A DNA stretch of 64,000 bases, from NCBI RefSeq assembly GCF_037042905.1, contig NW_026974141.1:15128001-15192000 (forward strand). The letters are read 5' to 3'. The translations under genes were made by a program, and so were the position numbers. The notes beneath the pieces were generated by a model. The model did no database searches. It worked only from the letters and a program-made list of their open reading frames with translations, and was not told where the DNA came from. Shown piece after piece: positions 1 through 64,000 of this stretch (position 1 is the first letter of the stretch; the number at the start of each line of letters is the position of its first letter). This DNA is from Lytechinus pictus (Eukaryota).

Positions 1-366
1 AGTAAAAAAAAAAAAATGATAAAAAAGGAGGAAAATAAATAAAGAATGAAGGACATTTATAACCAATCAAAACAAAACCAGGTTTTTTTTTTGAACTAAT
101 ATAAAGTGTGCAAAAAAGTCGCAAACTCTGCAATTTAAATGAAAATCATGAATTTTATGACTGAAATTGCAGTTTACGAAAATTACAAACTTCAAGAAGT
201 TCAAGACTAACAAGTACAAACTTTGCAATGAAATGAAAATAGCAAAGTTTGCAACGAAAAAACGTAAACTTCATTCATGACTGAAGTCGTGTGATTGATC
301 AACCATACTTCACTCTTCAGTCCAGAGGCAGAGCCACCATCCTCTTCTTCCGTGACTTTATAGAGT

Positions 367-1552
367 CCCGGGGGGGGGGGGCACTTCCATTGACGAGTGG
401 ATACCATGTGTGACCATGGAGTTTCGAAAAGCACCCTAAACAAGTATTTTCCATGTTCTGAAAATGCACCCGTTATTAAAAGGGATACTCCGGGTTGAAA
501 ATATTTATAGCTAAATCAATAGAGTAAAATTCACTTAGCAAAATGCTGAAAATTTCATCAAAATCGGATAACGAGTAACAAAGTTATTGAATTTCAACGA
601 TTTGCATTATTCCGTAGAAACAGTTCTAGGCATGTCTTGTCTTTATGAATATGCATTAGGTGGGCTGATGATGTCACATCCCCACTTTCCTTTTTCTTAT
701 GTTATTACATGAAATCATAATTGTTTCATTTTTTCATAAATGTGAAAATAATGTGTCTCCATTTTTATGAAATAAGTTGCAGCAAATAATTTGCACTTAA
801 TCAGTTGTCAATACAAAATTCTTGATGTAGGATAATTTTGAATAAACCTAATTTCATATAATGAAATACAAAAGAACAAGTGGGGATATGACATCAACAG
901 CCCACCTAATGATCGAATATCATGAAGAAATGCCTCGAACTGTTTCACCGGAATAATGCATATTATCTTTGAAATTCAATAGCTTTATTTGTTATCCGAT
1001 TCTTATCAAATTTTCAGCATTTTGCTCTGTGAATTTTACTCTAGGCCTATTTATTGAGATACATGTATAAATATCTTCAGCCCGGAGCATCCCTTTAACA
1101 AGTATTGGCGTGTGAAACCCTACCCTTAACAAATAGAGTCTATTACTAACAAAACGGTACCCTTGACAAGTATTTCCTAATTTGACCCCCTAATCAAGTA
1201 CACAATATCTTGTTATGTCATGGATGTGATCATGGACATCGGCTTTACCTTTACTTTCACTTTGTTTAGTACCACCCCACCCACCTCGCTCAAATTGGAA
1301 TCTAAACACGTAGACTAGTGTTGGGGCAAAATCTACATCCATAATTTTAGCCTTTTTATACCCGCGCAAAAGGACCGTAGGTAAAAACATAGTTTTCAAG
1401 TGAAATATGTACCCTTTTTCCATTATTTCAGTGCTTTTGACACCCTTATTACGTTACATACGTAACGTGCCCTATCTTGAAAACGAGATCCTTTTTTATG
1501 AGTTTTTATTTTGGTCACACTCACACATGGTATCCACCTGTCAATGGAAGTG
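367..1552. mobile_element. Non-autonomous DNA transposon, CCCGGG-poly-G terminus family; right end eroded; interrupted by a TTAA element
   Basis: Ends CCCGGG(G)nCACTTCCATTGACGAGTGGATACCATG and CATGGTATCCACCTGTCAATGGAAGTG; homologous to 53322-53911. Confidence 0.85.
481..1094. mobile_element. Kolobok-like MITE nested in the element above
   Basis: TIR AGGGATACTCCGGG / CCCGGAGCATCCCT flanked by TTAA; the intact host copy at 53 kb has a single TTAA here. Confidence 0.8.
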
Positions 1553-1604
1553 TCAATCGATTCATGACATTATCACTGGATATTATTTGATCTAAAGTTA
1601 AACT

Positions 1605-2027
1605 AAAGACAGCAGTTTTTTAACATTATTTTTTTTTCTCCTCGTACCACCATTAGGGGGTTAACAATGCAAAATCCCCCAGGCTCATTGATTTTTGTCT
1701 TTATTTGATTAAAAAATATATAAAAAAGAACTGGACCAAAATAAAGATTCCCTTTTGGCCTGAAAAGCACCAAAACCCCCCAAAAAACAACTTAAATTTA
1801 AAAGGGGAAAAAACAGTGCCTTACTTCGGCTGTCGCGCAACTCCCACTTCCTTGGTTAATCTGAACTATATGGCATAAAATGGCAATGGATGATGGAGTC
1901 CCTGTATACAGATCGAGTTAGAAAATCGGTGAGTGGAGCAACAGAGTCAGAGTGCAGCAGAATAAATGTTGTTCCGCTGAACTCCAGCATTGGCTCCACT
2001 CTCGGATTTTCTAAGAGACCAAAGCTT
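1605..2027 (-). mobile_element. Degenerate copy of the TAG...CTA element family found at 12925-15390
   Basis: Shares CCACCATTAGGGG, CTTACTTCGGCTGTCGCGCAA, GAGTCCCTGTA and GAGACCAAAGCTTTT blocks. Confidence 0.75.
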
Positions 2028-2728
2028 TTTGTGAAACCTTTTTTAAAGTTAAATGGGAGCTGAATCAGCCCTTTTTTTTTAGTCTCTTGACTTGAGGGTT
2101 AACTTTGAAGATCATGTTTGGTCATTACAAGTAAGCCCACGATCATGATTTGAGAAATACAAAGGCCGATGATTCTGAAGTAAGCCCAAGATTCGCACGA
2201 TCATGTTGAATCTAACAGTTAGTTCTCGCAACAGGTCTCCCAATTCCGAGCATGTACGTCGTAGCCGACGCGACGGAGGAGCTGATCTGAGCGGCAACCC
2301 AAGGCAGCAGCAGCGCAGTCCAGCCTCGGCCGATCGAGTTTCCGTGATGAGGCGTGAGTGGTGCGACTACTAATTTTTACTTTTTACTGAAGGAAATATT
2401 AAAGTTCTTAAATCATGATATGTCTTATACACCTCACAACTAGCATCTTATGAGTATTATCTACAGTCAAATAAGATAAATACGATGAATACGAGTTTAC
2501 TACCAAACTTACATGTTCTTTTGACTTGACTCTCGGCTCGGATCGCGCAAAACTCTTCGAAGACTCAGCTCAGCATAGCACGCGCGGTATATATCACATC
2601 GATCACAACAAACAACAAGGAACGGCGTAGAGGTCGTTATCAGCTTTCCGATTTACACATCAAATAAGGCTCAAATTTTTGGGGTCCTAAAAAATATTTT
2701 CAAATTCTGAAAATTACTTTGTCATCGC

Positions 2729-2883
2729 CCCGGGGGGGCCACTTCCATTGACGAGTGGATACCATGCGCAACCATGGGGTCTCGAAAAGCACCCTAAACA
2801 CTAGACCAAAAGCTTCGGTCTCTTATGTTGGTTGTTCAGCTGAACTCCGTTGGCTTCACTCATTGTAAGTGCCCCCCCCCGGG
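2729..2883. mobile_element. Short chimeric CCCGGG-family MITE with target duplication GTCATCGC
   Basis: Both termini present; interior replaced by the left end of the TAG...CTA element (2802-2862). Confidence 0.8.
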
Positions 2884-3012
2884 GTCATCGCCTTAAGCAG
2901 TCAAACACCAGCATAAAAAAAATACACTGACGCCCCCCCCCCAGCAGCAAACATCACACTTAAAATGTACCCATCACTCCTTGCTAAACATCCAAACATA
3001 TCCTACTTCTCT

Positions 3013-3543
3013 CCCGGGGAGGGGCACTCGACCAAAAAAGTAGTGGGTATGTGCCGCGGGCGAGACAAAAAACGGGGGCCTTGGAGCGGGCTTATTGTAA
3101 AAAGCAGGGTCCTCTGAACGGGCTTCGGAACGACAAATGTTTGTGAAAACGGGGGTCCTTGGAACGGGTCACCTGTGTTGATTGCGTATTCATCCCTATG
3201 GAACGGGCATACGTGCATGCAGCTAGCCCGGTGGCACGGGCGCCGGGTGCGCTAGCGCAGATGCGATGGTCGGACAGCGCTCTGCGGCCGCTTTTCACCA
3301 AAATTGCGGCTCATTGTAGCATATCGGAACGTCGTAACGGAAAATATGCGAAGCTTTGGAGCGGATTTCTTTCTTCATTTTTCTCGATAAGATCTATGCT
3401 TTGAAGCGGCTTTCTTTGTTTTTTTTCTCAATAAGACAAAAATGCTATGCCTTGCAACGGAAATTTGAGTGTAAAAATGGGGGTCCCCTCTGCGGCACAT
3501 ACCCACTATGCATTATATACTGAGTGCCCCCCCCCCCCCCGGG
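3013..3543. mobile_element. Second CCCGGG-terminus MITE family
   Basis: TIR CCCGGGG..GCACTC..AGTGGGTATGTGCCGC / GCGGCACATACCCACT..GAGTGC(C)nGGG; CTTCTCT on both flanks. Confidence 0.8.
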
Positions 3544-4900
3544 CTTCTCTCTCCCCCTCTCACTTTCCCTTATCTTTTGAAAGCTCCTTGTTTTTACATC
3601 TCCCACTGGTGTACAGAGGGGGGGGGGGGCATGGACCCTGACTTCCATGACGAGTCTTTCCAGCCCCCCCTAATTTTCACGTCTTGTACCCCCCTCCCAT
3701 TTTACGCTTGATTGATTTATCTCTTTTTCATTAAATTCAGCTGTTTGATAAGATGTACTTCTCTTACTGTCCTTAGAAGTTGCACTCACAAACCAGAATA
3801 AAGCTTGCAGCACAAACTTCCAGCAAACATAAATCATACATTATCTATATGTCTTTTGTATTTAACATTTCAAAAACATATATGCAAGAACGATTAGGAC
3901 AAATACATTTAATACAATGAACTCAAACTAGAAAATTGATATTTTTTAAAAGTATTTCATACTATACATGTAAATATTTTCCTTATTATAGCGATACAAG
4001 TTCAATGACTTAATAATACATATCATCTCTTTATAAATATAAATCTTTCTCACTTTCAGCAGTGCACTTTTAAACTACAAGTATTGTAATCTTTCTAATG
4101 ATTAAATTTTTTTTTAATGTGATCACTTAAAAAAGTAATTACCAAAGCTAATTTCAAGGCTAGCTCTTTGAAGTTAGTTCCCTTTCGGGTTTCTTCAAAT
4201 AGAATTAATAAATTCATGAAACAGTCCAAAGGCTCATTAATGCTGTAACCTTAGTTACAAGTACGTTATCTGAGATCTGTTATTAATGCAGAAAATCCAC
4301 TTTTGATTTTCAGACTATATATTTGAAATAGCTTTGTGAATTTGCACCCTAGGCCTATGTATGATATGTCCTTCTTGGGAAGTCTGCATAATTTATAGCA
4401 ATATAATAGCAATGAAATTTTGCATGTTCACTCATACAATTGCAATTAATTTCTATTTTCTTTGTGCAATAAAGAATCAAAATTCATGTTCTACAGCCCA
4501 GCTTTCTTCATATGGAATATCATAATGCATTTTACACCAATGCGTTAGTTTTTCATTATAGACTACATTTTTTTTCAGCTGTAAATTCCACATCAGTAAC
4601 ATCATATAAAATGATTAGATTCATCAAGTTCATATAAAATCATAATTTACAAAGGCAACCATGACTAAATATTTACAGAATAACTTTCAACAGACCACAT
4701 ATGAGGAAAGAAGGAATTTAACGGATATAAATAAAATGAATGAATAATAAATTTCACAAACAGTAATAAGAGTAAAATCCTCAAAAATAAATCTTCAACC
4801 TCCACTAATTGAGTCCACCACACATTATTTTCTTAACTGGTGAGGAAAACCACTTATGATCTCTTCAAAGACCACTTCGAGCATTCCCATTACACGTTAA

Positions 4901-5499
4901 AGGTCAAGTCCACCCCAGGAAAATGCTGACTTGAATAAATAGAGAAAAATCAAACTAGCATAGTGCTGAAAATTTCATCAAAATCGGATGTAAAATAAGA
5001 AAACTTAGAAAGTTATGACATTTTAAAGTTTCGCTTATTTTTCACAAATCAGTGATATGCACAACTAGGTGAGTCAGTCGATGATTACCATCACTCACTA
5101 TTTCTTTTGTTTTTTATTGTTTGAATAATACAATATTTCATTTTTTTATATAGATTTGACAACAAGGACCAACTTGACTGAACCATATAGTATTAAACAA
5201 TGGTAATTCCACATGTTCAGGGAGGAATAATCATTGTATCACTTGACAATGAGGAGAAAAGAAGAGTATTTCATATTTCATATAATAAAATACAAAAGAA
5301 ATAGTGAGTGGATGACATCATAGTCTCCTCATTTGCATACCAGCCAGGATGTGCCTATAACTGTTTTGTGAAATTAAGCGAAACTTTAAAATATAACTTT
5401 CCTATTTTACAACTGATTTTGATGAAATTTTAATTGTTATGCTTGTTGGATTTTTTTCTTTTTATTCAAATCAACTTTTTGTTGGGGTGGACTTGTCCT
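4901..5499. mobile_element. Kolobok-like MITE (AGGTCAAGTCCACCCC family)
   Basis: TTAA|AGGTCAAGTCCACCCC...GGGGTGGACTTGTCCT|TTAA; sister copies at 9447-10030 and 23614-24220. Confidence 0.85.
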
Positions 5500-6725
5500 T
5501 TAACAGTTTCCATTAAACTAGTTTTAGGAATGAAATGAGAACAGGGTCTTAGAAGATGTGGAATGAGATCAAATGCAAAGTAGACTGAGATTTGGCATTT
5601 CTGTATCTCAATAGATCTTTTAAATAGGATAAGGGTAACATTGAGTTGAATGATTCTTGAAAGATTCTTCAGGATTATCAACTGAAAGAGTACAAACAAA
5701 ACGAAAGAAAACAGATCCTTATATCGCATCAAGAGCTAATGTATGACATGTTTTTATGATTAACATTCTTTGCTTTAATAAGATCGAAACCTGGATGCTG
5801 CTTCATGAAAAAGTTAGGCATATCTCACATCATGAACTAGTATCTAATACCATTCCATTCTCTCATATTAACAAACCTTGTGGAATCACTTAGAGATCTG
5901 AAGTCTACTTCATAAAGAGTTCAATGTGACTCTAGGTGGATGCTACACATGGTGTGTAATTCCTTGTAGTTTTTAATAGCAAACCAATTTACTTTAAAAA
6001 AAAAAGAGGTCTCAAAATAAAATCTTTTTATTATTTTTTTCAATGTTCAATAACATCAGAACCACGTAGCCTGGCATCACAAAACTTGTGCAAAACTCGA
6101 AGTACAGTCATTAAACATAACGGTGAGAGCTTTTTGTGAAACCTTTTTTAAAAGTTAAAAGGGAGCTGAATCAGCCCTTAGTCTCTTGAGGGTAAACTTA
6201 GAAGATCATGTTTGGTCATTACAAGCTCATTGCTACTTTCATTTAATAGAGCCATGGAGCCCTTGCAAAAAGAATTGTAATCAAACATTATAAACATCAA
6301 ATGCAACTTGATCTTTAACCAATCACAAGCGAGTATCCGAGACTTGCATTTGATTTTCTTAGTTGCATTTAAATGCTTATTAATCTGCAACAGGCCCCCC
6401 GTTTCATTTTGGAAACTCTTCTCTCTCCCAAGAATTGAAAACATCTCTTGCAAGTTAGCATCAGTCTTATCATGATTTTGTTATTGATTACTAAGTCTGT
6501 GCTCTCCCAATAAAAAGCTGAAAGCAGATTCCATAAGGTAACAACTTTTTTGTGTGACTGGTCCTATTTTTCTCCATTCTTTCTTCACTTGAAAAACCAC
6601 TCATGCTATGATAATTTGAGAGCATTACATCTTTTCATATAACCTACAAAACAGAGCTGAAACATTTCAGGAAACTCTCACATATAGTGGGTCACAGGTG
6701 AGGATCCAGCCAACTAAGGCCCACA

Positions 6726-7390
6726 TCCCACAAAAAGGGAGACCTTTGAAGGACCTTTGAAACACCAAAAATTGGCAAGGTCTTACAAGTCTCCAAGATC
6801 ACTGAAATTTGTCATCTCTGTGGAATGGCTCTGAAAGACCCTCAAAGTACTCCAAAAAAGTGATTGGTACTTCTTGTCTTACTGGGCTTAGACTAGTCCT
6901 ATAAAGATCTTTCAATGGCCTTTCAGAGATCTTTTATGCAACAAGTGATCTTTCAAGATTCTTTCAATGGACTTTACCTGGACTTTCACTTCTTTCAGTG
7001 ATCTTTCAATGATCTTTCTAGGATCTCTCATGAGTCTTTCAGCAATCTCCACAAAAAAGAGACTGTCAAAAGATCATGGAAAGACTAATTTGAACTTTGA
7101 AAGTTCATCAAGAGACCACTGAAAGACTGCTGAAAGAGCATCAAAAGACCATTTTCCTGAAAGACCGTTGAGAGAGCATCAAAAGACAATTTTCCTGAAA
7201 GGCTGCAAAAAGACTCTTTTGAAGCATTTCAAACAGTTTTGGAGATCATGGACACCACTGAAAGATCAATCAGGAAGCGTGGAAGACCTGAGAGATCTTT
7301 GAAATTTTATTGAAAGACCTTTGATAGATCAAGCAAGTTTCTTGGTCTTACAGCAGTCGTTCAGAGGTCTTGCAAAGCTCTCTGTGGAAT
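6726..7390. mobile_element. Foldback-like element built of GATCTTTCA / TGAAAGA(T)C subrepeats
   Basis: Left half is rich in GATCTTTCA, right half in its reverse complement; imperfect ends ATCCCACAAA / TCTGTGGAAT. Confidence 0.55.
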
Positions 7391-7631
7391 AGGGGTTTTA
7401 GACATAACAGTTTTGAGAGGCCCACTATTGTATAAAAACAATATGACCCCTGAAATGTGTCTAATTCGGCTGGATCTGTGCCTGGTGGGTCAGACATACA
7501 TACTGTTGAAAGTATCTGAAGTTTCTGACTTCTATATTCTTTCCTAAAATTGTCCATCCTTGCTCAGCGAAAGCATTTGAAGGATGCCGCTCTGAAAGGC
7601 TGTGTAAAGTCCATTTGCTTCCTGGTATTTT

Positions 7632-7759
7632 CTATTCTCTCCGAAGGTTATCAAGTCTAGCTTGAAGATCAGCGTCAGCATCACCTACTCCTTCAGCAAC
7701 GGGTACCTTACCGGATTCCTTGTTCTTGGTATTGAGGGCTCCTCCTGTGGTCGGGATAC
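7632..7759 (-). CDS. CHMP2A: CHMP2A last coding exon
   Basis: tag|GT ATC CCG; encodes IPTTGGALN...DADLQARLDNLRRE, TAG stop at 7632-7634. Confidence 0.95.
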
Positions 7760-10700
7760 CTACAATGTACAATGTCAATAGAGATTTCGTTATCATCATG
7801 GATATCTTTATTATACACAGAATGTGTTGTTATATACAGGAGACTGCTCAACCATTTTACAAACAACTGGAACATCTTCTTAGGCGCTAAGTCATTTGCA
7901 TGGGGATATGTCATTAAGCACAAGTAAAGTAAAGTAATCAAACCTGCAAACAGCTTTAAAAATGGCTTCCTGGTGGGTGTTTCATAATGCTGTTCCTAAG
8001 TTACTTTATGAATAACTGATGAACTTTTCTTATGGTAAATGATATAAACCAGATTTTCAATGGTGTTGATTTGGCTCCTACGAAAGGGTCACCAGTCGAG
8101 CATAAAGTCATAGCAGCATAATGAAATGGTCCCTAGATATATATTAAGAGTTTCTTACCAACTAGATCATCTGATAATGACAGACCCAGTTCATCAAGGA
8201 CTTGAGACACAATGGCATCACTGAAGAAAAGAGAGAGAATTACTTTAATGAATGCATTTTAAAAGCATATAGATATTTAAACCCAATCAAAGGTGTTTGA
8301 AAGCACAAGGTTTTGATTGCAATTGCATATTCATTTGGCGGGATTGTCGAGTTAAAAGTGCTTCAATTTTTAGTATACAAATATAACATTATAAACCTGA
8401 ATTAGCAAAATAAACATACATCATTGCTGCCTACAGTAAGAGTTATTGTACACCCCTTGTATTAAGACAAATAAAGAAATGACACATATGTACTCATGTC
8501 TAATTATACTTTACTTTCATTAAACAAATTAAAATTTATGTTATTCATGTAATATTGTCTTTAAAATATTGTCCAGTTGGAACACTACGGCCCATTTTAC
8601 AAAGTTTTGTGATTGATTCTATCAATCACAACCAATCATAAACCAAATTTGTGGAAAGTGGTCATTTGATACAGTCGGTCTTTAACCCTATCTAGGCCGG
8701 GGGGCGGGGGGCCTCGGAGACCCCCCCTCAACGATTCGCGCAATATTTTCGCCGCGCGAAATTTTTTGACCGCGCCGCTCGCTGACTTTTTACTTTCAAG
8801 TCTTGCGCAACTTTTGAGACCAATTTTGCATCAGCCGGGTTCGTGGTTCCGAAATTACGCAACATTATGTAAGTGCATGTCAGACCAAAAATTGCTCAAA
8901 AACGTGATTTTGTGTACAAAGTCAATGCAAATTGTGTTTTCAACCAAAAATCATATATGTATGATTATTTTTAGTTTTGCTGGTCTAAATGTATTTATTT
9001 TATTTCTTTTTATGATCTCAGAAGAGTCCCCAACAAATTTCATCGAAAAAACAATGAAAAAAAAAAGGCAAAAAAAAACAATGAAATACATAAGAAATTG
9101 CAAAAAACAATATAATACATAAGAAAATGATTTGATATCGCAAATTTGTTCATGTACACTTGCTAAGAACACCTCAAAGAGTTTCTATACCAAAAATTAG
9201 AATATTTGGAGCTTTATTTAGGGAGTTACAGGAAAAAGTATGATTTTGCATACTAATTACGCATAAATTAGCATAATCACTTAATAGCAATTCGTATGTC
9301 AAAAATTACTATACAATTTTGTAGATTATGTCCCAGACAACCCCCGTGCCAATTTTCGACGGCTGAGATCTAAAGGGGGGCCTGGGAGTCCCCCCCCCCC
9401 CCTGGCCATATGAACTCCCAAAATACCCCGGCCTAGATAGGGTTAGAGGACAAGTCCACCCCAACAAAACGTTGATTTGAATAAAAAGAGAAAAATCCAA
9501 CAAGCACAACACTGAAAATTTCATCAAAATCGGATGTAAAATAAGAAAGTTATGACATTTTTAAATTTCGCTTAATTTCACAAAATAGTTAAATGCACAT
9601 CCCAGTCGGTATGCAAATGAAGGAACTGATGACATCACTCACTCACTATTTCCTTTGTATTTCATTATATGAAATATGAAATACTTTATTAATTTTCTCC
9701 TCATTGTCCTGAGAAACAAAGTTTTATTTTGCCCTGATCATGGGGAACTACTATTGTTTAACATTTTATGGTTCAGTCAAGTTGGTCCTTATTGTCAAAT
9801 GTGTAAAAATTGAAATATTGTATAATTCAAACAATAAAAAACAAAATAAATAGTGAGGGACATTATGTAACTAAATTGTGCATTTAACTCTTTTGCAAAA
9901 AATAAGCGAAACTTTAAAATGTCATTACTTTCTTATTTTTCATCCAATTTTGATGAAATTTTCAGCATTATGCTTCTCTGATTTTTCTCTATTGATTCAA
10001 ATCAACATTTTTCTGCGGTGGACTTGACCTTTTACATGAGTGTAAAATGTTTTAGTATCTCACCTCTCTTCTTCATCTTGATCTCCTTCCATGACATCAT
10101 CAATTGCATCATTCATCATTTCTTCCTTCATATCCATGATCTCTGATTCTCGTTCAAACTCCCTCATTATCTTCTCTATCTGAGGCAATTTCATCTGTTT
10201 CAAGAAAATATTAAAATCTCATTTTAGTTTAAAATTGTACAATTTTCATGGAATAAACGATGCATCTGGTTTGATAGAAACATACCAATGACAGCTTTTA
10301 GCAAATTTATTTTAGGATGATAATATAATAATAATAAATAATAATAATAACGGTATATTTACGCAGGGGAGCCACTTCAGTTCCAAAAACGGTTCTCCCA
10401 GCGGGCCCTGCTATTATTATTACCCGGCTGAGCTAGGCTTCCGATTCAGGTGCTGCTACAGCAGCTCCCCTAGATATGTTATGTAATATTAATTTCATAT
10501 AAACTAACATTTCTTCAAAGAGTTTGAAATCATTTTCTTGTGCAAATACATTATCACATACGTTTTCTTGCATCTATGATGCATCTATGATGGGAATTAA
10601 TTCCATCAATAACAATTAACATAGCAATATTTTTCAGCTGCTTGCGTTTGACATAAAAAATTTTAATCTAAAAAAAAAGATCGTAACTAAGTTCATCTTT

Positions 10701-12211
10701 GAGGGATTTTCATCAAACTTTCTGAAATACAGGTAATCATGCATCAAAGCTGACCTTCTATTAGTCAAAGCAATTTCAAGACAAGAATAAACAAAACATG
10801 TGTTATATGCTTCTTCTAAGTCAAAATGTCAAAGACATTATTGTGCTCTAATATAAGTTTTTTCTATTATTTCTGCTTTTATTTAAAGGGGAAGTTCACC
10901 TGGTTGCTTTTAATTAAATCAGAAAAATGGAGATGAATATTGGCATAGGTTTGATGAAAATAGATCAAAACACATAGAGTTATGATTTTTTTTTTTTTTT
11001 TGACTGCTGATGTCATATGCTAGCAGCTCTCCCATAAATCATGTAATAAAAATTCCATAAAATCAATTTCTTAAATATATGATGAATACAAATATTTTCT
11101 TATAGAAGAGGGTATGAAATGATGTGTTTAATGGTACATCCTCTGCACAAATAATATCGCTTTACACATTTCTGAAAAAATGTTTTGTTTTTATTTTCAT
11201 ATGAAGGAGCCCCTCATCTGTGACGTCACTAAATCAAATGATAATTCATAATTCTCATATTCTTTGATGAATTTTCACCAAACCTACACCAGCATTTTTA
11301 TAAATTTTCCTGCTCTTATTGAAACGAACTTATTGTCAGAGTGAACTTCTCCTTTAACTTGATCATACCTTAGAATTCATTGTTTTTAATGCCTTGGAGA
11401 CACCTTTCATAGCGTTAGCCATAGCACTTTGGGATCGTAACGTCTGTACTTTCAATGCCACTGCCTGGATGTTTGCTTTCATCAAGATAAATCTTTTGAC
11501 AAAGTTCCTTGTTCTCACTAAATCCTTAGCCATGATCTTCACTGCATCCTGATGACAATTCAGATTTTTTTTTGAAAGAGAAAAGTTTGCAAAAATTCAG
11601 ATAAATGAGAAAATCTTACATGTGCATGATTTGTTGGCTAGATTAAAAGAAGATAAAGGATACACTATTAGTGCTGTAATCCATTATGAGGTTACATCTA
11701 CTTTTCAGAATGAACGATTCGATTCTGGACAACAAACAACAATAGCATATTTTGAGAATAGTGACAAAAGTTCCCCAAATTGTATTCCATTTCTTAACAT
11801 TTGGAATACCATATTGGAAAATATTTTTAGAAAAAATTTAATAAACTTTATCAAACTTATGATATTCACTTTTTACAGTATTTTGTATTTAAAATATGTT
11901 GAACAGAAAACTTGCGTTTTCAATGAGATTCTGGGAATTCCCAGAATTCAACGATTTTTTTTCCCATTTTCTGTATCGCTGAAAATTTGGGACTAATCAT
12001 TTTTTTTATGGAAGAGGAATAGAGGATCTTTATTGTTTCTTACCATCTGGCCTAGCTTTGCCATCTTTTTGATATCAGCTATAACCTTCTTCTCCTGTTG
12101 CTCCATACGAGTCCTCTCTCTGTCTAATTCTCGTATCGTTTTATTCAAAGCTCTCTGGTTCTGCTTCAGCATCTGCTCCGGCGTCTTTCTTTTCCCAAAC
12201 AAAGCCTGCAT
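7632..12211 (-). CDS. CHMP2A: Charged multivesicular body protein 2a (ESCRT-III), spliced, 222 aa
   Basis: Coding exons 12044-12211, 11369-11548, 10064-10194, 8159-8220, 7632-7759 total 669 nt; all introns GT-AG with matching phase. Protein MQALFGKRKTPEQMLKQNQRALNK...DAVKIMAKDLVRTR...MKLPQIEKIMREFERESEIMDMKEEMMNDAIDD...DADLQARLDNLRRE* matches the CHMP2A/Vps2 pattern, including the C-terminal MIM1 helix. Confidence 0.97.
8159..8220 (-). CDS. CHMP2A: CHMP2A coding exon 4
   Basis: cag|T...G|gtaaga; encodes DAIVSQVLDELGLSLSDDLV. Confidence 0.95.
8686..9442. mobile_element. piggyBac-like MITE in CHMP2A intron
   Basis: TTAA|CCCTATCTAGGCCGGGG...CCCCGGCCTAGATAGGG|TTAG; perfect 17-bp TIR. Confidence 0.85.
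9447..10030. mobile_element. Kolobok-like MITE abutting the piggyBac-like MITE
   Basis: AGGACAAGTCCACCCC...GGTGGACTTGACCT; homologous to 4901-5499. Confidence 0.85.
10064..10194 (-). CDS. CHMP2A: CHMP2A coding exon 3
   Basis: cag|ATG...AG|gtgaga; encodes MKLPQIEKIMREFERESEIMDMKEEMMNDAIDDVMEGDQDEEE. Confidence 0.95.
10887..11353. mobile_element. Older Kolobok-like MITE
   Basis: TTAA|AGGGGAAGTTCAC...GTGAACTTCTCCT|TTAA. Confidence 0.7.
11369..11548 (-). CDS. CHMP2A: CHMP2A coding exon 2
   Basis: cag|GAT...AAG|gtatga; encodes DAVKIMAKDLVRTRNFVKRFILMKANIQAVALKVQTLRSQSAMANAMKGVSKALKTMNSK. Confidence 0.95.
12044..12211 (-). CDS. CHMP2A: CHMP2A coding exon 1 (exon extends to acceptor at 12296)
   Basis: ATG at 12211; donor ATG|gtaaga at 12043. 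Confidence 0.95.
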
Positions 12212-12587
12212 GATGACGGCTTCTCGTTGTTATGTCACTGGAATTTGGGATCTCTTTTTGTATGAGTCTATCTGCTTGGTATGACTGTTTGGTCACCTAC
12301 ATTACAAGCAAAAAGAGAAAACACAGGTGACGCATACTACGAACTACAATTGCAACACAGGTACCAGGGCACTCACACAAGCATGCAAGGTTAGTTATAC
12401 TAACCTCGCACAACGCATGTCATTTCATAATGAATTTTGACGTTTTCATTCATCACACGAATGTGAGAGAATGAAACACGCCAAAATCTTCACAATATAC
12501 TAAATTTATTAATCTAAATCTTATTATTTAATTTAATTTTTAAAATGTGCTCGAGCGTATTTATAAAAAGGGATTTTAAACGCTTAC

Positions 12588-12915
12588 CTCCAAATCTCAG
12601 CCAAGACACTCCGTCCGATCCTTAATACTGCGGTGGAAATTACGCAAACAACAATCAAAATGCAAATTTTTCCTATCGAACAGTCTAGATTCAAGTCGTC
12701 GGCGCATAATAGGAAATTGTACCAAAAAAATCAACAGGTTGCATCTCACGTATAATCGCTGATGGCGCTACATCATAAAATAACGCTGAACAGCGAAAAA
12801 AAATGTGGAGCGCCTAGAACGCAACCAGCAGTACAGCATATCTGACGTAAACAAGCAAGTTTATCAAATAATATCGCGCGCCCTCTCTGTGCGTAAAGAG
12901 AAAACCAGCGAATTA
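12588..12915 (-). promoter_or_regulatory. Probable CHMP2A non-coding first exon and promoter
   Basis: Strong donor GAG|gtaagc at 12587; CpG-richer region with GATGGCG (YY1-like, about 12761) and TGACGTAA (CRE-like, 12842). Start site not determinable. Confidence 0.55.
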
Positions 12916-12924
12916 GCTCCATGC

Positions 12925-13649
12925 TAGACCAAAAGCTTCGGTCTCTGTTGTGTTATGTTGGTTGTTCCGCTGAACTACGTTGGCTCCACTCACCAAATAC
13001 ATAGACCGAAGTTAAACCGTCGTCTGTACAGGGGCTCAATGGCCACCGCTAATTTCTTGTTTTTCTCCTCGATACCGCGATATTTTCCACCAAAAGTTCA
13101 TACATATGCACCTATAGCTGAAAATGTATAAGTAACGACAGTTTCTTACCCTAAATTCCCGCTTTAAAACTGGCAATCAGGGGATTAACTCTGAAAGTTG
13201 ACACTTGCGACTCGGACTAGTGGGCAGCCATCTTGGTAATGAATAATTCATGAAAAAGTGGCCAATGGTTTTGATACGCGGTTGACCCGGAAGTTCTTCC
13301 AACGGCATATGTTTGTGTGTTATATCGACTTCGGATGAAGGAGTGAACTAGGAGCTACACGACAGCCGAGGTAAGTCGCTGTTTTTTTTCCTTTTCACTT
13401 TATTTTTCCCTCGCTTTTGGCAATTAATGCCAAGAGGGAATATTAATTCGCATATTTGTCCATTTATTTTCATATAGGCCTATATTTATGAAATAAAGAC
13501 AAAAATCGATGAGCCCCGTCGGGGGGAATTTGCATTGTACCTCCCCTAATGGTGGCAACACGCTAGCGAGCTGTCTGTGTATGAGGAGAAATTAAAAAAA
13601 TTAAAAAATGTTGAAAAACTCCTCGAAACAGACGGCTGCCAGCTGTCTA
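12925..13649 (+). mobile_element. TAG...CTA non-autonomous DNA element, long subfamily (unit 1)
   Basis: Termini TAGAC...GTCTA; flanked by GCTCCATGC at 12916-12924 and 13650-13658. Confidence 0.85.
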
Positions 13650-13658
13650 GCTCCATGC

Positions 13659-14106
13659 TAGACCAAAAGCTTCGGTCTCTGTTATGTTGGTTGTTCAGCT
13701 GAACTCCGTTGGCTTCACTCACCAAATACAGAGACCGAAGTTCTAGCGCGATCTGTACAGGGGACTCAATGGCAATATGTTTATGTACTTAAGATCGGAT
13801 AAAACGGGGAAGTGAATTTGCGCGACAGCCGAGGTAAGTCACTGTTTTTGTTCCTTTTAACTTGATTTTTCTCCGTTTTTTGGCAATTAATGCCAAGAGG
13901 GAATATTAATTTGCATTTTGGTCGCGTTAATTTTCAAAATTTTTATCCATTAAAGACAAAAATTGAATAGCCCCGACGGGGGGATTTTGCATTGCAAGTC
14001 CCCTAATGGTGGCTGCACGCTAGCGAGCCGTCTGTGTATGAGGAGAAATTTAAAAAACAAAAAAATGTTAAAAAACTCCTCGAAACAGACGGCTGCCAGC
14101 TGTCTA
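13659..14106 (+). mobile_element. TAG...CTA element, short subfamily (unit 2)
   Basis: Same termini, 448 bp; followed by GCTC and then the LINE tail. Confidence 0.85.
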
Positions 14107-14110
14107 GCTC

Positions 14111-14936
14111 TTCTTCTTCTTCTTCTTCTTTGTAGTCTGCTTCCTTCAATCCTGAAGATTCTTGCAGAACTTGGTGAAGTGTGTGTCACAAGGGTAAAGT
14201 GCATGTGCCAAATATATACATGGTGCGAGTAAAAACAGGTATGGATCTAGCTGTTGTTGCCTTTCGTCAGTTGCAGACGAAAGGCTTCGGTTGATGGGGC
14301 TGTCACAACATTTACTGGGAGAGTGTTCCACATCTTGATGGTTCTGGGGAAGAAGGAGCATTGATGTTGTTGGGTCCGTGATTGTGGCATGAGATATCCT
14401 TGAATGTGAACAGCTCTTGTTGATCTAGTACATTTGGTGATGTATGCATCAGAGTTGAATGGGACAAGCTCGTTGTGGATCTTGTAGAACATCACAAGGC
14501 GAGAGATTTCCCGTCGTTGTTGAAGGGATGTCCATCCTAGCTCCTGCAGCATCGATGACACACTTGATGTATTGTGATATCGATTCAGTGTGAATCTAGC
14601 TGCTCTGCGTTGGATCATTTCAAGCTTGTGGATGTTCTTGGAGGTTGATGGATCCCAGACAGTAGATGCATATTCCACCAAAGGTCTGACGAGTGATTGG
14701 TATGCTGTAGCTTTCAACTTGGGAGAGTTTACTCGCAGGTTTCTTCGTAGGAAGGCAAGGGTGTTGTTAGCCTTTTGACAAACATTGCTGATGTGACTGT
14801 TCCATTTTAGGTCTGATGTGATAGTGACACCAAGATATTTTGTTGCTTCTACAGGAGTAAGGATAGCATCTTTGAGTTTGTACTGGTGTACAATCCTGTT
14901 TCGCTTCCTGGTGACTGTGATGACTTCACAGTCCAG
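14111..14936 (-). mobile_element. 5'-truncated LINE (CR1/L2-group) ORF2 C-terminus with 3' UTR and (GAA)n tail
   Basis: Uninterrupted frame 14930 to 14247: KYLGVTITSDLKWNSHI...YQSLVRPLVEYASTVWDP...LEMIQRRAARF...FFPRTIKMWNTLP; AGCTC duplicated at the ends. Confidence 0.9.
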
Positions 14937-14946
14937 AGCTCCATGC

Positions 14947-15390
14947 TAGACAGCTGGCAGCCGTCTGTTTCGAGGAGTTTTTAACATTTTTTTTTTTAAT
15001 TTCTCCTCGTACACAGACGGCTCGCTATCGTGCAGCCACCATTAGGGGACTTACAATGCAAAATCCCCCCGTCGGGGCTCTTCAATTTTTGTCTTTTAAT
15101 GAATCAAACTTTTGAAAATTATCGCGACCGAAATGCAAATTAATATTCCCTCTTGGCATTAATTGCCAAAAAACGGGGAAAATCAAGTTAAAAGGAACAA
15201 AAACAATGACTTACCTCGGCTGTCGCGCAACTTCACTGCCCTGTTTTATCCGAACTTAATACACATAAACATATGGCCATTGAGTCCCCTGTACAGATCG
15301 CGCTAGAACTTCGGTCTCTGTATTTGGTGAGTGTAGCCAACGGAGTTCAGCTGAACAACCAACATAACAGAGACCGAAGCTTTTGGTCTA
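14947..15390 (-). mobile_element. TAG...CTA element, short subfamily, inverted (unit 3)
   Basis: Reverse-complement homologue of unit 2; GCTCCATGC at 14938-14946 and 15391-15399. Confidence 0.85.
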
Positions 15391-15859
15391 GCTCCATGCC
15401 TGCTTCGACATCAAGCAAAATCATCGATATAAAGTACCAGAAAGACAGAGAGGAAATGAAATTGGCTTAATATCGTTTGGTAAGTTTCATATCCAAAGCT
15501 TATCTCAATTTAAATAGGTATCTATTTCTAATTTTAGACAAGACGAATAAACTTATTGCAAGTGCCGTGCCAGTGGTTATCTTGTGCACGGCACATGGGC
15601 TATTATAATTCAAACTCACTTGCCTGATCAGGCAAACATTATTTCAATAAATTCTAACATTAATAAAAAAAATAGAATTTTTACTTGGGAACAACTGCAG
15701 AATACCCGGACACTGCGTTACCTTATCGTTGGAGAGCCAACGCACAACGATGTACTTAAGCTATCAAATCAGAAAATCAGCTATAATAAATAATTGAATG
15801 ATTTACAACTTACAAGTATTTTTTGAATAGATTCTAAGTGTTCAGACTGCACTGTAACG

Positions 15860-17559
15860 CTAACGATGCGAGCGCGCGCGATTAGTATGTAGACCAACAG
15901 TGTCCGCGATGCCAACGATGTGTATATTTTCGTAGTACGTGTAGGCCAACACAGTCCGCGATGCTAGCGGTGCGTTGGTGTCCGTAGTACAGGCCAACAC
16001 TGCCCGCGATGCCAACGATCTATATATATATCTGTGTGCATCTGTAGTATGTAGGCCGACATTGCCCGCGATGCCAACGATGTGTATATTTTCGTAGTAC
16101 GTGTAGGCCAACACAGTCCGCGATGGTAGCGGTGTGTTGGTGTCTGTAGTCGGTACAGGCCAACACTGCCCTCGATGCCAACGATCTATATCTGTGTTCT
16201 GTAGTATGTAGACCAACAGTGTCCGCGATGCCAACGATGTGTATATTTCCGTAGTATGTGTAGACCAACATTGCCCGCGATGCCAACGATGTGTTGGTGT
16301 CTGTAGTACAGGCCACCATTGGGCAAAATCATATTGAGGTATGATCGATTACAATTTTTTTCTCGAGCGGGGCCTATATCACGAGTATGCCCAACATTGC
16401 CCTCGATGCCAACGATGCGATCATATCTGTAGTACGTTGCCTATGTAAACCAACATTGCCCGCCATGGCAACGATGTGTTGGTGTCTGTAGTACATGCCA
16501 ACAGTGCCCGCGATGCCAACGATGCGATCATATCTGTAGTTTCCTATGTAGACCAACATTGCCCGCGATGCCAACGATACGTTGGTGTCTGTACTGTAGA
16601 GTACAGGCTAACATTGCCCTCGATGCCAACGATGTGAATGTATCTTTAGCAGGTATATATAGGCCAACAACGCCCGCGATGCCAACGATGTGTTGGTGCC
16701 TGTAGTAGTAAATGCCAACAGTGCCAACGATGCCAACAATGTAAATGTATCTTTAGTACGTATAGGCCAACAGCGCCGGCCAGGATGCCAACGATGTGTT
16801 GGTGTCTGTAGTATAGGCCAACCTTGCCCGCGATGCCAACGATGTGAATGTATCTTTTGTATGTATAGGCCAACAGCGCCCGCGATGCCAACGATGTGTT
16901 GGTGCCTGTAGTAGATGCCAACAGTGCCAACGATGCCAACAATGTAAATGTATCTTTAGTACGTATAGGCCAACAGCGCCGGCCAGGATGCCAACGATGT
17001 GTTGGTGTCTGTAGTACAGGCCAACCTTGCCATCGATGCCAACGATGTGAATGTATCTTTAGTAAGTATAGGCCAACTTTGCCGGCGATGCCAACGATGT
17101 GAACGTATGTTTAGTATGTATATACCAACAGCGCCCGCGATGCCAACGATGTGTTGGTGCCTGTAGTAGATGCCAACAGTGCCAACGATGTGAATGTATC
17201 TTACATAGGCCAACATTGCCGGCGATGCCAACGATGTGAATATGCCTGTAGTAGAGGCCAACATTGCCGCGATGCCAACGATGTGAATATGCCTGTAGTA
17301 GAGGCCAACATTGCCGGCGATGCCAACGATGTGAATGTATCTTTAGTAAGTATAGGCCAACTTTGCCGGCGATGCCAACGATGTGAATGTATGTTTAGTA
17401 TGTATATACCAACAGCGCCCGCGATGCCAACGATGTGTTGGTGCCTGTAGTAGATGCCAACAGTGCCAACGATGTGAATGTATCTTACATAGGCCAACAT
17501 TGCCGGCGATGCCAACGATGTGAATATGCCTGTTGTAGAGGCCAACATTGCCGGCGATG
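15860..17559. repeat. Complex minisatellite on a GCCAAC...GATGCCAACGATGT core with higher-order repeats
   Basis: Dozens of 40-50 bp subunits; higher-order periods of 206 bp (16690/16896) and 284 bp (17151/17435); runs into an N gap. Confidence 0.95.
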
Positions 17560-17814
17560 NNNNNNNNNNNNNNNNNNNNNNNNNNNNNNNNNNNNNNNNN
17601 NNNNNNNNNNNNNNNNNNNNNNNNNNNNNNNNNNNNNNNNNNNNNNNNNNNNNNNNNNNNNNNNNNNNNNNNNNNNNNNNNNNNNNNNNNNNNNNNNNNN
17701 NNNNNNNNNNNNNNNNNNNNNNNNNNNNNNNNNNNNNNNNNNNNNNNNNNNNNNNNNNNNNNNNNNNNNNNNNNNNNNNNNNNNNNNNNNNNNNNNNNNN
17801 NNNNNNNNNNNNNN
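17560..17814. other. Assembly gap
   Basis: Run of N. Confidence 1.
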
Positions 17815-19676
17815 ATTGAATTCAATTCCCATTGAATTCCTTCAATGGGAATTAAAACTTTATTTCATATTTTAATGAAGAAAAAATGAAAATATTTCAT
17901 GTATAAAAAATACAAAAGAAATAGAGAGTGAATGACATCGATCACCTCACTAACCAGGATATGCATATATTAAACTGTTTTGTGAAACCATACTTTGAAA
18001 CGCTTGCCAACGATGTTTTGAATGTTGCATTGCACGGTCACATCGTGGGTCGTTGGTTAGCCCATGGACCTATAGGTCCATGGTTAGCCAACGATGTTTT
18101 AAATGTTACATGGCACCGTCACATCGTTGGTCGTTGGCTAGCGATGTTTTGAATATTATATTGCACCGTCCGTACTGTCACAACGTGGGTCGTTGGCTAG
18201 CAGCGCACCCAACGATGTTTAATTATAGCTCTAGTAGTAGTCAAAGGGCAAAGGTCATTACGTATGGCCTGGATGCATTGCTCGTACGTACCGTCATACG
18301 TACGTACGTACGTAGTATAGTAGTAGTAGTAGTACCAGTAATGCATGTACGTATATAATAGTATGGATATATCTAGGCTATATACCATTGAATTAGTATT
18401 ATAGCTATAGGTCTTGACATCGTTGTGTTGGCTGACCAACGATTGGGTAGTGAGCAGTGTCGGGGTATTCTGCAGTTAAGCCTTTACTTGTTTAATTTAA
18501 ATTTTAATAGGCCTAGGGGGCCTAGGCCCTAATTCATTTTCAGAAAATCAGCACAATTCACAACACACTGTCACTGAATTCCTTTTTGATCAATCAAACA
18601 GAAACTAAAAAACAAACATTAGATTTCCTAAAGACTGGGGTTGCATTCAAATTATATTTAAAAAAATGATGGAATACAAACCAGTGAAGCTATGACTATT
18701 GTTGTTGTTGTTCGTTTTGGGCCTGTTTCACGCCCTGTGAAGCTAGAATATTTAGGTCGTTACCACTACAGCGCATGTAATTCTTACGCACACATACCCG
18801 ATGGTACTATGATCACGATTCTGTGTCAAAGTCGTTCGAATTACACAAAAACTAAATCGCTCGCCCCGATGAAGCACATTCATTGGGCGAGGTAATTTGA
18901 GACGGTCGATCGTCGACGAAGCTATTTCATTGGTTTTTGTTTAATCTTATACTGCATAATTACCTATTGAAGCAAGTCAATCTTCTTGGCATCGATACAA
19001 ACAATTTCCTTTGGGCTTTGGATACTCTTCCACTTCCAGTAATAATAAAAGTTAGCTGAGCTGAAGTCGCCAGTCCAGTCGTCGGGATCGTACGGGAGAT
19101 GATTCAGAATCACGAAGAAAACATCACACTGTACTGGGATAAAAATAGCCTATGAATGATCATAACTGAATTTCCCGACCGAAAAAATATCAGGGTATGG
19201 TAGCTTTGAAAGGGGGAGGGGCGCAACCTTTCGGATGGTGACGTTAAAGGTCGGTCCAGACGTAAATAATCATATCTGATTGATAAACGTCTGACAAAAC
19301 TCAAATACACAAACAAACCACTGATGAGCCTGACCATGGTCAGTTAAGAGGGGGGTGGGGTGGCACGAGGTGTCAGGTGGTGGTTGGGTGGGGCCCGGCA
19401 GGCACTGATCTGTGGGGAGCATTAAATTTTGATCGAATTCATCATTCAAATACACATAAATTAAATATTTTTCTCGCGCTTCATAATAGTATGACAAAAA
19501 AAGAGTAAATCTGCTCTCCTTAAGTGCTTACAAAAATATAAAGGGGATATTTTTGAGAAAAAATAACATGTTTCAGCTTAAAGAGGACCATAAATTACTA
19601 TTAAGGTTGCGAGTTTGAACGATTTTATTATTCCCCCGTACCGTATGCCTATCTGACATTTTTGTTTCATAAGAAG

Positions 19677-20828
19677 CAGGGGCGTCGATCCATTTTTCAG
19701 ATTGGGGGGGGGGGCAAAATCATGAATCGTTCTAAAGGCGCTCGATCACACCGAACAAACTCACCCACACACATACACACACACAGGCCTAATTATATAT
19801 ATATATATGAGAAAGAGACTCGGACACATATCTCACCAACAAATTAATGCGAGCGCTAAGCGTGAGCTGAAATTTGTTAGAATGCTGACCTGAAAACAGG
19901 AATGGTACCTGTTTAGGACTGTTTGTAGCAGTAACTCATGTGGAGGATACATATCTCACTACACAGATAATGCGAGTACTGAGAGCGAGCTCAACTTTCT
20001 TTATATTCTGACCTGAAAGATTCATTTTTGGTACTAATAATGACAATAATAATAGCTAGATTTATAAAGCGCTTTTTGCCTGAGGATACAAAGCGCTGCT
20101 ACTATTACCCCGGCTTTAGCTCGAGCTACCATCACCGGCGCTCAGTGCATGCAAGGAATTACTCCTGCCGGGTACCCATTCACCTCACCTGGGTCGAGTA
20201 CAGCACAGTGTGGATACATTTCTTGCTAAAGGAAAACACGCCATGGCTGGGATTCGGACCCACGACCCTCTGTTTCAAAGGCGAGAGTCCGAACCACTAG
20301 ACCACGATGCACCCACTAATGATTAGGATGGGTATCTAAAATAACAATAGATGCGAGCGCGAAGCGCGAGCTGAAAATTTTGATATTTCGATCAGAAAAA
20401 ATTGACAGGTTAATGGACGTTTTTAATAAAGAACAAGATATATATTCAACAAAAGATTATTGCAAATCGGAGCGGGAGTTCTTTTTAGGTTTAGGACCGA
20501 GAACGGGACATTCTGTTCACCTTTAATTAATCATGAAAAGTATGGGTTTTGGTACATAAATGATGCGAGCGCGAAGCGCGAGCTGAAAATTTTTATATTC
20601 CAATCTGAAAAACGGACATTTTGAGCACGATTTTAAATAAAGAACGAGTTGTGTATTTCAATCTCGCTTGCTGATTTCTGTGTAACACTGCAATCTTATT
20701 TTATTTTTGCACATGCATGCGGAATTATTGGGGGGGGGGGGGGCGCAAAACGATATGTTTGCCCCCCCCAATATTTTAATTGGTGGGGCGATCGCCCCCC
20801 CCCCTGCCCCCCAGGATCGACGCCTCTG
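19677..20828. mobile_element. CAG...CTG (hAT-like) non-autonomous element with GCGAGCGCGAAGCGCGAGC subrepeats
   Basis: TIR CAGGGGCGTCGATCC / GGATCGACGCCTCTG; contains a nested SINE. Confidence 0.8.
20040..20314 (-). mobile_element. tRNA-derived SINE
   Basis: Pol III A box TGGTCTAGTGG and a B-box-like sequence on the minus strand, central ACTCGACCCAGGTGAGGTGAATGGGTACC, (TAT)n tail; homologous to 51049-51330. Confidence 0.9.
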
Positions 20829-23227
20829 AGAAGAGGAAGGACCCCTTGCAAAGCTTTACTAAAATTGATTCCTATTTAGGCGTATTGCTGCATTTTCCAT
20901 TTGATTCGTACGTTTTTGTAAAATGTCGCGAGTTTGAACAATTTTATTATCCCCCCGTACCGTATGCCTGTCTGACATTTTTGTTTTATAAGAAGGACCC
21001 CTTGCAAGCTTAACTAAAATTGATTCCTATTTAGGCGTATTGCTGCATTTTCCATTTGTTTCGTACGTTTTTGTAAAATTTTCCCCCTTTTTCATAAGTG
21101 TTTCATTATACGTAGGCCTACAGATTAATTTCCGATTGTGAGAACATGATACTGTGATTTCCATGTATGCTGTTTTCTTGTGATTTGAACCTGTTGAAAG
21201 TCGGTTCTTTCATATGGACCATGGTTCACTTTATCCCATGATGATCATACCCACTGAAACTTGTTGCAGGTCTGAAACGATAGAGCCCCCCCCCCCCTGG
21301 CCCTATATCCACTCTCACATGAGGGGGGGGGGGTATATTGGTTTGATTGAACGCAAAAAAAAAAAATAATAATAACTATTGGACAAGGTCCAAAACCAAC
21401 GAATAAAGAACTAAATAAAATGAGTTTTTATTATTTTGTGACGTCAGAGACGATCGAGTAGTCCCTCGATGTGAGATTGAAAAATAAAGGCATTCCTCGG
21501 TGGAGATCATCAAAAACATCATTTTCTATCCCTTTCTATAATAAAATATTAATATGTTCCATTAAAAAAATGGAATGTATTAAATGAATACACGATTTGT
21601 AATTAGGGGAGTTGTCACAAATTAAACATTTTGAAAATCGTATCTTTTTTTATTCTTAGATGGATTCTTTCAAACCTTCACCAACATTTTGCCCCGTTTT
21701 CTGTTTTATTGAACCAATTAATCAACCTATTGTCAGGTTAAATTTCCCCTTTGATAAATTGGTTTATTGTCTTTAGTAAAGACTTTTGAAATAGAGGAAC
21801 TAATTATATCTTTCTGTAATATGACAATACTTATAAACAGCATGATCTTCATTAACTTCATTATCACAACATATTGTCGCGGGGGGGGGGGTGGGGGGGA
21901 GATGGGGGTTAAAAGAAAATCATCCACATGTTTCTCTGATCGGCTCTATGATGATCTAAATAAAAGCTATAAGCCGTTTGTGGGAATTCGTAACCAGTGA
22001 AGGTATTCGTAATTTTATATTCAGTCTAATTTTTTTTCAATTATTTCTCACCCTCCCCCACCCCCATCCCCTTCTCATTTTCCTTTTCGGAATTTAGATT
22101 TTGTTTATGTTTTCACCTCTTCTCTGTATTTAGTTTTTCTCTTCTTCTTTCTTTTATTTCCACCACAATGGGAAGGGGGAGGGGGCTTCGAGCTGTCCCT
22201 CATGAACTTCCTAAGATGGTTTCGTTGAAAATGAACACCTATTGAGTTGCACTATAGTAAGTTTGATTACAGAAAAAAAAAATTACTTCGACATTTGAAT
22301 GTGTAGAATTTATTTATTTTAATAGGCTTAAAATATACATGGCATGCAAGCAATAGCAAAAAAAACCCAATAATATCACCTGAAAACATTATATATTATT
22401 GCAACATAAACAACAATACAAAAAATGATAAAGCGTGTTGTTGCAGGGCAGAAAGGAACCTCCCATATGAAAGGCAATCTAGGAACGTATTATAAAGATG
22501 GTATAACATGAGACAACAGAATAACCGTTCCACCCCATAAAAATCTACTGCATTTAAAATGCAATCAGATAATTAGTCTATTTCTTAAAAATAACCTAAT
22601 GATATCATGTTAAACCGCCGTTTTAAATTTTAAGCAACGCTGTTTAAGCCGTAATTACTCTTACAACCATTTTTTAATTCTAAATTAACAAGTGGTTCTT
22701 TAAAAAGTTTAAACAATACTTGATAGAGTGACGCGGGCTTGAACATTGTTGGCTAAAATTTACAAGGTGATCCAAACAGCATAAACAATAGGGAATAGTG
22801 ACATTCCCTCAAGAAAATTCTCTATTGCTCTCTAACTCAGTGGAGTAGTGGGCAAAAAAAAATTGAGCGGACTAAATATGGCGTATCGCATAAAAAAAAA
22901 ACTTTTGGGGAGCGAAGCGAGCGAGCAATATTTTCAACATTTTTATTACACAATCAAATTTTGTAATACATTTTGAGATGATATTAAGGAAATGATATTA
23001 TATTTCACCCGTCTCCCTTTCCTCTTCTTTCCCTTTCTCCTTTTTTTTTAGTGGTCGTGAAAGATTCTTTTTTGGGGGCCCCATCCGAACACCACTGTTC
23101 TAAATTTTAATCACTCATTCAGACGTCTTTCTAGTTTTCTCGGGGATTAATATATAACGTGGACTCCAAAAACTTAAAAAAGCACATTGTCTTAATTCCG
23201 TTGCTGATTGATGCTTAGGTTTTGTCT

Positions 23228-23387
23228 CAGTGGCCGCAGAACGATTTTCAAAGTGGGGGGGGGGGGGGGGCTGAGCCAAAAGTGGCGGGACTGACCATGC
23301 AAAAAATCACAATCATATGGTCATTTTTACGTTTTTGTACACGGTTTTGGAAAAAAGTGGGGGGGGGGGCAGCCCCCCCGGTCCCTG
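23228..23387. mobile_element. Short CAG...CTG MITE; inverted sister copy at 29612-29766
   Basis: Shared GACCATGCAAAAAATCACAATCATATGGTCAT core with poly-G arms. Confidence 0.75.
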
Positions 23388-23613
23388 TTTCTCATCATCA
23401 CACAACAAATTTAAATGGCATTATGTTCTAGTTATTATTTTTATCAGTTTATAGTACTCAGTTTCTGATTATTCTGGGCCACAGCCCACTATCTGGAGGC
23501 TGCTCTCCGGGCTTTTACTGAGCAGTAGCTTTCTCCATTACCTTGTAAGATCATGTTACAATATTAAGTTCACTTGTTTACGCACCAAGGTTATCAAGAT
23601 GTACGACACTCAA

Positions 23614-24220
23614 AGGTCAAGTCCACCCCAGAAAAATGTTGATTTGAATAAATAGAGAAAAATCAATCTTGCAAAACGCTGAAAATTTCATCAACATTGG
23701 ATGTAAAATAAGAAAGTTATGACATTTTAAACTTTTGCTTATTTTTCACAAAGCAGTTGATTATGTACAACTCAAATGAGACAGTCGATGATGTCCCTCA
23801 CTCACTATCTCTTTTGTGTTTTATTGTTTGAATTATACAATATTTCATTTTGTTTTTATATATCTGACAATAATTAATGACCAACTTGACTAAATCATAT
23901 AGTATTAATCAATGCTCATTCCACATGTTCAGGGAGGAATTAATCGTTGTTTCACTCGACAATGAGGAGAGAAATAGAATATTCCCTATTTCATATAATA
24001 AAATACAAAAGAAATAGTGAGCGGATGACGCCATCAGTCTCCTCATTTGCATACCAGCCAGTATGTGCCTATATAACTAATTTGTGAATTTAAGCAAAAC
24101 TTTAAAATGTCATAACTTTCTTATTTTACATCCGATTTTGATGAATATTTTCAGTGTCATGCTTGTTGGATTTTTTCTATTTTTATTCAAATAAACTTTT
24201 TTGTTGGGGTGGACTTGTCC
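23614..24220. mobile_element. Kolobok-like MITE just downstream of the TPMT-like stop codon
   Basis: AGGTCAAGTCCACCCC...GGGGTGGACTTGTCC. Confidence 0.8.
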
Positions 24221-24292
24221 CGCCTTTAACCGTAAACGGTATATTGTGAAATTAGATAATAATAATAAAGAAAAGGAAACAAATAAAATGAG

Positions 24293-24417
24293 TTAAACAG
24301 GTGTGAAGGAGATGAGTCGTATTGTATTGATGTATGAGAAAGGTTCCTCCTTATCAACCGCTTTATGATCAGAATCCCAATACTCCTCTGCCAACACCTC
24401 TATATCACATCGTTCTC
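24293..24417 (-). CDS. TPMT: TPMT-like last coding exon
   Basis: cag|GA GAA CGA TGT; encodes ERCDIEVLAEEYWDSDHKAVDKEEPFSYINTIRLISFTPV, TAA stop at 24293-24295. Confidence 0.85.
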
Positions 24418-27400
24418 CTGCATGGGGGGAGTGGTAGGAGGAATGGAGTAAGAGAGGGAGGGGATCGGATGGGAGGAGTGAGAGGGGAGAGAGAGAGAGA
24501 GAGGGGGGAGAATGAGGGAGGGGTGGATGGGAGGAGTAAGATCGAGAGAGGGGGAGTGATAAATTGAAATTTATAACATATTTTTTAAATAATGATCAAA
24601 ATAATTTTCAAAATTGATCTGAAATGAAAGTTGACCAAAGATCTGAAATTATACTCAAGGAATTGCTGATACCTGCAGAATAATTTCTGGAAAATGTTAC
24701 TTACATCATAAACTATAATGTAATGATATATTTTAAGGGTCGAGAATATTGTCAAAATATTATGCCAGTAGACAATTGTTCATTCGCTTCAATTGGATAA
24801 ATTTGATATAATGTGGATTAATAGAGTTTAACAAGCTTGTAGTTTTCATAGTCATGTCGATTTGTATTTCAAAGATGTCATAATACTAGTATATAAGATT
24901 CTACCCCTGCCTCATAAGGAAGACAAGAACAAACCATAAATCCTTTTGAAGTCCGCTGCGTTGACGGAATGAGGAGTGTGTTCTGAACTTGGCATTGTAT
25001 CACGACCTCGATCGTCTTCACCTCTTGCTTCATTAGGCGACGTCGTTTGATCTATTCCGCCATCGATGACCTCGAAAGTTTCAGCGAGTATTTTCCCCTC
25101 AGGTTTTAGGACTGACATGATTATTTCTCCATACCTTAATTGCAATAAAGAATAGGTTAAAGTTAAAGGAAGAAAAGTCCTATACAGTTGAGATCAAAAT
25201 TGTATACATGGTAGAAAAATTCTTACTCAAATTTTAGATTCCTATGCCCGCCTATCATTCAAGGTAAGTGTATCCGGGCCTATATACCACATGATATTGC
25301 TTTTATAACTGATAAGTAGCCAATGATAGTGAAAGCATACCTTGGTCTATCTTTGTGATCAATGTCTTGTAGCGATCCTCTGTCCCAGACTGCGTCCACC
25401 GGTCCTCCGATTAGCTCTCTTGATTAAAAAGAAAGAACAATTCTAATTCTCAATACAATTAATACGATAGAGCCTTGTGAATTAAGGCATTGATTGTAAT
25501 TATTTCTTTAATTATTTCGATGAAAAGCAGCGTACAAACGAAGAACAAGGTAGAATAACAATCAAAACCAGATCACAGAGAAGGGTGGGGGATGGAAGAG
25601 AGAATTTTTTTTTTTAATAAAGGTAATAAAGTCCCATCATCAACGTAAATCGTAACCAGACACTACATGCACATTACACGACACCTACCAAACTCTTCCC
25701 ATCCTCCTTTCAAGCCCTGACCGAGGAAGACCGGTTAGACGGTCAAAAACTTACTTTGTAACGTCAAATATGTTGCACTTGAATATGTTGACCCGTTTAT
25801 CATCATTCTATATTAAGAAAACAAAATCAATCCACTGGCTTTATTATCATAAGGAAATTCAAACTATAGTGCAAATTCATAAGGATAACCATTCAATATG
25901 TGCCTATATTTTCAAACGTTTTGTAAAGTTAACAAATAAGGTAATGAATTCAATCAAGGTGATTTAAAAATGAAAACCGATTCAATTTCCACAATGCATT
26001 TATCAGAAGCTCAAAATCAACCATATCGTTACTAAACATTTTAATTTTCAAGGGGGAGAATTATTATTTATTTATGAACGAGCAATAAAAACCTATAAAC
26101 ATTTATGCAAGTGAGTATATCAAAACACCTTGATTCCGTTCACATGATATTCCATCCATACTTTGCCAATGAACTATTATGGCCACTGACTCCACTGAAT
26201 TGAGTGTTTCCGTTGATGTAATTTCTGGCAAAGTTAATTACCTGTAAGATTTAGTATCTATTTTAATTCAAAGTATATACGCTAATATGTACCATGAATA
26301 CGGCATTTAACCGAGACGACAATAAACGAACATTATGGCGTAGGAATGAAGTTTTAATTGGTGAATAACAACTGAAAAACCTTTGAGGAAGTCATAAGAT
26401 TGTGATTTTAAAATTATTTTGTAATTGATTGTTTTGTTGTTACAGTCACACCAACGAAACCGACTTCAAAGCTATCGATTTCATACCATTCGGAATGACG
26501 TATAGCTTTGTTCGATTGGGATTCGGTTTCACTGGTGTCAGTGACTATAATAGCGGACAGGTTTACCTGATACAAGCACGCATAAGGAAGCTGATGTATG
26601 GCGGATTTGGTGTACTTCATATCGTACGTATCAAAGAACTTCTCAATCGCTTTCCCAACTAATTCAACGCCTATCACATCGTCGCCGTGATCATAGAGCC
26701 TGTTGAAACGCCAACAAAATAATAAGGAGGAAGAGGAGGAGGATGGTGATAACAGTGATGATGATGATGATGATGATGATGAAGATGATGATAGTGGTGG
26801 TGGTGGTTGTGGTGTTGATGTACATGGTGAGGATGAGGAGGACGATGATGATCATCATGATCGATCATGACGATGACCATGACGACGACGATGATGATGA
26901 TGGCGGTTATGATGGTTATGGTGATGACGGTGATGGTGATGATGATGATGATGATAGTGGTGATAATGATGATGATGCTGATGATGGTGAGATTGATGAT
27001 GAAGATGATGATGATGATTGGAAACCCATCCGTTTCATTTCATTTTCTTATATTAACCAAAGTCGCTTCAGCTGCCATTTGTTCATTCATCTATTGACAT
27101 TTGATATTTTGGCAATATTTTATTCTTATAGCACTTTGTTGAAACGGAAATGAATAAATCCCAAACCACAAACAAGAAATAATCCAGTGGCAATAACAAT
27201 GGAATTATCATGATATTCTAGCGTAGCTTGATATTATGTGGTTACCGTAATGACCAAATATTTAACTAAGATCAGTCACTGAAGGAATCATATTTTCAAA
27301 CAATTTTGACAAAAATATTGCTTTCCTATAATAGTGATGATTATTAATGGAGGAGGATGGGGGCATCTACGTTGTTTACATAAAAAAGGCATCTTTATTT

Positions 27401-30215
27401 CATATTCTCCAAACCACAGCAATGTTTACAGTCATATGGTCAACATATCAAATGCGTTGTGAATGTGTGCCGACAAAAATGGGCAAATTCGTTAATTACT
27501 TGCAATATACCACAGTTTCCCAACTAGAAGGAGCACAGTGTCCCACAGTGTGTTCACAGTGTGGAACTCAATGTAAAATTCACCTTCACACTGTTAAATT
27601 GAACATTTCAACAGTGTAAAGCACATATTCACATATAGTCGACCATGTGAACACGCTGTTATAACAGTCACACTGTCCAGGTGTCCACACTGTGAAAATA
27701 TCTTCACACTGTTTAATTTGAGCACCGTTGGATATTTTCCCATAGTCAACTATGTGTGACAATGTTTTTTTTTCCAGCACGGTTATATTTGATAGTGATC
27801 ATTTACTCATATTCACCAACATAATCATAATTCGAACAATCGTTTAAGAGTAATAGTTTATGATATACACTATATTTACAAATAATTACTATTTAAAAGC
27901 ACCTTACCATTTCATTGTCGGTGATTTCTCACAGAGTGGGACAAACCATTTCTTACCAGTCTTTCCATCAGTAACTCTATTTATACATCGCTCCAACCAT
28001 CTAAATTAAGAACCATAAACCATAATCTGTATTATTCGCTCTTAATGCAATACATATCTAACCATATTGGAGTGATAATACGGAACAATCCCTTTGGAGT
28101 TAACTGTACATCCTTATCGACAGTGGCGTACCATGGGTCACGGCATTGGGGGGGGGGCACCAGCAAAAAATGTGGAGTCACTTAGTGGGCGCGCGGAGCG
28201 CGCTCAATTGCCAGGTATACTGACCTGATAGAGACATTTTAAGAACTGTGCCATTAGACGGATATGCATCTCACTGATCAAATTATGCAAGCGCGAAGCG
28301 CGAGCTGAAATTTTTATATTTTGTATATAGGGCCTATTTACCACAAACAGACACTTTCTAAGGACTATTTTTTTGTAATTCATGAAGAGCATATATCTCA
28401 CCATAGTCATTTAATGCGAGCGCCAAGCGCTTGCAGATTTTGTTACAAGTACACCAGTCCTAAACACATGAAGCACTTTTTGTAGTCTTTGTAATCATGA
28501 ACATGATACGTTTCTCATTAATCAAATGTTGCGAGCGCGAAGCGCAAGCTGAAAATTTTTGAAATTCAGACCTGAAGAGGCTCATTCTAAGGCTCGTTTG
28601 TAGGCATTCACTAAGACCATACGTAGGCCCAGTGGCGTACATAGGATTTTCCACAGGGGGGGGCAAAATCGGCCGCCAAAAAAATTGACAAGCAAAAAAA
28701 AAAAAAAAAAAAAAAAAAGGTCTTCAATCAAAAATAAAGGTTAAAAAAAGGTCTTCAATCAAAAATAAAGGTTATTGTACCCCCCGTACTAACCAAAGGA
28801 TACGAGCTCGAAGCGCGAGCTGAATTTCTTTTATATTCCTACCAGAACAGGCAACTTTTTAAGGACTGTTTTTAGGAATTTATGAAGAGCAGACATATCT
28901 CACCAATCCACTATTAATGCGAACATAAGCACGGACTGGAAATGATTTATATAGGGGGGATTCACTTATGTAGTCCTGTAACAGAAGCATTATGTCATTA
29001 CATAAAACAATGATAACTCGAAGTGCGAGGAAATATATTTAGTGTATGTTGACTTGAAAATGGGACGTTTTAGTACAACAGGATTATATATCTCATTAAA
29101 CAGACAATTCGAGTACCAGGAATGATGAGCACATAGGCCCTACCCTAAGCCCTAATTATGTTTCATAAAATTATGAAAAAAAATCTTATGTATATGATTT
29201 AGTATAACATAATATGATATAATATATAATAATTTCATCCCCCAACGTTCCTCTTGCTTTCTCCCTCTTTTTCTCCTTTGCCCCGTTTTTTCCTTTTCTT
29301 TCTTTTTTTTTGCCAGCCGATGCGGGGGGGGGGGGAGGGGGGGGCACGTGCCCCACGTTGTTACGCCACTGCTTATATAGTGCATTATATCTCCTTCCGT
29401 GGAGTGAACTGTGTATCATGTAAGACATGTTCACACCAAAAAGAGATTTTAAAAATATTCTCAATATACAAAATCTCACTCCAAAATAAATCGTTTTACT
29501 CTGAGGAAGTGTGATTGGCGACTATATATATAATCTTTTGCATTAATTTAGAGCATCTGTTGTTTAATTACTATGAAAATCTAAACACTGACGTTTATGG
29601 AGGAGCGAAGGCAGGGGCCACGGAAGAGGGGGGGGGGGGGCTGGGGGCTTCAGCCCCCCACTTTTTTCAAAAACCGTGTACAAAAACGTACAAATGACCA
29701 TATGATTGTGATTTTTTGCATGGTCAGCCCCCCCCCCCCACTTTGAAAACCGTTCCGCGGCCCCTGGAGGGGGTGCACATGGATGGAGCTTAGGTGTCAT
29801 GACCAAAAGAGGGATAAAAGGGAAAAGGACATGAAACAAAGGGGGATAAAAAGTGAAAAGGAAATGAAAATTGTGAAATATCATTTATAAGACAATGATT
29901 AACCGTGTTAACATCACAGAAAAAAAAAGAAACATTTTTTTAAACGCGGGTATATGCACTTAAAATCCCTAACAATATGGTTCAGTTTTCATCAATGTGT
30001 GGATCTCCTTTCATTAGTCCTCAACCAAAGTGTTTTTTTATTTAATCATGCTTATTGAAACAAAACAAAACCCATGAATCTCGTACTCACGGACTAGCAT
30101 GTATCTCGAATTCACAATTGTTATCACCATCATACCACTTCGCCCAGTCAGCCTCAATTTCCATCAGCTGTTCAGGTTTCTCCCCTATACGAGGTTTACC
30201 CTTGCAGAAATCCAT
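24293..30215 (-). CDS. TPMT: Thiopurine S-methyltransferase-like protein (TPMT family, class I SAM methyltransferase), spliced, 268 aa
   Basis: Exons 30091-30215, 27908-28000, 26567-26699, 25755-25807, 25341-25418, 24935-25134, 24293-24417 total 807 nt, open frame, GT-AG introns. Motifs WFVPLCEKSPTMKWLYDHGDDVIGVE, AIEKFF, IFKCNIFD, DAVWDRGSL, GERCDIEVL line up with TPMT motifs (FFPLCGKAVEMKW, VVGVE, DMIWDRGAL). May be a paralogue rather than the strict orthologue. Confidence 0.9.
24935..25134 (-). CDS. TPMT: TPMT-like coding exon 6
   Basis: aag|G TAT; encodes YGEIIMSVLKPEGKILAETFE...HTPHSVNAADFKRIY; donor G|gtttgt. Confidence 0.85.
25341..25418 (-). CDS. TPMT: TPMT-like coding exon 5
   Basis: aag|A GAG; encodes ELIGGPVDAVWDRGSLQDIDHKDRP; donor AG|gtatgc. 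Confidence 0.9.
25755..25807 (-). CDS. TPMT: TPMT-like coding exon 4
   Basis: tag|AAT; encodes NDDKRVNIFKCNIFDVT; donor AA|gtaagt. Confidence 0.9.
26567..26699 (-). CDS. TPMT: TPMT-like coding exon 3
   Basis: cag|G CTC; encodes LYDHGDDVIGVELVGKAIEKFFDTYDMKYTKSAIHQLPYACLYQ; donor CAG|gtaaac. Confidence 0.9.
26725..27020. repeat. (GAT/GGT/GGA)n degenerate trinucleotide microsatellite in TPMT-like intron
   Basis: Seen directly; on the gene strand it lies just upstream of the exon 3 acceptor. Confidence 0.95.
27908..28000 (-). CDS. TPMT: TPMT-like coding exon 2 (motif I)
   Basis: tag|A TGG; encodes WLERCINRVTDGKTGKKWFVPLCEKSPTMK; donor TG|gtaagg. Confidence 0.9.
28120..29371. mobile_element. 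CAGTGGCGTA...TACGCCACTG element (same subrepeat family as 19677-20828) with a second left end nested at 28630
   Basis: Terminal inverted repeat and repeated GCGCGAAGCGCGAGCTGAAA motifs. Confidence 0.75.
29612..29766. mobile_element. Short CAGGGGCC...GGCCCCTG MITE
   Basis: Inverted homologue of 23228-23387. Confidence 0.75.
30091..30215 (-). CDS. TPMT: TPMT-like coding exon 1
   Basis: ATG at 30215; encodes MDFCKGKPRIGEKPEQLMEIEADWAKWYDGDNNCEFEIHAS; donor CC|gtgagt. Confidence 0.8.
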
Positions 30216-31298
30216 GGATCTACGAAATCTATATAGTTAGAATGTTGAAAAAATATGACAATTTGAAAAAAGGGAGAGGGTAAAAACCACTTCTTAAACG
30301 TTTCAAGGAGCGGAAGCTCATTGTTAAAAAAAAGAAAGAAAGAAAAAGGAGGGGGTACTAACGGTAGCCAGTTTAATTTTAAACATTATTTTTTTGGTGT
30401 AAATGGGTCCACTCCAGGGATTCGGGGACGTTTTAAACGCATGTGTGTGTCATTGTGACGGAGGGGCCGGGGGGGGGGGGGTAGGCCAGGGGCGGGTACG
30501 TCTGACCCAGTGTATAAAATAAAAATCAGATGGTACTATTTTTGTACGTTTTCGGGACACGTTTATTGAAAGAAAAATCGCGGTTGCCGGGGTGACAGAC
30601 CCCGCCCCCATTGGTTCCGAGCCCTTTATTTGATTTCGCGCAGTACTCTTTAAACATGTGTTTTTAAAGAGTGGAAAACGCTGTCACTCTTTGATCTTCC
30701 CTATCCCCTTTCACCTTTTGGGTTCTAATAGTACCTCTCTTTTTGACATTCCCCATTTCTCCATCTTGGCTAATTCCTTATAGACCTATAGACCTATACC
30801 CGTATATCGTATTTCAGTTCGCAGTCGATCCCACCCCCATAGCGCCCCTATATAGCTAGCTATAGCTGGCTGCGTGGCCCTGCTGCTATGGGAAGAGGGG
30901 GTGCTGCGTATGTTATGCAGCCCCCCTTAGGTTAAAAAAGTAGAAGTAGTAGAGCAGTAGTGCTAAAAAGTAGAACTTTGACCAAATCAACCTTCTATTT
31001 GATCCGAGATCCTTCCCCCTTTAAAGTTAAATTATCACCTTTTTTCCCCTAAAGACAGCATCCCGTTCCCATGACCTTGTCCAGCCCCTGTCTACAAGAG
31101 AACTGTCATAATAAAGGTATATAAAATACGCTCAATATGGTCACAAAAAGGCATGTTTACGAGAAGATAGACTGCAGAGTATATATACAGATTGATAATT
31201 AATTTCTGTTTGATAAACCAATTATGATATCCAACTCCTTCCACATTGATTTATAAATAAATTCATGAATTAAGTAAACATAAAATAATATAACATAC

Positions 31299-31420
31299 CT
31301 CCGGTTTTAAGATAACAAAACGAGTATATATAGGTATTATAGTAGACCTGTTTTTGGTATCCATTCATACTGGCACATGCACTGATGATTTGCAGTAATA
31401 TATAAATACCTATATAGTTC
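31299..31420 (-). other. Candidate 5' UTR exon of the TPMT-like gene
   Basis: Donor GAG|gtatgt at 31298 and TATA-like sequence near 31400; its ATGs are out of frame with the CDS. Confidence 0.35.
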
Positions 31421-31769
31421 GAGAATGCTGAGATATTATGCACTGGTCATGCAGGGTAAATATAGTTGAATATGAGTTTTGTTCGTGTATACACAATACA
31501 AGTTCGCGTACACTTTGGAATTCGAAGCTTTGTCAATGAGTCACTCGATCCGGCACTACAGTTTTGTGCAGTCACATGAGAATGAAATATCCGAGTCAAA
31601 TGACAAAGTCCCATTCGGATCGACTGGACGTGGGTGGGGGGGGGGGGGGGGGGGGGGGGTATTACTCTCGGGTCACTTTTCGGTGAAATAATGGCTGAGC
31701 TGCATGGCCTTCGAAATATGAACATTTTCTGTACATACCTTTTGCCGACCTTCCGTTTCCCTTCGCATT

Positions 31770-31927
31770 GGCAACATATAGTGTCCACACAACAATTGGT
31801 TAAATTTTTATTATCCAACTCTGGGTAGTTTTTAACCAATGTGTAGTTTTCACCAAATTGGTTTAAATTAAACTACCCAGAACAGGATAGTTTTAACCAA
31901 TTGTTGTGTGGACAGTATATGTTGCCC
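31770..31927. mobile_element. Small palindromic MITE
   Basis: GGCAACATATAGTGTCCACACAACAATTGGTTAAA / TTTAACCAATTGTTGTGTGGACAGTATATGTTGCC. Confidence 0.7.
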
Positions 31928-32699
31928 AACATCTTTAAGAGTGTAATATTGTAATTGTTTGGAGAAGGAAATTGAAGCATTAAAAACAGTAATGCTGAAC
32001 AAAAATTTCAATTTGTATTCTGTATCAAAAGATAAGTATAATTTAGTAAAAGAGAACAATCAAAGTTGCAGAGAGAGAGGGAGATGGAGAGAAAAAGAGG
32101 AGGGGGAGAGAAAAGAAAGAGAGAGAGGGAAAGGGAGGGGATCATATAGCGAGACGAAAATAAACACCCTTTAATTCCCCTTCATATAAGGCCTGTTTTA
32201 GTTTGTTTCTAAGCCTTGCAAGTTACAAACAAAATTACATAAAAGTAACAAAATGTTCTCATCATCATGGTTACATCTAGGGCCTGACTTGACGTTTGGG
32301 TATTCATTTTTACATTTTCATTGATCTATCTTGTAGGATTCCGCATCAAACCAAAACATGTATCATAGATTCCCAAAATTACCAAAAGATAATTTTCAAC
32401 CTCTTTGGCGTTTTGATTTTTTTTTTCGATTGGACGTTTCGGCTATACGATACACTTTGATTATTATTGGTGTAGCGTGAAATTTATAAGTAACTTCATC
32501 TTTGTTTTTGTTTACAGGTGCTTGCACGAAAAAGGGGCTCAATTTCGCTGAAAACACCTCTTGAAGTTAAACAACATTGGGTTTCATGAACTATTTTACC
32601 ACGAAATCACATGTAATATGCTCATCATTTTTTATAAGGACAGAAAGTCAGTTATCTACCGGGTACCAGAAATGTGAGAATTTTATCAGCTCAGGCGGC

Positions 32700-32863
32700 C
32701 TCAGCCACAATCGTGATTCATGTGACGGTCCCACTCGATTAGTTTTGTGTTTTCAGCAGCGATTGAATCCGAGCCGAGGGCGAGGGAGAGGCCGAGCCCG
32801 ACAGGATCAGGATCAGAGAAAGCCTGCCAGTTTCTCCTGTGCAGTCCCACTCCAACCTTACCG
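32700..32863 (+). promoter_or_regulatory. Candidate PRDM4 promoter / non-coding first exon
   Basis: GC- and CpG-rich patch ending in a possible donor CCG|gtatat at 32864; next good acceptor is at 35324. Confidence 0.45.
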
Positions 32864-32946
32864 GTATATATGATATAGACATGTAATTGAATCAAATAAA
32901 AATAATTAGGGCCTAGCCCTAGGCCTAATGTTTATTTCCGTAGACG

Positions 32947-33630
32947 TAGCCTGGACTCTGGAGGCGTCTGGGGAGTGAAAGTAATATACTGTACGTATGG
33001 TCACTCCCCTAACGCCTGGGAGCCTAAGCTATATTCCCACACGCACGGGTACAAAACCTGAAACTTTCGCCCCCGAGATTTCTACTTTCCCTCTAAAAGA
33101 TCTAGCCCTAAAACATGTACATGGAGTTAAACTCCATTCCCAACATTTCTGCGATATTGATTACATTTTTAAAGAAGAATTCATGAAAAAAAACGAGAAA
33201 AATGTTATGAAAAGATGAGAGAGCTTATGGCCGTGTTTACGTCGCCATCTTGATTTATTTGTCTTCCGCTTGGCGACAGCACGCAATCGCGTGCTGATTG
33301 CGTGCTGTCGCCAAGCGGAAGACAAAGAAATCAAGATGGCGACGTAAACACGGCCGTAAGCTCTCTCATCTTTTCATAACATTTTTCTCGTTTTTTTTCA
33401 TGAATTCTTCTTTAAAAATGTAATCAATATCGCAGAAATGTTGGGAATAGAGTTTAACTCCATGTACATGTTTTAGGGCTAGATCTTTTAGAGGGAAAGT
33501 AGAAATCTCGGGGGCGAAAGTTTCAGGTTTTGTACCCGTGCGTGTGGGAATATAGCTTAGGCTCCCAGGCGTTAGGGGAGTGACCATACGTACAGTATAT
33601 TACTTTCACTCCCCAGACGCCTCCAGGCTA
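32947..33630. mobile_element. 684-bp near-perfect palindromic (foldback) element, TAG...CTA termini, 8-bp target duplication CGTAGACG
   Basis: Arms 32947-33288 and 33296-33630 with a 7-nt spacer; duplication at 32939-32946 and 33631-33638. Confidence 0.92.
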
Positions 33631-34371
33631 CGTAGACGTAGGCCCTAGTACAAATGTTGAATATTAATTAGGCCTAGTAATGTCATAAAAAAAATAGAAT
33701 TGAAAAAAGTATGGTAAACGCACTCATTCAATGAACAAGGTTATAATATAACCTTGTTCTCAGTTATGATATATCTCCATGTGTGGCAAAATAAGGATGG
33801 CAATGTTTGGCTTATTTTCTCTTTTTCTTTGCCTTTGGGACAAATGCTTGATTTTTTACACTGACAGTTTCCATTAGGCCTACATCTATTTGTCATACAA
33901 CTTGGCCCTTAAGTAAATTTGATTCTTTAAATTATTTTTTTCTTAATTAAAAATAGAGATAAAAAAAGAAAATTTTCTTGCCATATTATTTTCCACCAAT
34001 AGAGGGCGTACACAAATATATGCCCAAAATTCAAGTTTTTGAGCGCTCTATGAATACAAAAATTATTCCCAAGTTACTAATTAAAAATAAATTGCAACTG
34101 TATGGAAATAAGTAATTTTGGTCACAAAAGTGATATTTTAATCATTTTTTAAAGTGTGTGCTCTGTGCAGCATTGGCATGCCATAGTCCAACCTGTAGAT
34201 TCCCCACAGGCAGAGTGGTTGCAGTGAACAAGTGGGTAAACGGATATTATTTACTTACTACTAGACTCTAGAGTAGAGGCTTATTTTTTGCCAAAAATCG
34301 GAAGCAGTTTCCAAATGTCTGACGCATATAGTTGTGCGCGGCGATCAATTTCTGCGATTTAAATCGTGCGC

Positions 34372-35037
34372 TAGACAAGCCAGGAGGCTCCTAGAGAGTG
34401 AAAATCATTTAATAACGTATGCTTACTCTCCACGGAGCCAGGAATTCCTTCCAATTCATCTGCATGTACCGCCAAAAAACCTGAAACTTTCGCCTTGAGA
34501 TTTCTACTTCCCTTCTAAAACTTAAGAAGGGAAGTAAAAATCTTGGGGCGACAGTTTCAGGTTTTTTGGCGGTTTAGAAGGGAAGTAGAAATCTTGGGGC
34601 GAAAGTTTCAGGTCTTTTGGCGGTACATGCAGATGAATTGGAAGGAATTCCTGGCTCCGTGGAGAGTAAAAGATCAAGCCCTAAATCATGTTACGCAACG
34701 CATGCATCAGTAACGTTGGGGAAGAAAAATAGGAAACAAGATGGCGGCGTAAACATCGGGCAAGTCTCCGTCTTTTCATAATATTTTTCTCATTTTTTAA
34801 ATGAATTCTTGTTTAAAAATGAAATTGAGAGCGTAGAAATGTCAGAAATGAAGTTGTATCTCATTTACATGATTTAGGGCTTGATCTTTTAGAAGGAAAG
34901 TAGAAATCTCGGGGGTGAAAGTTTCAGGTTGTTTTGGCGATATGTGCAGATGAATGGGAAGGACTTCTTGGCTCTGTGGAGAGTAAGCATACGTTAGTAA
35001 ATTATTTTTACTCTCTAGGAGCCTCCTGGCTACTCTA
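34372..35037. mobile_element. Rearranged relative of the foldback element
   Basis: TIR AGCCAGGAGGCTCCTAGAGAGT / ACTCTCTAGGAGCCTCCTGGCT; shares CCTGAAACTTTCGCC..GAGATTTCTACTT and CAAGATGGCG blocks. Confidence 0.8.
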
Positions 35038-35342
35038 GTCCCCAAAATAGTTGTTTAATTTATTTTAGCTGCGCAAGTGCTGATTTTAATCATTTCCATT
35101 GATAATTTTGATATAGAAATCGGTGTCAAAACTGTTAATGAAGTGAAGTAAATCAAGCAAGACAGACGAAAATGGGGGGAGGGGGGGGGGGGTCGGAAGT
35201 ACAAAAAGGTTGATCATTTTATGGAATTGCCCCAGAGTGTAATCCAGTCATTCAGGCTGTATATTATTTCCTATTTTAGTTACCAGTGATTCTAAAATTG
35301 TGTCTCTTTTTTTTTTAATTAAAGAAAAGGGCATGGATTACA

Positions 35343-35687
35343 ATGAACGACACACTAGCAACCATCAACGTTGATCAGCTTAGCAATGCTGTCAATTCAG
35401 TTGTCCAGTCTACCGCATTAGGCCAAGTTCCTTTAGACCCCTCCCCACCACCTGCCGATCATCCTGATGCATCCCCTCCCTTCTGTGAGGGGGGTAAGTT
35501 ACCCTCCCCTGGTGGTGGTACAACACAGGTGGTGCAGCCATGCGCCTCTTATTGTGGGAGAACTTTCGGAGGGAGGCTGGCTGAAGGACATAATAGCATC
35601 CCAGCGACTACCATATCTTCTCACAAGGCAAACATTCCAGTACCGATCCATCAGCAGTCTACCAATCAACCGGTTTTTCATACCCAG
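35343..35687 (+). CDS. PRDM4: PRDM4 coding exon 1
   Basis: Acceptor at 35324, ATG at 35343, donor CAG|gtgaac. Confidence 0.75.
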
Positions 35688-38600
35688 GTGAACAAAAACT
35701 TGCATTTAATTGATTGATTTGAATAAATTTGCAAGGAAGAAGGGGAGGGGGTTAAAAAGTTTTAATAAATTGACCATATTTAAGCCAGCCTTTTTAGGTC
35801 AAATTTGACAATCCCCCCCCTTTGTTTTTGCTTCCACTTACAGTAACAGACATAGAGTGTTGCTACATGTGGAGTTTTTGCCTAGAAAATCGTTATTGGA
35901 TTTTGAAAATGAGATGTACATACTTGCTTATTGTATTTCTACATGTAGTTTTATTATTATTTCCAAATTAGGTATATTGATACAAATTTTTTGCAAAACT
36001 CAGTGGAAATCGTTCGCACCATGTTGTTTTCCCCAAAAAATTGTTTAATGTGAATTTATTCTTGTGTTCTGTTTTTCCTTCTGAAAAATATTAATGTATT
36101 TGTTTTAAAAAGGTGCTTTCATACCAGGACGTTTTAGGCATTTAATCTCATTAAAGTGACACCATGCAATTCTATTCTTGATTTAAAAAATTGTGAACAA
36201 TACAAGGTATAAAAAATCAAATTCCTTATACATGAAGAAATAATTGTTGTTGTTAAAAATGCAAGTCATTTTGTAAAGAAGTAGGATTTAATGAGAAAAA
36301 AGCTTTCCACATACCGGGTAAAACTTATCACTTATTTCATGGTTACGACATGAAATATAATTTCTGAAATATAATTTCTTTGATCCCTGTGACTTCACAG
36401 ACTCCTGGACCAGTAGTTCTTGTACCTAATCCAGGAGTTCAGGCAGGGCAGAGAGTGGTTCAACAGAAACAAAGCTCTGCCAACAATCAACCACAAGACC
36501 AAGGGCCAAAAAAGTTCTACATGTTAAAACAATCAGGTAGTACATGTACTTGTTTTTGTATATAGTGTAATAATAGTAATACTAACTGTTCCTATCCAAG
36601 CGCATATCCCTTTCAAAAGGTCTCAATGCACATCAGGAATAATAAGGAGGGGAAAGCTAATGCTATGATGATATGATGAGTTAAATATGTTTTCAGTGCA
36701 GATTTGAATTGCCTGGAATTGTAAGGGATAATATTCCAGACTTATGGTGCTGAATGCACAAACCCATTTACTGTAAAACATTGTCTTAACAAAAAACAGG
36801 TTCAGAATTGTTCATATTAGGTTCATATTTACAAGTGATTTAGACAGATTCTAAAGCTAGTCTACAAAACACTGAAATGAGAGTAGCAAGATCCTAAACT
36901 AAATATGTAACCTGACTGACAATCAATGCATGGTTCTTAATACAAATAATACAGATTCATATATTTTAGTTCTGGTAACAATCCTGACAGCTGAGTTTTT
37001 AAAGACCTGAAGTTTCAGGAGTTGAGTATCTGATACATTGCATAGAATAGACTATTGCAGTAGTCTATTAAAGTGGCACGTGGCAAATGCATGCATAAAC
37101 CTTTCAGAGGTATCTCTATCATTTTATGACCAGTCATATATTCTGAACCTTATGCAATGCATTTGTCGCAAAACCGCATTTAGAATTGATGTGATTTTGC
37201 AACGTAAACTGATCATCAGAACACCAGGATTTCTTGCAGTATTAACAGAAAGAACCACTACCCCTTCAATTTTAAAAGGCTGCAAAGGTACATGGGTTAA
37301 AAATCNNNNNNNNNNNNNNNNNNNNNNNNNNNNNNNNNNNNNNNNNNNNNNNNNNNNNNNNNNNNNNNNNNNNNNNNNNNNNNNNNNNNNNNNNNNNNNN
37401 NNNNNNNNNNNNNNNNNNNNNNNNNNNNNNNNNNNNNNNNNNNNNNNNNNNNNNNNNNNNNNNNNNNNNNNNNNNNNNNNNTATACACTGTATGTCTGTA
37501 TATATTTCTAGGTTCCAACTGGGTTCTAGTTCCAACACAAGCCCAAATACCACCTCCTATACAGTGTAACAATGATGGTCTGTTGAAGGCTGTCACTGGG
37601 AATTCAGATTCCATCACATACCGACCGTCTTCTGGTTTCAAACAAGGCGCTCCCATCTCAGTTTCTCTACCAACTACACAAAGGTAGGGTTACATTGTGT
37701 GGTGCTCCAAAGTTAGTGAACCCCACCAGAAAATGTATGTATTTAAAAGTGTTCATGTTCTGCTTTGTTATATTTAATTGTGAATTCAAGTGATAAAATA
37801 TAGCATTCAATAAAGTTTGTTTTGCTGGGCTCGCCGATTATTGTAGCGTTGTTGTCAATATTCAACACTCGGCATGAAGGAGTGCATTTTGTGATGGGGT
37901 TCAGTCACTAACTAACTTCTGTATTCATATGTTGACTGGTTGTGTACATGCCGTAATGCATTGGATTTACCAAAATGATAACAAATTAGAATTATGCAAA
38001 TTTTTAGGTTCAATCTAAATTGCCGATTAGGAATTCATAGATTGAAGGAACTAGTCACTTTGCTCTATATCAATATGAGTATTTTTTGTGTCAAAATATC
38101 TGACTAAAAAAAAACATTAGAAAGTCAAAAAGGGGCCTAAGCTTTCGATCCTAGCAGAATCTTCGTCGGAGGCAAATCTCCGACGAAGATTCTGCTAGGA
38201 TCGAAAGCTTAGGCCCCTTTTTGACTTTCTAATTTACTCCATTGGCTCTCTTTTATTAGATAAGCAGTTTTCAGCAGCTTCTTTTTGCCATAAAAAAAAA
38301 CATGGTAGACAATGATATTGAACCCTTTTCCACCATGTCTCAACAGGCTTGTTTTGCATTTCTATTTAATTTCTCATCCAATACCAGCTTGCCAAATGTG
38401 ATAAGACCACAGCCACCTAATATAAACATGAACATCGCCATTCATCTACCAAACAATGGGACATCCTACCCTATACCAGGACACACAAAGTCTAATGGAC
38501 CGCAGCAAGCCCTTCAACCAATCAGGACACAGATGCCCCTAGACTCCACCCATCTTTTGTCCCAACCTTGCACCCTTGCTAAATCAACTGTATCCCCTAA

Positions 38601-41600
38601 AGTCAATACTGGTCGGTCAATGAAGCACAACGCACCTGTCATGATTCTCCCAAACACCCTTAGACCATCTCAGCTACGACCTTTGACCTCTCAGGTGGGT
38701 CCGTTTCCTTCTCAGATCAGCGTACTGCCCACTGGTCAAACAGGACTGACCACTGGACAAAGTGGACAGTCTCAGGTGTCACCGTTTCGTCAGGTTAGTG
38801 TACTGCCCACTGGTCAAACAGGACTGACCACTGGACAAAGTGGACAGTCTCAGGTGTCACCGTTTCGTCAAGTTAGTGTACTGCCCAATGCTCAAACAGG
38901 ACTGACCGCTGGTCAAACAGGACAGTCCGAGGTAGTGCCGATGCCATCAAGCTCGAACATTACGGTTCCGTCTGTTCTTAGGAACAGCACCAGTGTTTCA
39001 AACATCAACTTGTTTTCCCCTCCCCTCAACTTCGGATCTCAAATCCAGATGCTGTCACCTTTGACGTCTCAAAAGGGCTGCCATACCAGCAACAGCCTCG
39101 GAGGTTTGACCAACTCTTTAGATCTACAACCAGCTCTGTTGAATCAAGGTTTGGTACCTGAACTTGTCAACTTACAACCCCAGCAGATATCTCCTGGTGT
39201 AGTCAAACTAACATCTGGACCACCCTTGATCTCACATCGTGAGGAGAGGTCAACGGTTATGACCTCTAGAGTAAGGGTCAAGTCAAGAAACGAGCCAGGA
39301 GAGCAGAACAGAAAACATAAAATTCTAGAATCATGTAAGTAGTCTTGATAGGAAACAGTCCATAAATGTAATATCGAGTACACATTTTGCTCCTTCTCCC
39401 TTTGTATTTTGACCCTCAGAATTTACAGACTAAATTGATGACTCAGTCTTTATGACATATATATTACATGTGTTACTATTCCACAGGAAATATTAATGAA
39501 TGATTTTTAGTCACAGATTATACATGTAGATATCATGAAGGTGTCTGCACTAATTTATTATTTTTTCTTCCTGGATTAATATTTTGTTATTCATGTGAAC
39601 AGTATTGAATACAACACACATCAGGGTTTGTGATTTTTTTTTAATCAATACCTCTGAAACATGAACCAGGTTTTGAATACTGATTTCTGAAATTCTCAGT
39701 TGGCAACGGTTTAACCTTAATTTTAATTTTTAATTTTGATCTTGATTAGGGTGTATTTCCTGTAGAGCTATTGTTAAATGCTGCCCTCATCAGAAACCTG
39801 CTGTTGTAGTTGCAGACAAGGCAGTTGAAACCAGAGCAAGGCAGTCTCTACCGGATCTTTTGATGCTCAAACCATCCATTGCCATTCCAGGCGAGACAGG
39901 TAAATGTATGGTACAAAACAGGAGAGGGCAGTTTTCAAATGAGAAGTTAAATTTGGTAAATCATATTCTGTAGTTAAACTAATGTAAAAAACTTCATAAA
40001 AAACTGAGAGTTTCATTAACAATTTTTGGGGTGTTCATTTATTTTTTTGAAGAAAAATAAGGAGTGACAAAATTAGAATTACCTCGTTTGGGTAAAGGAG
40101 AAAAAATGGAGGGGTTCGCTGCAAAATGAGTATCTTGTATGAAATGGAGTATCTTGTATGAAATTAAAGGTTGTAAAATAAGACCAAAGAGATGCTGAGT
40201 TACTACTGAATTTTTGCTTGGCCAAGTCTCTCATGCAATTAATTTTCATTTTGGTATTTCTTGAAGGAGTCTACGCCAAGCGGGAGATTCTGCCAAACAC
40301 TCGATTTGGACCTGTGGTCGGAAAACTTGCTGACGTCAATTCATCGACAGACCTAGATGCAATTGGCCACAAAACATGGCGGGTAAGAAATCACATTATT
40401 GATACAGTACTTTGAAGGTTATTTAGGAGCTGGTTTTTAAAGATTTTTTTTTCAATTTAAATTTATTTCAACCATGAATATTGCAAAATATAACATTAAA
40501 TAATACATAAGGTATCAAACAAAATGGTTAAGCTTCCCTTTGAAAGTTGTAGTTGGTCGATAGACTTACTTTATTTTGAATGTTTTGCTTGATCAATAAT
40601 GTAGAAGTTTCATGAATCTCCCATAGTGTGTTTCTCTACTATATTCATTATAAAAAAAAAATACTTTTCAAGCTTCTGCTAATTCCTCAAGTCTCTTTGA
40701 TTAATGCCATTCTGTAAATATGTAGCTAGTTTAATTTTATGTAATTTAGTTGAAATTAAGCTTCATTTATGTTATATCTTCTCTTTTGTGTCATGCTTGT
40801 TTATTGATTATGTTCTTCAGACATGCCAACCGTTCCCTTTCTGTCTTACCTGCATAGCAGAGTGAGACTATAGGCGCCGCTTTTCCGACGGCGGCGTCAA
40901 CACCAAATCTTAACCGAAGGTTAAGTTTTTGAATTGACAGCATAACTTAGAAAGTATATGGATCTAATTCATGAAACTTGGCCATAAGGTTAATCAAGTA
41001 TTAATGAACATTCTGCCTGAGTTTTAGGTCAAATGACCAAGGTCAAAGGTCATATAGGGTCAATTAACTTAGACCATGTTGGGGGAATCAACATCAAAAT
41101 CTTAACCGAAGGTTAAGTTTTTGAAATGACAGCATAACTTAGAGAGTATATGGACCTAGTTCATGAAACTTGGACATAAGATTAATCAAGTATTACTGAA
41201 CATTCTGCTTAAGTTTCACGTCACATGACCAAGGTCAAAGGTCATTTAGGGTCAATGAACTTTGGCCAAATTGGGGGTATCTGTTGAATTACCATCATAA
41301 CTTTGAAAGTTTATGGATCTGATTCATGAAACTTGGACATAATAGTAATCAAGTATCACTGAACATCCTTTGTAAGTTTCAGGTCACATGATTAAGGTCA
41401 AAGGTCATTTAGGGTCAATGGACTTTGGCCATGTTGGGGGTATTTGTTGAATTACCATCATATCTCTGTAAGTGTATTGGTCTAGTTCATAAAACGTTAA
41501 CATCAGAGTAACCAAGTATCACTGAACATATTGTGTGAGTTTCAGGTCACATGACCACGGTCAAAGGTCAATGGACTTTGGCCATGGTGAGGATATTTGT

Positions 41601-44600
41601 TGAATTACCATCATAACTCTGTAAGTATATTGGTCTAGTTCATAAAACTTGGACATAAGAGTCATCAAGTATCACTGAACATCTCATGCGAGTTTCGGGT
41701 CACATGACCAAAGTCAAAGGTCATTTAAGGTCATTGAACTTTGGCCATTTTAGAGGTAATTATTAGATTGCTGTCATAACTTTCAAAGTTTATAGATATA
41801 GTGTATAAAATGTGGATATAGGGGTAATCAAGTATCACTGACAAGTTTTAGGTCACATGATCAAGGTCAAATGTCAATGAACGTAGTATTGTATCATTAT
41901 ATGAATGGTGTTTTTGTGAATAATTATTTTATAGTAGTTTTCAAAGTCAGCACTACTGCTATATTGAATTGCATGATGCAGGTGAGACAGCCAGAGGCAT
42001 TCCACTTGTTAGAGTATTTATTCCTCTTTTTTGCTATGAATACACCAATATTTTCTTGTATGATTTGTTACTTCTTTTAAAATTTCCAATCATGGAGTAT
42101 GTATTATACACAGTGCGTGACACTAGCGCCGGTCCGATGGTCATAAACTAGTAAAAATCACTTTCGGGCCAGTAACTTGTCGCATAAAAAGAACAAGTAA
42201 ATTCTTGCATACTGGCTCATGTTTAAAAGGATGAATTATCAAGTTTTCAAGTAAAGTCATTTCACATGTTTTTTTACCGATCTCACTACAGCAGGCTGTC
42301 GATTGTTACATTGAGAAAAAATTAAAAAAAAATTCTCTTTTTTGTCAAAAAATACTTTTTTTTCCTTCTAAGAATACTTTTTTGTTGTTGTAGAAGGTTG
42401 GCAGCCCTGGTTCTATCACAAATTGAACTTTTTATTAACACAGGTAAATTAACTTGAAATTTTTAACATGAAAAAATCTCTCTTGTTCTTTATGTGACAG
42501 ATATTTTCTGATAGAAAATTGTGTCAGCTTCTCTTCACGAACGATGAGAGTTGTTCTAATTGGATGATGTTTATTAAGATGTCCAAAGACCACAACCTAA
42601 TGGCATTTCAGAGCGGAGCTCACATCTATTTTACATCACTTACAAAAATTCAACCTGGTGAAGAGCTCGTTGTGTGGTATTCCAAGGAGTATGCAAGACT
42701 AAGAGGTAAAGAAGAATATCTATGCCAACTTCAGACACATATAGTTGTGCTCAAAATTTGTGAACCCCACCACAAAAAGTGTTGAATGTAGAAAACAACA
42801 CAACAATGTCCGGCAAGCCCATTAGCTGATAATAGTTGTCGTGAAAATCCTGTCTTTGTTTTTAAACCCTGCTTTTGAATGGGGGACAGTGGCCTTATAA
42901 TATTAATAATAATAATATATGGGATTTGTAATGTGCCAAATCCACTCGGCAGAGTGCCCAAAGGGCAGTGAAAGAAAGAGAAAAGTACACATATATTAAT
43001 AATAGATTCAAGAACAATTAAGAGTAGGAAGCATTTAACAGACCTGTCTTTGCATTTTTAAAATTTGTCATTCCCAAATGAATTGGGCTGGTCGTATACA
43101 CCTTATTGCAAATTTTATTGTTGAAACCACAAAGTAACGCAGTAGCTCTGGGACCTGTCTTACAAATGGTTAAGATTGATCCGATCAACCACAACTATGG
43201 AAATCCAGCAACGTCAACATCTAAAATACATGTTTGTTCTAAATATTTTGTAGATCATGGTCTAGTGGTTAATAATAATAATAATAATAATAGCTGGATT
43301 TATAAAGCGCTTTTTGCCAGAGGATACAAAGCGCTGCTATTATTACCCCGGCTTTAGCTCGAGCTACCATCACCGGCGCTCAGTGCATTCAAGGAATTAT
43401 TCCTGCCGGGTACCCATTCACCTCACCTGGGTCGAGTGCAGCACAGTGTGGTTAAGACTCTTGTCTTTCAATCTGAAGGACGTGGGTTCGATTCCAAGCA
43501 ATGACCTGTTTTCCTTCAGCAAGAATTTACCCACATTGTGCTGCATTCAACCCAGGTGAGGTAAATGGGTACCAGCAGGAAGTAATTCCTCAAAAAGCTG
43601 TGCGCACCGGAATCGGTAGACAAGCTTAGCCGGGGGAATTATAGGAGCGCCTTGAGCACCTAGCAAGGTGGATACGTGCGCTATAGAAATCCTTTTTTTA
43701 ATTATTATTATGTGATGTATAATTATACATTCAGTGTTTTCTTGAATATTCAGTGTACTTCTCTTCGTTTACAAAGGACATCATGCAAATTTCCTTGTCA
43801 CTGTTGGATATCCATATAGTATCAGATGATCGGATCAATCGTAACTCTTTGTAAGACAGGGTCCTGGGGCCGGTAATGCAAAGCTTAGCAATGGTCGTAG
43901 AACACTTTTCTATGATTGATTCCATTGACTACAATGTAGAATCAATCGTCAAAATCAAGCGTACAATTAATCGCTAACCTTTGTGTTACGGGACCCTGGT
44001 GAGTGTTTCATCAACATTTTTGTCCGACAAGTTGTCAGATCTGACAACTTTCCTTGAATGTGATTGGCTGAGAACCACTGTTACCATAGTAACTGTTGGA
44101 TAAAGCAGAAATGTGCCTCTTTCTCAATTATAGATTACATAGCATCAATTTAAATTATTACTATTATCTGTGATACATTCTGTAAATGTCAACAATTTGA
44201 TTATTTCAGGCATCAGGGACTATAAGGGCACCATGAAATGTCAGAAATGCCATGAGAGCTTTCCAGGCAACACTCACCTCCAGTGTCACATGGCTGAAGC
44301 CCACCCTTCCTCTCAACAAGACAAGATGTACAAGTGTGACGTGTGCTCCTACGTGTTCTCCTCATCATCCAAGCTAAGAACTCACCTCTTGACGCATCTT
44401 GGGGTGAAACCGCATCGATGTAAGATCTGCCACAAGGGATTCACAGACCGTAGTAACCTCAGGGCTCACTCACTTATACATGCAGGTATGGTGTGCATCA
44501 ACTTGTCGGGTTTTGCAAGAAACATACTTTCAATTAACAATGATTATAATGATAATAATATGCAACATCTATACAGCGCTTAATACGATGCTACTGAGTG

Positions 44601-47600
44601 ATGCATACTATTACCCTGGCTTTATCATGTCTACCCTGATCAGGCGCATCGATCTCTCAAGGAATTCCTACAGGGTACCCATTAACTGGGTAGAGAGTGT
44701 CAAATGTAGATGAATGCCTTGCCAAAGGATGCAAGTGCTGCAATGAGAATTGAACCTTGGACCTTGTGGTGCAAAGTCCGGAGACTTATCCACTGAGCCA
44801 TAACACCTCTACAATTGCAAATTAGATTTGGTGTATAAATAGTTAATATATCATGTGTGACCATCCACTCCAATACTAACAAATACTCAAAATGAATTTT
44901 GAGATTTTCATTGAGTTTGAAAAGGCACATCCTAAGCTTTTGAATGATATATGACTTGTCAAAAATTGATCAACGATAACATAGACCATTATTTGATTGA
45001 ATGTAGAAGAATCTAAGCGAGAGCTCCTAAAAATAAGGAGTAAACAACGTTTGAAGTCTTGGGTTCACTCAAGCATGAGATGTGAACACTGTGCAATTTC
45101 AGTGAAATTCCAACCAGTCGAAAAACACTTGAGTCAAAGAAACTTTTGTATCTTGTTTTCTTTACATCTTGAAATTTTGACAATATAAAGAAAAAAAAAG
45201 TTCAGATAAGTTTTTTTTTTTTAATAACTATTTGTTTTTTTGAAAATAAATTACTATTTGGGCTATTTACAGAGAACCTTCCCTGATGACTTACTATTTG
45301 CTTATTCTCACTTGTAAAGTGTAAAATGGTATGGCACCAAAATATCTACAAAACCCTGTCATGCCTTATACACCAGCTCGTAGCCTAAGATCATCACACC
45401 AGCAACTTCTTAGGACTCCCAAGACACGTGTAGCATATGGTGCGCGAGCTTTCTCTGCCTCAGCACCTTCTCTCTGGAATAATTTGCTGAAGAATTATAC
45501 CATCACTGGAGACCTTCAAATTTTTAACTGAAGTCTTACCTTTTCTAACAGTATTAGTTTTTGGCACTTTGACACTCATCCAAAGTCTCTCATTCTTTCT
45601 TTTCTTGTGTGCCTCGGAATAGAATATTTCTAGATAGATGGCGCTATATAAATGCCTATTTTTTATTTGGAGTGGCTGGTCACTTAAAGATTAATAGGTG
45701 TTAGATCAAGTAAAATGGGTGCAGTATAATTGGAGATTAGAAAAAGCTATTATTTGGATAAAATGCCAGTACGACCAAATGAACAGAAGATGGAAAGTTG
45801 GGAATTTTGAGGTAAATTTTCCAGCATGTCGGAAAATTTAACAAAAGTTCAATTTCTCAGCATTATCTTCCTACATGTAAATTGATATGTGTGATTAATG
45901 AAAGTTTTGATGCTCTGAAATTGTTAAGGCCGTTCATAAAGTAAAGTATTGAAGATTGAAGAAAAATGGGGTCTGCATTTTGAAAAGGTTGATTACTGTA
46001 CGGAACTGTCCTTAAGGAGATTCTCACAAAACCAACAGCTAAATATGGCACAAATGAAAAAAAACAAGATAAGAGGGTATGGTCATTTTGTCTGTTGCAC
46101 TGTTTGTAGTCTCGTAACAGCGAAGATATCGAACGATGCAGCCTCTTTCCCTCAATAGTAGGCTATGTTATTCAATCACTGACACATGCAGACTTTGCAT
46201 TCCCTTGTCAAAACTCTCCTCTGCCGAAAAACTTTTTGCTGTAGCAGCTGCCAAGACTTGGAATGCTATCCCTCTTTCTATAAGAAATGCTTCCAGTGTT
46301 CTTGGCTTCAAATCTTCCCTTAAGACATACCTTTTTCCTCAATAATTAATTTCCCTTTTTATCTTGAATATTGTAGTTATTAAATTATTATTCATGTTAA
46401 ATTATTCATACATTGTACGCGCTATTGTACTTTTTGTTTTTAGCGCCTCTAAATATCCATTATTATTATTATTATTATTATGTTACCATTGCTAGTAATA
46501 ACCAGGGGTGTGAGAGTTCAGATTTTTATCTGATTTCAGATTTTTTTGTTTTGATTTTCAGCTTAATTTCAGCTTATTTTGGGCCTTCCTCTGTACAAAA
46601 AGTATGGGAGCTCTTTCTTTTTCAGACTTTTTCAACACTCTTCAGCTTTTTTCAGATCTTTTTATTTGTGACCACTCACACCCCTGGTAATAACGCCTAA
46701 TTGTGATCATTGTTACAGGAGTGAAGAAGTTCACTTGTGAGACATGCAACAAGAGTTTCCGCCAGAAAGCCCATTTGGTATCTCATCAGGTTACTCATAC
46801 AGGAAAACGAGACCTTCAGTGTTTCGTCTGTGAGAGGATGTTTGGTAGACAGAGTGATCTCAGTTATCACATGAAACAACATAGAGAAACTAAGAAAGTA
46901 AGCTTAACTGTGTTTGTATGTCTCTGCCCACTGTAGATGGTTGTCAGGAGCATTATGTTTTTGGCTCATCCATCCATCTCGTTTCTACCCGTCCAGCTTT
47001 TGTTCTTGCAATTACTACCAAAATCATGATTATGAGCCTATAATTATACTACAGGCATAATATTTATTTTCCTCTTACTCTAATAACCACATCTACTATT
47101 GCTGAATTCCAAAATGTCTACTTGTGATACACCACTGTAGTACAAATGTATATTAAAGCATCAGCATGAATTAAAGCCCACCCACTTAATTTTCAGGCAA
47201 TAAATCCCTTCTTTTGTGTACAAATGAGATTAATTCTAAGTGATATTCAGCTCAATCCCTTCAAATTTTCTCAGCTGTTCATCTTGGTGATCATGTCTTT
47301 CTACAAACCCAAATTCTTACTGGAAGTTAATAGTTTTCCTTCATTCTTTTTTCGTCTCTATAGTTGAGTTGCCCTGTATGTGACAGAAGATTTTACAAAG
47401 ACTGCCAGCTGATAAGGCATATGAAGATTCACAGTGGACAAAGGGATTACCAATGCCACATTTGTAACAAAGGATTCATCACTAAATACCATCTCAGTAG
47501 ACACCTGAAGTCCTGTGAGCGGTATGAGCGATTCCGACGTAAGTCATGGCCTAATAGCTTGGACAGCATAGCAGGAGTGGTTGGCCAATCAAGTGAAGAA

Positions 47601-48857
47601 AGACATTTTGTAAGGCCCACTGCTCCTGGAGACATGCAAGAAATCATTCCCCCAAGGAGGAGACGTCAAATGCCAGAGGTTCAGGAAGGGACTTCCTCAA
47701 GGATTTTGAGAAGCTCTCGTGGGCGACCTATCAAACCGAAGCCTATTCCTTCATACATGGCTCAGCTCGTAAGCCCACCTTCAAGAGGATTGGGAAGTGC
47801 AAAGAGAAAGAAGCGGGTGCCAAGGAAGGTTAGCCGACTTCCTAATAGGGAGCTTGACTCTGGTTCCCTAGCACACACTGTTTCTGTGACTTTGTATGAA
47901 GTACAACCTGGTAACACCCAAGAGATTGGGCCAGGTGTAGGTCCACCAACAGATGGTGTGCAACAGATGGTTCAAGGTGCCATTTCAGAGAAAACCAAGC
48001 CGACAATACCACCTGATCATTCATCATCAATGTCTGTGTATGGTGTCCAGGGGGAGACATCAGAAGGTAGTTCCGACATGGCTGTTGATCAGCAACAGCA
48101 GGGCAGCACTTTGTCTCAACTAGCTATTTCTGTCCCTCAAGAATCATCCATAGTTCTTGATTGTGACAATTATGTTTCATCCTCTTCAGTCACCCAACCT
48201 CACCTGCAATCATCCTACGCTTACACCTCTTCTGACCCTCAAGGAGATGATGGAATCCATGATGGATCCCTGACAACACCTCTCTTTGATCTAGGTGAAG
48301 GGCCAACCATGTCCTCTGCAGTCCAGGTGATGCCAACTTACAACTCCCAATCCTTCTCACTGGAAGAAGAAGACAGCCATTCAGATGCATTTGCTGGACC
48401 TCAAGAGCATTGCAATCCATCCGGCTCATTTTTCATGACCGATGCTCCCATGTCGGACCCTGTTGCAAGCAGCTCATCACGGAGCCTTCGCCATCAGACC
48501 CATGTTGATTCACTCGCCGAAGACAACCATGCCGGTACCTTTGCAGAAGCTCGGGAACATTGTTCTCCTGCACCGGCATTATTCATGACCGATGCTGCTA
48601 TGCCTGACTCTGTTGCCAGTACGTCCTCTCAGAACCTTGGTCATGGGGGTCATAGAAGCTCCTTGACAGAGGATTCCCTTTTCTCTATGGATCCCTCTCA
48701 TGAGTCAGGGACATCACTTTCCCAACACACAGGAGACAGCATAGATGACATCAGTGTAGACTTAAGAGCCATCGAGAGGGCGCTAGACTCGGATGAAGAG
48801 GAGCCATGTACTGATGAAAGAAGGGGAGATTCCCCATCAGAGAACATTGAGGAATGA
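35343..48857 (+). CDS. PRDM4: PR/SET domain zinc finger protein 4 orthologue, spliced, about 1339 aa
   Basis: Exons 35343-35687, 36401-36536, 37512-37683, 38388-39334, 39750-39899, 40267-40382, 42501-42705, 44210-44485, 46719-46897, 47364-48857 total 4020 nt, phases consistent. Zinc knuckle WCISC..CCPH followed by ETRARQSLP; PR domain FGP...NWMMF...NL.A...EELVVWYSKEYA; 7 zinc fingers including QKAHL and terminal TKYHLSRHLKSC (C2HC), as in vertebrate PRDM4. Confidence 0.9.
36401..36536 (+). CDS. PRDM4: PRDM4 coding exon 2
   Basis: cag|ACT CCT GGA...TCA G|gtagta. Confidence 0.8.
37306..37481. other. Assembly gap in a PRDM4 intron
   Basis: Run of N. Confidence 1.
37512..37683 (+). CDS. PRDM4: PRDM4 coding exon 3
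   Basis: tag|GT TCC AAC TGG...CAA AG|gtaggg; open frame. Confidence 0.8.
38116..38233. repeat. Perfect inverted repeat (56-bp arms, 6-nt loop), probably a Penelope-like element terminal remnant
   Basis: Arms 38116-38171 and 38178-38233; carries a minimal hammerhead-like motif (see findings). Confidence 0.85.
38388..39334 (+). CDS. PRDM4: PRDM4 coding exon 4 (P/Q/S/T-rich, contains 26-aa repeats)
   Basis: cag|C TTG CCA...TCA T|gtaagt. Confidence 0.85.
39750..39899 (+). CDS. PRDM4: PRDM4 coding exon 5 (zinc knuckle and start of PR domain)
   Basis: tag|GG TGT; encodes (W)CISCRAIVKCCPHQKPAVVVADKAVETRARQSLPDLLMLKPSIAIPGET; donor G|gtaaat. Confidence 0.9.
40267..40382 (+). CDS. PRDM4: PRDM4 coding exon 6 (PR domain)
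   Basis: Encodes GVYAKREILPNTRFGPVVG...HKTWR; donor gtaaga. Confidence 0.92.
40842..42010 (+). mobile_element. Helentron-associated (HINE/DINE-1/Tsp-like) element with internal tandem repeats
   Basis: Subterminal IR TGTCTTACCTGCA / TGCAGGTGAGACA, short GGC microsatellite, about six 150-190 bp repeats, 3' end CTTGTT, no obvious target duplication. Confidence 0.75.
42501..42705 (+). CDS. PRDM4: PRDM4 coding exon 7 (PR domain)
   Basis: Encodes IFSDRK...SNWMMFIK...EELVVWYSKEYARLR; donor G|gtaaag. Confidence 0.92.
43151..43863. mobile_element. PIF/Harbinger-like MITE with nested SINEs
   Basis: CTG|GGACCTGTCTTACAAA...TTTGTAAGACAGGGTC|CTG. Confidence 0.7.
43253..43712 (+). mobile_element. tRNA-derived SINE split by an antisense SINE fragment (43273-43447)
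   Basis: A box TGGTCTAGTGG at 43258, B box GGTTCGATTCC at about 43485; GTGGTTAA duplicated around the inner SINE. Confidence 0.8.
43867..43995. mobile_element. Second Harbinger-like MITE abutting the first
   Basis: GGGCCGGTAATGCAAAGCTTAGC / GCTAACCTTTGTGTTACGGGACC, flanked by CTG. Confidence 0.65.
44210..44485 (+). CDS. PRDM4: PRDM4 coding exon 8 (zinc fingers 1-3)
   Basis: Three C2H2 fingers; cag|GC...GCA G|gtatgg. Confidence 0.93.
44545..44810 (-). mobile_element. Degenerate tRNA-derived SINE
   Basis: TGGCTCAGTGG A box on the minus strand, GGGTACCCATT core, AAT tail. Confidence 0.6.
45310..45660 (+). mobile_element. L2-type LINE 3' fragment
   Basis: Translates as PYTPARSLRSS...LLRTPKTRVAYGARAFSASAPSLWN. 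Confidence 0.75.
46170..46480 (+). mobile_element. L2-type LINE 3' fragment with (TAT)n tail
   Basis: Translates as FAVAAAKTWNAIPLSIRNASSVLGFKSSLKTYLF. Confidence 0.75.
46503..46686. mobile_element. hAT-like MITE with perfect 8-bp target duplication GTAATAAC
   Basis: TIR CAGGGGTGTGAG / CTCACACCCCTG; duplication at 46495-46502 and 46687-46694. Confidence 0.9.
46719..46897 (+). CDS. PRDM4: PRDM4 coding exon 9 (zinc fingers 4-5)
   Basis: cag|GA GTG...AAG AAA|gtaagc. Confidence 0.93.
47364..48857 (+). CDS. PRDM4: PRDM4 last coding exon (zinc fingers 6-7 and long disordered tail)
   Basis: tag|TTG AGT TGC; TGA stop ends at 48857. Confidence 0.93.
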   Translation: MSCPVCDRRFYKDCQLIRHMKIHSGQRDYQCHICNKGFITKYHLSRHLKSCERYERFRRKSWPNSLDSIAGVVGQSSEERHFVRPTAPGDMQEIIPPRRRRQMPEVQEGTSSRILRSSRGRPIKPKPIPSYMAQLVSPPSRGLGSAKRKKRVPRKVSRLPNRELDSGSLAHTVSVTLYEVQPGNTQEIGPGVGPPTDGVQQMVQGAISEKTKPTIPPDHSSSMSVYGVQGETSEGSSDMAVDQQQQGSTLSQLAISVPQESSIVLDCDNYVSSSSVTQPHLQSSYAYTSSDPQGDDGIHDGSLTTPLFDLGEGPTMSSAVQVMPTYNSQSFSLEEEDSHSDAFAGPQEHCNPSGSFFMTDAPMSDPVASSSSRSLRHQTHVDSLAEDNHAGTFAEAREHCSPAPALFMTDAAMPDSVASTSSQNLGHGGHRSSLTEDSLFSMDPSHESGTSLSQHTGDSIDDISVDLRAIERALDSDEEEPCTDERRGDSPSENIEE

Positions 48858-49900
48858 CTTTGATTCTTGCTGTCTGCCACATAGCCAGCCAGCTAGATTA
48901 CCCAGCATTAATCAAGGTACTTGGGCAGCATGTCTTATGGTTAAACTTCAATACAATAGCTTTTGCACAGTGAATTACAAGTATGAGAATGGGGGGGGGG
49001 GGAAATTCCATAAATGTAATGTCATATCAGGCATAAGCATATAATATTCTTGCGCATTAAATTCAAGAATATATGTGATATTATGTTTAAAGTAAAGATT
49101 ATAAAATTATGTATTTTAACAGACTCAAATGTAAACTGCCGAGTTGCCTTTTAACAACTTTGGTCTAAACCTAATGCCCCTTTAAAATCCTGCCAGCTCT
49201 TTTTTTTTTTTTTTCGATTTTGGCAACAAAAAATATGTATTAAAAAAGTGTGTCGACCAACCCAAATTTTCATACATATTCTACATCAAAAAAAAAAGAT
49301 GTACTAATGTTGATAAAAATCAGCTAATGGCACAGTAGAACATCATTCATCACGTAAGCAGAGGACAGTTATGCATAAACAAACTTAAATCTAAATGTCA
49401 AAATAAATTTAAGAGTTCTTTCATGTCATACACCCAAGCTCCCCCCCCCCCCCGTTACAGCGAATAATTTGGTAAGGTGTTATTGCCCTTTCTTGCCATA
49501 AGTTATTACATCTCAAGAGCAATGTATTCATTGATAATCTGATCCATGTGAGTTATTGTTTGTTAACAAGCAGATTTGTACTTATAATGTACCGTATTCT
49601 GGTTCAGTTAACCAAGGTTGAATTTGACCATATGGATTGCTAATTTTCAACTCATCCACAAAATAAAATTATAGTCCTGAGAAAAGTTGTTCAAAACTAA
49701 GAAATGTATTTGTGTTGTTAAATGAAAATAGGAAAATGAGAGTATATATTGATCAAGGTCAAACATCATTTTAGGTTTAGAGCTAAAGAAAAAAAAAAGA
49801 TTTTCTTCTTATACATATTAATGAATGTGTTTTGATTTATTATATTTTATCTACAGTAGGTACATTGGATTATGTAATACATTATTTGATGGAAAATACA

Positions 49901-50263
49901 GTTTTAGGGATCACAGAAGAGAATTTATCATTCTGATAGGTTGGCAGGTCTGCAGTCAAATTACAGTTGTATAATGTGTAAGTCTTGTGGAAATTTATCT
50001 GCCTGTTTTTCTGCTGGTTCTTCTGTTTCATGGTCCTTTATGTCTAGAAATGTAATCCTTGCCAAGCAATTGTCACTTAAACCGTTTTTAGGGATCACAG
50101 AAGAACAGATGAGAATTTGTCATTCTGAGAGGTTGGCAGGTTTCCAGTCATAATACAGTTGTATAATGTGTAACTCTTGTGGGATTTTATCTGCCTGTAC
50201 TCCTGTCAGTTCTTCTGTTTTATGGTCATTCATGTCTAGAAATGCAATCCTTGCCAAGCAATT
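49901..50263. repeat. Tandem duplication of about 184 bp downstream of the PRDM4 stop
   Basis: Two copies of TTTTAGGGATCACAGAAGA...TCCTTGCCAAGCAAT. Confidence 0.9.
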
Positions 50264-51048
50264 ATAACTGGACATACACTAAACGCAAAGTTAACCTTGC
50301 ACTTAGGTTTCATGAGCTGAGAGTATAGATATTATGAACGGATGATTTCGTACAGATAGGAAAATAACCAATAATGTGGAAGAGGGGCTATAAATATTTT
50401 GTGTTTATTTCCATGATGTACAAGAATTTTATGCATGTTTGTAGAAAATTTACTGATATGTATTTTGTGTATAGTAAAAATATTTATGTTGAATATGAAA
50501 GGCACCCAAATGTTTAATTAAGAATACATCTAATTATTGCAGTAATTCTATGGAACATGCACAGATGGTATTTCCATTTTTATTTCAACTTTTTCTTGAG
50601 GTAGATTAAAGGGATACTCAAGCAGGAAAATTATTGATTGGAATAGATTGGTGACATCAAACAAATTAATTACTGAAATTGTTATGGCATTAGGTTTTGT
50701 ATGATTCTGAGATAGTTATAAGCCATGCCATGTCATCTTTTGCCTTTTTCATATATGTTGTATGAAATTCAATTATAGTTCTGCTAAATTTTCTGCTCCA
50801 AGAATTTTAATTTTTATTATAATGTGCACTGTTAAAATGGAAATATTTTGGTACCCATGTCTAAAAAGAAATCATGTACCCGTAATGAAATGGAAAAAAA
50901 AGAGAAAAAATCATGTAATAATACAAAAAAAGGAAAGTGGGGCTGTGCCATCATCAGCTCACTCATAGCATATTTATAATGTATATTTATGATGTCATGC
51001 ATATTCTTGATTTCATGTACTGGTATACAAGTGTTTTTACCATTATTA

Positions 51049-51330
51049 TGGTCGTGGTCTAGTGGTTCTGACTCTCGCCTTTGAAACAGAGGGTCATGTG
51101 TTCGAATCGTAGCCATGGCGTGTTTTCCTTCAGCAAGAAATTTATCCTCACTGTGCTCACTCGACCCAGGTGAGGTGAATGGGTACCTGGCAGGAGTAAT
51201 TCCTTGCATGCACTGAGCGCCGGTGATGGTAGCTCGAGCTAAAGCCGGGGTAATAATAGCAGCGCTTTGTATCCTCTGGCAAAGAGCGCTTTATAAATCC
51301 AACTATTATTATTATTATTATTATTATTAC
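51049..51330 (+). mobile_element. tRNA-derived SINE
   Basis: A box TGGTCTAGTGG, B box GTTCGAATC, conserved core, (TAT)n tail; TTACCATTATTAT on both flanks. Confidence 0.9.
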
Positions 51331-53321
51331 CATTATTATTTACCATTATTTTTACCATTAACAGTTGTTGATCCACACCAATTTTCCTGTGCTACCCTAT
51401 TAACCCATCAACCTAGTCTCCCTTCCGAAGTGAATAATAGTCTGCTCCTCAAATCTCTCTTTTTTCTACATAAAATGCATGACCACCGCTCCAACCTGAT
51501 GTTGAATCCCTAACTTATCGGACTGGAATTGATATATTCGTTTCTGAGAATCTCCAAAACAGTGGAGGGATCATGTAAGAGAGAGATGAAGACCTTTGAA
51601 ATACAATGACTTTGTTCCAAATGTTATGCCCCCACTCAATGAAGGTAGCTGCCAGATACATGTTTTTCCAATCCCCATCTATCCATCGTGTTGATGTTGT
51701 CGTCATGGTAACTAAGTAGAGCGTACAAATCAAATTAAGACTTGGTTCTCAGGAATGACGATCATCATGTTCATTTGGTAAGGCCTTTATTTACAATTGC
51801 CACTTTCCACATTTGCATAGTAAATTGGGTACCCAGTAGAAATACAGTACATTCTCTGAAATAAATGCTCAACCACTTGATCAAGACAGGCCATGCTTAA
51901 ACTCTTAGAAACATTGTAATATACTCTTAGAAACTTAAGCTCTAAGAAACATTATGTATTAAGCACTATATAAATGTTTCAGATTATTATTTGGGGCATT
52001 AACCTCAAAGGTGGTGATTGGTGGTGATTTTTTTACCTGATTGCTAAGAAAGCATGAATGCTTGTAAGCAAGCAACCAGAGGACCGACGGCTTAAGGTCC
52101 CCTCCGAAGGTCACCTAGATCATTACATGCATTGAATTATCTTGTTCTTGCGATGAATGAAGACTCGTTGACAATCAACTTTTAACTTATTGGTAATGAC
52201 AGTGATTAGATTTTGAGTGTTTCTTAAAGGGGGAGTGAGATGACCAACAAACACTGTTTGTGGTTTCCCACTAACTGTGTGTTATAGCTAGTCTTAAAAT
52301 ATACATTTTGAGATGAATATTTACAATACAGAGAATATGTTAGCATATAATTTTTATTTATGTAAAGAAACAAAACTCTTTTTCAGAGGACATGTATCTG
52401 TTTTCATGTTTGGCAACATAATTATTGCAATAAGAATGTGTTGAGTAGTGAGTTATTGTTATCATTCAAGTGGGTCTATATTACAAGACTACACTTCTCA
52501 GAGTGTTGCATTGTCGGTAATGAACATGATCAGATGGGTAGTTGAGGTCTAGGGGTGAGGCTATAAAAGGTTACTGGTTTGCATGGCCTTTATGATTTAC
52601 AAGTCATTAGAAAGCCATTCAAGCAGATACAAACCAATAGCGCCTCAAGTACTCATACCTGGCCAGTTTCCTGACCCATAATGCTAGTGTAGTCTAGTAT
52701 GTAGACCCACTTGAATGATAACATGCAAATTAACTACTCAATACAGTTTATACCGCAATAATTGTGTTACCAACTAACAAAACAATTACTTTTCCCCTCG
52801 AAACATTTTAGTTTCTACATACAAATACAATTATAGGTCAATTTATTCTTTGTAGTATTAGTAGATATCTGAAAAACATATATTTTAAGACTATTTATTT
52901 ATAATACACATGAGAGACCACACAGTTCACCCCCCTTTAAATATCATCTATTTTGCTAAAGACGACAATGAATTACATGGACAAAGCTGACCATTCTGAG
53001 GTGTTCAGTTATTGTTTTAGTGGCCAAAACATGGAGTAGTAGTGTGTGTGCAAGCGCTTTATAACTGAAAGGAAAAGGCGCTATATCTAATGACCTTTGA
53101 ATTGGATTGAAGTCAATTTACTTCAGATCTGGCAGTTGTGAAAGCATAAAGTGCGGTTGCTCTCAGCCAAGTATCCAATGTAGTTCATGCTTTGTGAATG
53201 AAACTCACACTTATTTGATATTACTCAACATGTTTTTATAAAAATTTGATCAATTTTGGGCAGAAGTACCCCCTTAAGACTCAAACCCATTTGCCTATCA
53301 CATGCAATATTTAATAAAACC

Positions 53322-53911
53322 CCCGGGGGGGGGGGCACTTCCATTGACGAGTGGATACCATGCGCGACCAAGGGGTCTCGAAAAGCACCGTAAACACGTA
53401 TTTTCCATATTCTGAAAATGCACCCCTTAACAAGTATTGGGGTCTGAAACCCTACCCTAGTACTCTTAACAAGTATTGGAAACAAAATGATACTCTTGGC
53501 AAGTATTCCCTGAAATGAACCCCTAAACAAGTAAAGCGATATTTTATTGTTATGTCACGGGTCCGTCGGTCGTCGGTCGTCGGTTTTACCTTTACAGTTT
53601 ACACACCATTTCATTGGTTTAGTACGGCCCAGCTTCCACACCTCGCGCAAATCGGACTCTAAACACTAGTGTTGGGGCAAAAAGGACATACTTTATAAAA
53701 CATTTTAATTTTGTTTTATCATCCCCGCAAATTTGACCCTAAACACGTAGCTTTCCCAGCGAAATAGATACCCCTTTTTCATTATTTTTGTGTTTTTGAC
53801 ACCCTTATCACGTTACGTACGTAACGTGCCCTATGTTGAAAAAGACATCCTTTTTACGTGTTTTTTTTGGTCGCGCATGGTATCCACTCGTCAATGTAAG
53901 TGGCCCCCGGG
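53322..53911. mobile_element. Complete CCCGGG-terminus MITE with 9-bp target duplication AATAAAACC
   Basis: TIR of about 45 bp; duplication at 53313-53321 and 53912-53920. Confidence 0.9.
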
Positions 53912-55539
53912 AATAAAACCTGTTCAGTTTGATACCATTCAGTTGTTTGATTCGATTCAATTGTTTGATTCAATTCAATTGTTTTGGAGCCTTTTTGCCT
54001 GAAGTCATATGACTGTGTAGTCAAACGGGATGAAACGAAATGATACAATTTCAGTATTTCAAGCTGTGTCAATCAAGTAATAAGATGACTCAGATCATTG
54101 AAGCGATATAGAAAAGATGGTAAACAAAACCAGATGAAAAATAACAAAGGAGCAATATTTTTAAGGGATTTATTAATGGAAAAAACAGTTACATAACATT
54201 GGCTTTATTCAAATTAATGAACTGATAATGGGATATATTATCAAGCTCAGTTTCCCTTGGCTATCTTAATCAAATTCTAAACTGAATGATGAAATTTGTT
54301 TTCGCTGACTTTTACTCCTTATGCCCGTGGCATAAAACTTTTGCCATAAAAACATGGCAAATTAACAAAAAATCTGGCAAACAAAATTATGCCATTGACA
54401 ATGACAATGACAATGACAATGATTTTATTTCTTTGACGGCCCCTCCTGGGGGCATAGAAGAAATATAACAACTTACAACAATGGCAATAATAGGCATAAG
54501 AAAAAAATACCAAGGTAACAAGAATCAAACATGATAATAAACATATGTACAATACAAGAGCAGTAATAGAAATAGAAACGGGCACAAATTAACCCACCCA
54601 CTCCTGACATGCCAGAGAGTATCTGGAGACCGGTACCCCACTGAGCATGTGCAGGTGCAATCCAACAAAATCTGAAATCATGCCCTAATACGAGAAAGTA
54701 ACCAAGACAGCAACTACACTTAAGATATTAAAATAACGCATTATGTGTAGTCAAAATTCATTCAACAGGCCCCCGCCCCCCTGTGAAGCAAGGTGTAAAC
54801 CACATATAGTTTGCTCGTTGTGTCATATGTATGCTCTCTATGAAGTCTGGATTATGTACATTTTGTTCATGGTAAAATAAAAGTCAATATGTCTCTTTGT
54901 ATGTTATTACATGAAATCAAATATGTTCCTTGTATTCTAGGTTTGTCAGGATAGATTTTTCCTAGCATAAAATTACTGTGTTATCTCACTGTATTGAAGA
55001 GGTCATACAATCTCCTTCATACTTTGATTGGAATATGTTTGTTTATTTCATATAAAAATGAATTAAAATATGAAGTATGACAGAGACCAGCAGCTCATAT
55101 TAGTCACTACATCCTTTTATAGTCTCATTAATTTATTCAAACTTCGTTTCTCATTGACTGTGCGTTATAGATAGCTAGTCTTGATTTTTACCTTTTCAGA
55201 GAATAAATAAATGCTATAGATTTATTTTCATGAAGACACTAATAATATATTTGAGAGGAAATGTACTTGTTTTCTACTTGGTAATGCATGAACAATAATT
55301 GAAGTATGGACTATGGATAACTTTGTATTGGGTAGTGAGTTAATGTGTTATTATTCAAGTGGGTCTATATTACAAGACTACACTTCTGAGAATGTTACTT
55401 TATAGGTTACAAACCTGTAGAGATTTGATAAAGGTCTTTAACTGGCAAATAGGAATACCAATCTATAACAGTTGACACCGACAGACTTGTTGATTCTTTG
55501 TAAATATGGTATCATATCATTGTCAGCTACATTCATAAT

Positions 55540-56070
55540 AGAAGAATGAAGTGAATACGAGACAAAGTGGAGGATAGAGATGAAAAGAGAAATTATATGG
55601 AGATGGAAAGAAGAGGATGAGGAAATGATGGGAGAGAGAGAGACGGAGAGATGGAAGAGGATTGGAAGGAATTAGGGAGTGAGGAAATAAAATTGAAGAA
55701 AGGATGGTAGAGAGGATGAGAGCTAGAGGGAGAGAGGGGGGTGACAGAGAGGATGAGTAAGGGAAAGAGAGAGAGTGGGTAAAAATGGGAGAGAGGATGA
55801 GTGCTACAGGGAGAGAGGTGGAAGGAAGGTAGAGGGGGGTCGGGGTGACAGAGAGGATGAGGGGGGGGGGGTCAGTGAGGAAAAAAATGGGAGAGACGAT
55901 GAGAGCTAGAGGTAGCTAGGAGGAAGGTAGAGAGAGAGGGGGGGGGGGGAGTGAGTGAGAAAAAATGGGAGAGAGGGGGGTGAGAAAAGATGGGAGAGCG
56001 GTGGAAGGAAGGGAATGGGAGAGATGATGGAGAATTATTGGGAGAGAGAGAGAGAGAGATGGGAGGGGAA
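55540..56070. repeat. Purine-rich (GA) low-complexity tract
   Basis: Seen directly; similar tracts at 24425-24560 and 32060-32140. Confidence 0.9.
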
Positions 56071-57882
56071 CACGGATTACAAATGCCCTAGATTTTCTCA
56101 TTAAGCTTCTTAAATCCACTTGAAAGGGGATTGAATGAAAAGAGGTTCCGCGCATGATGGCTCGTCACATTTGACGTCGATTGAAAAGGAATAATCATTT
56201 GCGATAACTCGTTGAATTCAAAAGGATGAGCTCACTTATTCGCTGAACAATTGTTTGCCAATGTACTTGTTAACATCTTTATTATCAATCATTTGTCCAT
56301 GAAAGACAATACTTGCGTGATTAGAATTAAGTATTGCATAAGTACTTGTATTAGGAAGGTGTTGACGATATCGGATATAACAAGGTCATTGGAGACGAAA
56401 AAAAAAAGAATAAAATGCAGTATGAAAGAAGCAAGTAAACTCTATTGTGATGTGTAAATGTAATGCTTTTGTTATCATTTAAACTAGTACTAACAAGTAG
56501 AAATAGAGAAGAAATTTAGTTAACCCCCTGACACAGCCAGGCACGTAGGGTGGAAGTTTTCACGATTATGTTTTTTTTAACATCGTTAATAGATTTATTG
56601 CTTGTCATTAGCCCACCTGAAACATCCGTATGAATCACCCTACAACCTGTGTTATTATTATCATTATTGTTATTATTATTATTATTTATTTATTATTATT
56701 ATTATCATTATCACTACTTCTACTTCTATTATTATTACTATTGTTCTTCCTTTTATTATTATTATCATTATGGTTTGAGGAACTGTGTATGGTACTTATC
56801 ATGACTCTTTTCTTCCTACCTCTTCTTTCACTGTCTCCCCTCTCTTTCTGTTTCTCTCTCTCCATCTCTAATTTATGTGCATAGAGATGTGGGTGTATGT
56901 GTGTGTTTATTGTTACATATGTATTTTAATGTATAATTTGTATTATAATGTTAACCTCAAATGTATAGTGTATGTTGGGACCCTGCTTACAAACACTTTG
57001 CTTATTATGGGTATCCCTCCATTCGTAAACATATCCTGCCATCCATTTTTAAACAAATGTATTTGTATTTCATGTCAGATTTTATCTGCTTATTTTTAAA
57101 GATGGTAAATAAATTGAAATTGAAAAAAAAATTAAATTGAAAAATCATTATTATCAATATCATTATGATTATTATTACAGAAAGTTTTCCGACATTTTAG
57201 GTTCATTTTCCGAAGTTTCACTTTAACACCGGCCTATTATTTCCATCACATAACAAATATTGTCGAGTGTGGTAAGGGGTGGGGCTTGAGGATTACTTCC
57301 AAACAGAACCCTCCAAACAGAAAGAAAATGTTTATAAAAAGATACTTTCTTACATAACGCTGCTTAACATCGAAGAAAATTTGAGGCATTCTGCGCATGC
57401 TCACTCAACATCCGCCCGCACACTCACCAGCAATTTCCACACACTTCATGTGCTTAACACGCCTTTCAAAAGATGATTCTAAATTTCATAATACTCAGTA
57501 AAAGTTAATTAATATGAAAGCGTCATTGCATTTATGAGGATAACGTATTTTGGATTCTAATATTAATATCAGTGCAGTGTATTCCACACTGTATATAAAG
57601 AAATGGTTAGCCGACTCATCTTATATTCCAAGACATTTCTTCATTACCACCAGTCGTCATGGGTGAGTTTTCGTATTCAGTTTTAAAGAGGAATCTTCTA
57701 ACAAAATCTGGTTATATAAGTATTTTGATTGTCATTTCGACTTCATTTTTTTTTCATCAGCAAATCATGAGTCTATGTTCATTTGCAAAACAAACTGCTC
57801 ATTTCCTTCTCACATAACTCCAAAACTTGTAACTAAGCTATTTTTCTCGCTATATACTTACTCATGAAAACTTTGTTTGTTA

Positions 57883-58190
57883 CACTCTAAAAAGTTTACC
57901 CAGTATTTGGTAAAATGATTAACATGCATGCTTGTTGGGTAAAAAGATTTTGTTTCAAGAGGGAGGATAGTTCTGAGGAACCAATTGATTTAAGCTATGC
58001 ACCTACCATTATTCTCGTACCCCATTTCTTTAACAACACAATGTTGCGTTGAAATTTACCCTTAATTCAAACATGCATTATTTGCCCAATATCTTTTTTT
58101 TTCTGGGGGGGGGGGGGCATTACCCAGCAAACTTGCATGTTTCCTTTCCTACTCAATATTGGGTAAATTTCTACTCTCTGTTTTTAGAGT
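57883..58190. mobile_element. CACTCTAAAAA...TTTTTAGAGT MITE containing an inverted copy of the adjacent 58255-58312 sequence
   Basis: Short TIR; GGGAGGATAGTTCTGAGGAACCAATTG block at 57961 is the reverse complement of 58285-58311. Confidence 0.55.
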
Positions 58191-59439
58191 TTAAAAGTGA
58201 GAAATTATACATATATTTGGCAACACGTTCTATTTCAGTGTTGTGAAAGAAAGTGGGGGTACGAGAATAATGGTAGGTGTAAAACAATTGGTTCCTCAGA
58301 ACTATCCTCCCTTTTGAAAACTTTTGTTATTTAAAATGTTCATTTTATTCCATCAAGTTTTTAAAAGGAAGGATAGCTCTGGGGAACTTCGATTTAATCT
58401 ACGCCTACCATTACAAAATCCGATTAATGTTTTTTGCCAAATAAACTTTTATTAACGCCTACAATTTTCGACAATCCTTCATCTTCTTCAGGTCAATGAC
58501 ACAATCATTTACGTCTGAAGAAGATCGTTAAATATTGAGGCTTTTAATAGGTGTGATAGGGGAAAATGCATTCATTGAATTTGTTTTGTTATAATACATA
58601 TAGCAAATCAATGATATCAACAGTCGATGTCAATTTTCTGGCATCAGTGAAAAGTATGACTGAGGGTACAAATTTGTGCTGACTAGGAATAAGTCCCATA
58701 GATAAATGAATATTGAGCTTTTGTTTAGTTTCTTTTCAAAATACGTTCACTTTTAGCCTGTTTCTGCTTCAGTTGTGCAAAAAATATTTCGAAGTGAATT
58801 AACTAACAAATTAACTTGTTAGGTTCAAAAGTTAGAGGTAATATTATCGATAAATGAAGGATTATTTGTGAAAGCAAAATAGGAAGGCCGATACGCATCG
58901 CATTCTTTCAGGGGGCTTCTGGCACAAAACGGGGCATTAATGGGCATCGGATCCTAGTATATTCAAAGTATCAAAGTGAGCAAAAACTGGAAACAAGCAA
59001 TCATGATTATTTGGATCTATATTAAAGTATAAGAAACGCGTTGACCGGCATACTCGATTAGAGGAAGAGTACCGGGTCGATCAAGAGGTTTGATAAAAAT
59101 ATTTTGCAATGCAGGGTGTTCTGTATGTCAGCGTGAGGCTCCTCTTTCTCATCTTTAAGAACAATTAGCAGTTTGGCCCGCAGTTTGGGCTGTTGATGAA
59201 TTCTCTACGCATATAATACCTACTATGATTGTTTTATTTCATTTTTGTTTACTGCAGACACCATTTAGAGAGGGCAAGCCTAATAAAAGTTATTTCAAGT
59301 TCATGGACATCGGACAAGAACAACACAATATAAGAAGCCCCCGGTCCAACGTTCTACTTGCGTCCATCGAATTCATAACGGTCCAAAAGTGAAGAGGAAG
59401 CATACCTGTTTTAAAAGTCTGAATAAACTGATAGCAAAC

Positions 59440-60786
59440 ATGGAGATGTGCATAAAGCGTAGTATCGGTCGGACAGGACTTCGATTATTGGTAGTTGCAT
59501 TGGTCATAGTGGTTAATTCTTCTGAATATGTCACGGATGTCATGGAGCAGACATCAGGAACCGTGATCACAGATATAGAGGTACCATGGCCGACGTCATC
59601 ATCCGAGAATAGTTGGGCCAACTTTGCAGCTACTCCGATCACTCAGAGGACATCACCATCTGATGAAATGGCGAGTAACACTGTACGTCCATTGCCGGAG
59701 AACTCTTTGACGTCTGACCGAAGTCAAAGACAGTCAGCAGCCATTCAAGTATTTAGCAGCCACTCGACCACTGTCTATTTCAATGATCTGCCAACAGATT
59801 TAAATGCCACGGGGACTGGTGATTGGCAATGGGAATTTTCTTGGGATTGGAACATCATCATGCAACTGATTCTCTCTCTAGTGGGTGTCTTTGGCAATGC
59901 TATGGTAGTCGTTGTCATTGGGGTACGCAAATTCAACTCGAATTCGACAGATGTCCTCATCCTAGCCCTAACCATCTCGGATTTGCTGACATCTTTGTGC
60001 AATATCCCAGTTCCTCAAGCAGCTCAGGTTCCTGCATCAATCCTAGGGGCGTTGTACTGCCGCATCATCCTTTATGAGTTCCTCACTTGGGTTTGTGTCA
60101 TTACATCTACAATCATTCTAGTGGGATTGTCCGTGGAACGTCTGGTTGCTGTCCGCTACCCCCTTCGCTTCCGCGAAATCTTCTCCATCCGACGCGTTTA
60201 CATCTTCATCGTCTCAACATGGTTATTCTCCCTACTCTCCTGTTGCTATTATTTCATTGATATCAAGCCGATGCTGGATGAGAACTTTTCCGAGGAAAAC
60301 ACTTGTGTTGCGACTGCCTCCAATGTCCCATCGCGACTGAGGCAATTGAAAGTATTCACTTTAATCAATTTTTTGATACGGTTAGTTATTCCAGTGGTGC
60401 TGATGATCTTCACCCAGACTGCAATGGCCTACTCTCTTAATCTGCAGTCTCGTCGTCACGATAAAACATTGTCTCAGAAATCCGGTCAGTCCTTTCACAT
60501 CAAGGCCAGAAACCGCATCATCAAGGTCATGCTCACTGTAGTTATTGCGTTCATCATCTGCTGGGCACCAAGTCAGATTGCATGGGTAATCATCTCTTTT
60601 AACGGATCCGCTAAAGGCTACCTTGACAGCACCCTCAGGGATATCCTCAACCTCATCACCTTTATAAACTCTTCAATCAACCCATTCATCTACACATCAC
60701 AGTACCCCAAATTCCGTGCTGCTATTAAAGAAATTTTCATCGGTAAGCCACAAAACGACGCACCACTGTTTGCAGCGAATGTATAG
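59440..60786 (+). CDS. Rhodopsin-like (class A) GPCR, galanin/allatostatin-A receptor-like orphan, single coding exon
   Basis: Seven TM segments with GN (TM1), LTISDLL (TM2), Cys in TM3 and ECL2, ERL (DRY variant), W (TM4), P (TM5), CWAP (TM6), NSSINPFIY (TM7). First in-frame ATG at 59440; an acceptor tgcag at 59257 implies an upstream UTR exon. Confidence 0.92.
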   Translation: MEMCIKRSIGRTGLRLLVVALVIVVNSSEYVTDVMEQTSGTVITDIEVPWPTSSSENSWANFAATPITQRTSPSDEMASNTVRPLPENSLTSDRSQRQSAAIQVFSSHSTTVYFNDLPTDLNATGTGDWQWEFSWDWNIIMQLILSLVGVFGNAMVVVVIGVRKFNSNSTDVLILALTISDLLTSLCNIPVPQAAQVPASILGALYCRIILYEFLTWVCVITSTIILVGLSVERLVAVRYPLRFREIFSIRRVYIFIVSTWLFSLLSCCYYFIDIKPMLDENFSEENTCVATASNVPSRLRQLKVFTLINFLIRLVIPVVLMIFTQTAMAYSLNLQSRRHDKTLSQKSGQSFHIKARNRIIKVMLTVVIAFIICWAPSQIAWVIISFNGSAKGYLDSTLRDILNLITFINSSINPFIYTSQYPKFRAAIKEIFIGKPQNDAPLFAANV

Positions 60787-63700
60787 TTCCCTTTTTAATG
60801 TTTTGACAAGGTCATTTAACAATAGTAGGCCAATCATGCCTATAAGTGCTTTTAAATATTTGAGTACTGTTTTTGTTGTAGATCTCAAAAAGAATTAATT
60901 CATGAGGGAGTGCCTCAGGGGTAAGCTTTTGACCCAATTTTACTTTTATTGTGTAAGTATGATTTTATCAGTCAGTCAAAGTTATTCTTCTCTCGACATT
61001 CTCCATTTATCATTTTCTCATAGTAATACTTATGTTTTACTTTCCTTGGCAAAAGAGGAGATGAATCAATTATGAACAATTTTCTCGTAAGAGACTCTTT
61101 CTTACAAAAAGTATTATCTTAGGTCCAGGTGCAAAACAAGCACTTTTGGATATTAATCTATTTTAGATTGTCATCAAATAATTTTGTTGGATTACCTGGT
61201 GCTTTTTTTTCAAACTAATCTCAAAAGAAAAACCTTGTCGAGCGATTTGTTGTTCATTATTTATTCATTTCAAACTGTGATATGCATAATCAAAAATTAT
61301 GGGCCATAATTGAGGTCCGGTTTAAGCCATGATCTATGCGCTAAAACTATTGGAAGCCAAAAAATCAATTTAAAAAAGAACACATTGCAAGTTTGTTTGG
61401 TTTTGTTTTAATATAGTCGAGGAAAAATAGCAGATTTTGAGAATCAACCGCAAACAAATTGCAATATTTTTTTTTTTTCACCGCAATGCATTTCCCTGAA
61501 GTTCCCAAAATGACATACTAAAAGTCCAAAAAATCCCAGAAGTGGAAAGATGTATAATTTGCATAAATCCAAAATGGTTGCCATAGTGAGAATTTTCATG
61601 ATTATTGGTAGTAGCACAAAGACTGATCTGACCATAACACTTTCAAAATTTATGATTAAAGCATTAAACTTCCACTTATGTCATATTTTACCATAGGCTT
61701 CATTTTAAAATGGAAGGATGTAAGTAAGATTTGACCTCTACTGACGTCTATAGAGGTCAATGACATTAGGGTCAGCGACCTCGAAATATCAGAAAATTGA
61801 TGTTTTGCATCATTAGTTCATGATAAATAGGGTTATAATTCTAACTTGCATGTTGTAAATGTGTTTCGATGTCATAGTAAGTCTTGCTTTCAAGTATTTG
61901 TAACATGTAATATATACCCAGTTGTTGTGTTTCCGAACAGGTTGTGTGTCCGGACAATCGATTTTAAACAGCCATTTGTAGAAATTAACAAGCGAAGTTT
62001 CATCAATTTCTAGTACGAAATGCTGGGCAATATCATAGAGAACGAAATAGAAGATGATTACAATTATTTGAATTATATTTAGTGTAATCTACAGACAAAA
62101 AAGAAGGCTTCGAAATTTTAGTGTCCGGACACTCGACCCCCATCCTACATTTTTTTTCTTCTGACATGTCTGATGGACCTAATTAACAAGCTATGCTTCT
62201 TTTGCTTACCACACCTCCCTTTAGGTTTTTTTGGAGGTGGGGGGGGGGGGTGGGAGGCAAACCTTATAAATGTAATGTTTATTTGTATGATTTTTATTGT
62301 ACAATGTTACTAAGGAATGCAAATAAATACTGTATTTCCAATTCTTTTATCATTCATCACTTTCACCTCAATCAGTCATTGATTCCATTGAGGACATTAA
62401 AGGACACGTTACTAGAGATATTCAACTTGTACTGATAATTTCACTTGCACTGAATTTTTTTTCCTGACTTTCAGTCATAACACAAGGGTTTTGATAACAC
62501 TTGAAAACCATTATCATGATTCAGAGTGATTTGAGTCACACATATGTACATGCATGTGGATGGTCAAGAAATTCATAAAAAACAGGTTAGAAGTCATATT
62601 CTTGCAGATTACAGTAACCGAGCAGATCTATTTCGAGTATATGTGACCTAGCTACCACCCCAAAACAACAAATAAGTCGCCAGGTAAGGTTCTCTGTAAA
62701 TAGCCAAAATAGTAAATTAGTCTCCACCCCCCCCCAAAAAAAAAAAAAAAATCTTCTTCTTTATACTGTAAGAATTTGAAGTCGTGAAGTTGAATAAAAG
62801 AAAAGATACAAGAGTTTCTTAGATACTACTTGTTCGGAAGTTTCACTGAGATTACACAGGATGCACATTGTGTTCTTATTTTCTAATAATGATAATAATA
62901 ATAGTGATATTTTATATGGCGCTAGGCCAGCAACAGTTCCTTTAGATAGCAAATATTATATACACGTACATTACAAACAGCTACTTAGATATAAATAGAA
63001 ATCTTGAGTCACTACAAGTATCATCCTGGAAATTCCCAGCTCTTGCTGAATTTCCTCTGCATTCAATCAAGTACCTGTAATGGTTATTGTTGGTTAATAT
63101 TAACATAATCATTTTAAAGCTTAGGAAGTGAATTTTCAAGCTCAATAAAAATCTCAATATTCATTTTGGTCGACTTATTGTTGGTTTTGGGGTGGCAGGT
63201 CACATATAGTCATAGTAGGCCAAGTATAACTCAAATCCTAAATGAAATATGCAGATCTGTAGGGTTACATTTATATCCCCCTGAAATGATTTTTTGAAGA
63301 AAAAAAATATTTTGCCTTTATGCGTACTTTAAGAATCTGATCTGACAGATGGTGAAATGATCATTGGCCTGTTTTAAATCGATGATTCGTGCTTTACTAT
63401 CACAAATAATATACTCAAACAAGAATAGTGTCTTTTATATTTTCATATTTATTTGATTATTAATCTACATACCATCACCAACATTAACAAATTCAATTAC
63501 ACCTTTGTATCTGATTTTGAACTACCTCATTAGATAACGAAAAGTAATGTCGTTGAAATTTCTAGTCCCAAACGTGGGAGAATAATGGAACATTGCAACA
63601 TATGGCATTGCATCTTTTACAACAGTCCTGGTTGTAAAACGAGTAAAACCTCACTTAGACACACGTAGTACATTATGTACATAAGGTTTATATACAGACA

Positions 63701-64000
63701 GAACTCGGCAGAAATAAAGTGTATATACCCTTAAAATCAGACCAAGCTTATTTACTACATATTCACCTACCTAAAATATTAAATGCCATTAAGTGATTAT
63801 GTGTTCCCCTTTTTCCGAAGGAGTAAATATTGTAATTAAAAATCATAATATCTTGCGTTTCGCTGGAGCGATTAAGAACTGATGTTTAATTGATATCTGT
63901 ACATTATGTAACATGAGAAATAATATCTTCAAAATCGTACGAATCCCAGGCGACGAAACTACGACTATTTTTCCCGTATCCTCACCATACCACAAATAGC

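What the first reader, a model, noticed from the sequence alone, without database searches (positions are those of the whole stretch)
12916..15399. One 9-bp site hit repeatedly: a polarised stack of TAG...CTA elements separated by identical GCTCCATGC duplications
Seen: the order is GCTCCATGC (12916) - unit 1 (12925-13649, +) - GCTCCATGC (13650) - unit 2 (13659-14106, +) - GCTC[LINE]A - GCTCCATGC (14938) - unit 3 (14947-15390, inverted) - GCTCCATGC (15391). All 9-mers face the same way although unit 3 is flipped. Unit 1 is a longer, different subfamily, and units 2 and 3 differ at many positions. Inference: tandem duplication cannot easily explain this. It fits three independent integrations that each re-duplicated the same target, giving a repeat-insert-repeat array logically similar to CRISPR adaptation or tandem Tn7 insertion. 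Established: target-specific eukaryotic DNA transposons exist (Dada, Pokey), and long target duplications are described for AcademH, Zisupton and MULE elements; I cannot assign a superfamily. The family terminus at 2802 has a different flank (CCTAAACAC), so targeting may be to an existing element end rather than a fixed sequence.
Basis: partly seen in the sequence, partly recalled or inferred. Interest (0 to 1): 0.8.

Follow-up and report, generated by a model that had tools for sequence, protein, structure and literature searches.

The report
Three transposons stacked in one target
Three copies of a very abundant small sea-urchin jumping gene landed one after another in exactly the same 9-base target, a "multiple insertion" already described for fly P elements but here seen three-deep, in both orientations, in a little-studied transposon group.

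Summary
GCTCCATGC occurs exactly four times in the window (0.27 expected). It bounds three TAGAC...GTCTA elements: unit 1 (725 bp, +), unit 2 (448 bp, +) and unit 3 (444 bp, inverted). A 5'-truncated LINE-like fragment splits the third 9-mer.

Public contigs show the 9-mer is a target-site duplication, not part of the element. Other copies of this highly repeated family break exactly at the TAG/CTA ends into unrelated flanks. A related sea urchin has the two flanks joined through a single 9-mer.

Unit 1 is a different subfamily. Units 2 and 3 differ almost only in their interiors, and at least one difference is a family-wide variant. Separate insertions therefore fit better than local duplication plus inversion.

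The 9-bp duplication suggests a non-autonomous AcademH-type (or MULE-type) DNA transposon. No transposase lies in the window, so this is unproven.

Same-site "double insertion" that leaves the duplication in the junction is already documented for P elements (PMC5932611). The CRISPR and Tn7 analogies are not needed.

Whether resident copies attract newcomers or the site is simply a hot spot is unresolved. The scan flagged similar stacks at other places in this genome; I could not check them.

The parts
12916..12924 (+). Target-site duplication, copy 1 (GCTCCATGC)
   Evidence: a single copy in the empty-site contig, X7 record 25
12925..13649 (+). Unit 1: 725-bp non-autonomous TAGAC...GTCTA element of a longer subfamily
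   Evidence: Copies elsewhere match 12968-13263 with no differences but carry about 221 extra bp (records 2 and 26).
13650..13658 (+). Target-site duplication, copy 2
13659..14106 (+). Unit 2: 448-bp element of the abundant short subfamily
   Evidence: Contigs of other copies break into loose ends exactly at 13659 and 13649.
14107..14110 (+). First 4 nt (GCTC) of duplication copy 3, re-duplicated by the LINE insertion. The LINE's own duplication is AGCTC at 14106-14110.
14111..14936 (-). 5'-truncated LINE-like retroelement fragment with a (GAA)7 tail at 14111-14131, inserted into duplication copy 3
   Evidence: Longer, near-identical copies run past the truncation point (records 4 and 22). There is no Pfam match, so the class rests on the tail, the 5-bp duplication and an ORF2 C-terminal-like ORF.
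14938..14946 (+). Target-site duplication, copy 3 (complete copy)
14947..15390 (-). Unit 3: 444-bp element, inverted, 94.6% identical to unit 2
   Evidence: Contigs of other copies break into loose ends at 15390/15391.
15391..15399 (+). Target-site duplication, copy 4
1603..2043 (-). Older, about 70%-identical relative of the family, flanked by the 10-nt direct repeat TAAAGTTAAA (1593-1602 and 2044-2053)
   Evidence: family D14
2802..2862 (+). 61-63-bp copy of the family's 5' end, internal to a 154-bp element (2730-2883) bounded by the 9-bp repeat GTCATCGCC

Best explanation
This is a multiple insertion. A cut-and-paste-type (DDE) transposase that makes 9-bp staggered target cuts placed three non-autonomous TAGAC...GTCTA elements, one after another, into the same 9 bp. 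The elements came from different source copies: one of a long subfamily and two of a short one. The first insertion turned one GCTCCATGC into two. Each later insertion used one of the existing copies and added one more. The orientation of each insert relative to the target is free, so unit 3 is flipped while all four 9-mers point the same way. Later, a 5'-truncated LINE-like element entered the 9-mer at the centre of the unit 2/unit 3 inverted pair, making its own 5-bp duplication. The elements are probably deletion derivatives driven by an AcademH-type (less likely MULE-type) transposase encoded elsewhere. Shown: the anatomy, the duplication nature of the 9-mer, and the subfamily differences. 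Inferred: the enzyme class, the order of events, and why the same 9 bp was reused.
For: (1) There are four identical 9-mers against 0.27 expected, and the element ends are exact.

(2) An empty site exists. X7 record 25 runs from 12918 straight into 15394, which gives one 9-mer between the two flanks. An X16 contig also joins 12913 to 15394.

(3) The 9-mer is not part of the element. Dozens of contigs per run break exactly at 12925, 13659, 13649 and 15390 into flanks with only 0.37-0.46 agreement.

(4) Unit 1 differs from unit 2 by K2P 0.215 plus about 277 bp, yet the first 30 and last 36 bp are identical. That is the pattern of divergence between active lineages, not of decay in place.

(5) Only 1 of 21 substitutions between units 2 and 3 lies in the terminal 151 bp (binomial P = 0.002). 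The T/G difference at 13817 is a variant shared with many other copies: G appears in 5, 39, 34 and 2 contigs of the four runs.

(6) The same behaviour is seen elsewhere. An X2 contig has two family 5' ends head-to-head with exactly 9 nt (GTTAAATCC) between them (table 5c).

(7) There is precedent. P-element tandems carry the 8-nt duplication in the junction and arise by double insertion (PMC5932611).

(8) AcademH makes 9-10-bp duplications (PMC10045372).
Against: No read from the assembled individual was shown to cross the internal junctions. The junction-word search had only 4 sampled words, and no run of the window's likely species was listed as holding them. Units 2 and 3 are each other's closest relatives among the few copies I could see, and a genome-wide tree was not possible. 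The near flanks are themselves moderately repeated in the reads, so the 'empty sites' could be paralogous rather than allelic or orthologous. No transposase is present in the window, so the enzyme class is unproven.
Confidence: 0.75

Rival explanations
1. Local hop. Unit 1 arrived independently, but units 2 and 3 are siblings. A resident copy excised from, or was copied off, one sister chromatid or homologue and re-inserted into the 9-bp duplication of the copy at the same locus, as in P-element local transposition. The two copies then diverged in place.
For: Units 2 and 3 are 94.6% identical and are the closest pair seen. Polarised changes are split evenly, 9 versus 10, as expected for two copies of equal age. 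Head-to-head P tandems arise in local-jump screens (Tower et al. 1993, as cited in PMC5932611).
Against: The differences avoid the 151 terminal bp (P = 0.002). Six changes on the unit 2 branch cluster in 44 bp. The state at 13817 is shared with most other family contigs. All three points suggest differences that predate insertion.
Confidence: 0.12
2. There was a single insertion. Unequal exchange or slippage between the two 9-bp duplications then made a tandem, and one unit was later inverted precisely.
For: Unequal exchange between flanking duplications does give element-duplication-element tandems. McGurk and Barbash propose that dimers expand this way.
Against: It cannot give different subfamilies: unit 1 differs from unit 2 by K2P 0.215 and a 277-bp indel, with identical ends. 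Inverting one unit exactly between its duplications would need recombination across a 5-bp terminal repeat.
Confidence: 0.06
3. Assembly artefact: reads of dispersed copies were wrongly chained at this locus.
For: The family is extremely repetitive. No listed contig bridges the internal junctions. One search found no clear holder of the unit 1/unit 2 junction words.
Against: An artefact would not create four exact copies of a locus-specific 9-mer in the correct register with both flanks. It would also not leave a LINE duplication that restores the 9-mer when the LINE is removed.
Confidence: 0.04
4. The 9-mer belongs to the element, or is the core site of a site-specific recombinase (Crypton- or integron-like integration).
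For: Identical short sequences at every junction are what core-site recombination would give.
Against: Flanks of other copies are heterogeneous right at the TAG/CTA ends. Another stack uses a different 9-mer. An asymmetric core would flip together with unit 3, but it does not.
Confidence: 0.03

Closest known systems
Double insertion of P elements in Drosophila (McGurk & Barbash 2018, PMC5932611). The two-element singed-weak allele is a related case: PMC7176646 confirms two P elements there, while the shared 8-bp detail is from my memory of Roiha et al. 1988.
   Same: Complete elements abut with exactly one duplication-length copy of the target in the junction and the same sequence outside. Both head-to-tail and head-to-head forms occur. 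Each arises by a repeated hit on one site.
   Different: Here the duplication is 9 bp rather than 8 bp and the transposon group is different. There are three elements, of two subfamilies, in mixed orientation. P dimers are explained by strong sequence and promoter hot spots; here the flanks of family copies show no strong consensus.
AcademH DNA transposons (Kojima 2020, as cited in PMC10045372)
   Same: AcademH makes 9-10-bp target duplications and occurs in sea urchins (the latter from my memory of that paper). Unverified scan notes report AcademH-type elements with TAGAC termini in this genome.
   Different: These copies encode nothing. Sharing of termini with an autonomous AcademH was not tested here. 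No same-site reuse has been described for AcademH, to my knowledge.
Mutator-like elements (MULEs)
   Same: They make 9-bp duplications. Maize Mu shows repeated insertion at identical positions in hot spots (Dietrich et al. 2002, from memory).
   Different: Typical MULEs have terminal inverted repeats of 100 bp or more. Here only 5 bp are inverted, and each end carries its own small palindrome.
Tandem casposons and bacterial IS dimers at one target (PMC4779613 appeared; I did not read it)
   Same: Element-duplication-element arrays arise from repeated use of one target.
   Different: Those are prokaryotic systems with defined sequence targets or active junction intermediates.

Membership tests
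Same-site multiple insertion (transposon-duplication-transposon tandems, McGurk & Barbash 2018) | Complete element ends are separated by exactly one duplication-length copy of the target, identical to the outer flanking copies | tested here: met
   There are four identical 9-mers, and the ends are intact at every junction once the LINE is removed.
Same-site multiple insertion (transposon-duplication-transposon tandems, McGurk & Barbash 2018) | The unoccupied site carries a single copy of the target | tested here: met
   X7 record 25 joins 12918 to 15394. It may be orthologous or paralogous.
Same-site multiple insertion (transposon-duplication-transposon tandems, McGurk & Barbash 2018) | The units are separate arrivals, not copies of each other | tested here: inconclusive
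   This is clear for unit 1. It is favoured for units 2 and 3 (P = 0.002 clustering; shared variant at 13817), but no genome-wide tree was possible.
AcademH | 9-10-bp target-site duplication | tested here: met
   9 bp here; a 9-nt spacer in another stack; the criterion is from PMC10045372
AcademH | Academ-type DDE transposase plus helicase in the autonomous partner, with termini shared by these units | not testable with these tools
   No transposase in the window. Scan notes s1-324989 and s1-317485 are unverified leads.
MULE / Mutator | 9-10-bp duplication | tested here: met
MULE / Mutator | Long terminal inverted repeats | tested here: not met
   Only TAGAC/GTCTA is inverted. Non-TIR MULEs do exist, so this weakens the assignment without excluding it.
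hAT | 8-bp duplication | tested here: not met
   The duplication is 9 bp. Contigs of other copies break into loose ends exactly at the TAG/CTA boundaries.
Site-specific (Tn7/attTn7-like, Dada- or Pokey-like) targeting | Most copies sit in one defined target sequence | tested here: not met
   Flank agreement is 0.37-0.46 over 8-48 contigs per end.

The most novel reading that the evidence does not exclude
Same-site reuse is a built-in property of this family. The transposase, possibly AcademH-type with its helicase, would be drawn to the cleavage register of a resident copy's end, so newcomers integrate exactly into the resident's 9-bp duplication. This would systematically build stacks that seed foldback composites, palindromes and satellite arrays in sea-urchin genomes.
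Probability: 0.3. Interest if true: 0.7.

Novelty: new member of a known kind. Interest (0 to 1): 0.42.

Why it matters
Repeated hits on one 9-bp register are far too rare to be chance for a family without a strong target consensus, so something directs them. If resident copies attract newcomers, that would be the first insight into how the unstudied AcademH-type transposase chooses targets. It would also explain how inverted pairs, foldback elements and transposon-derived tandem arrays start in echinoderm genomes. If the site is merely a hot spot, this is one more example of a process already shown in Drosophila.

Tried and rejected
- Rfam (gathering threshold over the whole window, and E up to 10 over the locus) and tRNA scans gave nothing. 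My first thought, that the GAG|GTAAGT plus stem plus AUUUUG pieces were a spliced-leader or snRNA gene, has no support.
- Two exact-pattern scans of metagenome contigs for the family returned zero matches.
- I searched the protein collection with the 59-aa ORF that reads across the unit 1 / 9-mer / unit 2 junction, hoping to find other stacks. There were no candidates.
- No transposase or autonomous copy is in the window. The long ORFs are C2H2 zinc fingers, a GPCR and unknowns.
- The flanks have no other copy in the window.
- A window-wide scan for 9-mer/TAG...CTA/9-mer found only this locus.
- The junction-specific run search had only 4 sampled words and was uninformative.
- Pfam does not name the LINE ORF. 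The protein atlas gave only weak leads to eukaryotic clusters, some carrying reverse-transcriptase domains.
- The AcademH paper (PMC7165386) is not held.
- A reading as a TA-duplicating Tc1-like element is rejected, because it cannot create the repeated 9-mers.
- Fold-back replication is rejected, because it would also invert the 9-mer and the flank.

Full report
**What is there**

The sequence reads, from left to right:
- left flank;
- GCTCCATGC (12916);
- unit 1 (12925-13649, +);
- GCTCCATGC (13650);
- unit 2 (13659-14106, +);
- GCTC, then an 826-bp insert (14111-14936);
- A, then GCTCCATGC (14938);
- unit 3 (14947-15390, inverted);
- GCTCCATGC (15391);
- right flank.

The 9-mer occurs only at these four places in 64 kb, always on the + strand. 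The chance expectation is 0.27, and 0 of 100 shuffles reach four.

All three units begin with the same 23 nt (TAGACCAAAAGC...) and end with the same 21 nt (...CAGCTGTCTA). Only TAGAC/GTCTA is inverted between the two ends. Each end carries its own small palindrome: AGACC...GGTCT at the 5' end and an 8-bp stem at the 3' end.

**The LINE-like insert**

The insert lies on the minus strand and ends in (GAA)7. It is flanked by AGCTC on both sides (14106-14110 and 14937-14941). Removing it restores unit 2 - 9-mer - unit 3 exactly.

Its 156-aa ORF looks, to my eye, like the C-terminal part of a LINE ORF2. Pfam does not name it. Contigs of near-identical copies continue past its 5' truncation point (records 4 and 22). 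I therefore call it a 5'-truncated LINE-like element. This is a reasonable reading, not a proven one.

**The 9-mer is a target-site duplication**

I laid Logan contigs of four public runs on 12400-15900. By the scan's own notes the genome is a sea urchin, named there as Lytechinus pictus; I did not verify the species.

- The family is extremely repeated. Between 1,289 and 15,177 contigs were laid in three of the runs.
- Contigs from other copies stop matching exactly at 12925, 13659, 13649 and 15390. They continue into flanks with only 0.37-0.46 agreement (8-48 contigs per row). The TAG and CTA ends are therefore the true element boundaries, and GCTCCATGC does not travel with the element.
- In run X7 (organism B), a 455-nt contig (record 25) runs from 12705-12918 directly into 15394-15590. 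This gives the two flanks joined through one copy of the 9-mer, that is, an empty site.
- Run X16 (organism C) is the only run covering the unique right flank without differences, so it is probably the window's species. It also has a contig joining 12913 to 15394, but with CGGGG in place of TAGCT. This could be a missing-stack allele, an excision scar or a paralogue. The near flanks are moderately repeated, so I cannot decide.

**Separate arrivals or local copying?**

Unit 1 differs from unit 2 by K2P 0.215 and about 277 extra bp. Yet its first 30 and last 36 bp are identical to those of unit 2. Contigs elsewhere match unit 1 perfectly over 292 bp while carrying a further roughly 221 bp (records 2 and 26). 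Unit 1 is thus a member of another, still-young subfamily and cannot be a decayed tandem copy of unit 2.

Units 2 and 3 are 94.6% identical. Several observations bear on their origin:
- Only 1 of 21 substitutions lies in the 151 terminal bp (binomial P = 0.002).
- Six changes on the unit 2 branch cluster within 44 bp.
- The terminal regions are also the parts conserved between subfamilies.
- At 13817, unit 2 carries the T found in most family contigs. Unit 3, unit 1 and the old copy carry G, which also appears in 5, 39, 34 and 2 contigs of the four runs. This difference is a family-wide variant, not a private mutation.

These points favour two different source copies. A sibling origin by a local hop is not excluded, because the changes are evenly split (9 versus 10) and I could not build a genome-wide tree.

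Tandem duplication plus inversion is unlikely. It cannot produce different subfamilies, and it would need an inversion exactly across a 5-bp repeat.

**Is reuse more than chance?**

This is a rough inference. The summed depth on the unit is about 10^4 times that of single-copy contigs in run X2, and the tool warns that depth is not copy number. I assume on the order of 10^4 copies and a genome of about 1 Gb (the size is from my own knowledge).

Under those assumptions:
- A random insertion re-hits an existing 9-bp register with probability about 2x10^-5.
- About 0.1 doubles are expected genome-wide.
- About 10^-6 to 10^-5 triples are expected.

Yet this locus is a triple. One search also shows another pair of family ends head-to-head with exactly 9 nt (GTTAAATCC) between them, besides pairs with 3-nt and 24-nt spacers. 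First-stage notes of this scan report further stacks (s1-317572, s1-322131, s1-322119; unverified).

About half of the contigs at the 5' end carry C next to TAGAC (41 versus 45 contigs breaking at 15391 and 15390). Both known 9-mers are G-N7-C. This suggests a mild symmetric target preference, which is not enough to explain exact reuse.

**Mechanism**

The best-supported mechanism is ordinary DDE-type integration with a 9-bp stagger, repeated at one register.

Two causes remain open, and I give them roughly even odds:
- **Intrinsic hot spot.** This is what was shown for P-element dimers, whose junction motifs match the target consensus better than solo sites do (PMC5932611).
- **Attraction by the resident copy.** Transposase bound at a resident end, or a local hop from the same or the sister locus, would set the register. 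I note that G-N7-C duplications make CTAG at both junctions.

The lack of any flank consensus leans towards the second cause. It does not prove it.

Before the LINE arrived, the unit 2/unit 3 pair was a palindrome of about 450 bp per arm with a 9-bp spacer. Such structures are fragile (Leach 1994, as cited). A LINE landing at the exact centre and widening the spacer fits that picture. This is inference.

**Which transposon**

A fixed 9-bp duplication excludes hAT (8 bp), P (7-8 bp) and TA- or TTAA-duplicating groups. It fits MULEs and AcademH. AcademH is stated to make 9-10-bp duplications in PMC10045372.

Scan notes report an AcademH-type element with TAGAC termini (s1-324989) and an intact AcademH (s1-317485) in this genome. 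These are leads I could not test, because no transposase lies in this window and the rest of the genome is out of reach of these tools.

**Comparison and verdict**

Same-site double insertion that leaves the duplication in the junction is established for P, hobo, jockey and R1 in Drosophila. This locus is therefore a new example of a known process, in another superfamily and phylum. It is unusual in being three-deep, of mixed orientation and built from two subfamilies.

The CRISPR and Tn7 comparison is not warranted. The finding would become interesting if a genome-wide count shows a spike of 9-bp spacings, which would reveal directed homing by a never-studied transposase.

No read-level confirmation of the internal junctions in the assembled individual was obtained. 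However, an artefact would not produce four in-register copies of a locus-specific 9-mer.

Noticed in passing
window 2721-2892: A 154-bp short element (2730-2883) with G/C-run inverted ends is bounded by an exact 9-bp direct repeat, GTCATCGCC (0.09 expected). Its interior contains the first 61-63 bp of the TAGACC family. It may be a chimeric MITE from another group that makes 9-bp duplications. A further inverted copy of its end lies at 3013-3028.
   Followed up: partly
window 1593-2053: An older copy, about 70% identical to the family (1603-2043, minus strand), is flanked by the 10-nt direct repeat TAAAGTTAAA. Its ends differ from TAGAC/GTCTA and it extends about 11 bp beyond the canonical 5' end.
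   Followed up: partly
window 15883-17559: A tandem array with a 52-bp basic period (higher-order periods 103, 162, 203 and 284 bp) begins 480 bp right of the stack and runs into the assembly gap at 17560-17814.
   Followed up: no
window 12913-15394 (run X16 contig): In the run that best matches the window's species, a contig lacks the whole stack and has CGGGG in place of TAGCT at the site. It could be an excision scar, a divergent empty allele or a paralogue.
   Followed up: partly
window 13535-13538 joined to 15041-15047, and 14059 joined to 15002 (joints on opposite strands): Contigs in two runs join the family's 3' region to itself in inverted orientation. Foldback-type derivatives of the family therefore exist, possibly descended from inverted stacks like units 2 and 3.
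   Followed up: no
window 13259-13263 (records 2 and 26): Copies of the unit 1 subfamily elsewhere are identical over 292 bp but carry about 221 extra bp at this point. Unit 1 is therefore an internal-deletion derivative.
   Followed up: no
window 1526-1552 and 2740-2766: A 27-nt inverted repeat, 93% complementary, with arms 1.2 kb apart. One arm is the subterminal part of the short element at 2730-2883.
   Followed up: no
window 44170-44583, 47364-48857, 59389-60786: Long ORFs with C2H2 zinc fingers (two) and a rhodopsin-family 7TM receptor (Pfam E = 7e-36). These are ordinary genes unrelated to the finding.
   Followed up: no
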